DNA of 63,603 nucleotides, the filler included, from Intoshia linei (Eukaryota; Animalia; Orthonectida), in the NCBI GenBank assembly GCA_001642005.1. It is 5 parts of 5 records of this genome, joined end to end, with 100 filler letters (N's around TTAATTAATTAA, not from the genome) between each part and the next. Parts side by side here need not be neighbours in the genome. Positions count along the whole stretch, not along the records: positions 26,141 to 49,140 come from LWCA01000573.1; 4 more parts are not named here. One strand, written 5' to 3'. Shown piece after piece: positions 1-63,603 of the stretch. The position numbers and the translations under genes were made by a program. The stretch's first letter is position 1. Each line of letters begins with the position of its first letter. Below the pieces are notes generated by a model. It saw nothing but the letters and a program-made list of their open reading frames with translations, searched no databases and was not told the DNA's origin.

Positions 1-685
1 TGCACATTTTTTTTAAAATTGTAGGATCAATATTTACATTTTCAATTTTAATCGTAATATTTTAAAAATATTGATAAATAATATATTAAAAATGATTTTT
101 CACCGGGAATGCGTAGATTTCTAGAGTTGAAATTTTGTATTTATATCAACTGGAATAAGCGCTATCAGAATAATTATTTTGTTTAATTTTCGGACCGTTA
201 ATTATTTCACATTTTTGGTTTTAATAAAATATTTCGGAAAAAAAATATATGAATATTAAAATGCTTTTTTGATCGTTAAGTCGTCACTTATTCAAATTGA
301 AATTTTTTATGTGTGTTAACATGATACAACTCTATCACCTGTAAATTTTTGAAATTGTACGGCTGTTTTCAAAAAAAAAAGGAAGGGAATTTGTAGTTTG
401 GGCCATGAAGGTATAATTTTTTCAAATTTAAATTTATGATAATTTTTATGATTTTAAAATCAGCATCAGCGTATATATTTTTTTAAATTCTCCAACTCGT
501 TTAATTTTCAAAAAGAGGGACAACAGGGGTTTTTGACCCTTAAGATGTGAAATTGGGAGGTTGAAATTTACGCCCCAGAAAAAACTGGAATTGAAATGTT
601 GTTTTTAAAAAATTCTAAGAGTGCTAGTTATTTAAAAAAAGTAACACACAAACAAAAATCGCGTCGCATTTTATATAAGTTAGGA
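1..685 (-). mobile_element. Helitron family copy (5' part), just downstream of EXOC7
   Basis: Collinear with ~45812-46546. The 5' terminus A|TCCTAACTTATATAAAA lies at 685 on the minus strand. Confidence 0.8.
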
Positions 686-820
686 TTTAAACGAAATGGA
701 TTAAAATGTTACTAGCATTCGCAAGTTAGAGTAATATAACCTGTGAAAATGAAAATACGATATGTAATGACATTTTTTGAAATTCGAAGGTTTGATAAAA
801 ACTGCAATATAAAATTACAT

Positions 821-3800
821 TTAATTATCAAACAAAGCTGAAATTGATTCTTTAATGTCTGTCGGGTTATATTTAATGTATTTTGTTGGTGATTTGCTGA
901 AATTTACATAAACATGACTTTGATAAAACTTTATATATGGTTCAATTAGATTTTCAAATTTTTTTCTTAGATCAGCACGTAACCTGCTATCCGCTATCGT
1001 GTACATTTTCTGTAAATGCATCGCGTGTTCATATTCTTTATTAAACGACTAAAAAATGTATATTGATTCGAAATATTATACCGAAAATATATCTTTAATT
1101 CTAGATTTGTCTTTCTCTTTAATCTAATACGTTCTGTGTATAATTTAATGTAAATCTTTACTTTATTTGATTCCTCCGTCCGTTGATAAGAAAGGCGTTT
1201 TATTGATTGAATAACTTCCGTTAATTTACCCCATCCACTAAATGAAACCAAATAATTATGTTTAATAACTGCATCTATGCAGTAATATGAAATATGTCAA
1301 AATACATACTGAACAATATAATGGTTTGTGTATTTTTCAATTCGTGATGAATATTCTTCCGCCACCGATTCAATTATGGATCCAAGAGATTTCACAAAAG
1401 CGATTCTAAAAAATATATACAGTCGACATTATGGTAGATAAATTTGCTTAATAATTATTATATATTAATCGATTATAATCGAATAAATCACCAACAACAG
1501 TGTTTCTCAATAAAGTGGAAGAACCTTACTGTTTTAAAGTAAGGTTAACGTTTGTTATTTTAATTGATAAAAATATTATTTCCTCAAATATCAACTCGTG
1601 TCATCAAGTTTTACAATATTTAATTTTCACCACATATTGACAACAACGTGGAAATTCTATTAATAAGGTGCAACGTAATTAATAATTTCCTATATCCTTA
1701 CTTATATAAAGTAAAATAGTTAAAAATGTATGTCTGTTTATTTATTTATTTGTTCCAGTTTATTTAAAAAAGTAACGAGAGTCGAAATTTACAAATTCCA
1801 TATTCTTATAATAGTTTTTCAAATGTAATGTTTTATCGCAAATTTCAATTTCAGAAATTAAGTCCCTCAAGATTAAAAACCACAACTGCCCTTAGTTTTT
1901 AAGTTCAAATTATATACCGTACTAGAATTATAAAAATTACACATTCTAATGAAAAGTTTTAAATTCATCGATATTATGATAATTTTCAATTTCACAATCT
2001 TATATCTTCACGGTCAAAACCACAATTTACCCTTTTTTGTAAAAATTAAGAAAGTTTTATAATTATATACAACATGAATTCTAGAATTGTTTTTAAATTC
2101 ATAAGTATTGTCATAAATGGTAACCTTAAAAAAGGTAATTTTCACAGTCAAAAACCCAGATTACCCTTTTTTTATTTCAAATTATTGGAATATGGCCTTA
2201 TGTATGAAATGGGTTCCCCACCATGGTCTATACATTTCCAATAAGAAATATGAGTGGAAATTCATATAATTGATTACTTCGGATTTTTGTCATTGCTACG
2301 CAATTTTTCATTTTTAAAACATTTTGTTTAAAATTTAAATAAAAACTACAACAATAAATTAATAAAAGTACAACTTTGTTATTATCATTTTTATATTTAT
2401 TACAATGCTTTGCAATATTGGTAAAATTCATCTGAAATATTAACTCATGAATTTTAATTGACATACATATTCAAAAGTATACCTATTAAGAGCTTTAAAC
2501 ATATGATGATAATTATTGATCATAAATAAAGATTGGAGCATTTTTTCCGGATAATTGTCAGCCATACTTCGTAATCTTGTTCGTAAAGCATCATAACATT
2601 TTTCTACACAAAATTATATCATGATAAATAAATCAAAATACTAAAATATTCTTCACTTTTAAGTCGAATAGTATGATCATCAAAAGACGTAATCATTTTT
2701 GACTCTAAATTTTAAAATTATGTAAAAATTTTTTATATTAATTTTTAATGTTTAGTAACGTGATGACAGTGCCAGTAAATTACATGACTAAAACCTCAAA
2801 ACAATGTAAAAATTTGCATCATATTTATAAAGGTTTGGACAGATTGACTTTAAACCAGTGTTTCGGAACCGTGGGGCTACGTCCCATTAGTGGGACATCG
2901 GAAAAGTTGTGGGCCTATGATTGAGTCAAAAATGTTGGGAAGCACTACTTTAAACCATCTAATTGTCTCTAATTTTTGTTCGGAAATTCCATTTTAATGG
3001 AATTTTGAATTATTTATTTTTCTTAACAAATTTGTATGAACCAAAAATTCCGTTAATATAAAATTTATCTCTAAAGCTCTAGAATCTATTTTTAATTACT
3101 ATCATAAATATAAACTAATTTTTTTATTAATTAGTAATTAAATTAGATGGCGTTAATTAGAAATAATTACTCTCATTGCGAAAATGTCATTTTTAACTTT
3201 ATTTTATTTCTTTAAATAATTTAAAATTGATATAATTTTTATTGAACCCCAAAAAAACTCTTGGGGACCAAGAGTCCATATGGAACCAGTTGATAATGTT
3301 TGGTGTATATAACTTCTTCATGTATTATTCAAAAATTCATAATAACAAGAAATATGACCATTTAATGGTTTTTATTTAAAAAAATTAAATTCAGTTAAAT
3401 TCTGTTACTATGGGTATATTCCATATTAATGTTTTGTCATGAATCATGATCCATTTTTATATACCAAAAAAATGTAAAAATGTTTACATCAGCCTAATAA
3501 TTCGAAACATCAAACTTTAAATCTATTTTGTTAAAGATATTTAATACCAGCCGGCATAAGGGAGTATCCTATTGAAATGTGTTGTTGATACATATTTTCC
3601 ATTAAAAATAAAACATTGGTAGTAATTTCATGAACTGTTCCATCAGTAGGCATTGAACTAATTTTGTCTGTATCAGTCTAAAGCAAATACATAAAAGTGC
3701 CCAAGAATTAAAACTACCCTGACATATTCAACATAATCTCTTAATGCTGAAGCGCTCTATAAATTAACAATTAAATTTAATAATTAAAACCAGAATTTTG

Positions 3801-6800
3801 ATTAGATATAACCAATCGACAGTCACATTTCCAATCATTTTTAGTGGTTGTATGCCCACTTTTTTTAAAAATGTACATATATGGAGTCAAAGAGGTATTT
3901 CCATCGAGCTGAAAAGTGGTTTTAGATTGAATAATTTATGTTTTTCGTCCAAATACATAAAATTACCCCAAACGTCAATTTAAAATTTTCGGCTAAAATA
4001 TCTCAAAATTCCTAATAAAATATGTGAAAGATGACTTCATGTATGTCTATTGAAAAAATAGACATGTCAATTTAATATCTTTATACCAGCATCACCCAAA
4101 TACAGGTGTGGTGGCCACTACTGACAAACATTACTGGACTGTAAAAAATTAATAAATTATAAACAGATTTTGGTAAAGTTTCTCAAAAATGATTAGGAAA
4201 CAGGAATACAAGTACAATTACCAATTCACTAAACAGATTCATAATGTACAATATCGACACTTTAATTTCTTCATCACAGTCCTATATAAATATAAAAATA
4301 AATTTTTCAATTTATACCGCCAATTCTGCAAAAAGATTAAATCTAATTTTCTTAAAATGAGAAACAATTGTCAATAAACTAGATATACAAGTAAATTCTT
4401 TTTTCTGTATCATACGTGCGATTAAAGCTTTTAATTTCTAAACAATGTTTTATAGCAAAAATAAGGACAATAAGTATAATGGTTACATTAGCACTTGTTT
4501 CAATATTTAATATAACAGGTTTAATGATTCGACTAGTAATCATCATGTAATTCAAATGAGATAATACAGTCTGAGCTAATTGTATTTCTGGTTCCAATAT
4601 TTGCAAAAATGCATTCATTACATCTACAAATGACAAAATTTCAGATTCACCAATTTCGTCTTTTATATTTGAGGTAAATACCTATATATAAATTTGGATA
4701 TTGAAATTTTTATCAATAAAGGAAGGGTATGTCAAATATCGAGGTTTAGTTAATCAGAGGAGTTTAACTATACTACATTATAACCTAACGTTAGGTTCCT
4801 AAACACATAATTATCCCCTCCCCATTTTCGTATAAGATAATTGAAAATGTTCCGATATGATCAATATTAGATTTTTAGGATTTTATTTTGTAGTTATATT
4901 TATATCGTACAACTGAAGACAATGAGTGCTAAATTTCTATTGACCCTTGTTACTCAGATACGTGTGACACCCTAATTCAGTTCCAAACCTACCGTAACCG
5001 AGAAGCCTCTTCGAAGGGCTTTGACGAAATTTTGTTAAAATGAGGCCTGATTGTTCCAAATCGAATATTAAAAAATTATATTCTTGAATATCATAACTAT
5101 TCTGTGTATTAACAAAAAATTTTATTTTATTTTAAAGTTTTATTTTTTTAAATTTAAAATGTCAAGTCAAGAGTCTTGGTAGGTTCACTTCTGACTTAAT
5201 TCGTATTATAATATAAATGGATAATATAATGACATACAGTGTTTTGTTTATTAAATGGAATTGAAGCTAAATAGACAAATAAATAAACGTTAATAATAAT
5301 ACATAATATTTACCAGTTTTTTCCTTTCTTTTTGATAAATCCAGAAAACTACAGAATAAATTTAACAACACACACAAAACTTTAAATTGTCTATCATTTT
5401 GAAAAATGTATAAATAACTAATAGTGGCATAATTTTAAAAAGTACCACATCTAATAAAGCTTTTTCTAGTTAATGGTGTTAAGTTAACATATACTCAAAA
5501 ATTCAATATCACAAAGTTGAGCCTTCGCCGTCAAAAAAGCTAAAAATATGATAACTTTCTAAAATCTTTGGTAAAATGGAATTTTTCAAAAAAATATAAT
5601 GGTCAAAAAAATTTTCCTTTACCTTAAAACTCAAGGATTAATATAATTGTATCTAATATTTTGGTGTAGGATTAAGAGGTTAAAAAGGGATTTTTATATA
5701 GAGGGCTTGAAATGGATATTTTATTTATGGTGGGATAAAAGTGGGACTTTTGAAATAATTAAATAATTGATAATAATGAATAGAATCATGTTTATGTAAA
5801 ACAGGTGTCGGAAATAAATGGCCCGCGGGCCCAAATAATATTTTTGGCGACCATTTGAATTAATAAATACATAATTTGTATGTAAATTATTTATTTTTCA
5901 ACTTTAAACATTTTCTACTATAATTGGCTCATTATAATCATTTTAATACTGAATTTTCACTTGATTTTAGTATAGAATATACTAGAACCGTTTCTCTTCA
6001 GTTAAAATTGAAATGTAGCATGTGTACATTTTCAAAAACGGGGTCGTATAATTTTTTGATATAAAAAGGTGGCCACGAGATGCAAAGGTTGCCGATCCCT
6101 AATGTAAGATATTCATTTATTATTATTATTGTTAGAATTAAAAAAGTCTGCCCTCGTCAGATCTAAATACAGTTTATACGAAGTATACAAGTTATAGATT
6201 TTTAGTAATTTATATAATTACCCTGCTGCAGATTTTCTAAAAATTTTGGAACCCATTTTTTGCTAAAAGTAATTGATGAAACATACTCAAAATATAAAAT
6301 ACCAAACTATTCATAGATCTACGTCTAAAATGAATTTTGTATTTTGACGACATAGTCAAACATTTTATTCTACAAATTTAAATAAAAAAACGATAAAAAT
6401 GAAAATTACGTAGCCAAAATTTCCAATATACATTCTGACCGATTATCAACATATTCATCGACATAATTTGACACAACCTTGCTCATTTCTAACCATGATC
6501 CAATGTTTACAAGTTGATATATTGTGTCTGTATTTACTAGAATCACATTATATTCCTCATTTAAATTATTAGTAATAAAAAGGAAAAATTTAGTAATATC
6601 AAAGTCTTTTGCTGCTTGAGATAATATATTTGTAAATTTTATTTCTAATCGTTGATTGCACGCTTCAAATAGAGACGCCTAAAAAAAATTTACAATATTT
6701 TTAAGTGTGTAAAATGTATTTACAAGTTAATAATGTTAATGTTAATAAGTCATTAAATTAAATTTTTAAAATTATCCTACTGCTTGAGATGTTATATGAT

Positions 6801-9581
6801 TGTCTTTATCTATACTTTCAAAATAATCTAGAGCCAATTTTAATTCTTGTATTTTTGAAATGTATAGAGTTATATTTGGTATGTCTCTAGAAATATCAAA
6901 TTAATTGTACATTTCATAACATTTACCCAGCATCTTGTATAAATTTTTCAATATCTACTACGGACTTGTAATAACCTAACACGGTATCTATTCCCTTTTC
7001 AAGTTGATCCATATCTAATTGTATAAATTTAAGTTTGTATTTTTTAAATGACTAGAACAGGGACCGGACCAGGGCAGATCTAGAATTTTCAGCCAGGGGG
7101 GCCGAAATAATTATTAAGGGACCAAATGCATATAATGTATTTATACTAGAATTTTTATATCATGTTTATTAAATATTTCTATCTATAATAATTTATATTT
7201 TTTTCTAGTTTTCATTCTACTAAATTTTTCAATGTTGAACATTCAACTGTTGTGTTCAAAAGAATCATTCTCAATTAATTAATTAATTTAATCATTCCAA
7301 ATTCTCTTTCGATTATAAACAACGTTAAGTCCGATAATTTAAACTAAAATTTTATATTATATTTATCTAATATAATTTTAACTTAAACTAATGTTACTAG
7401 CATGAAAAATAATACATAGATTAATGATAAATGATCATTATATACATAAAACGTAAACAATGGGCATAGAAAATTTTTTTAATTTTTTACAATGTTAATA
7501 AATAAATTACAAATATTTTAGGGCACATTTGTCAGGCCAGGTAACGGCCGCCCTGCACCTCACCTAGATCCGCTACTGGCCCTGACCCTTTTTGACGGAT
7601 GGACACATTTTATAATTTTAATAATTTCATGGGGCCAAATTTATACTTAAACATTTCATACTCGTAATATTGTTCATTCCGTCAAAAAACTGGGCAATAT
7701 TGGTATACTGAAAAAAAATAAAAAATAAATTACTATTTTGAGCTCTTTGGCGTTCTTCCATGTTTTTATAAAGTGGTTTAATCAATTTTTCCACGTTGCC
7801 CAATTTTTCATCAAAGGAATGCATCAAATCAGACATTTCTAATGATAATTCATTGCTTTTATTCAATAACTTTTCAATTTCAACCATGTTTTCTTTTTCC
7901 TAACATTTTTTATCAAATAAAGAAAAATTATGCCATGTAAATAAAAATTAAAATTTAGTAGATAATAAAGGGTGTCTAGTTAAATCCAACCATTTTTACT
8001 AAAAATCAAAATTTATCAACCCTTTTGGTGAAAATTCCTGTTTTACCAAATCTTAAGGAAAAATTCAGTCTTATCAACCCTAAAATTAAATATTCAGTTT
8101 TACTAACTATTTAGGGAAAATTGCAGTTTTATCAACCCTTAAGAGATTAATCCACTTTTACAAACCCTAAAACCGGAATTTTCTGATTATTGAAAATAAT
8201 AAAGTTAGTTACTGCACTAGCAAAATAACGGTACCAAATCCACAATAATTAAAAAATATTTTACGTTAATTATTAAAGTATTACTATCAATTTTGAAGAA
8301 ATTATTTATTATTAGTGTTATAAGATAGACTTAAGTTTATAGACTCAATTGTGATCTTAAAAAACTTGTAAATTAAAATAAAGTCACCAGAAAATACAAT
8401 AGATTTTAGTTTATATCAGTGATTCCCGATTCAAGTAGTGAACCGTTCCCCATTTCAAAATATTTATTTTTTTGGACCCAAAATAAAACATGAAATATTA
8501 ACTATTTATAAAAAAATGAAAGGTTTTTTCTCATAAGACTTTTATGTTTATCTTTAAATCCTTAATCGTATTTTTTAAAAAAATATTGGAAATAGGTGAT
8601 TTTTCTCTAGAGTTGGTAAAATTTGATGAAATTTATTTTGTGGATTAGTTATGTAAATTTTTTTAAAAAAATATCTATAAAAGTCGATTTTTCCATTAGG
8701 GTTTGAAATGGTATTTTTGATTAAATTTTATTAATTGTGGGATAAAAGTGGGATTGCAACAGTTTTTTTGCTCAAATTTACATAAAAAATATTTTTAACT
8801 TTTTTTGTAAATGACCCTTTTTCAAAAAACAAAATTTATGAGTACTAATTCAAAAAAATTAATTTCGCTAAAGCTTATAATGATTCTCACGTTGAGAATC
8901 TCAACTTTCTTACGTTTATTTTTTCGTAGATTTGATGATTTTGCTGTTTTTTTAAATCTCAAAATTAATTAATAATTATAATTCATAGATAACGACTTAG
9001 TTTAGTCTGAGAAGTTTTCAAAATTTTTCATATGGACAACGAATTTATGCGATTATATTTACCCTTAGACACTTTGATTGTTTTTCTACATAAAATTATA
9101 CAAAAGCTGATAAACTAAACGTCAAAAATTTAAATAAAAAAATAAAAATAAACTAGCTACAGAATAAACAAGCCTCTACTAAAAAGTGTGGTTCTATAAC
9201 AAAAAGTATTCAAATGGAATGTTGACAATTTAATATTTGAAACAAGCAATTAAATTTACAAGAGAAAATATCATGTCATAAATTTAGATTATGTCATGCG
9301 TATCAAAAAAATAAAAAAAATAATGGATAAATTTCAGTCTAATGCCTAAGATTGAAATCTCATTTTGTACTTACATTTTATATATCTGGTCATTTTTTAA
9401 AATCTCACATAAGATATTTTGGTATCTAAGGGTTAATTTAGATTCTAGAACCATAAGAATAATTTTTTTTAAATCGAAAAAAACTTTGTCTAATTATTAT
9501 GTATACTGGAAATACACGACACAAAAAATATTTCTGTATTTATACCTTTGAAAAATCAACGTAAACTTGTTTGTGTTCCAT
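821..9581 (-). CDS. EXOC7: Exocyst complex component 7 (Exo70), multi-exon
   Basis: Hand-spliced exons give MEHKQVYVDFSK (9546-9581) | EKENMVEIEKLLNKSNELSLEMSDLMHSFDEKLGNVEKLIKPLYK (7734-7899) | NMDQLEKGIDTVLGYYKSVVDIEKFIQDAG ... MPTDGTVHEITTNVL (exon starting 3677) ... IKEKDKSRIKDIFS (1082-1123) | SFNKEYEHAMHLQKMYTIADSRLRADLR...FSKSPTKYIKYNPTDIKESISALFDN* (821-1048). The MPxDGTVHE and FxKxPxKYIKY...LFD motifs are Exo70 hallmarks. Start-exon assignment is slightly less certain. Confidence 0.93.
1695..2340 (+). mobile_element. Helitron family copy in EXOC7 intron, with internal degenerate repeats
   Basis: Starts A|TCCTTACTTATATAAA. Contains repeated (c)ggtcaaaaaccca.attaccctttt-like units (~1870, ~2010, ~2145) and the family motif cattgctacgcaatttt (~2290). 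Confidence 0.7.
4978..5193. mobile_element. hAT-type MITE in EXOC7 intron, abutting a TGTGACACCCTA (hATm-like) terminus; same family as ~54697-54950 and ~55643-55910
   Basis: Termini CAGTTCCAAACCTACC / GGTAGGTTCACTTCTG. Flanks CCCTAATT / ACTTAATT. Internal similarity to the two contig-4 copies. Confidence 0.7.
7058..7710. mobile_element. Nested MITE pair in EXOC7 intron (inner element ~7070-7578)
   Basis: Inner termini CAGGGCAGATCTAG / CTAGATCCGCTACTG with flanks GACCGGAC / GCCCTGAC. The outer element retains the inverted TTTTTGACGG / CCGTCAAAAA. Confidence 0.6.
7985..8172. repeat. Degenerate ~30-bp minisatellite (about 6-7 units, core aaattcagttttatcaaccct) in EXOC7 intron 1
   Basis: Recurrent ttta(t/c)caa(c/a)cct cores at roughly 30-nt spacing. 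Confidence 0.6.
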
Positions 9582-9977
9582 ATTAATCTAATCTTGTTAA
9601 ATTTAATTAAACTTGCCACTTTCTATTTTATTATTAAGTTGTCTCAAAGATGTAAACATTTATTGTAAATATTAAACATTGCTAATTTAATCTTGCATTT
9701 ATTTTCACATCATAAAGAAATTGAAAATTTCTAATTTTTAATTTATTCATTAATGGAACTATGGAAATGTTTATAATTATTTTGAAAACTTTTGAAACAA
9801 CATTTCGATTTGTAAATTAAATTTTAATTTGTATCTCCGTGGATTATAAACAATTATAAATATAAAGTTATATTCAACAAAATTAACTATCGGTCTATTA
9901 AATTTGTCAATTTTAAAAAGTAGAGATTGAATTGTATTGATTTGCATTGAATAAAATTGGATATTTAGAAATTATAA
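9582..9977. promoter_or_regulatory. Probable bidirectional promoter EXOC7/WBP11 (396 bp between start codons)
   Basis: Head-to-head start codons with no recognisable TE sequence in the interval. Confidence 0.55.
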
Positions 9978-12900
9978 ATGGGAAAGAAAAAGTCAGTCAC
10001 AAAAGCTGGTCGGTTTATTACTCCAACGGATCGAGAAAGTAATTTTTTAATTTATATGATACAGTAGTTCCGCAATACGGTCTTTAAACTTTAAAATTTC
10101 ACGCAATAACAGCCTTTAATTTTTACTAAATTTAATCCGTACTATTTAATATTACTAGCAAGAATATATGACAATATTTTATAACTCTAATAGTATTGGA
10201 TATTAAGGATCGAAACTATTACATACATGTAGTTGAGTGTTGGAAATATTATTTTGAATGTATTTAACCAACTAATTTTTTAACATAATATCTTTAAAGA
10301 ATTATTCACTTATGTTTCTTAGGGTGGCGTTGAAAATTAATTTGACGACCACCGACGGTTCTTAATATTTATGTCTATACATGTAAGAAATTTTTATAAT
10401 CTTTATAGGAAAGAAATTACGAGTAAAGGAGAAAGCTAAAGTAATTTTTATTATACATTTAAATCACGGGTTCATAAATTGGGCTAGAACCCCAATGATG
10501 CGTATCATTTTTTACGAATTCGCGATAAATTTGATGAACAATAATTTTATATTTATTTATTTTTGTAACAAAATTCATTACGTGTAAATCAAAGAATATG
10601 ACCAATTTTAAAATCACTTGTTTACTCAGATATAAATATGAACATTCTTTTAGTCTCGTGAGTAGAGCCGTGAGACCCAGCATTAGACCTGACAGATATA
10701 AATTTTAGGCCCAATCAAATTTTTTTTTTAAAAATGGAACGTCTATACATTATTTAAGCAATCGTTTATAGTCTAAAATTTAGACTCTTAATATTATAAT
10801 AAACAGTTGGAAATCACATTGGTCATCATGAAAATGAAAAATTTTAACATTACCTATTAATACATTAAAATAGTAAGTCCCTCTCCATGGTCCTGTTCGT
10901 TAGTATTATATAACCGACAGTAAAAGGAATAATTTTTCCTTTCTTTTATAAAACAAAGATTCCCAGTGTGTATTTTCCAACATTTCCCATTAATTTAATG
11001 TTACTATTTTAAAAATTTTTAATTCGTAAATTTTATCTTAAAAATATCGACAACTTGATTTTAATTTTTTCAATTAGTTCGTTAAATGAAAAGTTAGAAC
11101 CAAGGTTTTAAATTTTTGATATAGTATATTTTAGAACCGAAAACAAAGATATTTGAAAAGAGTTAGCGTTATAATGGAAAGAGAGCCCCACGAAATTATA
11201 GAGGATATGGTAAAATTGGATGATAATGGTTTATTTTATATACATTTATTGCTTTTAAAATTATATGAATTTGTTTTTGAGAAATTTAAAATATTTCAAT
11301 TTGTGGGGGACTTAGACGTGCGATTTTTAAAAAATTTCAAAAATAATAATTTGTAAATTTCATAAATGCACTACAACAGGGGTTCCCACACTTTTTTCAC
11401 GGCAGATAGGTCATAAATTATAAAAATTATTTCGCCAACCGGTAAAAATTTTTAACGGACCACTACTGGTCCGCGGACCAGAATTTGGGAAACGCTGATT
11501 TAAATTATGATAATTTTTATAAACGCGTTTCTTCCAGTGAGCAGGTAGACTTCAAGGATATGATATTTTAACCATTCCAACTTTGTTTTTTTAAAATAAT
11601 TGGATATGCTACTAGATACTTTGGAACATTGATTTATTTTTGATAAATTGTAAAAAAATTGGGGTACAGCCAAATTTTCAGATTAATAGTGCATGCATTC
11701 GTAAAGTTTGGGAGCCCTGAACTATAATGAATAAAATATTTTATCGGCCTCTAATCTCAAAAATTTTCATGGACGCCAGGATCCATATGCACGAATTTGA
11801 CGATCCTGGCCTAAATTTTAAATTTGTGTTGGGAAGTTGTGCTGTTATTAATGATATATGTAATATTACTTATTTTTTATCTGAATTTAAATAAAATAGT
11901 TTATGAAAATAAACATCGATGGATTTGTATTTATCATGTTTTGAATTTTAGAATTTTAATTTAAACAAAATGCAACTTATCAATCAATTTTTCCATATAA
12001 TACATTTATATTTCTAGAATATTGTATCGATGGAACAAATTCATTAAATCCAAGAGTTATAACTGAAAAGAGGAATAGATTGAAGTTAATGTTCGATAAA
12101 ATTTGCAAATATTATGTAAGTTTAATTTTTACAATTACAAATACAAATGTACTCTTATATAAATTTTACTTATAGTTTTGTTTGAATTGGTATATTGGGA
12201 TCGTACTTTAGATTAGAGCAACATATTTCCTTGTTGTTACCCGTCTATACTCACTGTAAAATTTTTATTTTTTATTGATTCGCAAGATATGAAATTGAAT
12301 CTTCTATAATCTAATCCAAAGGAACTTTGATTCTGGTTTATTTGACCTTTAAATTTAACTTTGACCACCCACACTCTCTGCAACATTGAAAAAATGTATA
12401 CAAATTAAAAAAATAGTTATAAATATTTGCTGTAGATACCATAATATATGTTTTTTATGTGTCAGAAAATTTTTTTAAACTAAGAAATAACTACGACCGA
12501 TTTTACTGAGTCTATAAAATCCAGAATTATAAAATGTTAATTTTATTGTGGTTATTATTTATTATGGTATCAAGTGTTATTATTTTACATATTAGTTTTA
12601 TAATAAATTTTTTTTAGAATCAAGAAAAGCCTGAGAAAGTTTCAGAGTTGCGACGTATTTTGACAGAATATGAGAGTGGTCGCTTGGAAAAAATTATTCG
12701 TTATGGTATGCATTCAAATTATTATTTATTTTTCATCTTATCAAATTGCCAAGGAATGTTCCTAATGTTGTATATCAATATAATTGTCAATTTTTGGTTA
12801 GTTGATGGTTTTTATACTTTTTAAAATTTTTCTTGTTTTTTTCATCAAATTTAACGAATCTACATTTTGATAGCTATTAAAATAATATAGAACCTTACTT

Positions 12901-13931
12901 AGATAAATTGTGTTAAATATTTTATTTAGAACAATACAAATCGTACAAAAACATTGACGTAGATACTATCCCATTGCCTTCATCATGTGAGGCTGGTATG
13001 AATTTAACCGATCTTTTTATGTATGTATTTAGATTTCAACAAGTTTCCTTTCAAGGTTAATCATTTGTTAACCAAAAGTATCCTGCAAAAGCCGAAACTG
13101 TTTAAAGGTGTATAAAATGTATTTATTTAAAATTTAGATTGCGTAGTTTGAATATACCAAAGGAAATTATAGCGTCACCTCCACCAAGTCCTCCACCAGC
13201 GATATTCATTTATGGGGATGAACCGCCAAAATTCGACAGTAATTTCGTTTAATTTTTGTAAAGTTACCCCTTATTTAGAAAATGAAAAAAAAGTAAGATT
13301 TGATGATGTGGTAATTTATACTTTTTTGTGAATTATTTAATTAATGATTATTTTTAGAATATTGTTAATTATTCCAATGATCCAGTCATGATTCAACCGG
13401 AGACTATTGAATATAGTATTTTATTTAATTTATTGTTTCATTATTTTAAATAGGTTCAAACCATAGAAATTCGAAATTTTCAAAACTTCCTCCAATGCCT
13501 ACTGCACCAAATGTACCTGAATATATGTCTCAACCACCGCCACCGTTATTTCAAAACCAAGGATATTTTGGTATGAATGTTCCGAGTGACCGACATCATC
13601 ATGATCCCGCTCACAAAAAAAGTGATGTGTTTATTAATAGCAAACAAACTTTTGAATCCAAACCAATATTACGAAATTTAATGAATCAGTCTACAATATT
13701 TACACCTTCTCAACTCAAAGTTAAAAGAGAAACAAAAGACGTATTTGGACGTATTAAACGACCTGAACGTATTTTTTTATGTTTTTTAGTTTTATATTAA
13801 TGTATTTAGATTCTGCAGATTCAGGTTTAATACCACGTAGTAAACCTGTTGTGCAATCTAAATCCAATGCTTCTAAACTTAAGGATGTAGCATATGACCA
13901 ATTCATGAAGGATATTGGATCTCTCTTGTAA
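9978..13931 (+). CDS. WBP11: WW domain-binding protein 11 (WBP11/SIPP1/NpwBP), 12 exons
   Basis: Spliced product begins MGKKKSVTKAGRFITPTDRERKKLRVKEKAKNRKQR (Wbp11 N-terminal domain). It contains VDTIPLP, SILQK, a Pro-rich tract, a PP1-type KKVRF motif, KPILRNL and the C-terminus DVAYDQFMKDIGSLL*. All junctions are GT-AG and in frame. Confidence 0.92.
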
Positions 13932-16415
13932 AAATTTTATTTACATGATTAAACGTGTCTATTTTGTGTGATACGTGTGTGCAGATATTAATTATAATGA
14001 AATTTGAAGATAACGATCCGATATTTTAGCAATTTGAAAACACAATGTATGTTAAGTTATTATAATTGTTATTATTGTAATTGGAAAATTCTTAATTAAA
14101 AATTGCGATGTTCAATTATTTAATAATTTGCTAATGTCAGACGCACCATATTCAACTTTTTAATAAATAGTTTATATTAGTAAGATTATTATTGGATTAA
14201 CAATGTCAATTAACACTAAGTAAGATTATTAGTAAAAATATTTTTTTATCAAAATGATTTGTAAAAAAAATAAAATATGTTTGAAATGAAATCTTAGCCC
14301 TCCCGTTTAGTAACTACGTTTCAATTCAAAATATTATTGTTTGAAAAAGTAAAGTTCAACCTTAACCACCAAAAAATTTGCTATATTCCAAAAAAATCCA
14401 TTAAATGGAAACATTACTATATAATTTTCAAAATAGTAGATTAAAATTTTAATTTATAAAGATCCGTAATAAATAATTTTAGAACTGGGAGATAATCATG
14501 CAAAAATTAAACTTGTTCAATCTGGGAGCAATGGTTGAAAATCTACGGTTTAATTAAAACGTTAAGCGCCTAGAATTTAAAAAAACTATTTAATGTACAT
14601 GTTAATAAATAGTAATATTATATTTTCATTTTGATCAAGGGTGTCAATTATGCGGCCCACGTTATAACAAATTTTTTTACCTATATTTCTTTTTTACATA
14701 TTTTTCATAGATTTATTTATTCCTGATTACAATTTTAGCATTAGTTATGCTCTTATTCCATTATTGTTTTTTATTTCATTTTTTAATTAATTTAAACCGT
14801 AAATGATTTAAATAAAAATATTTTTTGTCACATTTGGTTTGCCAAGAAAATTGAGTCTGACACCCCTTAATCAAGATTCTTGATTAATGATGATAATAAT
14901 GATTGATTATTAATGATCTGCAAATATATGTTAAGTGTAATTAAAATAAAAATATTTTAATTTTTTCAATGTAATAATGCAGTGGTTTTCGATTTAAATA
15001 GTGTATTCTCTTTGTTGTTGTTGTGTGTCTAGACTCTAGGCTTTGGGATAATCAACATCTAGAAACTCTGTAATAAATATTAAAAATTCTCTTATAAAAA
15101 TAAACAAGAGTTGATCAAAATATATTTATATTTTATTTGAATCTCACGGCCCAGGCATATAATTTTGGACTTAAAGCGGGAACCCTGTTATAAATTATAC
15201 ATTATTTATAAAAATTCTTAATTATAATAAATAAGTAATAATATAGTGATTTTCTATTGCAAATGTCGTTTTTAAAAATTGAAATAGAAATAGAATTTGA
15301 AACACTTAAATTACCTTTTTTTATTAAATTTTAAATTTAAAGAATTTAAAAAAAACATATATTCTGGGTCAGTTTTTAAATAATTTGTAATTTGCCAGAG
15401 TTTATTTTTTACATTACAATCAATTTGATTTTTTTCTAATTTATTAATTCAATTAAACTTTTTTTTCAACTTAAATTTCATCGCGGCACGAGGATAATAC
15501 ACATTCATCCACACTGTGGATTTCACAGTTATTTCTGATTTATTTGGTTATTTATAATTGAAACCAAAAAAAGATGTCGGGTACTGCAATTTGTGCCCTA
15601 ATAATGTAAAATGTATTACATATCCAAGATTATTGATTAACAATTTTATGAAATCGAATAACTTTGTACATATTGTTTACATTCTATAAAATAATTTTTA
15701 TAAAACAATAGCATTTAACATTTTTAGTCGGGTAAACTGAAATACAACTAAGCCTACATATATATGTATTACAAGTAAAATAGTTTAAACCTTAAATAGT
15801 AAGAGTATCGGTTACGCTGTTTATAAACTTAAATAAAATTAACTGAAAGTAGCAAAATATAAATTAATAAATACACAATATTTAAAACGCATTAAATTTC
15901 AAAACACCATCCATTAGTGTTTCGGGCGAGTGAACCTGTATAATGAAACAATGTAGTCTAGAAAATTGAATCAGTACAATAATCGATTGGCGGAGCAAAA
16001 ATATTAATTAATTTATTCGGCATTTTTCTACTACTACCAATATCTGTTTTGGTTTCATTGTCAGGTATCCACGCAGAGTTGGATTTTTATTGCATTATCC
16101 GGCATACTGTTAAAAATAAATACAAAACATTGAGCCTCATGTGCATTCTATTATGTAGAGTTGAGGTCTCTTTTTGGTTTTTTATTATATAAATACACTT
16201 AATACTATTTACGTTTAATCTATCAAAATGAATCTACCAATTAGGTAATATGACTGCATTTGCAATCTGTTCCTGCTAAATTGAAAAGTTTGATTACTTT
16301 GATAGTGTTCCCGATCAAAATTTATTAAAGAAGATAGTTTTTTAATTTACTCAAACTAAACGCACCATAATACTCAGTATTGATATTTGCGTTTCAAAAT
16401 TAATAAAAAAATTAC

Positions 16416-17541
16416 ATGGACGCGTTTACTGATAATGAAGTATCTCCGTTTCCTTACTATTCCAACGAAAACGGTTTATCTAAAATTGAAACTGACCCAA
16501 AAAAATATGATGAAGGAAGTATGTCTCTTATTGGCGAATGTCCCATTTTTTGTGATGTAGCATTAGCTAATGGTAATTTTAACTCTACGGATGTGAATTC
16601 GTTTGATATGTTTCCTGGACCAAATGAGCAATATAAATACGTTGAATGTGATACAAAATCATATTCAAATACAAATTCAAATTCTCGGTCAAACTCGAAT
16701 CCAAATTCAGATTCAAATCCCAACGGTAATTACATGTCAAATTTTGAAAATGAAGAAATAAATTATGGCCAAATTCAACCACATCAAATACATCAATATG
16801 ACCAATCGGTTGTTCATGTCCCACACCATGACCCCCAAAATAAAAGACACAATTACCATTTTGAAAAAGATGAAAATCTTTCAAATTACTCCGACAGAAA
16901 TTCCAACATTAAATATTCACCAAATAAATCTTTACCAAAAAAAATGAATTGCAACGACCCATCTCAAAGTCCCGATAATTTAGAAAAGGAAAAGAATGAT
17001 ATTCTTTCAGATTTATCATGGCTAAGTTGCGTTGGCGCAGTAAATATCGACTCTAATGAAGAAAAATCTGAAATAATCAATGCGAAGCGTGTCAAATTGG
17101 GTGACACTGGAGATCCAGATCAAAAATCCGTTCACATAATCAAAATTAAATCAAAAGAAAATATTTCAAATAATCAAAATACTGAAAATTCACATTTAAT
17201 TAGAGGTTATCCACGCAACAACAGACGATCATTTGCTGGTGCAAATGGTCGTAATCAAAATTTGATATTACGTTCAGGTTGTTTGAGTGATCGATTAAAA
17301 GTTGATTTACCAGAATTTAACATTGATCGAGATTTTTACAAATATATTAGTAATATTAAACCACCGTTTTCTTATTCAACTATTATTTGTATGGCTATGC
17401 GGGAAACAAGGAATAAGAAAATGACGTTATCGGGGTAAATTATTTTTTCTTGATTAAATATTTTATTTGTGTTTTTTTAGCATTTACAAATGGATTGTGG
17501 ACAATTTTCTCTATTTTAGAATGGCTGATCAGTGTTGGCAG
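16416..17541 (+). CDS. FOXJ1: Forkhead box J1 transcription factor, 5' part (exons 16416-17434 and 17481-17541); rest lies beyond contig end
   Basis: KPPFSYSTIICMAMRETRNKKMTLSG|IYKWIVDNFLYFRMADQCWQ matches the FoxJ1 forkhead N-half (KPPYSYATLICMAM...IYKWITDNFCYFR.AD..WQ). An upstream LSDLSWL motif resembles FoxJ1 LTxLxWL. A donor follows WQ. The NSIRHNLSLN exon was not found before the linker at 20931. Confidence 0.88.
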
Positions 17542-17619
17542 GTTAATTTTAATTTTATAATTATACTATAAAGTACACATGATAATAATCATTTATTTAA
17601 TAATCAACCCTGATTATAA

Positions 17620-18032
17620 GGAATAAGAAAATTAACATAAGTTGCTTTTTAAAAATTTACAATTTGCAAATGTTAACAAACAAAAAATTAAGATGGAATT
17701 CAATTCAATAATTAAACTGTAAAATAAAAAATAATGTGATATGACGGTTCCACCTGAAACAAGTTTGGGAACCACTCCTTTAAAGAGATTGATAATAGTG
17801 AATAGTAGGATTTTTAAGTTAGATTTTCAACGTGAATTTATTTTTTAAGTATAATAAAAATGTGCTCTCGGCAGAGCTAGGTCCTGTTTGTACGTAGTAT
17901 GTAAATTTATTTTTTGGTAGTATAAAAATGTTCCCTCGGTAGAACTAGGCTACGAATTGTTTTAGTAGAATAAAAATGTACTCTCGGCAGAGCTAGGCGC
18001 TCTTAGTACATAGTACATAACAGTCAACCTAG
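17620..18032 (+). mobile_element. Helitron 3' end with triplicated subterminal motif, in FOXJ1 intron
   Basis: Matches the reverse complement of 45258-45500. Three copies of taaaaatgt.ctctcgg(c/t)agarctagg precede the terminus ACATAACAGTCAACCTAG|T. Confidence 0.8.
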
Positions 18033-20930
18033 TCTATAGTATATACTATATAGTATATGTAATTATTTTAAGTTAACCTACAAACAAAACATTAAATTTT
18101 ACAAATTGACACCTTGACGGTCAAAAAATCACTTTAATATTGATTTTTTTACACTCATTGTATATAATCAATTCCAAAAGCAGTCTTAAAATTAAAAAAT
18201 CTGACCTCGACAAAGCTAGTTGCTGTTTGTACGAGGTACATAACATGAAGCTATATCAAATAAAATTTAAAATTAATTTAAAATGCGACTCAAGGAAATT
18301 TTTATAGTCATATTTTATAGTTATTTTTTATTGTGATTTTTTTACTGTCTATTTTAGTTGATTTATCATGTATCACTGGATTAAAGTTAGAAATGAATAT
18401 CTAATTAAGGAAATTAGGAATATACATAGATAGATAGATGTATAGTTAAATGAAATGGATTTAAATTGAAATTTACTTACATTTTAAAATCATTATTATG
18501 AAACTGACATAATTATAAAATAAAAATTGAAATATACTTAAAATACGCAAGTAAAGTGTTTTAAATGTTTGAATAGTATCCATTACAATTTATTAATAAA
18601 TCGATATTATTGTAATGTAATGTTATTTTTTAAACCACATCGCATTTTTATGCAAATCCATCGATTTTTAAAATAATTTAGTTTTAAATTAATTACGATT
18701 TTTCCTAAAATGGTATAATGAACATTTAATTTTATATTATACGAAAATAAATTCAAAAATTAGAAAAAATATCATGGATAAACAATGTTTATTAAACATA
18801 TATCAAAATTCGTTTTTGGACAGCAATATTTGGATTTCAAAGATTGACATTTTTCCTCTAAAACATCTATATATAATATAATAAATCAACTGGAATAAAC
18901 TGTATTAGGCTAATCTTTTTTGAAATTATAGGACAAATAATTAATTAAAAATAAGTAGTAAAGTACGTTTTTGACCGTGGAGACGTTAATTAGGAGATTG
19001 GGGAAAAATTTTTATGTGCTAACTGAAAAATCTATTAGTTATGATTTTTTTTTAAATTCTAGGAGTTGAATTTTTTCATTTTTATTAAATAATAGGTAAT
19101 TAATATAATTGTATTAATTATAATACTAATTGGAATTTTTGGCCGTGAAAATTCAAATTTCTAAGATTAGAATTGGCCTTGTTTTCTGTACTGTAAAAAA
19201 CTAACTGAGAATTTGTGCTTTCTAAATAACTGGTTACAGAAGACGTACATTTTTAAACTTTTACTCTATATAAGTAAGGGTGTGTGAGTAATGCAGAAAT
19301 CTAATTTTTTATTAATAAAAATGTAAATTTATTTTTTCTTGCCATCTAATTATTAGATTCTAATGCCTGGGAAAATTCATGTAATTAAAAATTATTTTAT
19401 TTTAACTTATTGTAACGATTACCAAATATCTATTAAAAGTGGCAACTAATACAATTTAGTATAATTAAAACTAGAATCACGTGTAAAAAAGAATGCAGGG
19501 AAGAAATACATCTAAGATACGCAAGTAAAATTGATACAATCGCTAATAATAATATAAATAATGATTAATTTAATATTTACAATTTACTAAATATTAATTT
19601 TAATTGATATAATTTATTAAGTATTAATTGATTAATAATAAGAAAAGAGATGTGCACAAGAAGTGTGACAAAAAAATAGACAAAAAAGACTTACATATTA
19701 TTATACCCTTTTTTCCTTGTACTCCTGCATTAAAATTGACGAATTAACATATAATGTCAACATTTTTAATGTTACCTTTTAAACTTTAAACTTTAAACTC
19801 GATTTATGCAAAATTGTGATTATCCAAATGCTATTGAAGATTCTATTTACATAGTTAATAGAACAATATAAATTTCGTAAGTATGATTTATGATATAAAT
19901 TGAAAAAAAATTGTATCATATACTAAATATTAATATCCTTTTGTGTGAGTCAATGAAAACTATTTTACTTCTACATTTATTCTGAAATGTGAGTCGTTTC
20001 AGAAATTACATTTCATATTTCCTAATAATATTTATGTTTTTTCAAATAATATATAAAAAAATAATAAATTAAAAATTTTGCTGTATGTTAATTAATTTAC
20101 TTGAATTAAATTTCTTTATATTTTAAAGTATTTGAAAAATGTAAAATTTGACACAATAACATGTCTAGACAATATATCGTTGTTGTGGTATTTTTGGGAA
20201 TAAGTAGAATTTTTTAAATAATAATGTAGCGATTGTATAGGCTTTGAGATAAATTCACAACATCTGGCAATTCTGTTATATTTATTAAAAATTATCCTAT
20301 CAAAATAAACAAAAGTTTATTAAAATTTTCTATATTATGTTTGAATCTTACTGACCCCATGCTTATAGTTTTGGACCCAATGGGTCCAGGACAGCCAATC
20401 GGGAACCAATGCATTAAGATAGTATATTTTTATAAGTTTTGTAAATGAAGCGTTTCAGTTTTGCTTTGTTTTTTTGTTTGTATATTTCTTTACAACAAAT
20501 TCTAATGTTTATACATTTTATTTAAAATCACAATTATCCTTTGTTTCTCAATGAAACTATATTATGTTGAATAAAATTTCCGAACCAATAAAAAATGCGA
20601 ACTGCTATTTTCCATTTATTGTGAATATATTTTTTTTCATACATATATGTTTTAAGTGTTGTTTTGATGTTTTTAGTCTTTGTATTTATTTTATTCTTAT
20701 ATTTTGTTTTATTTAAAATTTAAGAATATAAATTTGATTTAAATTTTATAATTGCACGTCACATATTATTGATACAGTCTCGGTTCGTGTATTATCAATG
20801 TCATTAGTGTGAATAAATTTAATTATAATTAATACATTGTGTTTATACATTGTATTTATAACCAAATATTTATATAATTACAATAAATAACCAATATATG
20901 TAATGTATGATGTACATTCTACATTGTGTT

Positions 20931-21030
20931 NNNNNNNNNNNNNNNNNNNNNNNNNNNNNNNNNNNNNNNNNNNNTTAATTAATTAANNNNNNNNNNNNNN
21001 NNNNNNNNNNNNNNNNNNNNNNNNNNNNNN
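20931..21030. other. Artificial contig linker N44-TTAATTAATTAA-N44 (also 26041-26140, 49141-49240, 62338-62437)
   Basis: Identical 100-nt spacer occurring four times. The 12-mer places stop codons in all six frames. Confidence 0.97.
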
Positions 21031-22134
21031 TAGGCATTGAACGTATTTATGTTAAATTAAAATATTTATTTCAAAATTACAAAATTATAAGCATATTATA
21101 ATGATGTTCAAATGGAACAATTTTGGCATTAATTGAGTATTGCATCTATGTCATTAAAAGTACTATGTGATGTTGCTTTTATCCAAAATATTTGTCAAAG
21201 TGGACGTTTTTTATGTGCGATTCGACATTCAATTTTAAACTTAGTTTGTGTATAACAAAATATTTTTCTATAAATTGGTACCACGAAACTTCTTTACAAA
21301 GGGTTTATCAAAATTGTTCTATCTTTTAAGATTTTAATATAAATTTAAACGGTTGACACAGTATTTAGTGGTCTCAGTTTTCGAAGCGGTTCTATTTTTA
21401 TTATAACATAAAATAGGGAATAGTTTATTTAAATAAGATGGAATTACGAAAGAAATATTATAATAACGAAACACTTGGAATATGTAAATTAAAATTATAT
21501 TGGCAACCCTCACAATAATTTGGTAACAGATATAATATTCAAATTTCCCTTCAAAATCTGTCATAAAATTACTCTTATAAATGGTCATATCTTCTAAATT
21601 ATATGTAATTCATATATGCGTTGAATAAAATTTAAATATAATTATCGAATGTGCAATTAAGAATTATATCATGAAAAAAAATTTCCCGAATATATTGTGA
21701 AAAATTAATTTAACTATTGCTTCTTAAAAATGACTTAAAAGTTATTTTAACAAAAAATATCTAATAAATTTTGGTATATTATGGAATCTCTGTATTGACC
21801 ATATTTATTGAATTATAGACATAGAAATTAAATCGTTAATAAAATCCAAAAAAATTAAGCTAGAAACAAATTTAAAAAAATAAACTGTATAACTAAACAT
21901 GGAGAACAGTATTATAAAGGCGGTACCACGTTTAAAATCTCAAACGCCGATTTCCGTTTAAATAAAGTTCAGTTTTAATTTAATCATAATATTTATACAG
22001 TGATATTTAAAGTGACAAACGCAACTCGAATAGATAGCGTTAAATATTTTTGATTGCGAATTAGTTTTTCTATTTTAAAAGTACACACTTTTAGTGCTAA
22101 TTGCCCTTGATTCTTTGATGGGTGTGACACCCTA
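21031..22134 (+). mobile_element. Second, deleted copy of the hATm-like element
   Basis: 21031-21083 is nearly identical to the reverse complement of ~52741-52791 (GIERIYVKLKYL). About 21630-21665 and 22005-22134 match 53232-53427 and end in TGTGACACCCTA. Confidence 0.7.
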
Positions 22135-22284
22135 ATGTATATAGATTAGGTTACATTACAATTACTATATGATATTAATTTAAAATCAAAATATGTAACC
22201 AAACAGTTACGTTGTACAGAAATTCTACTGTAGCTTAAGATTAATAATAATAAAATAATTATAGTGTATAGTAATGTGTAGAAA

Positions 22285-22528
22285 CAGGGCCGTGGAGAAG
22301 AGCTATATGGCGCGAGCCTACTATCAAGATGGATCTACTTTTTTAATTTATTAATAGGTAATATTGGAAAATTTTTTAAGTATACCAAAATTATCGTATA
22401 ATAAGATGTCCTATGCGATTTACAACGGTTATTTTTAATTTTTAGATAATGAACGAACGATTAAGCAATGTATAGAGGTCCTTTTTTTTAAAAATTATAG
22501 GGCCTATTGCTGACTCTCCAGGGCCCTG
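22285..22528. mobile_element. hAT-type MITE (244 bp)
   Basis: TIR CAGGGCC(G/C)TGGAGA. Flanks TGTAGAAA / TGTACAAC (6/8). Confidence 0.72.
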
Positions 22529-24116
22529 TGTACAACATCTGTTTTTATAAATAACTTGTAAGATTTGAATTGTCATCGAATTAGAAATGGCATTAATTAA
22601 ACCTTATTTAATATTGACCCATGCGGATATAATGGTTAATTATAATCTATCATTGTATAATAAATTAACTAGATAAATAAATAATAACTAGGTTTCAATC
22701 TGTCCGTCTTTGCAGAAAAAAGCATAGAATAGATGAATTTTAAAAATAATACTATAATGTCTTTTTGGTAATTATGAATCCAACTATCCAAAAAAATATG
22801 CTGAAAACTACATTAATAAATCAATAAATTACTGATATATTAATACGCATCATAATGTTCGACCCAAGTTTATAATGGTTGTAAATTGAAATGTGTCGAC
22901 ATTGTCAATGTCAAAAATAACATGTTGGCTATTATTGTTTTTTACTAATTTTTTTAATATTTGAATTTATTTTAGTTGTTTTCTATGTCGCGCAATTGAT
23001 TTTATATAAATGGGTATAAGCAACAGCCAAAATAGTTAATTGCCCGTGAATTACGGATAAATCATATTGATCTATAAATTTATATTTTTGAATTGAATGT
23101 AATATGAATTCGAAATTAAAATTAAGATACATTTGAATAGCATCGGTTAATATTTCGAAATGTAAACAAATTTTCGTTTGGCGTTACTCTCTTTGAAGCT
23201 TATAAATTTAATTACAGATTAATGAATATCTGGATTAATTTTTTTTGGTAATCTAATAAACAGTGATACAATGTTTGTTTCAATTGTTAAAATTAATCTT
23301 CTTATCCTAATCCACAGCCTTAAGAATATTAAATTGTGGTACAATTCTAAATTAAATAATCCTCTCCTTGATTATATATAAATTAATATACTTTCATGTA
23401 TCAATTGACCTTTGATTTTTAATTCGTTTGTAGTCTAAACAAAATACTCAAGTATAAATGTAAACGTATATTAAATTACAAGGTCGTTGATATTTTTAGT
23501 AAACTAATTTGCCTCGTCTATTAAAGGTTTTAATAACCAATTACCAAATTTGTACAATATTATATCGATTTAAAATTACTACCCTATTGATTAAATTAGA
23601 AAAGTAATTTTCGGTTTGAATCAATAACATTGAAATTGAAATGATACATCATGCTAATAACAGATGGATTGTCTTTTATATTTATTTTTTATTTGGTTCT
23701 TTATGGATAATTAATGAAATACTAAATTGCAATTTTTAATGTACATATTTAAAAATAAACATTAATTGAAATGTCCAATAACACGTCTAGAATACTCAAC
23801 ATGGATATCAACACATGGAATATGTCCTCAATTAGGATTATTATGTGAATTAATGACACGCCTACATAAAAATTCATTATATGTAGCGGAATTGTAATTA
23901 ATTTCATTTTAAAAAAATAGGAGTAAATCAATATGCATTAACGGTAATTAAAAAATAAAAATTGTGTAACTTTGTGCACACATTTTCCGACAAAATTTGA
24001 ATTGGACTAATAACACAATAGAGTCGATAAACCTTAAGTATTCATAGTGTATTTCAATTATATTTCATAACGGAAAAGGAAGGAATATATACAAAATTAT
24101 TACAATTTTAGATAAC

Positions 24117-24282
24117 ATGAATAAAAACAATTTTTACCCTAAAATAAAGAAAGACACTACAAGTAATATGCAATACGGTCAAAACGATATCCTATCTGGT
24201 GAGTGTTTAATTATAATTTCTCAATTTAGTTTAGATCCATACAAGATATTTTCTTCTATTTCATCAAGACTGTCTAGTACAG
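24117..24282 (+). CDS. Small spliced gene fragment of uncertain identity (exons ~24117-24198, 24235-24282)
   Basis: Strong GTGAGT donor at 24199, a 36-nt intron and a GTAATT donor at 24283. The product MNKNNFYPKIKKDTTSNMQYGQNDILS|DPYKIFSSISSRLSST has only a weak resemblance to the AP-2 motif P.EVFCSVPGRLSLLSST. Confidence 0.4.
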
Positions 24283-26140
24283 GTAATTATTTTTTTATAA
24301 CACGCGTTTAAAATTAATGACTTATCAATAAAACAACGATTTAAACGAGTAATTCAATTAATATATAATTTTATCAAAAGCAAACATTTTGTTCAAAGTG
24401 CCCCCTGTCGAGTGTCACGGCAAAATATTACTATGAATAATTCAATCACTTGTAGGATTCGAATTCAGAAAATCATTGCAATTAGCTTGATTCATTTCGC
24501 AAATTATCATAGTTGATTTTAAAATGAAACGTGAAATATGATTAACATATACAACTGTTATAAATAGTGCAATGTCTTGTGGAGTTTCTGGAGTTTTAGA
24601 CTACAATTTTCATAAACAAACCAATAATTATACATACATTTTTGATATGTTCCAATGTTATCTTAATTTTTATCATTCATCATCATCAAAGAATATCATT
24701 AAAAATATTTTTTTTAAAATGGCAATTATTGTCAATGTGAAATAGTTACGAAATGCTGTAGTTTCGGACTGATAAAAAGAATTTTCATTTAAAATCTTTT
24801 AAAAAGTTTGGCAAGAAAATTATTTGATTTCGACAAGGGTTTTCTTAATTTGTATAGAATCTTTGAGAATATAATAAATTATTTTCCGCAATGTATAAAT
24901 AAATTGATAAAACAATTAAATATGTATTTTTGAAATACTAGATAATCCGCATACGGATCCAACTGTGCAATGTTTTAATTAGAATTACAATAATTATTTC
25001 AATTTTTTTAAAATATAATAAATAATTATAATAGTGATAGTAAAAAGTTGTAAATGTCATTTTGTGTATCGGTAACATTTTCTCGTTCAAATATTTTGAT
25101 AATTTGAATTTTAGTACTCACTGAAAATTACGCCAGTGTGATTTTGGGCTGTAAAGGTGAAGGATAATGATTTATTTAGTTTTTACACTGGTCAACTTTG
25201 ATTATAATTATCCCTCGATAGATCAACGAAAATAATACTTGATGATAAACATCGAATTAGTTTTTTTAAAAAATTAATTATTTTAACAATAAAGATAATT
25301 TGTCAGTTTTTAAAGGAAAAATGCCAATATTAAAGTATTATCATTTAGTTAAATGACAGTTTGCAAGTTGCAACCGTATCATACTTTTATTTACCAATAT
25401 GATGAAGCCGGCTTCTCAGTCATAATTATTTATGTCTCTAATTAATTAAAAAATTTAAAGTAAATTAAAGTTTTGCCATTAGTAAAAACAGAGTAAATTT
25501 AAAAAATCATTATTGAATATTCTTCTTAATTAGATCTAGATATTATAATAATAATAATTACTCATAATATCATAATAATTTCAACATTTCATCCAATATT
25601 TACAGTGTAGATTCTACATAACATTATCAACTTTTATTTTCTTAATATCAAATTGCATAGATATTTGACTATCAGTAAACATTATATTATAGACGAACAT
25701 ATATTATGTAGTTTCAATTTTTACATAAAATAGCTTGACTTGTTTGTACTTTGTACAAAAAGTAGCTAGCTCCGTAGAGGAAAAATTTTTTTAATTTTAC
25801 GCAAAACTTAATATTAAATTGAACATAACACACATTTCAATATTAGCACAAATAGTTTTATTCACTTTTATGAACCCTACATAGCTAGGGTTCAAAACAT
25901 TTTTTACTGTGGACCATTAAACTATACATAATGTTTAATAAACGGAAATTAATGTAAGGTAGGATTTACTTTAAATAATCGATTAGTGTATTAGGTCGTT
26001 TCATAAGTAATGTCGTTTTTTTAACAAAATTAAAAAGTTTNNNNNNNNNNNNNNNNNNNNNNNNNNNNNNNNNNNNNNNNNNNNTTAATTAATTAANNNN
26101 NNNNNNNNNNNNNNNNNNNNNNNNNNNNNNNNNNNNNNNN

Positions 26141-27077
26141 GATCCACGATCGTTAGCCCATATCTCGTTTCTTCAGGGACGTAAGACATAGGCCTAACTA
26201 AATCAATTCCGAAGACAAGAACCGTACCTTCAGAAATTTTAGTTTTTATAGTTTCAAATGCATGTTGACATTCATGAGAACAATGAAATATCTAATTTTT
26301 CCGTGTCAAGTTAAATAAAAGAACACATAATATAGAAAAATTCCTTATGAATTTAAAATAATACGTTGCCATTCCAAGTAAAGATTTAATTTCCCATTTG
26401 TTCTTTGGAGTAGGTAAACTTAACAGAGGAGATATTTTGTCAGTATCAATTTTTACTCTATTTTTATCTAACACTCGACCCAATATTTTTATGCTGTCCT
26501 TAGCCAAGTCGCATTTATCAACATTCAATACTATATTGTAATATTTAAGCCTTTCTAAAACAATTTTCAATATTTTATCATGCCGATTTTTAGTGTTTGC
26601 AAAAATTAGAATATCATCCAACATACAGGCTACATTATTAATTCTTTTCAATACTTTTTCCTTTTTCTTCGTCATAACCAGTTTATTCATACAAATTACG
26701 TATCTGCTCAAAATATATATCGAAATTTTCGTCATTTCTTTTTTCAGCTTTCAAAAGTTCCTGCCTTTTTATTAAATGGTTGATTATTTGCCAATTCTTA
26801 ATATTTTCAATCATTTCTTCATATGTTTTAAGAGATTTTAATCTTCTTGACCCTTCCGGTCCTACTCAACATTTTAACAGTGCGATTTTTTTAATTTTTG
26901 TAACGTCATCCCAATGGATGATTACAAAATTTTCGAATTTTTCAATCCATTCAGTTATATCCATAGATAATTGACCTGACAACAACAATAATGCTTGTGG
27001 TTTTCCAACTTCTGACACCAATGTAGAGTTTTGCATTTTAAGTCAAGTTTACAATAACTTTATTATAATAATGTACA
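26141..27077 (-). mobile_element. Internally deleted Ty3/Gypsy LTR retrotransposon remnant (LTR end, PBS, gag N-terminus, RT C-terminus/connection)
   Basis: On the minus strand an AATAAA-containing LTR tail ends ...ACA at 27022, followed by the PBS TGGTGTCAGAAGT (27008-27020). Next come gag-like WIEKFENF...KKIALLKC*VGPEG and the RT segment LDDILIF...KC...IKILGRV...PTPKNKWEIKSLLGMATYYFKFIRNFS (26292-26735). Stops and a large internal deletion are present. Confidence 0.88.
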
Positions 27078-27501
27078 ATCATAGTCTTGGATACCACAGA
27101 AATATTTTATTAAAACAAAAAATGTAAAATAATTAAAGGTTCGAAAATTAAAAAAAAAAATTATTCTGATAGAGCTTATTCCAGTCAAGGACAGCTTAAA
27201 CCAGGACGGAATACGAGACATTCTAGTAAAAGGATTGTAGGCGGATTTTTATTTTTGCTCTAAGATATATAATAATATGTTTGTCATCGGAAATTACTCT
27301 TTCATCGAATACAAACTTGTCCATATTTCGTAAAAATAAAAAAATAACGCGCTTACAGTAAATATTCGTAAAGATGTAGTGATTTATAATAAAGTTAAAA
27401 TAAAAACGACACTTCTGATGAAACGAGCTAATAAATAACAATACTACCGCGTTTAACATTTAAATAAAATTTAATCTTTTTTCAACTATTTTCTACTTAT
27501 T

Positions 27502-28170
27502 ATGCCACGAAAGTGTTCCTCAGCAAATTGCCGTACCAATTATGATGAAAGATCTGAGAAGGTAAAAATATGGATTTCCATCTAATGAAGAGGAAAAAGT
27601 AAAATGGATAAGTGCCATGCCTAATGTTTTTTCTGATGGTGTTACAAAATATATGTGTGTGTGAGAAACACTGGCCGGAGAATTATCCTACTAAAAAAGT
27701 ATATGGTAGATTTAGGCCAGTTAATTCTCCTTCAATATTTGATGTTCCTTCAAGCTATGTAAGATAGATTGATTCAAAAATTGATAGACAGTTTAGTAGT
27801 AGGAATATTTCAATTGAAGATAGCAACTCAAAGGATGAGCTTTCTGAATTTCAAGCCATGGATACCTTTCCTCTTAATTGGCAAGTTTTTTCTACTGATT
27901 TGATCATAAAATATCAAACAGATTATGTAGTAAAATAAATAATGACAAATTGATTATCATGAATTTTTTGAATTCGACGATAGTATTGCACCAAAAATTG
28001 ACTTTAGTTTAAAAATTAACAGACAATTCAGGATAATCAGGGCTTTTAAATATAGCTCCAAGGTTGTTATTCCGTATTTTATGTTAGGTTTCAATCGGAA
28101 AATGAATAAATAGAGTCAACTAGATGCAGTTTTACACATTTGTTCAACTTCAAAACCAGATTACATTACT
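27502..28170 (+). pseudogene. THAP zinc-finger transposase remnant (P-element/Galileo-like N-terminus), frameshifted
   Basis: MPRKCSSANCRTNY...FPSNEEEKVKWISAMPN...CEKHWPE...RPVNSPSIF shows the THAP signature C-x4-C, FP, W, C-x2-H(F/W) and a terminal PSIF box. It has two frameshifts and stops downstream. Confidence 0.8.
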
Positions 28171-29535
28171 GTTTTACATTTAATTAAAGATAATTAATTT
28201 AAAATTTACAAGTTTAGAGGGGAAATTTTTTCATCTTTCTTCGGCTTAAAATCACATTAAAAAGAGTTGAACATCCAGATATTTAAATATTTTATTATTA
28301 ATGAAATCTTGCAAAAGCGAAAAAAATTAGAAAAAAAATTATTAATATTTCAAAAATCCCATATTTTTCTTACCACTAATAAAATTTAAAATCAAATTTA
28401 ATGATAATTAATAAAAATCCATTTCAAGCCCTCTATGTAAAAATTTCTTAATTCTACGCCAAAATAAAAAATCCTTTTCCGATATTATTTTGAAAAATTC
28501 GATTTTACCAAGCCTTTTTAGAAAAAACTCCTAATCCAACCTCAAAATAAAAAACCAATTTTACCAACTATAAAAAAAAAATCTTTTTTTACGATATTTT
28601 TTTGAACAATCCAAAAACAAAAAATTATTATTATATTTCATATTATTATATGTGTTAATCAGTAGTTTTATATTTTACACCAATTTCACAGTTATATTTG
28701 CTTGGAAAATTATCGGTCTATTATTTAGTTAATTTGGTGTATAAAAATGCATTTAAAAAAATAATTCCATGTATAAATCGTTAATACCATGTATAATTCG
28801 TGAATAATGAGTATGTAAATTAATTTACTCATTAAATAATGGATATAAACAAAAAGGTTTTCATCTGTATGGCGTCTTAAAATTTTCACATGAAACTGAC
28901 CCATGTTGGCTCTCTACGCCCTGCAATTGTATCATATACATTGTATATTAGATTAAAGTTGAAAAAAAATAATTATTTACCTTCACTTAATTTTGAAATT
29001 ACTTTCTGCAATTTTTTTTCTTCAGTTTCATCAATTTGTCCGAATTTATCATTTTTTTTTAAATTTTCATTATTGCGATTTATTTCATTTTTATATTTAT
29101 TTCTATAAGATACAATATTATATGAATAATTACTATTTTTACTGATACTCAACTGTTTCTTATAATCTGTGTATAAAACGAAAGTATCTGATAAAGTAGC
29201 GGTTAAAGATCAAAAATTAAAAACCACTATGATTTTTTGAATAGAAAATGCCTGAAAAATTATATTTTTTCCGATGACTACTTTTTCATATATTAAAAAA
29301 GATGTTTAATGAAACCGGTATTAATGTACAATTAATATGATATTGTAACATTATCTTTATTATAAACGGTGTTTCTACAGCCAATTTTTTTTTAAATTTT
29401 AGAGGTAAACGTAAAAATTTTTATTTAATCATTTCTTCCCATTCATAGGCTTTTTACAGACCGTGTATTCATTAACTGACGTGTCAAATTTTGAAATTTT
29501 ATTTTTATATCGAAAATTGATTTATAATTAATATA

Positions 29536-31422
29536 TTACCCTCCATTGACAAAAAATGAGGCTAAAGAATCAATATCATGAACGGGTGCGTCAATTTCTC
29601 GGTTTGAAACAGATTGTAAATTGTAATTAATTTTTTTGTTTTGTTTATTGGGTTGATTTTCTTTAATATTGACATCATTGTCATTTTTTTGACATTCTTT
29701 CAAATATATTGAATCGTTTTTTACAGGTTTATAGTGTTCATCATCTATCTTTAATTTTAACTTAATTTCATCAATTGTATCGTTTTTTTCGTTGTTTTTA
29801 TTTCGAATACCATTTTGAAACAAATCTCCTTTTCTATATTGCTGAAGCATTAACCTTTCTGCATAAGACAAAAACGGTTTAGTGAAATTGATTTCAATTT
29901 GTTTTGGCGATGTGCATACTGATCGTTGTATCGGTTTTTCATTGCATGATACGTTTTTCTTTTTATTTAAATTAACTAATTATTAACATAAATGTAAATA
30001 ATATAAGAATATAAATAAAAAGAAAACGGGAAAACTAGCAAAATAAACAATTTTACAATTTGTTAATACGAAAATGACATAAAATTACCAGATTTATTTA
30101 AGTCATTTTGGTACATGACGTTGAATCCTATTTTTGTACATGAATCGGTATTAATACATGAGTCTGATTTATTATCAGGTGAACTATTTTTATTATCGAT
30201 TTTTTCATTTATTTTAGAATGATTCATATCAAATTTTACCTTTTTCTAAAAAAGGATTATTTCAAATGGTAAAAAATTTACTTGAACATTTAAAAAATTT
30301 TTAACATTAGGTGTCATTATTGATGTCCCACCTTTAAGAGCTAATAATTTGAATTTTTTTGGAGTTTTGAACATCTAAAATAATTAACATGTAAATAATA
30401 TTATTATAATCTTACTTATATATGCTTTGCAATATTTGTTTATCTGTGTGTGTTACCGTTTATTTCAATAACTACCAGTTTAGAATTTTATAAAGTCCAC
30501 ATTTTAATTACAGTTTTTTTCGAGGGTGTTAACAAAATAAATTTCATCTTTTAAAATTCACATCTTACAAGTCAAAAAGCCCAATTGTCCTATTTTTGAA
30601 AATCAAACGAGTTCGAGAATTTAACAAAATATACACTCTCACGGATTTTAAAATCATAAATTTAAATTTAAAAAAAATATATCTTCAGGGTCAAAACCCC
30701 AAATTACCCTTTTTTAAATGAAAACAGCCCTAGAATTTAAAAAAATTTCAATCTGAATAAGTGATGTCTTCACGGTCAAAAAAACATTTTAGTATCCATA
30801 TATTTTTTTTCCGAAATATTTTATTAAAACAAAAAATGTGAAATCATTAAATGTTCGAAAATTAAAAAAAAAATTATTCTGATAGAGCGTATTCCAGTTG
30901 ATATAAATACAAAATTTTAACCACAGAAATCTACTCTTCTCGGTGAAAAATAATTTTTAATATATTATCAATTAATATTTTTCAAATATTTCGAATTATC
31001 TAATATATCTTAATAATGTAAGTTATAATAAAAATTGAATATGTAAATATTGATCCTACAATTTTAAAAAAAATGTGCATTGAATATGGGTGAAAATCTA
31101 TATAATTAATTCCTTTCGAATTTTTTTCATTGCTACGCAATTTTTCATTTATTAACCCGTGTAGGGCTCTTATAGTATCACCATTAAAATATACTACATT
31201 TATGACACATTATTGTCTACCTTGAAGAGTTTTTGAGTGTCTAGTATTTCCGCGTTTTTATTTGAAAGGCAGGTTGATGATTTTTTTTTCATTTTTGTTT
31301 TTTTAATCTTATCAATGTTTTGCAATTTAAATAATTTTAAACGCTTTTCCATTTTCTTGGCATCTTTAGATAAGCGAATATTTTCATGTTTCACATTTGC
31401 CAAGTCTACACAAACGTTTTTC
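29536..31422 (-). CDS. ZBBX: ZBBX-like protein (exons 31221-31422, 30282-30374, 30089-30245, ~29536-29975); both ends uncertain
   Basis: In-frame GT-AG exon chain with four blocks collinear with ZBBX as I recall it: coiled coil KHENIRLSKDAKKMEKRLKLFK, KKFKLLALK, IEINFTKPFLSYAERLMLQQYRK (cf. [21 protein letters not shown]) and LQSVSNR...SLASFFV (cf. LQEIACR...GLERFFI). Confidence 0.6.
30410..31150 (+). mobile_element. Helitron family copy in ZBBX-like intron
   Basis: Starts A|TCTTACTTATA and is a reverse-complement match to ~45720-46546. Confidence 0.8.
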
Positions 31423-33439
31423 CTGTTAATTTAAACAATATAAAATGATTTAATTTGTATAGAAATGGTTCTCAACCTTGATTTGTCTCATTTAAACTTA
31501 TCTTAAATCTACGGTGAAATGAAAATTTAGGATATTATAGATGTACTTAGTTTAATTTTTTATTACGTTTATTTTTACTGATCGCCGACAAAATTAAAAA
31601 TTAGGTAACGATACCTGAAATAACCGATAGTAGCGTATTTTTTCTTTCATTATAAATTCATAACATTTTATTATTAAATCTGATTCATAATTCAAAATCA
31701 TATTCAACACCCCACAATAATTTTTTTTTCATATCTTTCATAAAATTAATAATGATTAATAAAACTCTGAAAAAAAAAATTCACAGGTATGATATAATTT
31801 TTGATTTAAATGTATAAAATTACTTTGAAAAATTCATTATTCACAATAGATTAAAATATTTACTGAGCATTTGTTAAAAATTGAGAATCCTATGTAACTA
31901 CATTATTTATTATTTGTTGATTTTGTTAAGATACATATTTAAGCATAACCGCTGCAATTTCAATAAATATAAATGAATATTACAGGTTTATAGATTTTTG
32001 AGATAATTTTAAAATGTAATACTTATAGTTAGTAAACTTGGTCAAATCTTTTATAATCATAAACTCTTTCTAATATGCCACTATTTAGGCATCAATGTAT
32101 GTCATTGTTTTTAAAATTTTACCACATTAGACAGAAAAAATCTCATTGTAATTTTCACATACCTAAAGAAGAAATAAAATTTTAGGACACAAGTTGATTT
32201 TTAAAATATTTTCAATCCTATTAATAAATGAAATATTAAATAACAATATATAATTTAACATAAACCATTCAATAAATTTATATTTAACCATGATTTTGAG
32301 GTAAAATGATATGTATAATCTTTAAAATTAAATTCTGATTCATTAATATTGAATAATAGTATAGTATATATTAGATTTAAAAATTATAAATGTACAATAA
32401 TGTATAATGCATATTTACATTATTTAAATTTACTAGTGTTACATTTACATTAATGTATTAATATGTAATATCTGTCAACTTAAAATTAGGATTTTTAGTT
32501 AAAGTTGGAATATATACCTATATTAAAATAGAAAATTGGAGTCAATACTATCAACAATGTTAATTATTATTGTCTGTGATTAATGAATAAAATTATAAAA
32601 ACAACAATTATTTTTAATGTCATTTTCTCTATAATTTATAATGCATTATAATATTTATAAGTAAGTAATATTACATATTATTTTTAAGTAATAGCTTCGT
32701 AGAATAAAATACTATACCATGTATTATAATCAAGTGTAGTTACTTTTCTGGTACTAGCAAATTTTTTTAAATAAATGAATGACTAATTTGTAAAATGTAA
32801 ACTAAATCCAATGACGTTTTTTAGTATCAAAAATTTTTAATATTTAGAATTAAGTACTCAGAAAAAGGGATTTTTACTTCATGGTTGATAAAATTTTGGT
32901 TTTTTATTTTGTGGTTGGATTAAGAGTTTTTTCTCGTAAGGTTTGGTAAAATTCGATTTTGTTCGGGGGTGGATTAAAAATTTTATTAATGGTGGGATAA
33001 AAGTAGGATTTTAGAAATAATAATTTAGCGGTCGTTTAGGCTTTAGGATAAAATCCCAACATCTGGCAACTCTGCAATAATGTATTTTACAAAAATAAAC
33101 ATTTTAATTTTGATGGTAATATAACCAAAAATGCTGGTAACACCTTTGATTATAATTATAATACATGATAATTATCACTGAATGAATTTAAATGATAGTG
33201 ATTTAAGATGATAATAATGGCTGAATATTACTTATATGAAAGGAAATGACCTGCAAATATAGGTTAAATGGAAAGAAAATCAAAATATTTTCATTTTATT
33301 GTTTATAACAAATTCCTCGTTAACGGAATGGCATTTTTTTCAGGCCAAATTTTTTGTTAAAGGAGAATTAGCCTGTTTGTTCTGAATTGTAATTTTAATG
33401 TTTTTGATAAAAAAAATTTATTACACAAGGATACAAGTT

Positions 33440-36400
33440 TTAAAATTTATTGGATAGAATGTAATTCGTTACATTCACCATTTTGCATTTTTCAGATATA
33501 ATTTTCAAAGCATCACGTTGTTTTTCCTTATCCACTTTATTACGCCAATAATTTATGGAATTGACAAACTGAGATACAAATTTATTAAAAATAATCATAA
33601 TTATAATTGATCAATGATAATAACAAAGAATACAATGTAGTTTCTTAAATGCCCAGAGCGGTGGTTTTGTATCTTTTTGGGTTTGAGAGCCTTTTAAATT
33701 TTTTTAAATTGGGTTATTTACTTTTACTCAACTTCTACTACATAATTTCGGTTCCATTTCCATTGAGTTATTTATTCATTTTCCGGTAGAAAAATTTGTA
33801 GAATACATTCAAAAATATTAATAGGTATTTAAATGTATAACTTAAAACTTATATCAAGAAATGAACCAATTTTATTTTTTTTATTGTATATAGTGTAGAC
33901 AAGCACGGCACAATACGACCCATTTTCATATTATAAATAATAAAAAGTAATTCAAGTAGTTGGATTTTATGAAATAAAATTAAAACATGAAATTATCAAT
34001 AATTTGAAATGTACTTTTTTTATAAAGAAATAAATAGATTTTCTGAATTTTCAGGGATTTAAATTCTGTCAACCATCCATCATTCTTTTATAAAACCACA
34101 ACTCCAGAGGATATTATTTATATTTAAGAAATATCAAGTTTAACGTATAATAGTTTAAGTAATAATTTAGAGTCAAAAAAATAAAAATACCCTATCATCG
34201 TTATTTTGACCTGCATTTGAAATATTTTTCATTTCTTTAGACGAAATTTCCATAAATCGTGCCATTTTTTTCCAATCATATGATCGCATTATTGGAATCA
34301 AATTTTTCACATCTCGACCAGTTATGCTTTTCTGTTCCACCTGTTTGTCAACTTCAATCTAAATTTAATTCACAAAAAATTATAATTTTTGTAATCAAAA
34401 TATAAAAAAAGAAATGCAGTGATAATACAAAATGTATTAAATTTATCGCGCCATAAATTTTTAAAAATCACAGGCAATATTTGAAAAATTTTTTATTTCT
34501 TTACAACTGTGTACTTTATTATTAGCGCCATTCATAATAACAACTACCATAACAGGTAATATTATATTTATAAACTATTATATCATAATTTATATAATTT
34601 ATATAATTTACATAATTTACAGTTAATGTTTTTATAAATTTCTTCATGACAAAATGATTTAAGTTAAATTTATATGAACATTAATCTTGTATCCCATTCA
34701 AATTAAATAAACTACAATAATGACCAAGAATTCAAAACACGTACGTAATAGAGTAAGTATATACAAATTATCATACATATGTGTATTTAGGAAATATGAC
34801 AAATGCACAAACTACTAATGAATCTAATATGAATGAAAAATGTAAAGTATTATTAGTAATTACTCATAATTTAGGAATACTAATTAAAATAATGTTGAAT
34901 AAATTTTAATAATGATTTACCTGTAATTTTTTAAAAAGTTTATTGGCCTCTAAGGCAATTCCAGGTGGTATAACTTCAAATTTAGTATATTTTTTTATAA
35001 TAGTTTGATCGATAGACTTACAAACTTCCAAATATTCATTCTTGTTTAGAACTATTTTTTAATTAATACAGAAAAATGAAAATGGCGCACAATGTCTACT
35101 GAATTGAGTAAATCTTTGGGCAATCAAGATTCAGATAAATGATACCACAAAATATGTTTTGATATACAATGTGTATTGTAAATACAGGTTAATTCCTCGT
35201 TAACGGAATAATTGGTCCTGAATTTTTTATAAAAAGGTTTACATTATAACAGTGGTTTGCGATTGGAGTCCAAAATTATATGCCTGGGGCCCGTGAGATT
35301 CAAATAAAATATAGAAACATTTTGATGAACTTTTTTTTATTTTTATAGGAGAATTTTTAATATTTATTACAGAGATTCTAGATGTTGATTATCCCAAATC
35401 ATAGACGACCGCTACAATATTATTTCAAAAATCCCATTTTTTCCCACCATTAAAATTTCAAGAAATTTCAAGCTCTCAGGGAAAATTTACTTTTACCGAT
35501 ATTTTTTAAAAAAATTTTATTTTACGAAACCTGATAAAAAAAAATCATTTTTTTCCAATATTTTTTTGAAAAATCCGATTTTACTAAATTTTATAAGCAA
35601 CAACTTGCTAATCCAAAACCCAAAATAAAAAATGAAATTTTAAGAAACCTAATGAAAAAAATCCTAAAAATGAAAAATCCAATTTTATCATTCTAAATAA
35701 AAAAATTATATGATGAAAAACATTTTATTTTTTAATCAAAGTTTTATATTTCATGTTTCCCTTGGAGTCCAAAAAAATAAATATTTTTAAATGGGGGTTC
35801 GTACACTATTTGAACTGGGAACCTGCATTAAAAAAATGAAAAAATTTTGATTTTCATTCAACTTAACCTATATTTACAGGTCATTGAAATTCAATAATTA
35901 ATTATCAACCATTATTATCATTAATCAAGAAAAAAATAAAATGTTTTCCACATCTAAAGCTTTTTATTTGAACCGAAAAAGCTTTATTAATTAAATTAAA
36001 TTATTAATTATGATGCTAGTCATTTTAAGTTAAAATTTAACGGAATTTTTGTACTTTAGAAAAATTCACAGTCCGATAATCAGGATTTTTTTCCGTTAAC
36101 ATTAGTGGAATTAGCTTATATTTAAATAGACAACATAAAACGAATAAACCAGTGAAAAAATTATTGCCCAAACAAATGAATTACTGTCATCACATTCGTG
36201 TGCTGCTTGATTGGTAAAAAGTTTTTTTTCACTCTAAAATTATTAAAATTATTTTATTTTTAAAATTTCCAACTTCAGTTTTTTTTGGGTACAAAACATT
36301 AACCATAACGCCTATTGATTTTTCATCGATAACTTTTGCATTATTCCAGAAATGAAATAAACCTTCCATAATCTGATCAGAATTAGAATTTTCCAGCCAA

Positions 36401-37198
36401 TAAAAAAAATTGCAAAATGTTGAAAAATAAACATTTCCATCTGGTGATTTTAGAGCTGTTAAAATCTAAATATAATTAATAATATTCAATATTTGAATAT
36501 TTTATACATTTTTTATGAATTTATGGTTTGCATATTTTTTATGAGTTTCCAATTTAATAAATCCATCTTTATTCACACCAAGTTGCTGGAAACGCAGCCA
36601 CAATCTCTCCACTTCTACAATTGCTACTAAATTTTTTATTATATTAATTCTCTAATAAATTAAAAAAATGGGATCACAAAATTGTTTTTAAAATTCTTTT
36701 CTCATATGCTAAAATAAAATTAAGTGGGAATAATTCACTTCAAATTAAAAGGTAATGTGAAATTACCGGTTGTGATAAAACAAGTTAAGAAACCACTACT
36801 TTAAAGGATTTGTAACAGTGAATATTAGCATTTTTAAGTTAGATTTTCCTATTGAATATATTTTTTTGGTATAATTAAAAATCTCCGCTTTCGGCATAGC
36901 TAGGTGCTGTCTGTACGTATTACATAACAGTCAACCTAGTAGTATATAATTATATAATGTAGAGTGGAGCGTTGATGAATTTTTTGGTTGTAAAGCTAAA
37001 TTTTTATAGCAAGTTTGAGATCTACTGAGATATCAAAAAAATATATTGCTAAAAAAAGGTCGGTAGACAAAATCAGTTTGGGAATCCCTGATATACATTA
37101 CATTAATTATATTTATGTATCCGTTTTTTTAAATCTTCCTTAATACCTTGACACGTAGTGTATTACAAAATGAATCTAAATACTTTGATATTTTGCGA
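33440..37198 (-). CDS. Calcineurin-B/CHP-like EF-hand protein with C-terminal Death domain (exons ~37167-37198, 36508-36623, 36274-36465, 36185-36233, 34921-35051, 34191-34358, 33440-33568); start exon unresolved
   Basis: Seven phase-compatible GT-AG exons give FSIVEVERLWLRFQQLGVNKDGFIK...SPDGNVYFSTFCNFF (CHP/CNB-like EF1-EF2), later ECDDILNKNEYLEVC, then YDWKKMARFMEISSKEMKNISNAGQNNDDRFVNSINYWRNKVDKEKQRDALKIISEKCKMVNVTNYIL (Death-domain pattern). None of this appears in the ORF track. Confidence 0.75.
36640..36938 (+). mobile_element. Helitron 3' end in intron of the EF-hand/Death-domain gene
   Basis: Same 3' consensus: ...tcggcatagctaggtgctgtctgtacgtattACATAACAGTCAACCTAG|T. Confidence 0.78.
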
Positions 37199-37652
37199 CT
37201 TTAAAGTTGCGATTTATGATATTATTAGAAACTTGTTATTATTGATTAGACAGTTGGAAATGTTTAATATTAACCGTGTTTAATTTTTATTTGAATTTAT
37301 GATGAGGGGGGGGTTTATTTGGAGCTTACCCGGCTTACTTAGTAAAAAAGAATGTTCAAATATCCACTGTAATTATTTTGTTTAAGAAAAAATGTGTAAG
37401 TAGATCATGGGGAAAGAAATTTTGTCACTATAAATCTTCTTCCGTATAGTATACTATTAGTATCACATGAATGTTTGATACATTGATTTTAAATTATACC
37501 CATAGTAATTTAAAATGATTTTAGTATCTAATAATTTGCTTGTCAAATAAATATTAATAAATAACTATAAAATAAATACTACAATAACCGAAATTTGGTA
37601 AATAAAAATAAATTACATTGAAAAACTAATAAAATAAAGTTGTCTAAACTAA

Positions 37653-38361
37653 ATGAACAAAGAACCATCTTCGAACATGGATGAGAAGAAACCTTTTGCA
37701 AACTACGTAAAATCACAAGTAAATGGAGAATTTAAAATGGAAAAAGACAAACAAGACAGTAACAACTGCAATTTTTGTCACCATTGTGGTGCCACGGTGT
37801 CTAGTTTGAGTAAACCTTGCGAAAACACAAAAACGACATGGTACGATGACGGAACATCGTCCACCTCTGTAATCAATAACCAATCTTGCCTTTTCGATGA
37901 CGCAAAAAACATAAAACCTGCAAATGATATCAAAGTGCCAAAAGGCAAAAACGGTAAACCCAATAAACAACCAATAGCCATTACCAAACTAAAAGAAAAC
38001 CAAGATATCAAAGAATGTCGAATATGCGAAGTATATCGAATAAAACGCATAAAAAACAACAACTCTGTTAGAAAATGTCGCAACAAGACAAAAGTGATTG
38101 ATCTAAAAAAGACTGAAATTTTAAAAAAACTATGCTCAGAAAAAAATGATTTTGAAATGCAATTAGACAAAGCCATTTCCGAAATGAAACGGTATTGGTA
38201 ATATATTAATATATTTAACCTATATTTTTAGAATGCATGAAATGTGTATTTCCTATGGGTACGATTTACCAAAAAACATTGTTACAGATATCGATACTTT
38301 GCTCAACGAATTCAATCCCAATCATAATGACCCTACTTACAACCCAAAATACGATAAATAA
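37653..38361 (+). CDS. C/EBP-family bZIP transcription factor (exons 37653-38191, 38232-38361)
   Basis: Basic region EVYRIKRIKNNNSVRKCRNKTK resembles C/EBP EYRxRRERNNIAVRKSRxKxK and is followed by a degenerate zipper. A 40-nt intron (38192-38231) extends the frame to ...MHEMCISYGYDLPKN...PKYDK*. Confidence 0.75.
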
Positions 38362-38536
38362 ATATACATCCAGTAATTTCTGTATGCTTTGTGATCCAAT
38401 TGGATTGCAAAGAATCATTTTCCTTGTTGAGTTTATCGGTATGTTTGTATTGAAACTTCGTAGCAAAATTACCCATAATATGTTTACGTAAATAACTATG
38501 ACTAGAATAAACATACAAAATATTTAATGGGACATT

Positions 38537-41518
38537 TTATGGATGTGTAAATTCAATGTCTTTTTTAGGTTCAAGTATTACAGCTTTCACGGGATTAGTA
38601 TTTTCACCTTGTGGATTATCAATGTTTATAGAGAGAGAATGTTTAAATTCCGGATACGTCGTTGAAATGGGAACAAATGTAGAAGAGGGAGAGAGAACGT
38701 TGTGTTTGACTTTAGGCATAGTACATGACGTGGTAGCTAGAGATGAATTTGATCGCATTCGTAAGGATTGAGTATTGTAAGGTTTATGAGTAGTTGAAAG
38801 TGAAGACCTTGTAATTGGAGACTCTCTCAATTTCATTCTTGTATCTTCATCCAAATCAATAGACGACTCACTTTCCGATAATTGTCTGTACAGTTGTTCG
38901 TTTCTCAAACATTCACAATTTAACTTGCGTTGTAATTTTGAATTTTCCTTTTCATATTTCATCATTATTTTTTCATTTTGATACCTAGAGTTGGCTAGAT
39001 CGTTTGATAAAGTTTTTACCTTTTTGATCAAAAGAGAAATTTGGTGCTTTAGCACTTTTATATGGTACTTTGGGTTTGACGCTTCTCCTTCATCTTTAGC
39101 AAGATGGTGTAAAACCGAAGATATTTCCAAATTTGTTGTACCACAACTATCGCCTTTAGAAGCTTCCAAAATGTTTACTTCTTCTTGTAGTATTTCTTCA
39201 TTGTCATGCTCAAATTGCATAGGGTTAATTAGCATTTTATTGTCCAGTTGATGTTGTAAAATACGCTTGTCGGTTTCCAGTTGGTCCAATTGTTTCCACA
39301 GCCGATTGACTAAAGATTCTTGTTCATTTTCTAAAGCATTTTCAAGTTCTCCTCTTTCAATCTTTTGTCTATTAATTGACGTCTGTTTCAAAAACATTTC
39401 ATGTTCCAATTTAGAAATTGTCTTTTCCATTTTTTCAATTTTATTAACTTGTTGATTTTCGATTGTTTTTTCTAATTCAATCTAAAGTTTCTGATAAATT
39501 GGTATACCGGTTTTTCCACCACTTTTAGTATCTTTTCAATTCAAATATACAAAGAGGTAGAAAATTTATATTTTTAAAATAACCTTTTCATTTCTCAATT
39601 GAGTGCATTGACGGTTTAATGTATTGGTCAAAAATTCTTCTTCCTAAATTCTTAAATGATGGAATAATAATTAATAAAATCCATTAATTTTCCTTGAGGG
39701 CTACACTTTAGTGAAGAGTCTATATCTAGAACATTATAGCCCATTAACCATCAAAATTAGTAATCTATATTTAAAATATGACATTCATCATTGAGCGGCG
39801 AATTCCAAAGTATGGCCTGACATTATTAAAATTACCATTTAAAAATCTAGATTACATATAATAATTAAAAGCTCATTTTACATGAAAAATATATTTATTG
39901 GAATTTGGTGGAATAGTCAATTATCTTAATCAATAATACTCAAAAAAATAAAAAGTAACACTTAAGATTTCCAAAAATTAATTAAAAAATACTCTGCAAT
40001 GTTAAAAATTTTAGGACAATTAACAAACGGAATGGAAATTGCTTTTTCCTAAGATTACATGGATTAATTTATTAATTAATGATTTATTTACCTTCTCGCA
40101 ATTTTTTGCTAGAGCTTCCTTTTCCTTTTTTAAATTGTGAATTTTTTTCAACAATGAGTTTGTTATAAATTCTTCCTCTGTTTCAGCGCGAGCCTAAATT
40201 ATCATTTTAACAAAAATAATAATAAAACAAATACATTTATGTTAATGACATAGTAATAATCATAATAATGTCCAATTTTTTATGAAAATTCCTTTTTCAT
40301 GTGGACATTTACATTTTGAAAACAAATGGTAATTTGGTTTTTGACCATGAAGGTGTGCGTCTCTGAGGATGAGATTTACTACAATGTTAATGATTTTAAA
40401 ATGCGGCCCAGAATATATATTTTTTAAAAATTTTAGGCTGATTTTATTTTTCAAAAAAAAGGGGAAATGTTTTTCATCCTGCAAGACTCAATTTCGGAAA
40501 ATGAAAAACATAATCATCACCCGTGAAAATTTTGAAAACGTACATTCAATTTTTATACAACAATTAAAACAGTGTTTCCCGATTCAAATAGTGTACGGAC
40601 CCCCATTTCAAAATAATTATTTTTTTGGACCTCAAAAAAAACATGAAATGTAAAAAATTTAAAAAAATATTTTCATGTTTTTTCTTTAAAGATTTAGTAA
40701 AATTGGATTAGGAAGTTGTTGCTCATAAGATTTGATAAAATCGTAAAAAAATTTTCAAAAAAATTTGGTAAAAGGGGATTTTTCTCTTAAAGGTTTAAAA
40801 TGGTATTTTTTATTACATTTTATTAATGGAATGAAATTGGGATTTTTGAAATAATAATGTACCGGTCATGTAGGCTTTGGGATAAATTTCAAACATCTGT
40901 CAAATCTGTAATAAATATTAAAAATTCTCCTATAACAATTAACAAAAGTTGATTAAAGTGGATAAGTTGAATAAAATACGGAAATAATTTTTTAACGTCC
41001 TAATGAAAAATGTACTGCTATAAAATTAAAAAAAATTTTTTTTTTGATATCTAGATCTATAAACTATATACATTTTCGTGGCCATGGTTCTCTAATATTC
41101 TCAAAATCTTCATGAACCTAATATTTTCCATAAACTCTCTAGTATCCATATGTACAATTTACACCTTTGACGATTCCTGTTGTACATAGTACCTAAGTAA
41201 TCCCATGAGTACATGAACATTCCTATTCCAAAAAAGTTTACATCTTGGAAAATATCAGTATTATATAGATAAAATAAAATGTAACTTAATTTACAATTTT
41301 TAATAAAAGTAATTTTACCTGCATAATAACATTTGATCGTTTAAGTTCAGAATTTTCGTTTCTAAAAAATAAATGTAAAAGTAAAATGAAAATTACCGTA
41401 AAGAAATATATTTCTGTTTATATTCATTTAATTGAATTTGCAACATTTCCATTTTAAGTCGATATGAGCAGGTTGAACCACAACAGCTTTCAACAGAACT
41501 AGAAGGTATATCTGCCAT
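38537..41518 (-). CDS. CCDC6: Coiled-coil domain-containing protein 6, multi-exon
   Basis: MAD start, NVIMQ|[18 protein letters not shown]...[48 protein letters not shown] and [17 protein letters not shown] are all characteristic CCDC6 motifs. Confidence 0.92.
40570..40960 (+). repeat. Abundant hAT-like MITE family (CAGTG.TTCCCGATTCAA.TAGTG...); other copies at ~8417-8760 (+), ~35250-35826 (-), fragments ~5570-5760, ~28350-28620, ~32830-33080
   Basis: Shared terminus and internal degenerate repeats such as ggtaaaattggatt and gtgggataaaagtgggattt. Confidence 0.7.
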
Positions 41519-42109
41519 TTCTTATTCAATGAGTTTGAAATTTACACTTTTTAAATTATAAAATTTATTTCAAACATGACAATTCATGAAATTACACAAA
41601 ATAAACTTAGTATATTTGAAAAATTGAAACATAAAAACTGTTACATTGAAACCTTAGATATTTAAAATATTTTATTATAATTTTATTAATGTACGTTATT
41701 GACATGTAAATTGACGTTACTTGTTCTTTTTATAAGATTTTAGACTTGTTTAAATATAAAGTACTTACATGTAATACTTAATAATATAATACAATTTATT
41801 TAGTGATTTAATGATAACGAATTTTTTCAATTTACTTTAACAGGCAATTTTAACGTCTGACCAGTGAATTCGTGCTCGAATAATTTTAATTTTACCCTAA
41901 ATAAAATTGTATATTATGTAATGTATCCCCATCTAAAAGTTAAAATTTTCAACTTGAAAGTGGTTGAGTATATTGTTGAGTGGTGGTTGATGTGGTTGAG
42001 TTGAGTATATTATTAATATTTAATAATTTAGCAACCCACAAAAATATAAATTATAAATTAAAATATTTGTTTGTGTTTATATTAGTTACACCAACTAAAT
42101 ATATTAAAT
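41519..42109. promoter_or_regulatory. Probable bidirectional promoter CCDC6/CFAP44 with candidate RFX X-box GTTACATTGAAAC (41640-41652)
   Basis: Head-to-head start codons 591 bp apart and an imperfect GTT...AAC palindrome resembling an X-box. Confidence 0.45.
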
Positions 42110-45100
42110 ATGAGTTATGATTATGATAGTTTAGTTTCAACTGCACATTCATCGAATCCAGATGTATTTCACCCAAATATATACAACTTTAAGTAATTTT
42201 AATTTTTGACAATTTCTAAAATTAAAATAGACATTCATTGGGATATGATTGCAAAGGAAAGAAAAATTTGTGTATACTAGATGCTACTCATATTGGATAC
42301 ATTGCTGGGAATTATTTTATATCTCTAAATATCAAAACAAATGAAAAACTTTATATTCGATCCATGAGCGGACAGGGAATGTCATGTTTGGCTGTACTAT
42401 TTTCATTATTATATCATTTTAACATGTTCACATTTTCAAATAGATGAACCTAACACATCAAAACTTAGCCATTGGTGAAACCGGAGACATGCCAAATATC
42501 AATATTTTCAATCACACTGGTGGTAAAGACTTTAAATTGGTAAAACAACTTCATAGTGGCGCAATAAAAACCTATAGGTGCATGAATTTCAAGTAATGAA
42601 AATTTTGATTTTCAAAAAATTTACATTGTAAATTAGTTTGGAAGGAAATTTACTTGCTTCAGTCGGAGGAAATCCCGATTACATGTTGACTATATGGAAT
42701 TGGAAAGAAGAAATTATTATGCTTCGTTCTAAAGCCTTTTCACAAGATGTTTATAGAGTCAGTTTTTCCAGTGAATTGGATGGTCAATTAACTACATCTG
42801 GAATAAGTCATATAAAGTATGTTGTAAATACAGTAGTATCATTATAATAATAATATATAATTATATAGAAACATTTTAATATTGTTAATAGATTTTGGAA
42901 AATGGCATCCACATTTACTGGGTTAAAATTACAAGGAGAAGTTGGTAGATTTGGGAAAACGGAAATATCAGATATTGATGGCTATATAGAACTTCCAGAT
43001 GGAAAAGTATTGTCGGGATCAGAATGGGGTAATATGGTAATTTTTCTATTCAAATTATTGTAAAAACCTAACTTGATGGGAATTTTAAAATTTAAAAATT
43101 AAACATAATAAAAACAAGTATTCTTAATCCTACCGTCTGCAAACTTTGTAGTAAGATACCAAATATTGTTAGCTTATTTTTTAAAAATATTTAAAAGTTC
43201 AGCAAAAATAGAAAACGTTGTGCTGAGACCACAAAAAATTCAATTGGGAACAGAGGTGGAGACCATACCCCATTATATTCATTATTTAATTCATATGAAG
43301 AAAGTTTATTAAAAAGTTTAAAAATTTTTTAGATATTATGGGATGGAAGTTTGATAAAGGTTGAAATTTGTAGAAACGATAATAAATTTTGTCACAATGG
43401 AAAAATTATGCAGATACTTATGGATGAAGGAGAATTAATAACAATTGGTTCTGATGGATATATTAAGGTTTTTACTTTCTTTTGTGCTGTAGATTGGAAC
43501 ATTATTCAGTATAAAATATAAATCAGCATGTCCCATGGGATCACGGATTACAATAGTGAGTTTACGAAAATGTTGATATACTACTTTATATTACAATTGT
43601 ATATGTTGATTTAAATGTCAGCTTTCTAAAATATTGCTGCTAATTAAAAATTAGAGCATTCCTAGAAGGGTACCACTCACTGAATTTACTGTTATATTAG
43701 AATAATCTGTGCAAATTTGAATAGATTATAATAAATTTGATATAAAAAAAATTAGGGATAAGTTACAAAAATATTTTCAATTTGGGTATATTTACAGTAT
43801 GTTACTAAAAAGATGAAATATGGGTATATTTAGGAAGCCCTGATATGTAAAGTGTGCCATGTTTTCCAGTTTAACATGTTTTTTAGGTGTGGGACTTTGA
43901 AAAGATTGACAGTGCTGATGTATCGGATGGTTCTAGTTTTTTTCAAATGGAACCAATGAATGAAATGTTGGTCAATAAACATGCTCAAATTATGACGATT
44001 GAAAAATCGATTGATGAGTCATCGATTTGGTATGCTCAGGTAATATAAAATATGAAATAATGACAAACAATATACTATAGAATGTATAGTATACATTTTA
44101 AAAAATTTAATTATATATCAGTGATTCTCAATTGAGACGATATCTTTCACAAAGAGGTAATTTATCTTCTAGAAAGCGATTTTTTAATTTTATGATCACA
44201 ATTTATTTCATATTTACAAAAAAATTATAATTTTTGATATTACAATATTGTAATAGTAATTTACACAATTTGACATTGTGAAATTGTAACAATTGTTAAT
44301 TGTAAATTTCTATAAAATGTACATTTTATGAAATTATATAACAGTTGGAGACAACTACAGTAGTTTACATTAGTGAAATTAGAATTTGTTAATGTACGTT
44401 AATAGAAAATCCAAACATAGATATTGATGGTAGGAATTCTTAAAAATTCGTTATTCGATAATGGGGTTTTCCATTTCGATTGACTGTGTCAAAATTATGC
44501 ATTTTACATGCGATAAATTTATTTAATCCTAGAAAAAGTAAGGATAGACTGAAAAAAAGTAACTTCATGACAGCGATATGATTGGATGAAAATAATGTTT
44601 GATGAAATATTGGATGTTAGACGGGACATTTTTGAATTAAATTTTGACACGTAAAATCATGCACAAACATGTATTGGCAATGTCCATTTGACATGGAAAA
44701 CATACGGTCTAGACCGTACCTTACTAAAATATTCTTTTCTGAGTTTACTCATATTTTGGTATGCACCTGAGCGTAGTAGTTGAGAAACACTGATGCAAAA
44801 TATACATAATTTAAAAAATTGATGGGGAAGATGTGTTAATTTTTTGAATAAAATAGTTTAAAAGGGGACAACTGATTTATATGATCATCTAGGATAGTAA
44901 TGGAGGAATATGGAAGCTGGATTTGTCTTTTTCATTTACATCACTAGCTCCAGAAAAAATGTATTCTCATCACACGGGAATTGTAAAAGGGTGCTCTCCG
45001 TCGCCAAGTACTTATACCGTTGCAACCATTGGAGAAGATGGTAATTCAAAAATTTTTCATATCAATACAGTGGCTTTTCAATTCAATAATATTTATTTTA

Positions 45101-48100
45101 TATAGGTTCTCTTCGAGTTTATGACATATTAAATGGATCACTCATTGCAGAAACATTTTCTGCAAACAAAGGGACGAGTGTACTATGGATAGAAGAAAAT
45201 AGTGTAATTATTTTTAGACGAACTGTAGAATGATAACGTTACAAAAATATATAAAAACTAGGTTGACTGTTATGTACTACCTAAAAACAGCATTTAGCTC
45301 TGCCGAGGGCAAATTTTGACTCTACCAAAAAAATTTAACTTAAAAATCCTACTATTCACTATTATCAATCTCTTAAAGGAGTGGTTCCCAAACTTGTTTC
45401 AGGTGGAACCGTTATATCAAATTACTTTTTACTTTAAAGTGAATTATTCCATCTTAATTTTGTATTGTTAACATTTTCGTTAAGAATTTTAAAAACAATT
45501 GTTATCCCATTTATTAATTTATTAGACAGAATGTGTGTATAATATTAAAAATAAAGTAAAACCAGTCCAATCCTAAAAATTGTCATAAATAACATAAATT
45601 CCAGAAAAAATAAAATTTGTGAATGAAATTAAATGATATTAACAAAGTTGTTTTAGTTTGTTGTTGTAGTTTCTTATTTAAATAGCAATGTTTTTATAAA
45701 AATGTTTTGTAAATGAAACTTAAAAATTGCGTAGCAATGAAAAAAATTCCGAAGGAATAAATTATATAGATTTTCACCCATATGTCTTTATTGGAAATGT
45801 GTAGACATTCAATGCACATTTTTTTTGAAATTGTAGGATTAATATTTACATTTTCAATTTTTATTTAAATTGAAATATTTGAAAAATATTAGTTGATAAT
45901 ATATTAAAAATTATTGTCACCTGGAATGCGTAGATATCTGAGGTTGAAATTTTGTATTTATATCAACTGGAATAACCTTTATCAAAATATAGTTTTTTTT
46001 AATTTTCGGATGTTAATTATTTCACATTTTTTGTTAATAAAATATTTCGGAAAAAATTAATATATGAATACTAAAATGCTTTTTTGACCGTGAAGTCGTC
46101 ACTTATTCGGATTTGAATTTTTTATGTGTGTTAACAGGACCTGTACCACCTATAAATTTTTTTTTAAATTCTAGGGCTTTTTAATTGCTGTTTTCATTGA
46201 AAAATAAAGGGTAATTTGGGGTTTTGGGGTTTTGGCCTGAAGATATATTTTTTTAAATTTAAATTTATGATAATATTTATGATTTTTAAAATTCGTATCA
46301 GAGTATATATTTTTGTAAATTCTCGAACTCGTTTGATTTTCAAAAAAAAGACAATTGGGCTTTTTGACCCGTAAGATGTGAGTTTGTGAGGTTGAAATTT
46401 ATTTTGCTAATACCCCGTAAAACTGTAATTGAAATGTGGACTTTATGAAATTATAAGACTGGTAGTTGTTGAAATAAACGGTAACACACACACAAAAACC
46501 AATATTGTATAGCATTTTATATACAATGTATGTATGTAAGTAAGGATTTTCCAATACTAATAATTTGAAAAGTATAGTAAAAATCATTTTCATTTTTTAT
46601 TGCGCGGTAAGAGTACAGTGTATGTAATTTCTTTTGATATCTTTCTGTGTGTTCTACTTTTGCATAGTTCTGAAATGATGATATTGAGATATGTCAGGGA
46701 CCGATCATAAGAGCCGATAATATTAAATGTACTTAATGTTACAAATAATTATTCTACAGAATTAATATACCCCAGTGATTCCCAATTTGTCGGTATTTAC
46801 TTACCAGTGAGTAATTTGATATTTTTCATGGGTAATAGCGAAATTTGTTTTAGAAAATAGGAATTTTTTTATTTTTTTTGGTCAGTTGCACACTGTGCTT
46901 TGCACAGTAACGTATTATATAATTTTTCCTAAATGATATAATAATGTAATCATGTAATAAATGAACATCCTTTACTTGTATAAAATTGAATATCTGTGTG
47001 TGTATTATAATTTATTTAAAAAATTAAAAGTCGTATAATTAAAAAAACTAAATTCTAATACAATGTTTCCCAAGTGATATTTATATATAAGTATTATTTG
47101 CTAAAATTGAGACCTTCATCGTCAAAAACTAAATTTACCTTTTTTTATGAATAAAACCAACCCAAAAATATAAAAAAACATAAATCGTGGGATATTTACT
47201 AAAATCAACTTTTCTTAAAAAATTTCCAAAATCTGATAGTCACATATTCACGGTCAAAAAATCACTTTAATATTAATTTTTTTTATTTGGAAACTATATT
47301 CTTATTATCAAAAAAGTATAATTTTGTTTATACGTGAAAAAAATATAAATGGTGTTTATCTTATCTTAAACTAACATTTTGGAAAAGTCACAAAAAATTA
47401 AAAACACAAATTCTAAGTCAGTTTTTATAACGAGTAAGATATATTTCACTATCATAAATTTGCATCTTTACCGGCAAAAGCAAAATTTACTCCCATTACT
47501 GAAAAATAAAAATTTAAATATTCTTTCGACAATTTCAAAAAAAATCAGGAATTATTTTACTATTTTGTAAAATTAGTTTTTAATTTTAATTAAATTATTA
47601 AATATTCGATATGACTCTTATTCTAAAAACATGAGCAGCCAATATGAAGTTAAAAAAATATTGTTGGTAATATCAAAATAAGTACTATATATATAATATG
47701 GGTAATGTAGTAAAAAAAGTTTGGAAACACTGTCATACATGTAGATCAGTGATGGTAAAATGTGTGTTTCCGTGTTAAAAATACACACTTGACAAAATCT
47801 ACGCCCTAAAAATTACAAATAATTAATAAGGATAAACTCATCAAGAAATAGATTCCATGAGTAAACAAGGTTCACTTGCGTATTATTTAAAATTTAAATC
47901 TACAAGATTTGTTTAATAGAAATTTTCCTTTCCATTGAAAAATTTGGTGAAAAATGTTGCTCATTTTCTCACCTATAGAATTTTAGTAATAAATTTAGAT
48001 TTCGTTTCACTTAAAGGGCTTTTTTGGAGTAACAATTTTTTTATTAGAAAACACACCAGAAAATAATTTTCGAATAAAATGTCTAAAATTAACACACAAA

Positions 48101-49140
48101 TTTGATTTGATTGCCATCACTGATATAGATGTTTTATATTTTACAATTTTTAGAATAAACTACAGTTGTCATCCTATAAGGTCCTTACGATCGGCTTTCC
48201 AGGTCCCGCTTGATTATTCATATAATATTTTTTACGTATGTTGTATATTTTGACATATAAATTTAGATATTTAGTGAAAACTGTATAGCTAGTGGATATT
48301 CTGATGGTATATTAAGGTTTTTCACTTTGGACATTGGAAAAATAGACCCAAATAAAAGACTTTCAGAACATCACACAATGAAATATGCATTAAAGTTGAT
48401 TCATATTTGCAAACCGCATACAAGTGATATTGAGTATATTGCAACATTTTCTAAAAAATCAAATGGAAAAACATATATGGTGACATCATCAAAAGATAAA
48501 ACAATATTTCTATTTGAAATTGCAGAAAAAAAGTTGATACCGATAGGTTTCATAAACACTGAATCTGTAGTGACATTTGTAGATTGGAAAAATGACAAAA
48601 TTTTGGCAAGTTGTAAAGATGGAAGAGTATTAAAAATAGATGATATTAAATTTAGTGAAATTCACATCAAAGATACATTTTGTATAGATAAATGGTGTTC
48701 AAAAACGGTACATACATTCACAAGTATAAAATCCAAAGTAGAACATGCCTCTCTGCTTGAAAAAAAGGAAAAAGAAAATCTGGAACAAAGGAAAATAAAA
48801 AAAAAAGAATTGCAACGTAAAAGAGATTTAGGAGTAGAAATTGAAGACGAAGAAATCCAAAGCGAGTCAGAATCGATAAATGAATGGCGAGAATATATTC
48901 CTGCTGAACCTTCGTCCGTTTTATTTGGAATATGGGATTCTAATTCGTTTGATGAAGGCTACTATATTTCAATGGATAAATATGACGGTGGTTACTTATA
49001 CAAAAAATCATTTAATGCCCAGTATAACAAGAAGAATTTAATGAATAAAAACGTTTATTCTGGTTCAGAACCTATCGAAATTTTTCAAGCCACAAATGTG
49101 TCAATTTCTTGTTTTAATTTTGTCAACAACTTTGTGGTAT
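42110..49140 (+). CDS. CFAP44: Cilia- and flagella-associated protein 44 (WDR52), 5' part, truncated at contig end
   Basis: Spliced exons give HSLGYDC...[89 protein letters not shown] and [14 protein letters not shown] long exon from ~48268 ends in [13 protein letters not shown]. Confidence 0.95.
45258..46546 (-). mobile_element. Complete non-autonomous Helitron (~1.29 kb) in a CFAP44 intron
   Basis: The minus strand reads A|TCCTTACTTA...ACATAACAGTCAACCTAG|T: 5' TC, 3' CTAG, inserted between A and T, no TSD. The body is highly similar to 1-685 and to the reverse complement of 30410-31150. Confidence 0.85.
47747..48122. mobile_element. hAT-type MITE (376 bp) in CFAP44 intron
   Basis: TIR CAGTGATGG(T/C)AA. 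8-bp TSD ATGTAGAT / ATATAGAT (7/8). Confidence 0.8.
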
Positions 49141-51318
49141 NNNNNNNNNNNNNNNNNNNNNNNNNNNNNNNNNNNNNNNNNNNNTTAATTAATTAANNNN
49201 NNNNNNNNNNNNNNNNNNNNNNNNNNNNNNNNNNNNNNNNTGAATTAGTAACCACAGAATATGTAAAAAGCAATTATTATAATCTATTGAACAATACTGT
49301 ATATAAAAATTCATTCATATTGTAAAAATGTTACTCTGTTATCTGATCTTACAAAAAATTTAATTTTACCGACCTCACATGTAATATTAGCCAGTTATCA
49401 AACATTAATGAACAATTCCCACAAAATAGGGTTATACTTTTTATGTTTTATATACTTATTATAGTACACTGTGGATCGTTGTGAGAAACTACATGTGTAT
49501 ATGTGACAGAAAATATTATTCCTTATTTTAAATTTATAATTTTTAGAAGGTTAGCATACTATTTTAAATATTAAACAAAATCTATCAATTACTTATTATA
49601 CGTGATTATTTGAATTTCTCATCTTCTAAAACTTGAAAATTTATTATATTTTAACGAATTTTACTTGTGCAATGTACATTGAATATATAAAATAATATTC
49701 CTAGTATATAAAAAATTTGATTAAAATGTGGATATATTAATGTATTATATAGTAGTTTTTAAACTTAAAACTCAAATTAAAACCCCTCAAAAAATTTCTA
49801 AATCACTTAATGGATTAAAGATTTGATGATGGTAAAAAGCGAAGAGGGCAATTTGTGAAATTGAAAAAATTTTGAATTCTCAGTATTCAAGTGTACCACG
49901 AATCAGAGCCGAAATTATCTTACTCGAGGCCATTTTATAAATGATTTTTCAATACATTGCAATATTTATATTGTACAATATATTAATATGTAGTTATGTT
50001 ATATGTTTATTTCATATCGCAATTATTATAATACATTAATTGGTGTTCCAATAGATAGTAAATATAAAACATGAAATAAAAATTATAATATTTAAATGCA
50101 TATTAATATTCAATGAATTTATTCATTTTAGTAAGTAAATTATAATAAACTAATGTACCCTTTGAAAATATTATATTGAACACAATTAAATTATGTAATG
50201 TAATTCTAAACCTGTGTTTCCCAACATTTTTTACTATATTACCTATATTATAGTAATTATTTTGATATTACCCACTGTATTTTTTAACTGAATTTTGGAT
50301 TAAGCCAAAATAATCAATGTACAATAATTTATTGATATTACCTTCAATATATTTAAATTCAAATTAATTATAATATATACACTAATTACTAGTTACATTA
50401 CGTTATTTCATTGCATTAGAGGGTATTAATAAATTTACATTTTATGACGATATATATGAAATATTCATGACTACCTCGTATAATAAATATATTTAAAAAT
50501 AAATAATACATTACAATTTTTAATAGCTAAACGTAAATACACATTTCCAATCAACCATTTTTTGGTCATGTTATAATGATGATTTCAAAAAGTTTATAAC
50601 CTAAGCAAAATAATATATAAATGTATAATATAATATTAGTAGGTAATTATTTACATGATATCTACAAAAAAATAAAATTAATTGTCTACTTTAGTTAGTT
50701 AGTTATTTATGTCTATATAATATATTTATTTTTTTATAATTATAAATACATATTATTAATCGTAATGTTGTGAATATTAAAATAAAGTTTATTAATTTAT
50801 TCAATGTAGTAGGTAAACAAAATTAACGAATTTTATGATTGACTTCAGTTCTTTGTTATTATCTAATAAATTTTCACTAAGAATTTATTATATTATTAAA
50901 ATTTTACCAATGACTTTGCTGAAATTGCCATATACATTTTATAAATTAATAATACATTTATTTATTTTATTCAGTTAGTAAAATAATTTAAATAATATGG
51001 AATGTACTTTTTACTTTATTTCACTAATTAAATTAAATTGTAGACGGTAATATATCTACTTAAAAATAAGAATTTACATTATTATTAATTTTGATTGTAT
51101 AATTAATTTACATATATCACTATAATAAGCATTATTTAGGAATAAGTAAGTGATTTATATATTTTAAAATTAATGTAACAATTTTGCGTTTAACAACAAT
51201 TACACTACATATACATGTATATATATAATATACTATATAATATAATATATATGATATAATATACTCCAAGAATTTGCTCGAGTTTTTCTTGATCGATCTC
51301 TAAATTTTTCAGTGATAA

Positions 51319-53480
51319 CACTGGGCAACATTTTAACACTTTTAAAAAAATTTCTCTTAGCTTTTATTTTTAAATGATAAATCGAGTTATAAAATGTATA
51401 TTCTGAAAGAAAGGGAGAAACCTGTCTCCTAGTTACCGAAATAATATCACTTTAATATTGATTTATAAAGAGGATAATTGCATTTCTTATATCATTAAGC
51501 GAATTATTTTGGGTATCAAATATATTTTAAATACATAATTAAATATTGTGAATATAATGAAACTATAGAAATTTTAATTATACAATTATAATAATAAAAA
51601 AAAGGGCATAATTTACCCTAATCATAGGTTTTTTAAAGAATTTCTGCTACCTTTTTTTACAATACAATCTACATGAAAAGACAAAAATATAATCCCATTA
51701 CACAAAATTATTGACAACACGGATTTTTTTTAATTTATGTTTTAATAATGACAAATAAATAAAAAATATTAAATATAAAGTTCTTTTCATCGTAAATGTC
51801 TAAAATAAAATGTATAAATCTATATAGATCTGGATTTTATGAAAATGTTGTTACATTTATGATTTGGCAAAAAATATATTCTTGTTCAGGTGGAAATTAT
51901 TAAAAATAAATAAAACAGAAAAATGAATAACCTACTATGTTCACATTAATTAAAATAAAATTAACCTAAAACTTGACCTCCAACAATATTCACCGAGCAT
52001 ATTTATCATAGAGCCACTTTGAAAATTACGTTCAAAAGGTTTGAGAATTTGATATCTTTCGCCGTGCTCATCAGACCACGCACTACAATTATCGACAAAT
52101 GTTTTCGGGTGTGAATGTAACAGATGAATTTTAATGCTTAAGTAGCAATTAGCATCTCCGTATGACTTAATAAATTCTTTGATAATATTTTTATATGATA
52201 AATTGCGTTTGTTTCCCAAAAAATCTGAACATAATAATTTGAAGGAATTTCTTTTTGGATATTGGCAGAGATTCCGTAAATTCTTCTGATTTAAATAATT
52301 TTGTAAGTTCAGATCCGGTGACGATACCGTTTGAATATTTAGCATTTGTTAAATGTGCTAATACACACTTTAACGTGGGATTGATAGTTCTGAAAAGTTT
52401 ATTGGTGTGGCTCTCACGATATAACATTGTAAGAAATTAGCGTGCAAATCCTAACTTCAAGTGTAATGTAGGAGAAATTATTTTATTTTTTGGAATTAAA
52501 GGTATATTAATGCAATTGTATTCACCCACAACATGTTTTCGAACTGGCCAAGATTTTCTAGTATAGTGATCGTCCCTGTATCGTGAATCAAATAAGCTGT
52601 TCCGATTTTTTGCTTCTTGAGAAAATTTATATCTTCACTAAGTGTCTTGCTTTGGTCGAATTTGGCAACCTTCAATAAAGCATTTAAGTCATGCTTAAAA
52701 TTGTTTCATACATGAAAATTAGGATTTCTTAATGCATTTTTGTAATTTTATAATAAATATTTTAATTTAACATAAATACGTTCAATGCCTATTATATTTA
52801 ATTCAGTTTTACAATATATATCGAAAATCTCTCTTGCAATACCACGAAATGGCAATATTATGTTTTGATTCTTTTTTGACAATATTCTGCAAAAAACATT
52901 TTTATTAGTAGGTAGATTCTGTTCATTAAAAATGAAACCGACATATGGACCAACCAAAATATCTCTAATTCTTGCGGTCATTTTTGATATTTTAAAAGAT
53001 TGCAAAGAAATTGAATTGAAATTATTTTCGACAATAAGAGGAAAGGCTAAGCTGTACCACTTTGGATATATGCATACAATACATCAAAGTAACATGACCA
53101 CATTATACTGGAAATATGTAAGTTCTGGTTGTAAAGATAGAATAACATTCAATCATGATCTTGAAACAACAATTCATGCAAATAATATTAACTCTATATA
53201 AATATAAATTTATTTAATTAAATAATATAAAATTTAAATATAATTATCGACAAATGTGCAATTAAGAATTATTATGATACAATTATCATTTAAAATGACA
53301 AACGCAACTTGAATAGACAGCGTTAAATATTTTTGATTGCGAATTAATTTTTCGATTTTAAAAATACACACTTTTAATGCTAATTGCTCATCGAATTCTA
53401 AAATTTTCCAAAAAATGTGACACCCTAATATGCATATAATCTTATTTTTAAAAGAAAATTTTTTTCAGTGTTGTTCAGTG
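51319..53480 (-). mobile_element. Chapaev3-type (CMC superfamily) DNA transposon, defective, with hATm-like 5' segment
   Basis: TIRs CACTGGGCAACA (51319-51330) and TGTTGTTCAGTG (53469-53480) with a 3-bp TSD TAA on both sides. The transposase C-half reads LFDSR..DHYTRKSWP.R...PLIPKNKIISPTLHLKLG...FLGN...LSIKIHLLHSH...SDEHGER...MLGEYCW (~51950-52597), with stops and frameshifts. Confidence 0.85.
52598..53427 (-). mobile_element. hATm-like transposon 5' fragment (TAGGGTG terminus plus transposase N-terminus)
   Basis: Terminus TAGGGTGTCACA on the minus strand at 53416-53427. The ORF remnant LPTNKNVFCRIL...IAREIFDIYCK...IERIYVKLKYL...DLNALLKVA...EDINFLKKQK resembles hATm transposase N-termini. 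Confidence 0.6.
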
Positions 53481-56400
53481 TAATAGATGCGTGATAGAAA
53501 AATAGAATACATTACAACAAAACATTTTGATAAAGATTTACAAAGATTTACAGAATAAATAATAATAATAACATAATAATATTAATAGTCATTAACCACT
53601 AACTAAGAGAAGCGAGTCGTCTAAAGTTAAAACTATTTATGAACAGATTATGAAAAATATTTGTAAATAACTTAAAAAACTATTTATTTGATAAGATACA
53701 TGTAGATCTAATGCTTTTATAAAAAACACTTTTGCAGTAACTACAGTTTATAAAATCTTAGCCTCTTACCAATGATAGCCTGCCTGTAACATTTTTATGA
53801 TTATGCATTATATTTTTGTAATAAAACCATTAAGACTCTAATCGTTATCGTATTTTGAGTATTGATGTGCGTAATATTCGATATTATGATATAAATTAAT
53901 TTAATTATTAATTAATTATTTTATTAATTATGGATAGCTTAGTGTTCAAAACATAAACTAATATTATTTAATACTTTACAGTTAGTAATTTACTAATATT
54001 TTTAGTGATGATATTTATATATAAATATTTATTTACTAGCAAGTACTTTTTTTTAATAAAAAGTGAACTATTCATACTAATTAATATCTCACATAGAATG
54101 TAACATTTTATATATAGAATTTAACCTAATGAGTTAAATTCATTGTACTACGTAGTAATATACTAACTGTAATAATATTATGTTAATATAATAATTATTA
54201 TTGCCCATTTCATAATGATATTAACATCATAAAAAACTTGAATTTGCTGATGTAAAAATGTACATTGTACATTAGGCTATTCTAATTTTATTTTATATTT
54301 TTATATTCGTCACAAAACACCCCGCGTCTTTACTTTTTGCTGTTTTCCTACATTTTTCATAATAAAAAAATATGGAAATATTTTTTTTCCCGTAATTTTC
54401 ATGAATTTGTTATAATTTTAAGATATAACATAAATCATGTGACACTTATCATATTAATAAAAAAAATCAATAAAAAATCTTTTATTTTGGACACAGTTCA
54501 CGGACAAATTTTTTGTCATTTTTAAAAAAATTATATAATTTCAATTGTACATTGTATATCTTCATTTTATTAAAGTGAGTAAATTTTTAAATTCATTTTT
54601 ATGGTATTGAAATAGATTTGTATCATTTGTTTGTGAGTCAATATCAATCATACACCATGTATACCATGTTTCTTAAAAATTTCTGATTAATTGATTCAGA
54701 GCCAAACCTACTCAGCCCGAGACACCGAAAACCAAAAATAGTCCCTTAAAAATTGTTACAAACGATGCATAGTGTCATATATCCCTAACCACTTCTCTAA
54801 GCCTCTTTACATGACATTCTAAATATAACACACAAAATAGTTATGATGTTCAATATAATATAATTTTTTAATGCTCAATTAAGAAAAACAAGGCCCCTTT
54901 TTACAAAAATTATGTTGGTACGGTACGGTCTCGGTACGGTAAGTTCGGAAAGAGTTGATTTATTCAAAGCGAAATAAAAATATAATCAGGCAACTACAAA
55001 TGCTGAAAATGATATATTTGAAACTGCAGATACACAAATGTATACACGATGTACTTGTCATTATTATATAATTAGTGAAAATTTGCATCACAAAATTATA
55101 TATAATATTAAATATTTTTTAACATTATAGAGTGTATTTTATTAATATTACTGTAAAAAAATTTTCCACCAAAATTTATTTACTAAGAATTTTGCAGCAA
55201 ATCAAATTCAGTTAAAATTCAATTTTTTAGATATGCGTAATTTCTAAATTTTATAAATATACTTACATGTATGTAGCTTAATATAATACAAAAGAAAGAA
55301 GTGTAAATTGAATGACAGAACAACATTAAAAGTTGTTTTATGAATTTTGACTAGCATAATTTTTCTTTATTTATTTATTCAAATTGATAAAAGAATCCTC
55401 TCCTGATCTACCCCCATTTGTATAAAATGAAATATCTTTATATTTGTATTTTTCGCAATTTATTGAATCCTAGAATTTTAAAAAGCTTAAATTGTTCTCA
55501 AAATGTGAACATAACTCTAGATTCAGAACATAATTTAGTGTTGTTCTGTGTAATTCGATTCATATATTTATTACCATTGTTTAATTTTTTTTAAATTTAG
55601 TGGGTTTGCTTAATACATATAAAATGAAATCTTACATGTTATCAGTGCCGAACCTACCGTACCGAGATTTATTCAGAGACCTCGATTAAATTTTGTAAAA
55701 TTGAAGTCTAGTTTTTTTCAAAATTGATCATTAAAAAAATAATATTCTTGAATATTATAATAACTATTTTGTTTATTAAATTTAAAATGCAAGTAGACAC
55801 CTTAGACTCTAAGCCGTTGAGAGTTGGCTATGCCATTATTCATCATTTGTGATTTTTTTAGTGTCCATCTTTCAATTTTTGTGGCCTCGATCAGGGTTAA
55901 TTGGGCGCTGCATGTTATTGTTATTTTATTCGCGAATCGATTATGTCACAACGAATTCCTAAGTCTAATATAAGTAAAATACATGTATTTATCATATATA
56001 TTATATTTGCGAGATACAAAAAAACCATCCAAATAATTGTAATATAATAGGCTCTACTCAAAGATATAACTATAAGAACTGTACAGTACAGTGCGTCCAT
56101 CGTTATGATTTAATTACATTTATTAGTATTGTGTTATATTTTTTAAATATATTTCATTTGTAGAAATTTGTAATATTTAAATTTATATCACTATTATTTA
56201 TGTTAATTATATATAGCTCGGTTCAGACGGTTACGTTACGTTAATATTCTAAAGTTTAAACTGATAATTTTTAAATATTTTGCGTAAGTAACGAAAAATA
56301 TAATTAATGATTAATTAAATATCTTCGATTATATTTATTTTAATATATATTTATTTGTTAATAATAATTATTAAAAAAAGTTAATGTTATTTAAAAGTAT

Positions 56401-56527
56401 TATAATTAATATTTAATATTTAATATTTTTTTATATTTAATTTTGGAATATTAAATTAGTATTACAAGTTAAATAAAAAGGAAAAAATTGTATAGAATTT
56501 TATATTTCGTTGTCTAAAATTTCAATA

Positions 56528-56853
56528 CAGTGGTTGTCGATTTAAAGCACACTTTTTTGTTTTTGGTAGATTTAAAAAGAAAAAAATATTAATTTCAACA
56601 TTAAATACTAAACGGATACATTTCTTATTTTGCGGGGACTCTATTTCCTATTTAAATGTGAATTCTCAAATTTTAAAAATTTTAAAAAGTTAAAAATAAA
56701 GAACGTCTTCATTTTAAACTACAGCATTTATTGCGAGTTCTATTTTTATATACATTATCTTTAGAAAATCTGGAAAACATTAAATTTAAAGCACACATTT
56801 GATTTAAAGCACGCTATTTTTCAGAAAGCTGTAGTTTAAATCGACAACCACTG
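56528..56853. mobile_element. Tc1/mariner-type MITE (326 bp)
   Basis: Perfect 19-bp TIR CAGTGGTTGTCGATTTAAA, flanked by TA on both sides. Confidence 0.88.
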
Positions 56854-59219
56854 TATTTATGTTATGCATTCGCAGTGCAAAATTAGCCATGACATGTGAC
56901 TGATTTTTCAATAAAATTAAATCAAAGTTAAGTAAAAAATATATACATCACTATTCTCTATTTCGCCATTTTACAATAATTATTGTGATTATTATTATAA
57001 TTATCTGTACCAGATTTGGCTACTTTTTTATCATAAGAGAGAATTTGACTAATTCTTATAAAAGCAAATATTATTTACTTTAGAGAGAATTTATTTAGAA
57101 TTGTCAATAAATCAATGTAATATAAAAAATTTTATACTAAACAACATCTATCAATGTATTTTACGTCTCAGCCGAGCTAATCCTGTGGGATCATTATGCT
57201 TAAAATAATAGTATTTGTAATATTTTCATAATATACTATTTTGTGAACATAAATTAAATCATCTAATTCTAGTATTATTTGTCAATGAGTTATTAATAGC
57301 ATTTTCATTATAGACGGTATTATTATTAACATAGACAAACCATTACAAATGTGGGGATTACGGACCCAGGGGTCTAACAAACATTTGCAGTATTTTTGTG
57401 TTAACATGTGGGTGATTGAAATTTAAGCTTATTTTATTCACCCCACCATAAAAATAATGGATATTATCATATAATTTCACTTTCATAAATTTATAGATTA
57501 ATTTTTTGAAATATCTTTAGAAAAAATTCTTTCACAACAGCATAATAAATTATTATAATGTACATATTAATGTTAGTTTGTATTTTTAATTTTTTTATCG
57601 ATTGCCTCCCCTAGTTACCATCATGTTACATTCTTATAAATATCAAATTTAATATTTACAATAGTAAAGATAATTTTAAAATGAAAAAGTCGGTTTAAAA
57701 ATATTGATAATTCCCTGATTACTTTTCAAATATTGAAAAAAGGTGTTTGATGGACAGGTTAATAATGATATAATATTACATTTATTGTGATTATTCATGT
57801 TTATTATAATTTATATATGATATTGATGTTATATTTTAATCAGATAAGAGTGATTTTTAATTTAATTTTTCTAATTATAAATTAAAAAAAAATACATTAT
57901 TATATTTTAGCTAATATGGATGCAGGTAAAAATAGATATTTAAAATTAACATTTAATTAGAAATCAATTAACAGTATTGCCTTATCAATTGGGCAATACT
58001 TGCCAGTTCAAACCTTGGCAAATTACATTGATAATAGTAGTCATGATGAGTTTTCTTATATCATTTTAAATCAGTGTTTCTCAACTTTTTTTTCGTTGTA
58101 AACCATATTTTATTCAAACTTTTTTTGTGAATAACCATAAACCAACGTTTCCCATATGCCAATTAGCGGAAAAAATTATATATTAACGAATATACTAACT
58201 AAGGGTAGGCAAACAAAACATTTATGAGATCGAATGTTGAACACCCCTGAACTATTTCAACATCGTTGTATCTATATATAAATGCTTTTAATTTAATTTT
58301 ATTTTTAATTTTGTTTAATTCATTCATTTGTTATTAATCTGTATTATTTATTATTATTGAGTATTACGCAGTTGATATGTAGTAAGTATCGATTAAATAG
58401 TAATCTTGTTTTAAATGTATAATGTATCCATTTTAGATGAATGTAAATTTTATACATTTTTGTAGTATAATTTGTAATATACATGTTATAACATGAATGA
58501 TGGTTATCAATAATATACAAAAAGATAATTGTAAATAACTATAACAAAAATATGATATATGATATAAAATATGAACAATATAATAGTAAAAATGCATATT
58601 TATAAGGTTGAAATTGATGAAAATCCTTATGATTTTAAAAACTATCCCAGAATTTATGTTTTATAAAATTGTAGGAAATGTTTCATTTTTAAAACAAAGT
58701 GTACTTTTGGGTTTTAACAATGAGGGTTAGCGTTTTTGAGGCTGATATTTACAATAATATTGATACTTTTAAAAGGCGTCCCAGAATTTATATTTTATTA
58801 ATTTTTTGGGTTGATTTTATTTTTAAACAAAATGGTAAATTGGGTTTATGACTCTGAATCATCAAATTCGAAAACTAAAAAATAGATATCAACATTACCT
58901 ACGAAACACTGATTCGAAATTGGGTTTTTTTAAATTCTTAGACTGTTACTTTTTAAATATACGGTAACATATAGACATTCCATTTTATAAAAGTAACAAA
59001 TTAGACAATATCTTAGATTCACTTTTACTTACTGCATTGTAAAAACATTTTGGAGGCCTTACTTTAAAGGATTCGTAAAAGTAAATGGTAACATCTTTAG
59101 TAATAGTCTATGTAAGATTAAATTTAACTTTTTGGTGGTAAAATTAGACAAGTTCGCCTTCTGTAGACATATCTACAGTGTAGATTTTACACTTTGTACC
59201 AAGTGCCTAACAGTCAACG

Positions 59220-59741
59220 CATAGCCATCTTAAACCACTTTGTGTCCCTGGGCTAAGCAAAGGACCGGAGGCCCTTTACATTTTTGATCGAAGTAAAAAA
59301 GTGTTTGGAGCGCAGCAAGAAAAAATTTCGAGCAAAGCGATAAAAAAAATTTAGGGCCCTTTTTTTGAAAATAAATAAGAGAAAATCAAAAATTTCATAC
59401 TTTTTTTTTTGAATATTCACTTAATAGAAAAGTTTTAATGTTTAATATTATCATTTGAAACAGTTTTTATGTCAATATATGATGAACATTGTAGAAAATA
59501 TTTTAAATTAAATATAATACCAGAACTTTGATTCTTTAAACTATTTTCTTTCTAGCTATTTGAATTCACACACTTAAAACCTCTGAACTGTTTATTAAGA
59601 TATAAATTTGAAGTATTTTTTGATACATTGGGGGCCTCTTTTTAAGATATAAGTGTAAAGTACTTTTATTAATTTGGGGGCCTTTTTTAGTAAGTGGCCC
59701 TGGGCTACAGCCCATATTGCCCATGCCTTAAAACGGCTCTG
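59220..59741. mobile_element. hAT-type MITE (522 bp) with perfect 8-bp TSD, nested in a Helitron 3' terminus
   Basis: TIRs CATAGCCATCTTAA / TTAAAACGGCTCTG. TSD AGTCAACG at 59212-59219 and 59742-59749. Confidence 0.88.
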
Positions 59742-62437
59742 AGTCAACGTAGTATTAAATATTATTATATATTAATATTTATTATTTATAGATAGTAAAT
59801 GCTATTTTAAATTTAAAACATATAATTATCTAATAGAGCTATTCTTCGTCATAAATTAATAAAATGATAAATTTAAATTATATGAATATGAGTCTTGAAT
59901 ACTATTTCCAGTAGGTCACTTAAATTAAAATATTTATATTATATTTGTTAGAGAATGGCTCAATATTTATAAAATATATAATAATTAAATTAAAATGATA
60001 AGTATCTATCTCCTACTAATACTGAATGACGCGGAGTCATTGACGACTAAATGAAACTACTCAAATTTTGTACTATTTAATTTTTTTTATGTTTAAAACG
60101 AGGGAATTAGGGAATTTGGAAAGGGAATATACAGGTTTAGAAATTTGAAGTGAACGTGGACGTTATTGAAGTTATTTGATATAGAATATTTGTTAACTTA
60201 ACGTAACTTTCAGCTTTTTAAATAAATAGTGCAACACAGATATACACACATTGTTACCATATTTTACTTTACATATGTACATTAAGGTTTCTCTTGTAAA
60301 AATATCATTCGGGTTTAACATGATACATTGTACATAAGTACAAATATGTATAGTATACATATGTATATTTACATATATGTATATGTATAAGTAATGTGAT
60401 AATTTACGAAATCATCATGGTTTATATTCAATTGATTCTAATTTAAAAAAATGTAATTATAGAGCGTAATTCATCTTATAAGAGCCGATAATTTAGTTTA
60501 TTTAATTTCGTTGATGGCATGAACTGTGTCGTGGCAGTGGATTTCCCCATATTTGGCGTATACGGTGCAATACTCGGTGCCACAGCGACTAAACATATTA
60601 GGCGTATATAATGTACCCATTTAATACACTCAATTATTTTTAAATTATAAATTTTATTATATTTCAGAACATGTTGGTAAGTTAATAAAATCAAAATTGA
60701 ATTTATACTATTGTTTTTTATACAATTTAATTAAAAAGTGTAAATAGAGAAAATGTAATTTTCTAACAAATTCATTTATGTTGGTTTAGAAAGTAATATA
60801 TACTTTAATTATTTAAATTAAACGATTAATGAGATAATTCTGACTAGTACGATAGAATAAAACGTTCATACGCTGATTTTTAATAAGATAGAATATTAAA
60901 AATTTGTTTAAAATTTTTTGAATTGTTACACAATTTATTTATTTGTATTTCTAAAATTGTCATAAAAAATAAAATATGGTATATATACTTATAATTATAA
61001 GTACATGCAACTTGCATGATGGAAGTCATTCTGAAAACATCTTTTTTTCCTATTTATATTTACATTAATTTTATATTTTAGATGCTCGACGTATACGAAT
61101 AATATATAAATAATATTATTTACCTAATATCAGGATATTACGTTTTTTGTTGACATTTCAGTTATTGTCAAAGTTTAACAAAATTAAAAAATAAAATTTC
61201 AATAAATATTTTTATGAAATAGGACATACATTTAAAATTATGAATACCCACAAATCAAATGTTTAATGTAAAATGGTATAGTCTTGATACAATTAAAAAG
61301 TTGTTTTTTTGTTAAAATATTTTCATCTTGTAACTGAACAACAGCTCAAAAATCTTTTTAAAACAAATAACCCCACTTTGCATATGAAGGGAAGGCGGCA
61401 CACAATAAAATTATTGGAAATTGAATATTACTGTTTATATAACATTTAATTGTGTACATACATATTACATTATCATACAATGTTTATGATTTTAGTTGAA
61501 GACCGTAAATTCATGATTTTATTTTTATATCATTTTGTATATAAATTCAAAACAAAATATTAATTTAAATATCTTAATTAGAAAGTATATTATTATAATG
61601 ATATAGTTATTATAATTATAATATTTTTATCAAAAATTTCGACTATTTGATGTTCCAATTGTCTGGGAATCCAATAATATGATTATTCCTGTTTTAATTT
61701 TTTTTATAGTCACAGAAAATAATATCAATTCAAATATTAAATTTATTTTTTTGTATTTTAAATATATTTAGTCAGTAATATCTATTAATGTTGAGATGTT
61801 TGTGATAATAACCGGCTCTTTCACTTGTATTATACATAGTTCAAAATTTCTTATTTATGTAACAAGTTAATAAGAGTTATAGAACAGAGGGAGAATTAAA
61901 AATATCATGTAGTTTTATAGCAATTTTTTATTATAGCACTTTGTCTGCACAAATTGACTTTTTTAATATTTAAGGAAAAATTTTTATAATGTAACTTAAT
62001 CAATTTCGCGATAAAAAAATGTATAAAAAAATAAATCAAAATAATTTTTCAGTGAGGGTACCTAAAAATGAAAATTGAGGTGACAAAGAGATTTTAAAAT
62101 TATTACCCTTAAATTTTAATATTTTATAGAGTGTAATGTTGATAATAAATTTGAATTTAAAATATTATATATAATTTGATATACTATTCACTAATTCATT
62201 CCTTAAATTAGCGTGTTTGAAAATTAAATCTACATTAATTAAATTATTTCTTTTTTTATACAATTCATACAATTTCATTAACAGATAGTAATTTATTTAG
62301 AGTTTAATGATTAGATTGTTTTTTATATAATATATAANNNNNNNNNNNNNNNNNNNNNNNNNNNNNNNNNNNNNNNNNNNNTTAATTAATTAANNNNNNN
62401 NNNNNNNNNNNNNNNNNNNNNNNNNNNNNNNNNNNNN

Positions 62438-62959
62438 TTGTTTGACATCGAACTGTAAGTGGAATGGGTCTTCCAATTATTGTTATGGTTAATTTTAAAT
62501 GTATTATAATAAATATAATTATAATAAAAATATTACTCCAATACAATAATCATTATTAGAAAATATTAAATTATAATTAGAAATATGTGAAACTGTCACA
62601 AATTATGAGGAATGTATGATGAAAGGATGTCAGTGGAGTTATGGAGCCCTATTTTGCTCAGGTAATTTAATATGAAGCATAATATTTGTAGATTTTTCCT
62701 TAATATTTTACATTTATAAAATATGTACGTTACCGTGAATTTAGAAGCGTGCTACATGTTTACTAATGCAGCAGATTGTCAGATCAATAATTGCAAATGG
62801 AACGATGCATATATTTACTGTGAAGGTAATTAGTGCAATTAAATATAAATAATACTTTATTGATGACATTATATTCAGAATCATGCAACGGTATTATTAA
62901 TGATCAAGATTGTAATATGAAGGGTTGTTTATGGATTTCTTCATCAATGATGTGTAAAG
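62438..62959 (+). CDS. Internal fragment of a Cys-rich tandem-repeat protein; one 27-aa repeat per 81-nt exon (62438-62487 partial, 62581-62661, 62745-62825, 62879-62959)
   Basis: Three exons of exactly 81 nt with AG/GT boundaries, all phase 1, encode EICETVTNYEECMMKGCQWSYGALFCS, EACYMFTNAADCQINNCKWNDAYIYCE and ESCNGIINDQDCNMKGCLWISSSMMCK. A partial repeat, CLTSNCKWNGSSNYCY, precedes them. Confidence 0.88.
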
Positions 62960-63603
62960 GTATTTCGATTCAATAATAGATATTGAACTTTTTTATTAGT
63001 ACTAATACTATACCTATATTAAATATAATATCTTTGTGTGTTTGTTACTGTTTATTTTAAAAAATAACAGCTACAGAATTTAATAAATTACAACATATGA
63101 TATAATTAATAAAAATTATAATTTTATAATCAACCTTTTATTATCAGTAATTGGCTCTTCAGAATCAAACACCAAAATTAATCTTTTTATAAAATAAATC
63201 ACTTACTGATTTTAAAATTTTTTGTGTGTGTTAAGTAGTTATAGTGGCATGAGCTTTAAGATTCGTTAAAATTTTAGGTCTATTTTCATTAATATAAAAA
63301 TATAATCTGGGTTTTAATCGTGAAAAAAACTTGTTTACGGTTCTGATTTATGATAATGCTTATTATTGTAAAAAATGGGTAATTTGGTGATTTGACAGTA
63401 AATATATTTGCTAAGGCTGAGATTACCGATAATGTTAATGCATTTAAAACGCGCAACAGAATTTATATTTTTTTAAATTCTATAAGTATTAATTTATTAA
63501 TTAATCGGTAACATTCAATTTGACATAAGTATACTTTTAATAAGTAATGATACTAAATTTAAAATTGATATCACATAGAACCATGCTACAAAGCAAATAA
63601 TGA

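Follow-up and report, generated by a model that had tools for sequence, protein, structure and literature searches.

A probable pseudo-EF-hand/Death-domain adaptor gene in the orthonectid Intoshia linei

The analysis of 63,603 nucleotides of Intoshia linei DNA (the window, along which all positions are counted) points to a gene on contig LWCA01000573.1 whose product most likely combines a calcium-blind calcineurin-B-like domain with a Death domain. Six minus-strand exons (exons 2-7; 36626..33440) lie in frame with GT-AG borders. We give a probability of roughly 0.68 to the explanation as a whole, in which these exons form a real I. linei protein-coding gene with a two-domain product of ~260-270 aa, probably a pseudo-EF-hand/Death-domain adaptor. 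The evidence, drawn from sequence comparison and modelled structure, is weak but convergent. To our knowledge, this pairing of an EF-hand-like part with a Death domain occurs in no studied protein, and nothing relevant to such an architecture emerged from searches of the literature.

Gene structure and the GenBank model

The first-pass annotation had described a hidden gene of seven GT-AG exons, six of which (exons 2-7) were confirmed here, with compatible phases (0, 0, 1, 0, 0). The gene is not hidden, being already present in GenBank: the six exons correspond to residues 2-253 of OAF67797.1 (A3Q56_04489; 740 aa, "hypothetical, partial") and were thus also chosen by an independent automatic annotation. 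The junctions 36185->35051, 34921->34358 and 34191->33568 are exact at the sequence level, and the peptides originally quoted match. The features are as follows.

Exon 2: 36508..36626 (or 36623), minus strand; putative EF-hand 1, entering helix and degenerate loop, GVNKDGFIKLET
Exon 3: 36274..36465, minus strand; region of the putative EF-hands 2 and 3, a 64-codon open frame
Exon 4: 36185..36233, minus strand; entering helix and first half of the putative EF-hand 4 loop, phase 1 at its end
Exon 5: 34921..35051, minus strand; remainder of the putative EF-hand 4, C-terminal helix of the N-domain, and linker
Exon 6: 34191..34358, minus strand; linker and putative Death-domain helices 1-3, including the motif DWKKMARFMEIS
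Exon 7: 33440..33568, minus strand; putative second half of the Death domain, with the stop codon TAA at 33442-33440
Dispersed repeat: 35318..35921, no strand assigned; within the exon 4-5 intron (1133 nt), with copies at 40576-40960 and 33208-33300
Exon 1 of the first-pass annotation: 37147..37198, minus strand; not a coding start exon
Putative start micro-exon of the GenBank model: 37500..37503, minus strand; ATG plus G, then a GT donor

The coding character of the six exons is visible in their composition. The joint probability that all six frames are open by chance is ~7e-10, the mean GC content at codon position 1 is 0.39 (0.21 in introns), and purines occupy that position at a frequency of 0.66 vs ~0.49, both values being similar to those of the adjacent CCDC6 and WD40 coding ORFs. 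Exon 3 is flanked by introns of 42 nt and 40 nt with ~10% GC, lengths typical of I. linei, whose introns are reported to be short (median 57 bp; PMC6543705).

The 5' end is less clear. The proposed exon 1 (37198-37147) was incorrect: it contains no ATG, and a TAA leaves the sole frame that fits the phase of exon 2 with no more than 5 open codons. Between 37652 and 36627, the only possible ATG-started phase-1 exon is 37500..37503, and the start of the GenBank gene range maps to 37503. This 4-nt ATGG exon, 870 nt upstream, resembles a gene-finder's expedient. The modelled N-terminus, Met-Val, is taken from this doubtful exon, and no Met-Gly myristoylation start is visible. Further repeats lie upstream of exon 2, at 36711-36940.

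At the 3' end, OAF67797.1 splices out at 33473 and bypasses the exon 7 stop at 33440, near which AATAAA motifs are found at 33451-33446 and 33422-33417. Downstream, the public model continues through unrelated exons of low complexity and a retrotransposon-derived RT fragment. OAF67797.1 is over-extended and chimeric at its 3' end, the natural end of the gene probably being the TAA at 33440, and the A3Q56_04489 model should be shortened to about 260-270 codons. It should be noted that searches and folding of the joined sequence used the public OAF67797.1 and not the exact spliced model ending at this TAA.

That the locus is instead a pseudogene in decay, once an adaptor gene but now interrupted by repeats and without a proper start, is very improbable: there is no convincing ATG exon, repeats sit upstream of exon 2 and in the exon 4-5 intron, and the sole sequence relative recovered by our searches is a distant Death-domain protein with no orthologue among the matches, but the six exons are open, their splice signals are intact, their codon-position bias is kept, and the repeats are located in introns and not in exons.

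The two halves of the predicted protein

Sequence comparison and structural modelling support the earlier proposal that the N-terminal half is EF-hand-like and of the calcineurin-B/CHP type. With exon 2 as a PDB query, 14/14 matches were EF-hand proteins; the best was calcineurin B (5b8i_B residues 19-40), with EF1 in register, at an E-value of 0.049 over just 22 residues that share the motif EV.RLW.RF..L...K.G.I. Every named match of residues 1-165 in an ESM Atlas feature search was an EF-hand cluster, and the structural neighbours were GCAP1, KChIP, CIB and the NOX5 EF domain (TM 0.53-0.69), the Atlas's own model of these residues having low overall confidence. The structural alignments include exon 3 and end at residues 157-164, inside exon 5. 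In sequence searches, exon 3 alone showed no EF-hand similarity and exons 3 and 5 alone gave no relevant matches, while the Pfam EF-hand families produced no match at E-values up to 10 with either single exons or OAF67797.1. Single-exon Pfam and PDB matches to DUF1869, PQQ-propeller and CCT-theta (exons 3, 5, 6 and 7) were regarded as noise.

The loops were examined for calcium ligands, which were read directly from OAF67797.1 after placing loop 1 by tool alignment and loops 2-4 by eye. Positions 1 and 12 are occupied by Gly and Thr in loop 1 (G18..T29) and by Leu and Thr in loop 2 (L46..T57), and loops 3 and 4 appear shortened by about two residues. All four loops thus read as degenerate, in agreement with the first-pass annotation. 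The Ca2+-sensing role that it had left as an option appears unlikely from the sequence, because no loop of the four keeps both canonical ligands (Asp at position 1 and Glu at position 12).

Calcineurin B and CHP are stand-alone proteins, and CHP too has non-binding EF-hands. Like calcineurin B and CHP1-3, the I. linei protein would have a ~165-aa domain of four helix-loop-helix units, whose EF1 has the N-terminal location seen in 5b8i_B; unlike them, it lacks a Pfam EF-hand match and a visible Met-Gly start, and its four degenerate loops would be followed by a Death domain. GCAP1, KChIP, CIB and the NOX5 EF domain are the nearest neighbours in predicted structure, although sequence similarity to them is confined to loop-like motifs and their calcium ligands are missing in the I. 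linei protein.

A Death-domain-like reading of the C-terminal half (exons 6-7, residues ~178-262), also proposed at first pass, is supported by sequence similarity. In a search of 1.84 billion proteins, exon 6 matched Hydra vulgaris LOC105848128, a protein with three Death domains (Pfam Death E 1.4e-39), at an E-value of 1.5e-5. Against a profile of the LOC105848128 repeats, exon 6 scored 21.1 bits, while shuffled sequences reached a maximum of 8.8 (0/1000 at the observed score). In sequence terms this is the nearest Death domain, with 37% identity over 51 residues crossing the exon 6/7 junction, in what is otherwise a tandem Death-domain protein without an EF-hand-like part. The Pfam Death (PF00531) cut-off was not reached by OAF67797.1 (14.8 bits vs 22.6; E 0.033), the match placing residues 192-236 on profile positions 16-60. 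Both the Pfam and the BLASTP alignments span the exon 6/7 junction and extend to residues 229-236, and exon 7 on its own showed no significant Death-domain similarity in profile and single-exon searches.

The exon 6 matches P0002, P0004 and P0005 were set aside as low-complexity or HEAT-repeat artefacts. An AlphaFold2 single-sequence run (no alignment) on OAF67797.1 gave a pLDDT of 34 and confirmed neither fold; the helices of this untrustworthy model fall at residues 179-190, 194-200, 205-214, 220-232 and 235-252. An alignment of OAF67797.1 with LOC105848128 and P0006 misplaced Death-domain repeats onto the EF-hand half and was not used for folding.

These domain assignments could have been over-read, in that a real protein from a fast-evolving, AT-rich genome may have one or both halves that are just helical and resemble EF-hand or Death domains by chance. 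All family matches fall under curated cut-offs, the calcineurin B match is short, exon 7 alone is not significant, and an Atlas score of 0.9 is attained by 4-10% of shuffled proteins. Nevertheless, we consider a chance resemblance quite unlikely, given the library-wide significance of the Death-domain match, the profile-versus-shuffle test and the in-register Pfam alignment on one side, and on the other the uniformly EF-hand PDB matches, the calcineurin-B-like position of EF1, the ~165-aa length and TM values of up to 0.69.

One protein or two

Another challenge comes from the introns that join the halves. Exons 2-5 could encode a separate ~170-aa EF-hand-like protein, with exons 6-7 belonging to another transcript or representing relics, in which case the model would be mis-joined. 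The EF-hand-like exons are joined by introns of 40-42 nt, whereas the links to exons 5, 6 and 7 (36185->35051, 34921->34358 and 34191->33568) require unusually long introns (1133, 562 and 622 nt) that greatly exceed the median of 57 bp (PMC6543705). Translation read through the exon 5 donor ends at a stop 4 codons on, the chimeric nature of the public model further downstream is demonstrable, and the junctions joining the halves are predicted from genomic sequence.

On the other hand, exon 6 cannot start a protein, since in-frame stops lie just upstream of it and its first ATG does not occur before the middle of helix 1; an upstream phase-0 exon is therefore needed, and exon 5 supplies one. 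The exon phases fit, and the dispersed repeat at 35318..35921 explains a good deal of the unusual length of the exon 4-5 intron. Without exon 5, moreover, the EF-hand globule of the structural alignments would be incomplete, and the best Atlas neighbour shares the two-part layout and the length. Taken together, these observations make two separate genes unlikely and favour a single two-domain protein.

Relatives and a possible adaptor role

For residues 1-262 of the predicted two-domain protein, a single Atlas feature match was close: an unnamed chordate cluster of 269 aa (0.92, with 170/256 shared, against 0.75 for the next match), on a scale where scores below ~0.9-0.95 are leads only, without alignments, and where 4-10% of shuffled proteins attain 0.9. 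This cluster is labelled 'uncharacterized protein isoform X2', carries Pfam Death in 97% of its 62 members, and its N-part aligns structurally with residues 1-164 (TM 0.59). On the Atlas listing alone, it has the same length and layout as the I. linei protein. It was not listed by the exon 6 all-library search (1.84e9 proteins), and word searches with exon 3, OAF67797.1 residues 1-262 and LOC105848128 returned no relatives, 269-aa proteins being beyond the reach of the 740-aa query. Homology to this cluster, known from the Atlas listing, is thus a lead and not a result, albeit one consistent with the initial guess that unannotated homologues exist.

The overall layout also recalls the small Death-domain adaptors. 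FADD, CRADD, EDARADD and insect IMD, ~200-270 aa in length, each combine an N-terminal recruiting module with a C-terminal Death domain, and the I. linei protein would share their size range and the C-terminal position of the Death domain. Judged by eye, its Death-domain helices 2-6 resemble FADD, which prompted a FADD-type reading with the N-terminal half as a death effector domain. This was rejected for the lack of any DED/Dredd_N Pfam match, for the 165-aa length of the N-terminal half, and for the exon 2 matches, all of them EF-hand proteins, and the Atlas neighbours, which are EF-hand proteins too. The N-module is, by the same Pfam and neighbour evidence, neither DED nor CARD, and the likeness to these adaptors is one of size and layout.

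Compact four-EF-hand proteins as a class hold a target helix in a hydrophobic groove. By analogy with them, residues ~1-165 (exons 2-5) of the I. linei protein may fold into a compact globule of four EF-hands, of the calcineurin-B / CHP / KChIP type, which would have lost canonical calcium ligands in every loop and would clamp the amphipathic helix of a partner with no need for calcium. A linker of ~12 residues would then lead to the Death domain at residues ~178-262 (exons 6-7), which may recruit further Death-domain proteins through homotypic assembly. As an adaptor, the protein would in this way deliver Death-domain signalling to the partner held by the pseudo-EF-hand domain, whichever that may be.

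Tentatively, and with slightly less than an even chance in our estimate, the gene could be the orthonectid member of an unnamed ~270-aa adaptor family of protostomes and chordates whose members couple a calcineurin-B-like pseudo-EF-hand clamp with a Death domain. If true, this would represent an unstudied route for bringing Death-domain signalling to a helix-bearing partner, for example the tail of a membrane transporter or channel. A Death-domain adaptor takes its identity from the recruitment carried out by its second module, be it DED, CARD, TIR or kinase. With a calcium-blind EF-hand module of the calcineurin-B type in this position, Death-domain signalling would gain a new way of being wired, and the persistence of such a module in a genome that is among the most reduced of any animal, alongside a possible chordate counterpart, would speak for a conserved function.

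Exon structure and coding signal

The gene is real, already deposited and mis-modelled, and we put at roughly two in three the probability that its product joins a calcineurin-B-like pseudo-EF-hand domain to a Death domain. Its six exons, numbered 2-7 as in the first-pass annotation, have AG/GT borders and compatible phases, and their translations reproduce the peptides quoted there.

36626/36623..36508, minus strand: exon 2, 38 aa
36465..36274, minus strand: exon 3, AG/GT borders
36233..36185, minus strand: exon 4, AG/GT borders
35051..34921, minus strand: exon 5, AG/GT borders
34358..34191, minus strand: exon 6, AG/GT borders
33568..33440, minus strand: exon 7, last exon in the first-pass version

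As an orthonectid, Intoshia linei belongs to the spiralians; this parasite is highly reduced, its sequences evolve fast and its introns are short (median 57 bp; PMC6543705). The two short introns here (42 nt and 40 nt) have a G+C content of about 10%, versus 26-35% in the exons, and G+C across the 23-kb piece (window 26141-49140) ranges from 21 to 32%. In each of the six exons, codon position 1 is enriched in GC (0.31-0.56, versus 0.21 in the long introns) and in purine (0.59-0.73, versus about 0.49), a codon-position bias shared by the neighbouring CCDC6 and WD40 ORFs. The joint probability that all six frames are open by chance is about 7e-10 (stop frequency 0.078 per codon). Three genes neighbour the present one:

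37653-38361, plus strand: annotated 222-aa gene, head to head with the present gene, about 150 nt from a putative ATGG micro-exon
38537-41518, minus strand: CCDC6 (H4) homologue, last exon a 297-codon ORF (Pfam DUF2046, 2e-27)
42110-49140, plus strand: WD40 beta-propeller gene, truncated at the piece end; recorded families are of MABP1/WDR62 type

The 222-aa product has no family, its bZIP_2 and Pellino_RING matches being sub-threshold only.

The deposited model and the two gene ends

Although described at first as hidden, the gene is present in GenBank: in a search of 1.84 billion representative proteins with exon 6 as the sole query, one entry matched with 100% identity, OAF67797.1, a partial hypothetical protein of Intoshia linei (A3Q56_04489) whose contig is LWCA01000573.1 (23,000 bp). 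Residues 2-253 of this protein correspond to the same six exons, which were thus picked by an independent gene finder as well. The deposited model passes over the TAA at 33442-33440, uses a donor at 33473 and continues through the following segments:

31889-31863, minus strand: 27-nt exon, next after the 33473 donor
31424-31218, 29976-29539 and 29101-28979, minus strand: K/N-rich exons
26292-26735, minus strand: Ty3/gypsy-type reverse-transcriptase fragment (Pfam RVT_1; PDB Ty3 RT, E 1.7e-7), the protein's terminus at the contig end

At its 3' end (window 26292-33473), OAF67797.1 is a chimeric prediction. We favour the first-pass ending at the TAA over the splice at 33473; the C-terminal stretch that it keeps can be aligned by eye to the final helix of the Hydra Death domains, and AATAAA motifs occur at 33451-33446 and 33422-33417. 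A dispersed repeat at 30422-31150, in a downstream "intron" of the deposited model, has an inverted partner copy at 45717-46515 within the WD40 gene range.

At the 5' end, the proposed first exon (37198..37147) was not sustained, containing no ATG and, in the frame fitting the phase of exon 2, staying open for only 5 codons before its donor. Within 1 kb upstream, just one exon both begins with ATG and fits the phase, the 4-nt ATGG at 37503-37500, with which the GenBank model starts. Between this putative micro-exon and exon 2 lies a dispersed repeat of another family (36711-36940) with an inverted partner copy at 45257-45466.

Two candidate domains

Homology searches used the exons singly, and joined-sequence work used the public protein OAF67797.1. 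No Pfam EF-hand model was matched by the exons or by OAF67797.1, yet the proposed CHP/calcineurin-B character of the N-terminal half (residues ~1-165, exons 2-5) draws support from a PDB search with exon 2, in which 14/14 sequences were EF-hand proteins. The top match was calcineurin B (5b8i_B, E 0.049), whose EF1 (residues 19-40) pairs with residues 5-26 in an identical N-terminal register. In the ESM Atlas, the named feature neighbours of residues 1-165 were all EF-hand clusters (scores 0.88-0.90, to be read as leads), and the predicted model aligned with GCAP1, KChIP, CIB and the NOX5 EF domain at TM 0.53-0.69 over 133-160 residues. AlphaFold2 run on OAF67797.1 without an alignment gave a mean pLDDT of 34 and confirmed neither of the two folds. 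By direct reading, degeneracy extends to all four loops: loop 1 (G18 to T29), the sole loop anchored by a tool alignment, loop 2 (L46 to T57), and loops 3 and 4, which are about two residues short. Since all loops are degenerate, calcium binding is unlikely, and of the two roles first offered, Ca2+ sensing or a pseudo-EF-hand, the latter is preferred.

The C-terminal half (residues ~178-262, exons 6-7) likely contains the Death domain first proposed. Exon 6 alone matched Hydra vulgaris LOC105848128 at E 1.5e-5 over the whole library; this Hydra protein carries three Pfam Death domains (1.4e-39). The exon scored 21.1 bits on a profile from the three Hydra repeats (best of 1000 shuffles, 8.8). 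By BLASTP, residues 179-229 of OAF67797.1 share 37% identity with one Hydra repeat across the exon 6/7 junction. Pfam Death on residues 192-236, also spanning this junction, reached 14.8 bits (E 0.033), under the 22.6 cut-off, and exon 7 searched alone gave no significant match. The first half of the predicted domain is thereby well supported, and the second by register only.

One gene or two

A split into two genes would separate the halves at the exon 5/6 boundary. Exon 6 has in-frame stops directly upstream and its first ATG no earlier than mid helix 1, so an upstream phase-0 exon is required, and exon 5 provides one. The Atlas EF-hand structural alignments include part of exon 5 and so speak for the junction over the 1133-nt exon 4-5 intron; much of that intron's size is due to a dispersed repeat inside it, whose family (82-89% identity) occurs at three places:

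35318-35921: exon 4-5 intron
40576-40960: CCDC6 intron
33208-33300: just downstream of the gene

Residues 1-262 had a single close feature neighbour in the Atlas, an unnamed chordate cluster (0.92, 170/256 features; next, 0.75) of 269-aa proteins, 97% with Pfam Death, whose N-terminal part aligns structurally with residues 1-164. The shared layout and size, known from the Atlas listing alone, argue for a real fusion that would predate the orthonectids. We therefore favour one gene comprising exons 2-7.

Literature searches turned up no characterised protein with an EF-hand-like plus Death architecture, in agreement with the first-pass annotation; the kinds of domain are familiar and their combination is not. 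From the roles of both domain classes elsewhere, we infer that the N-terminal domain may clamp a helix of a partner protein and that the Death domain would nucleate homotypic assemblies.
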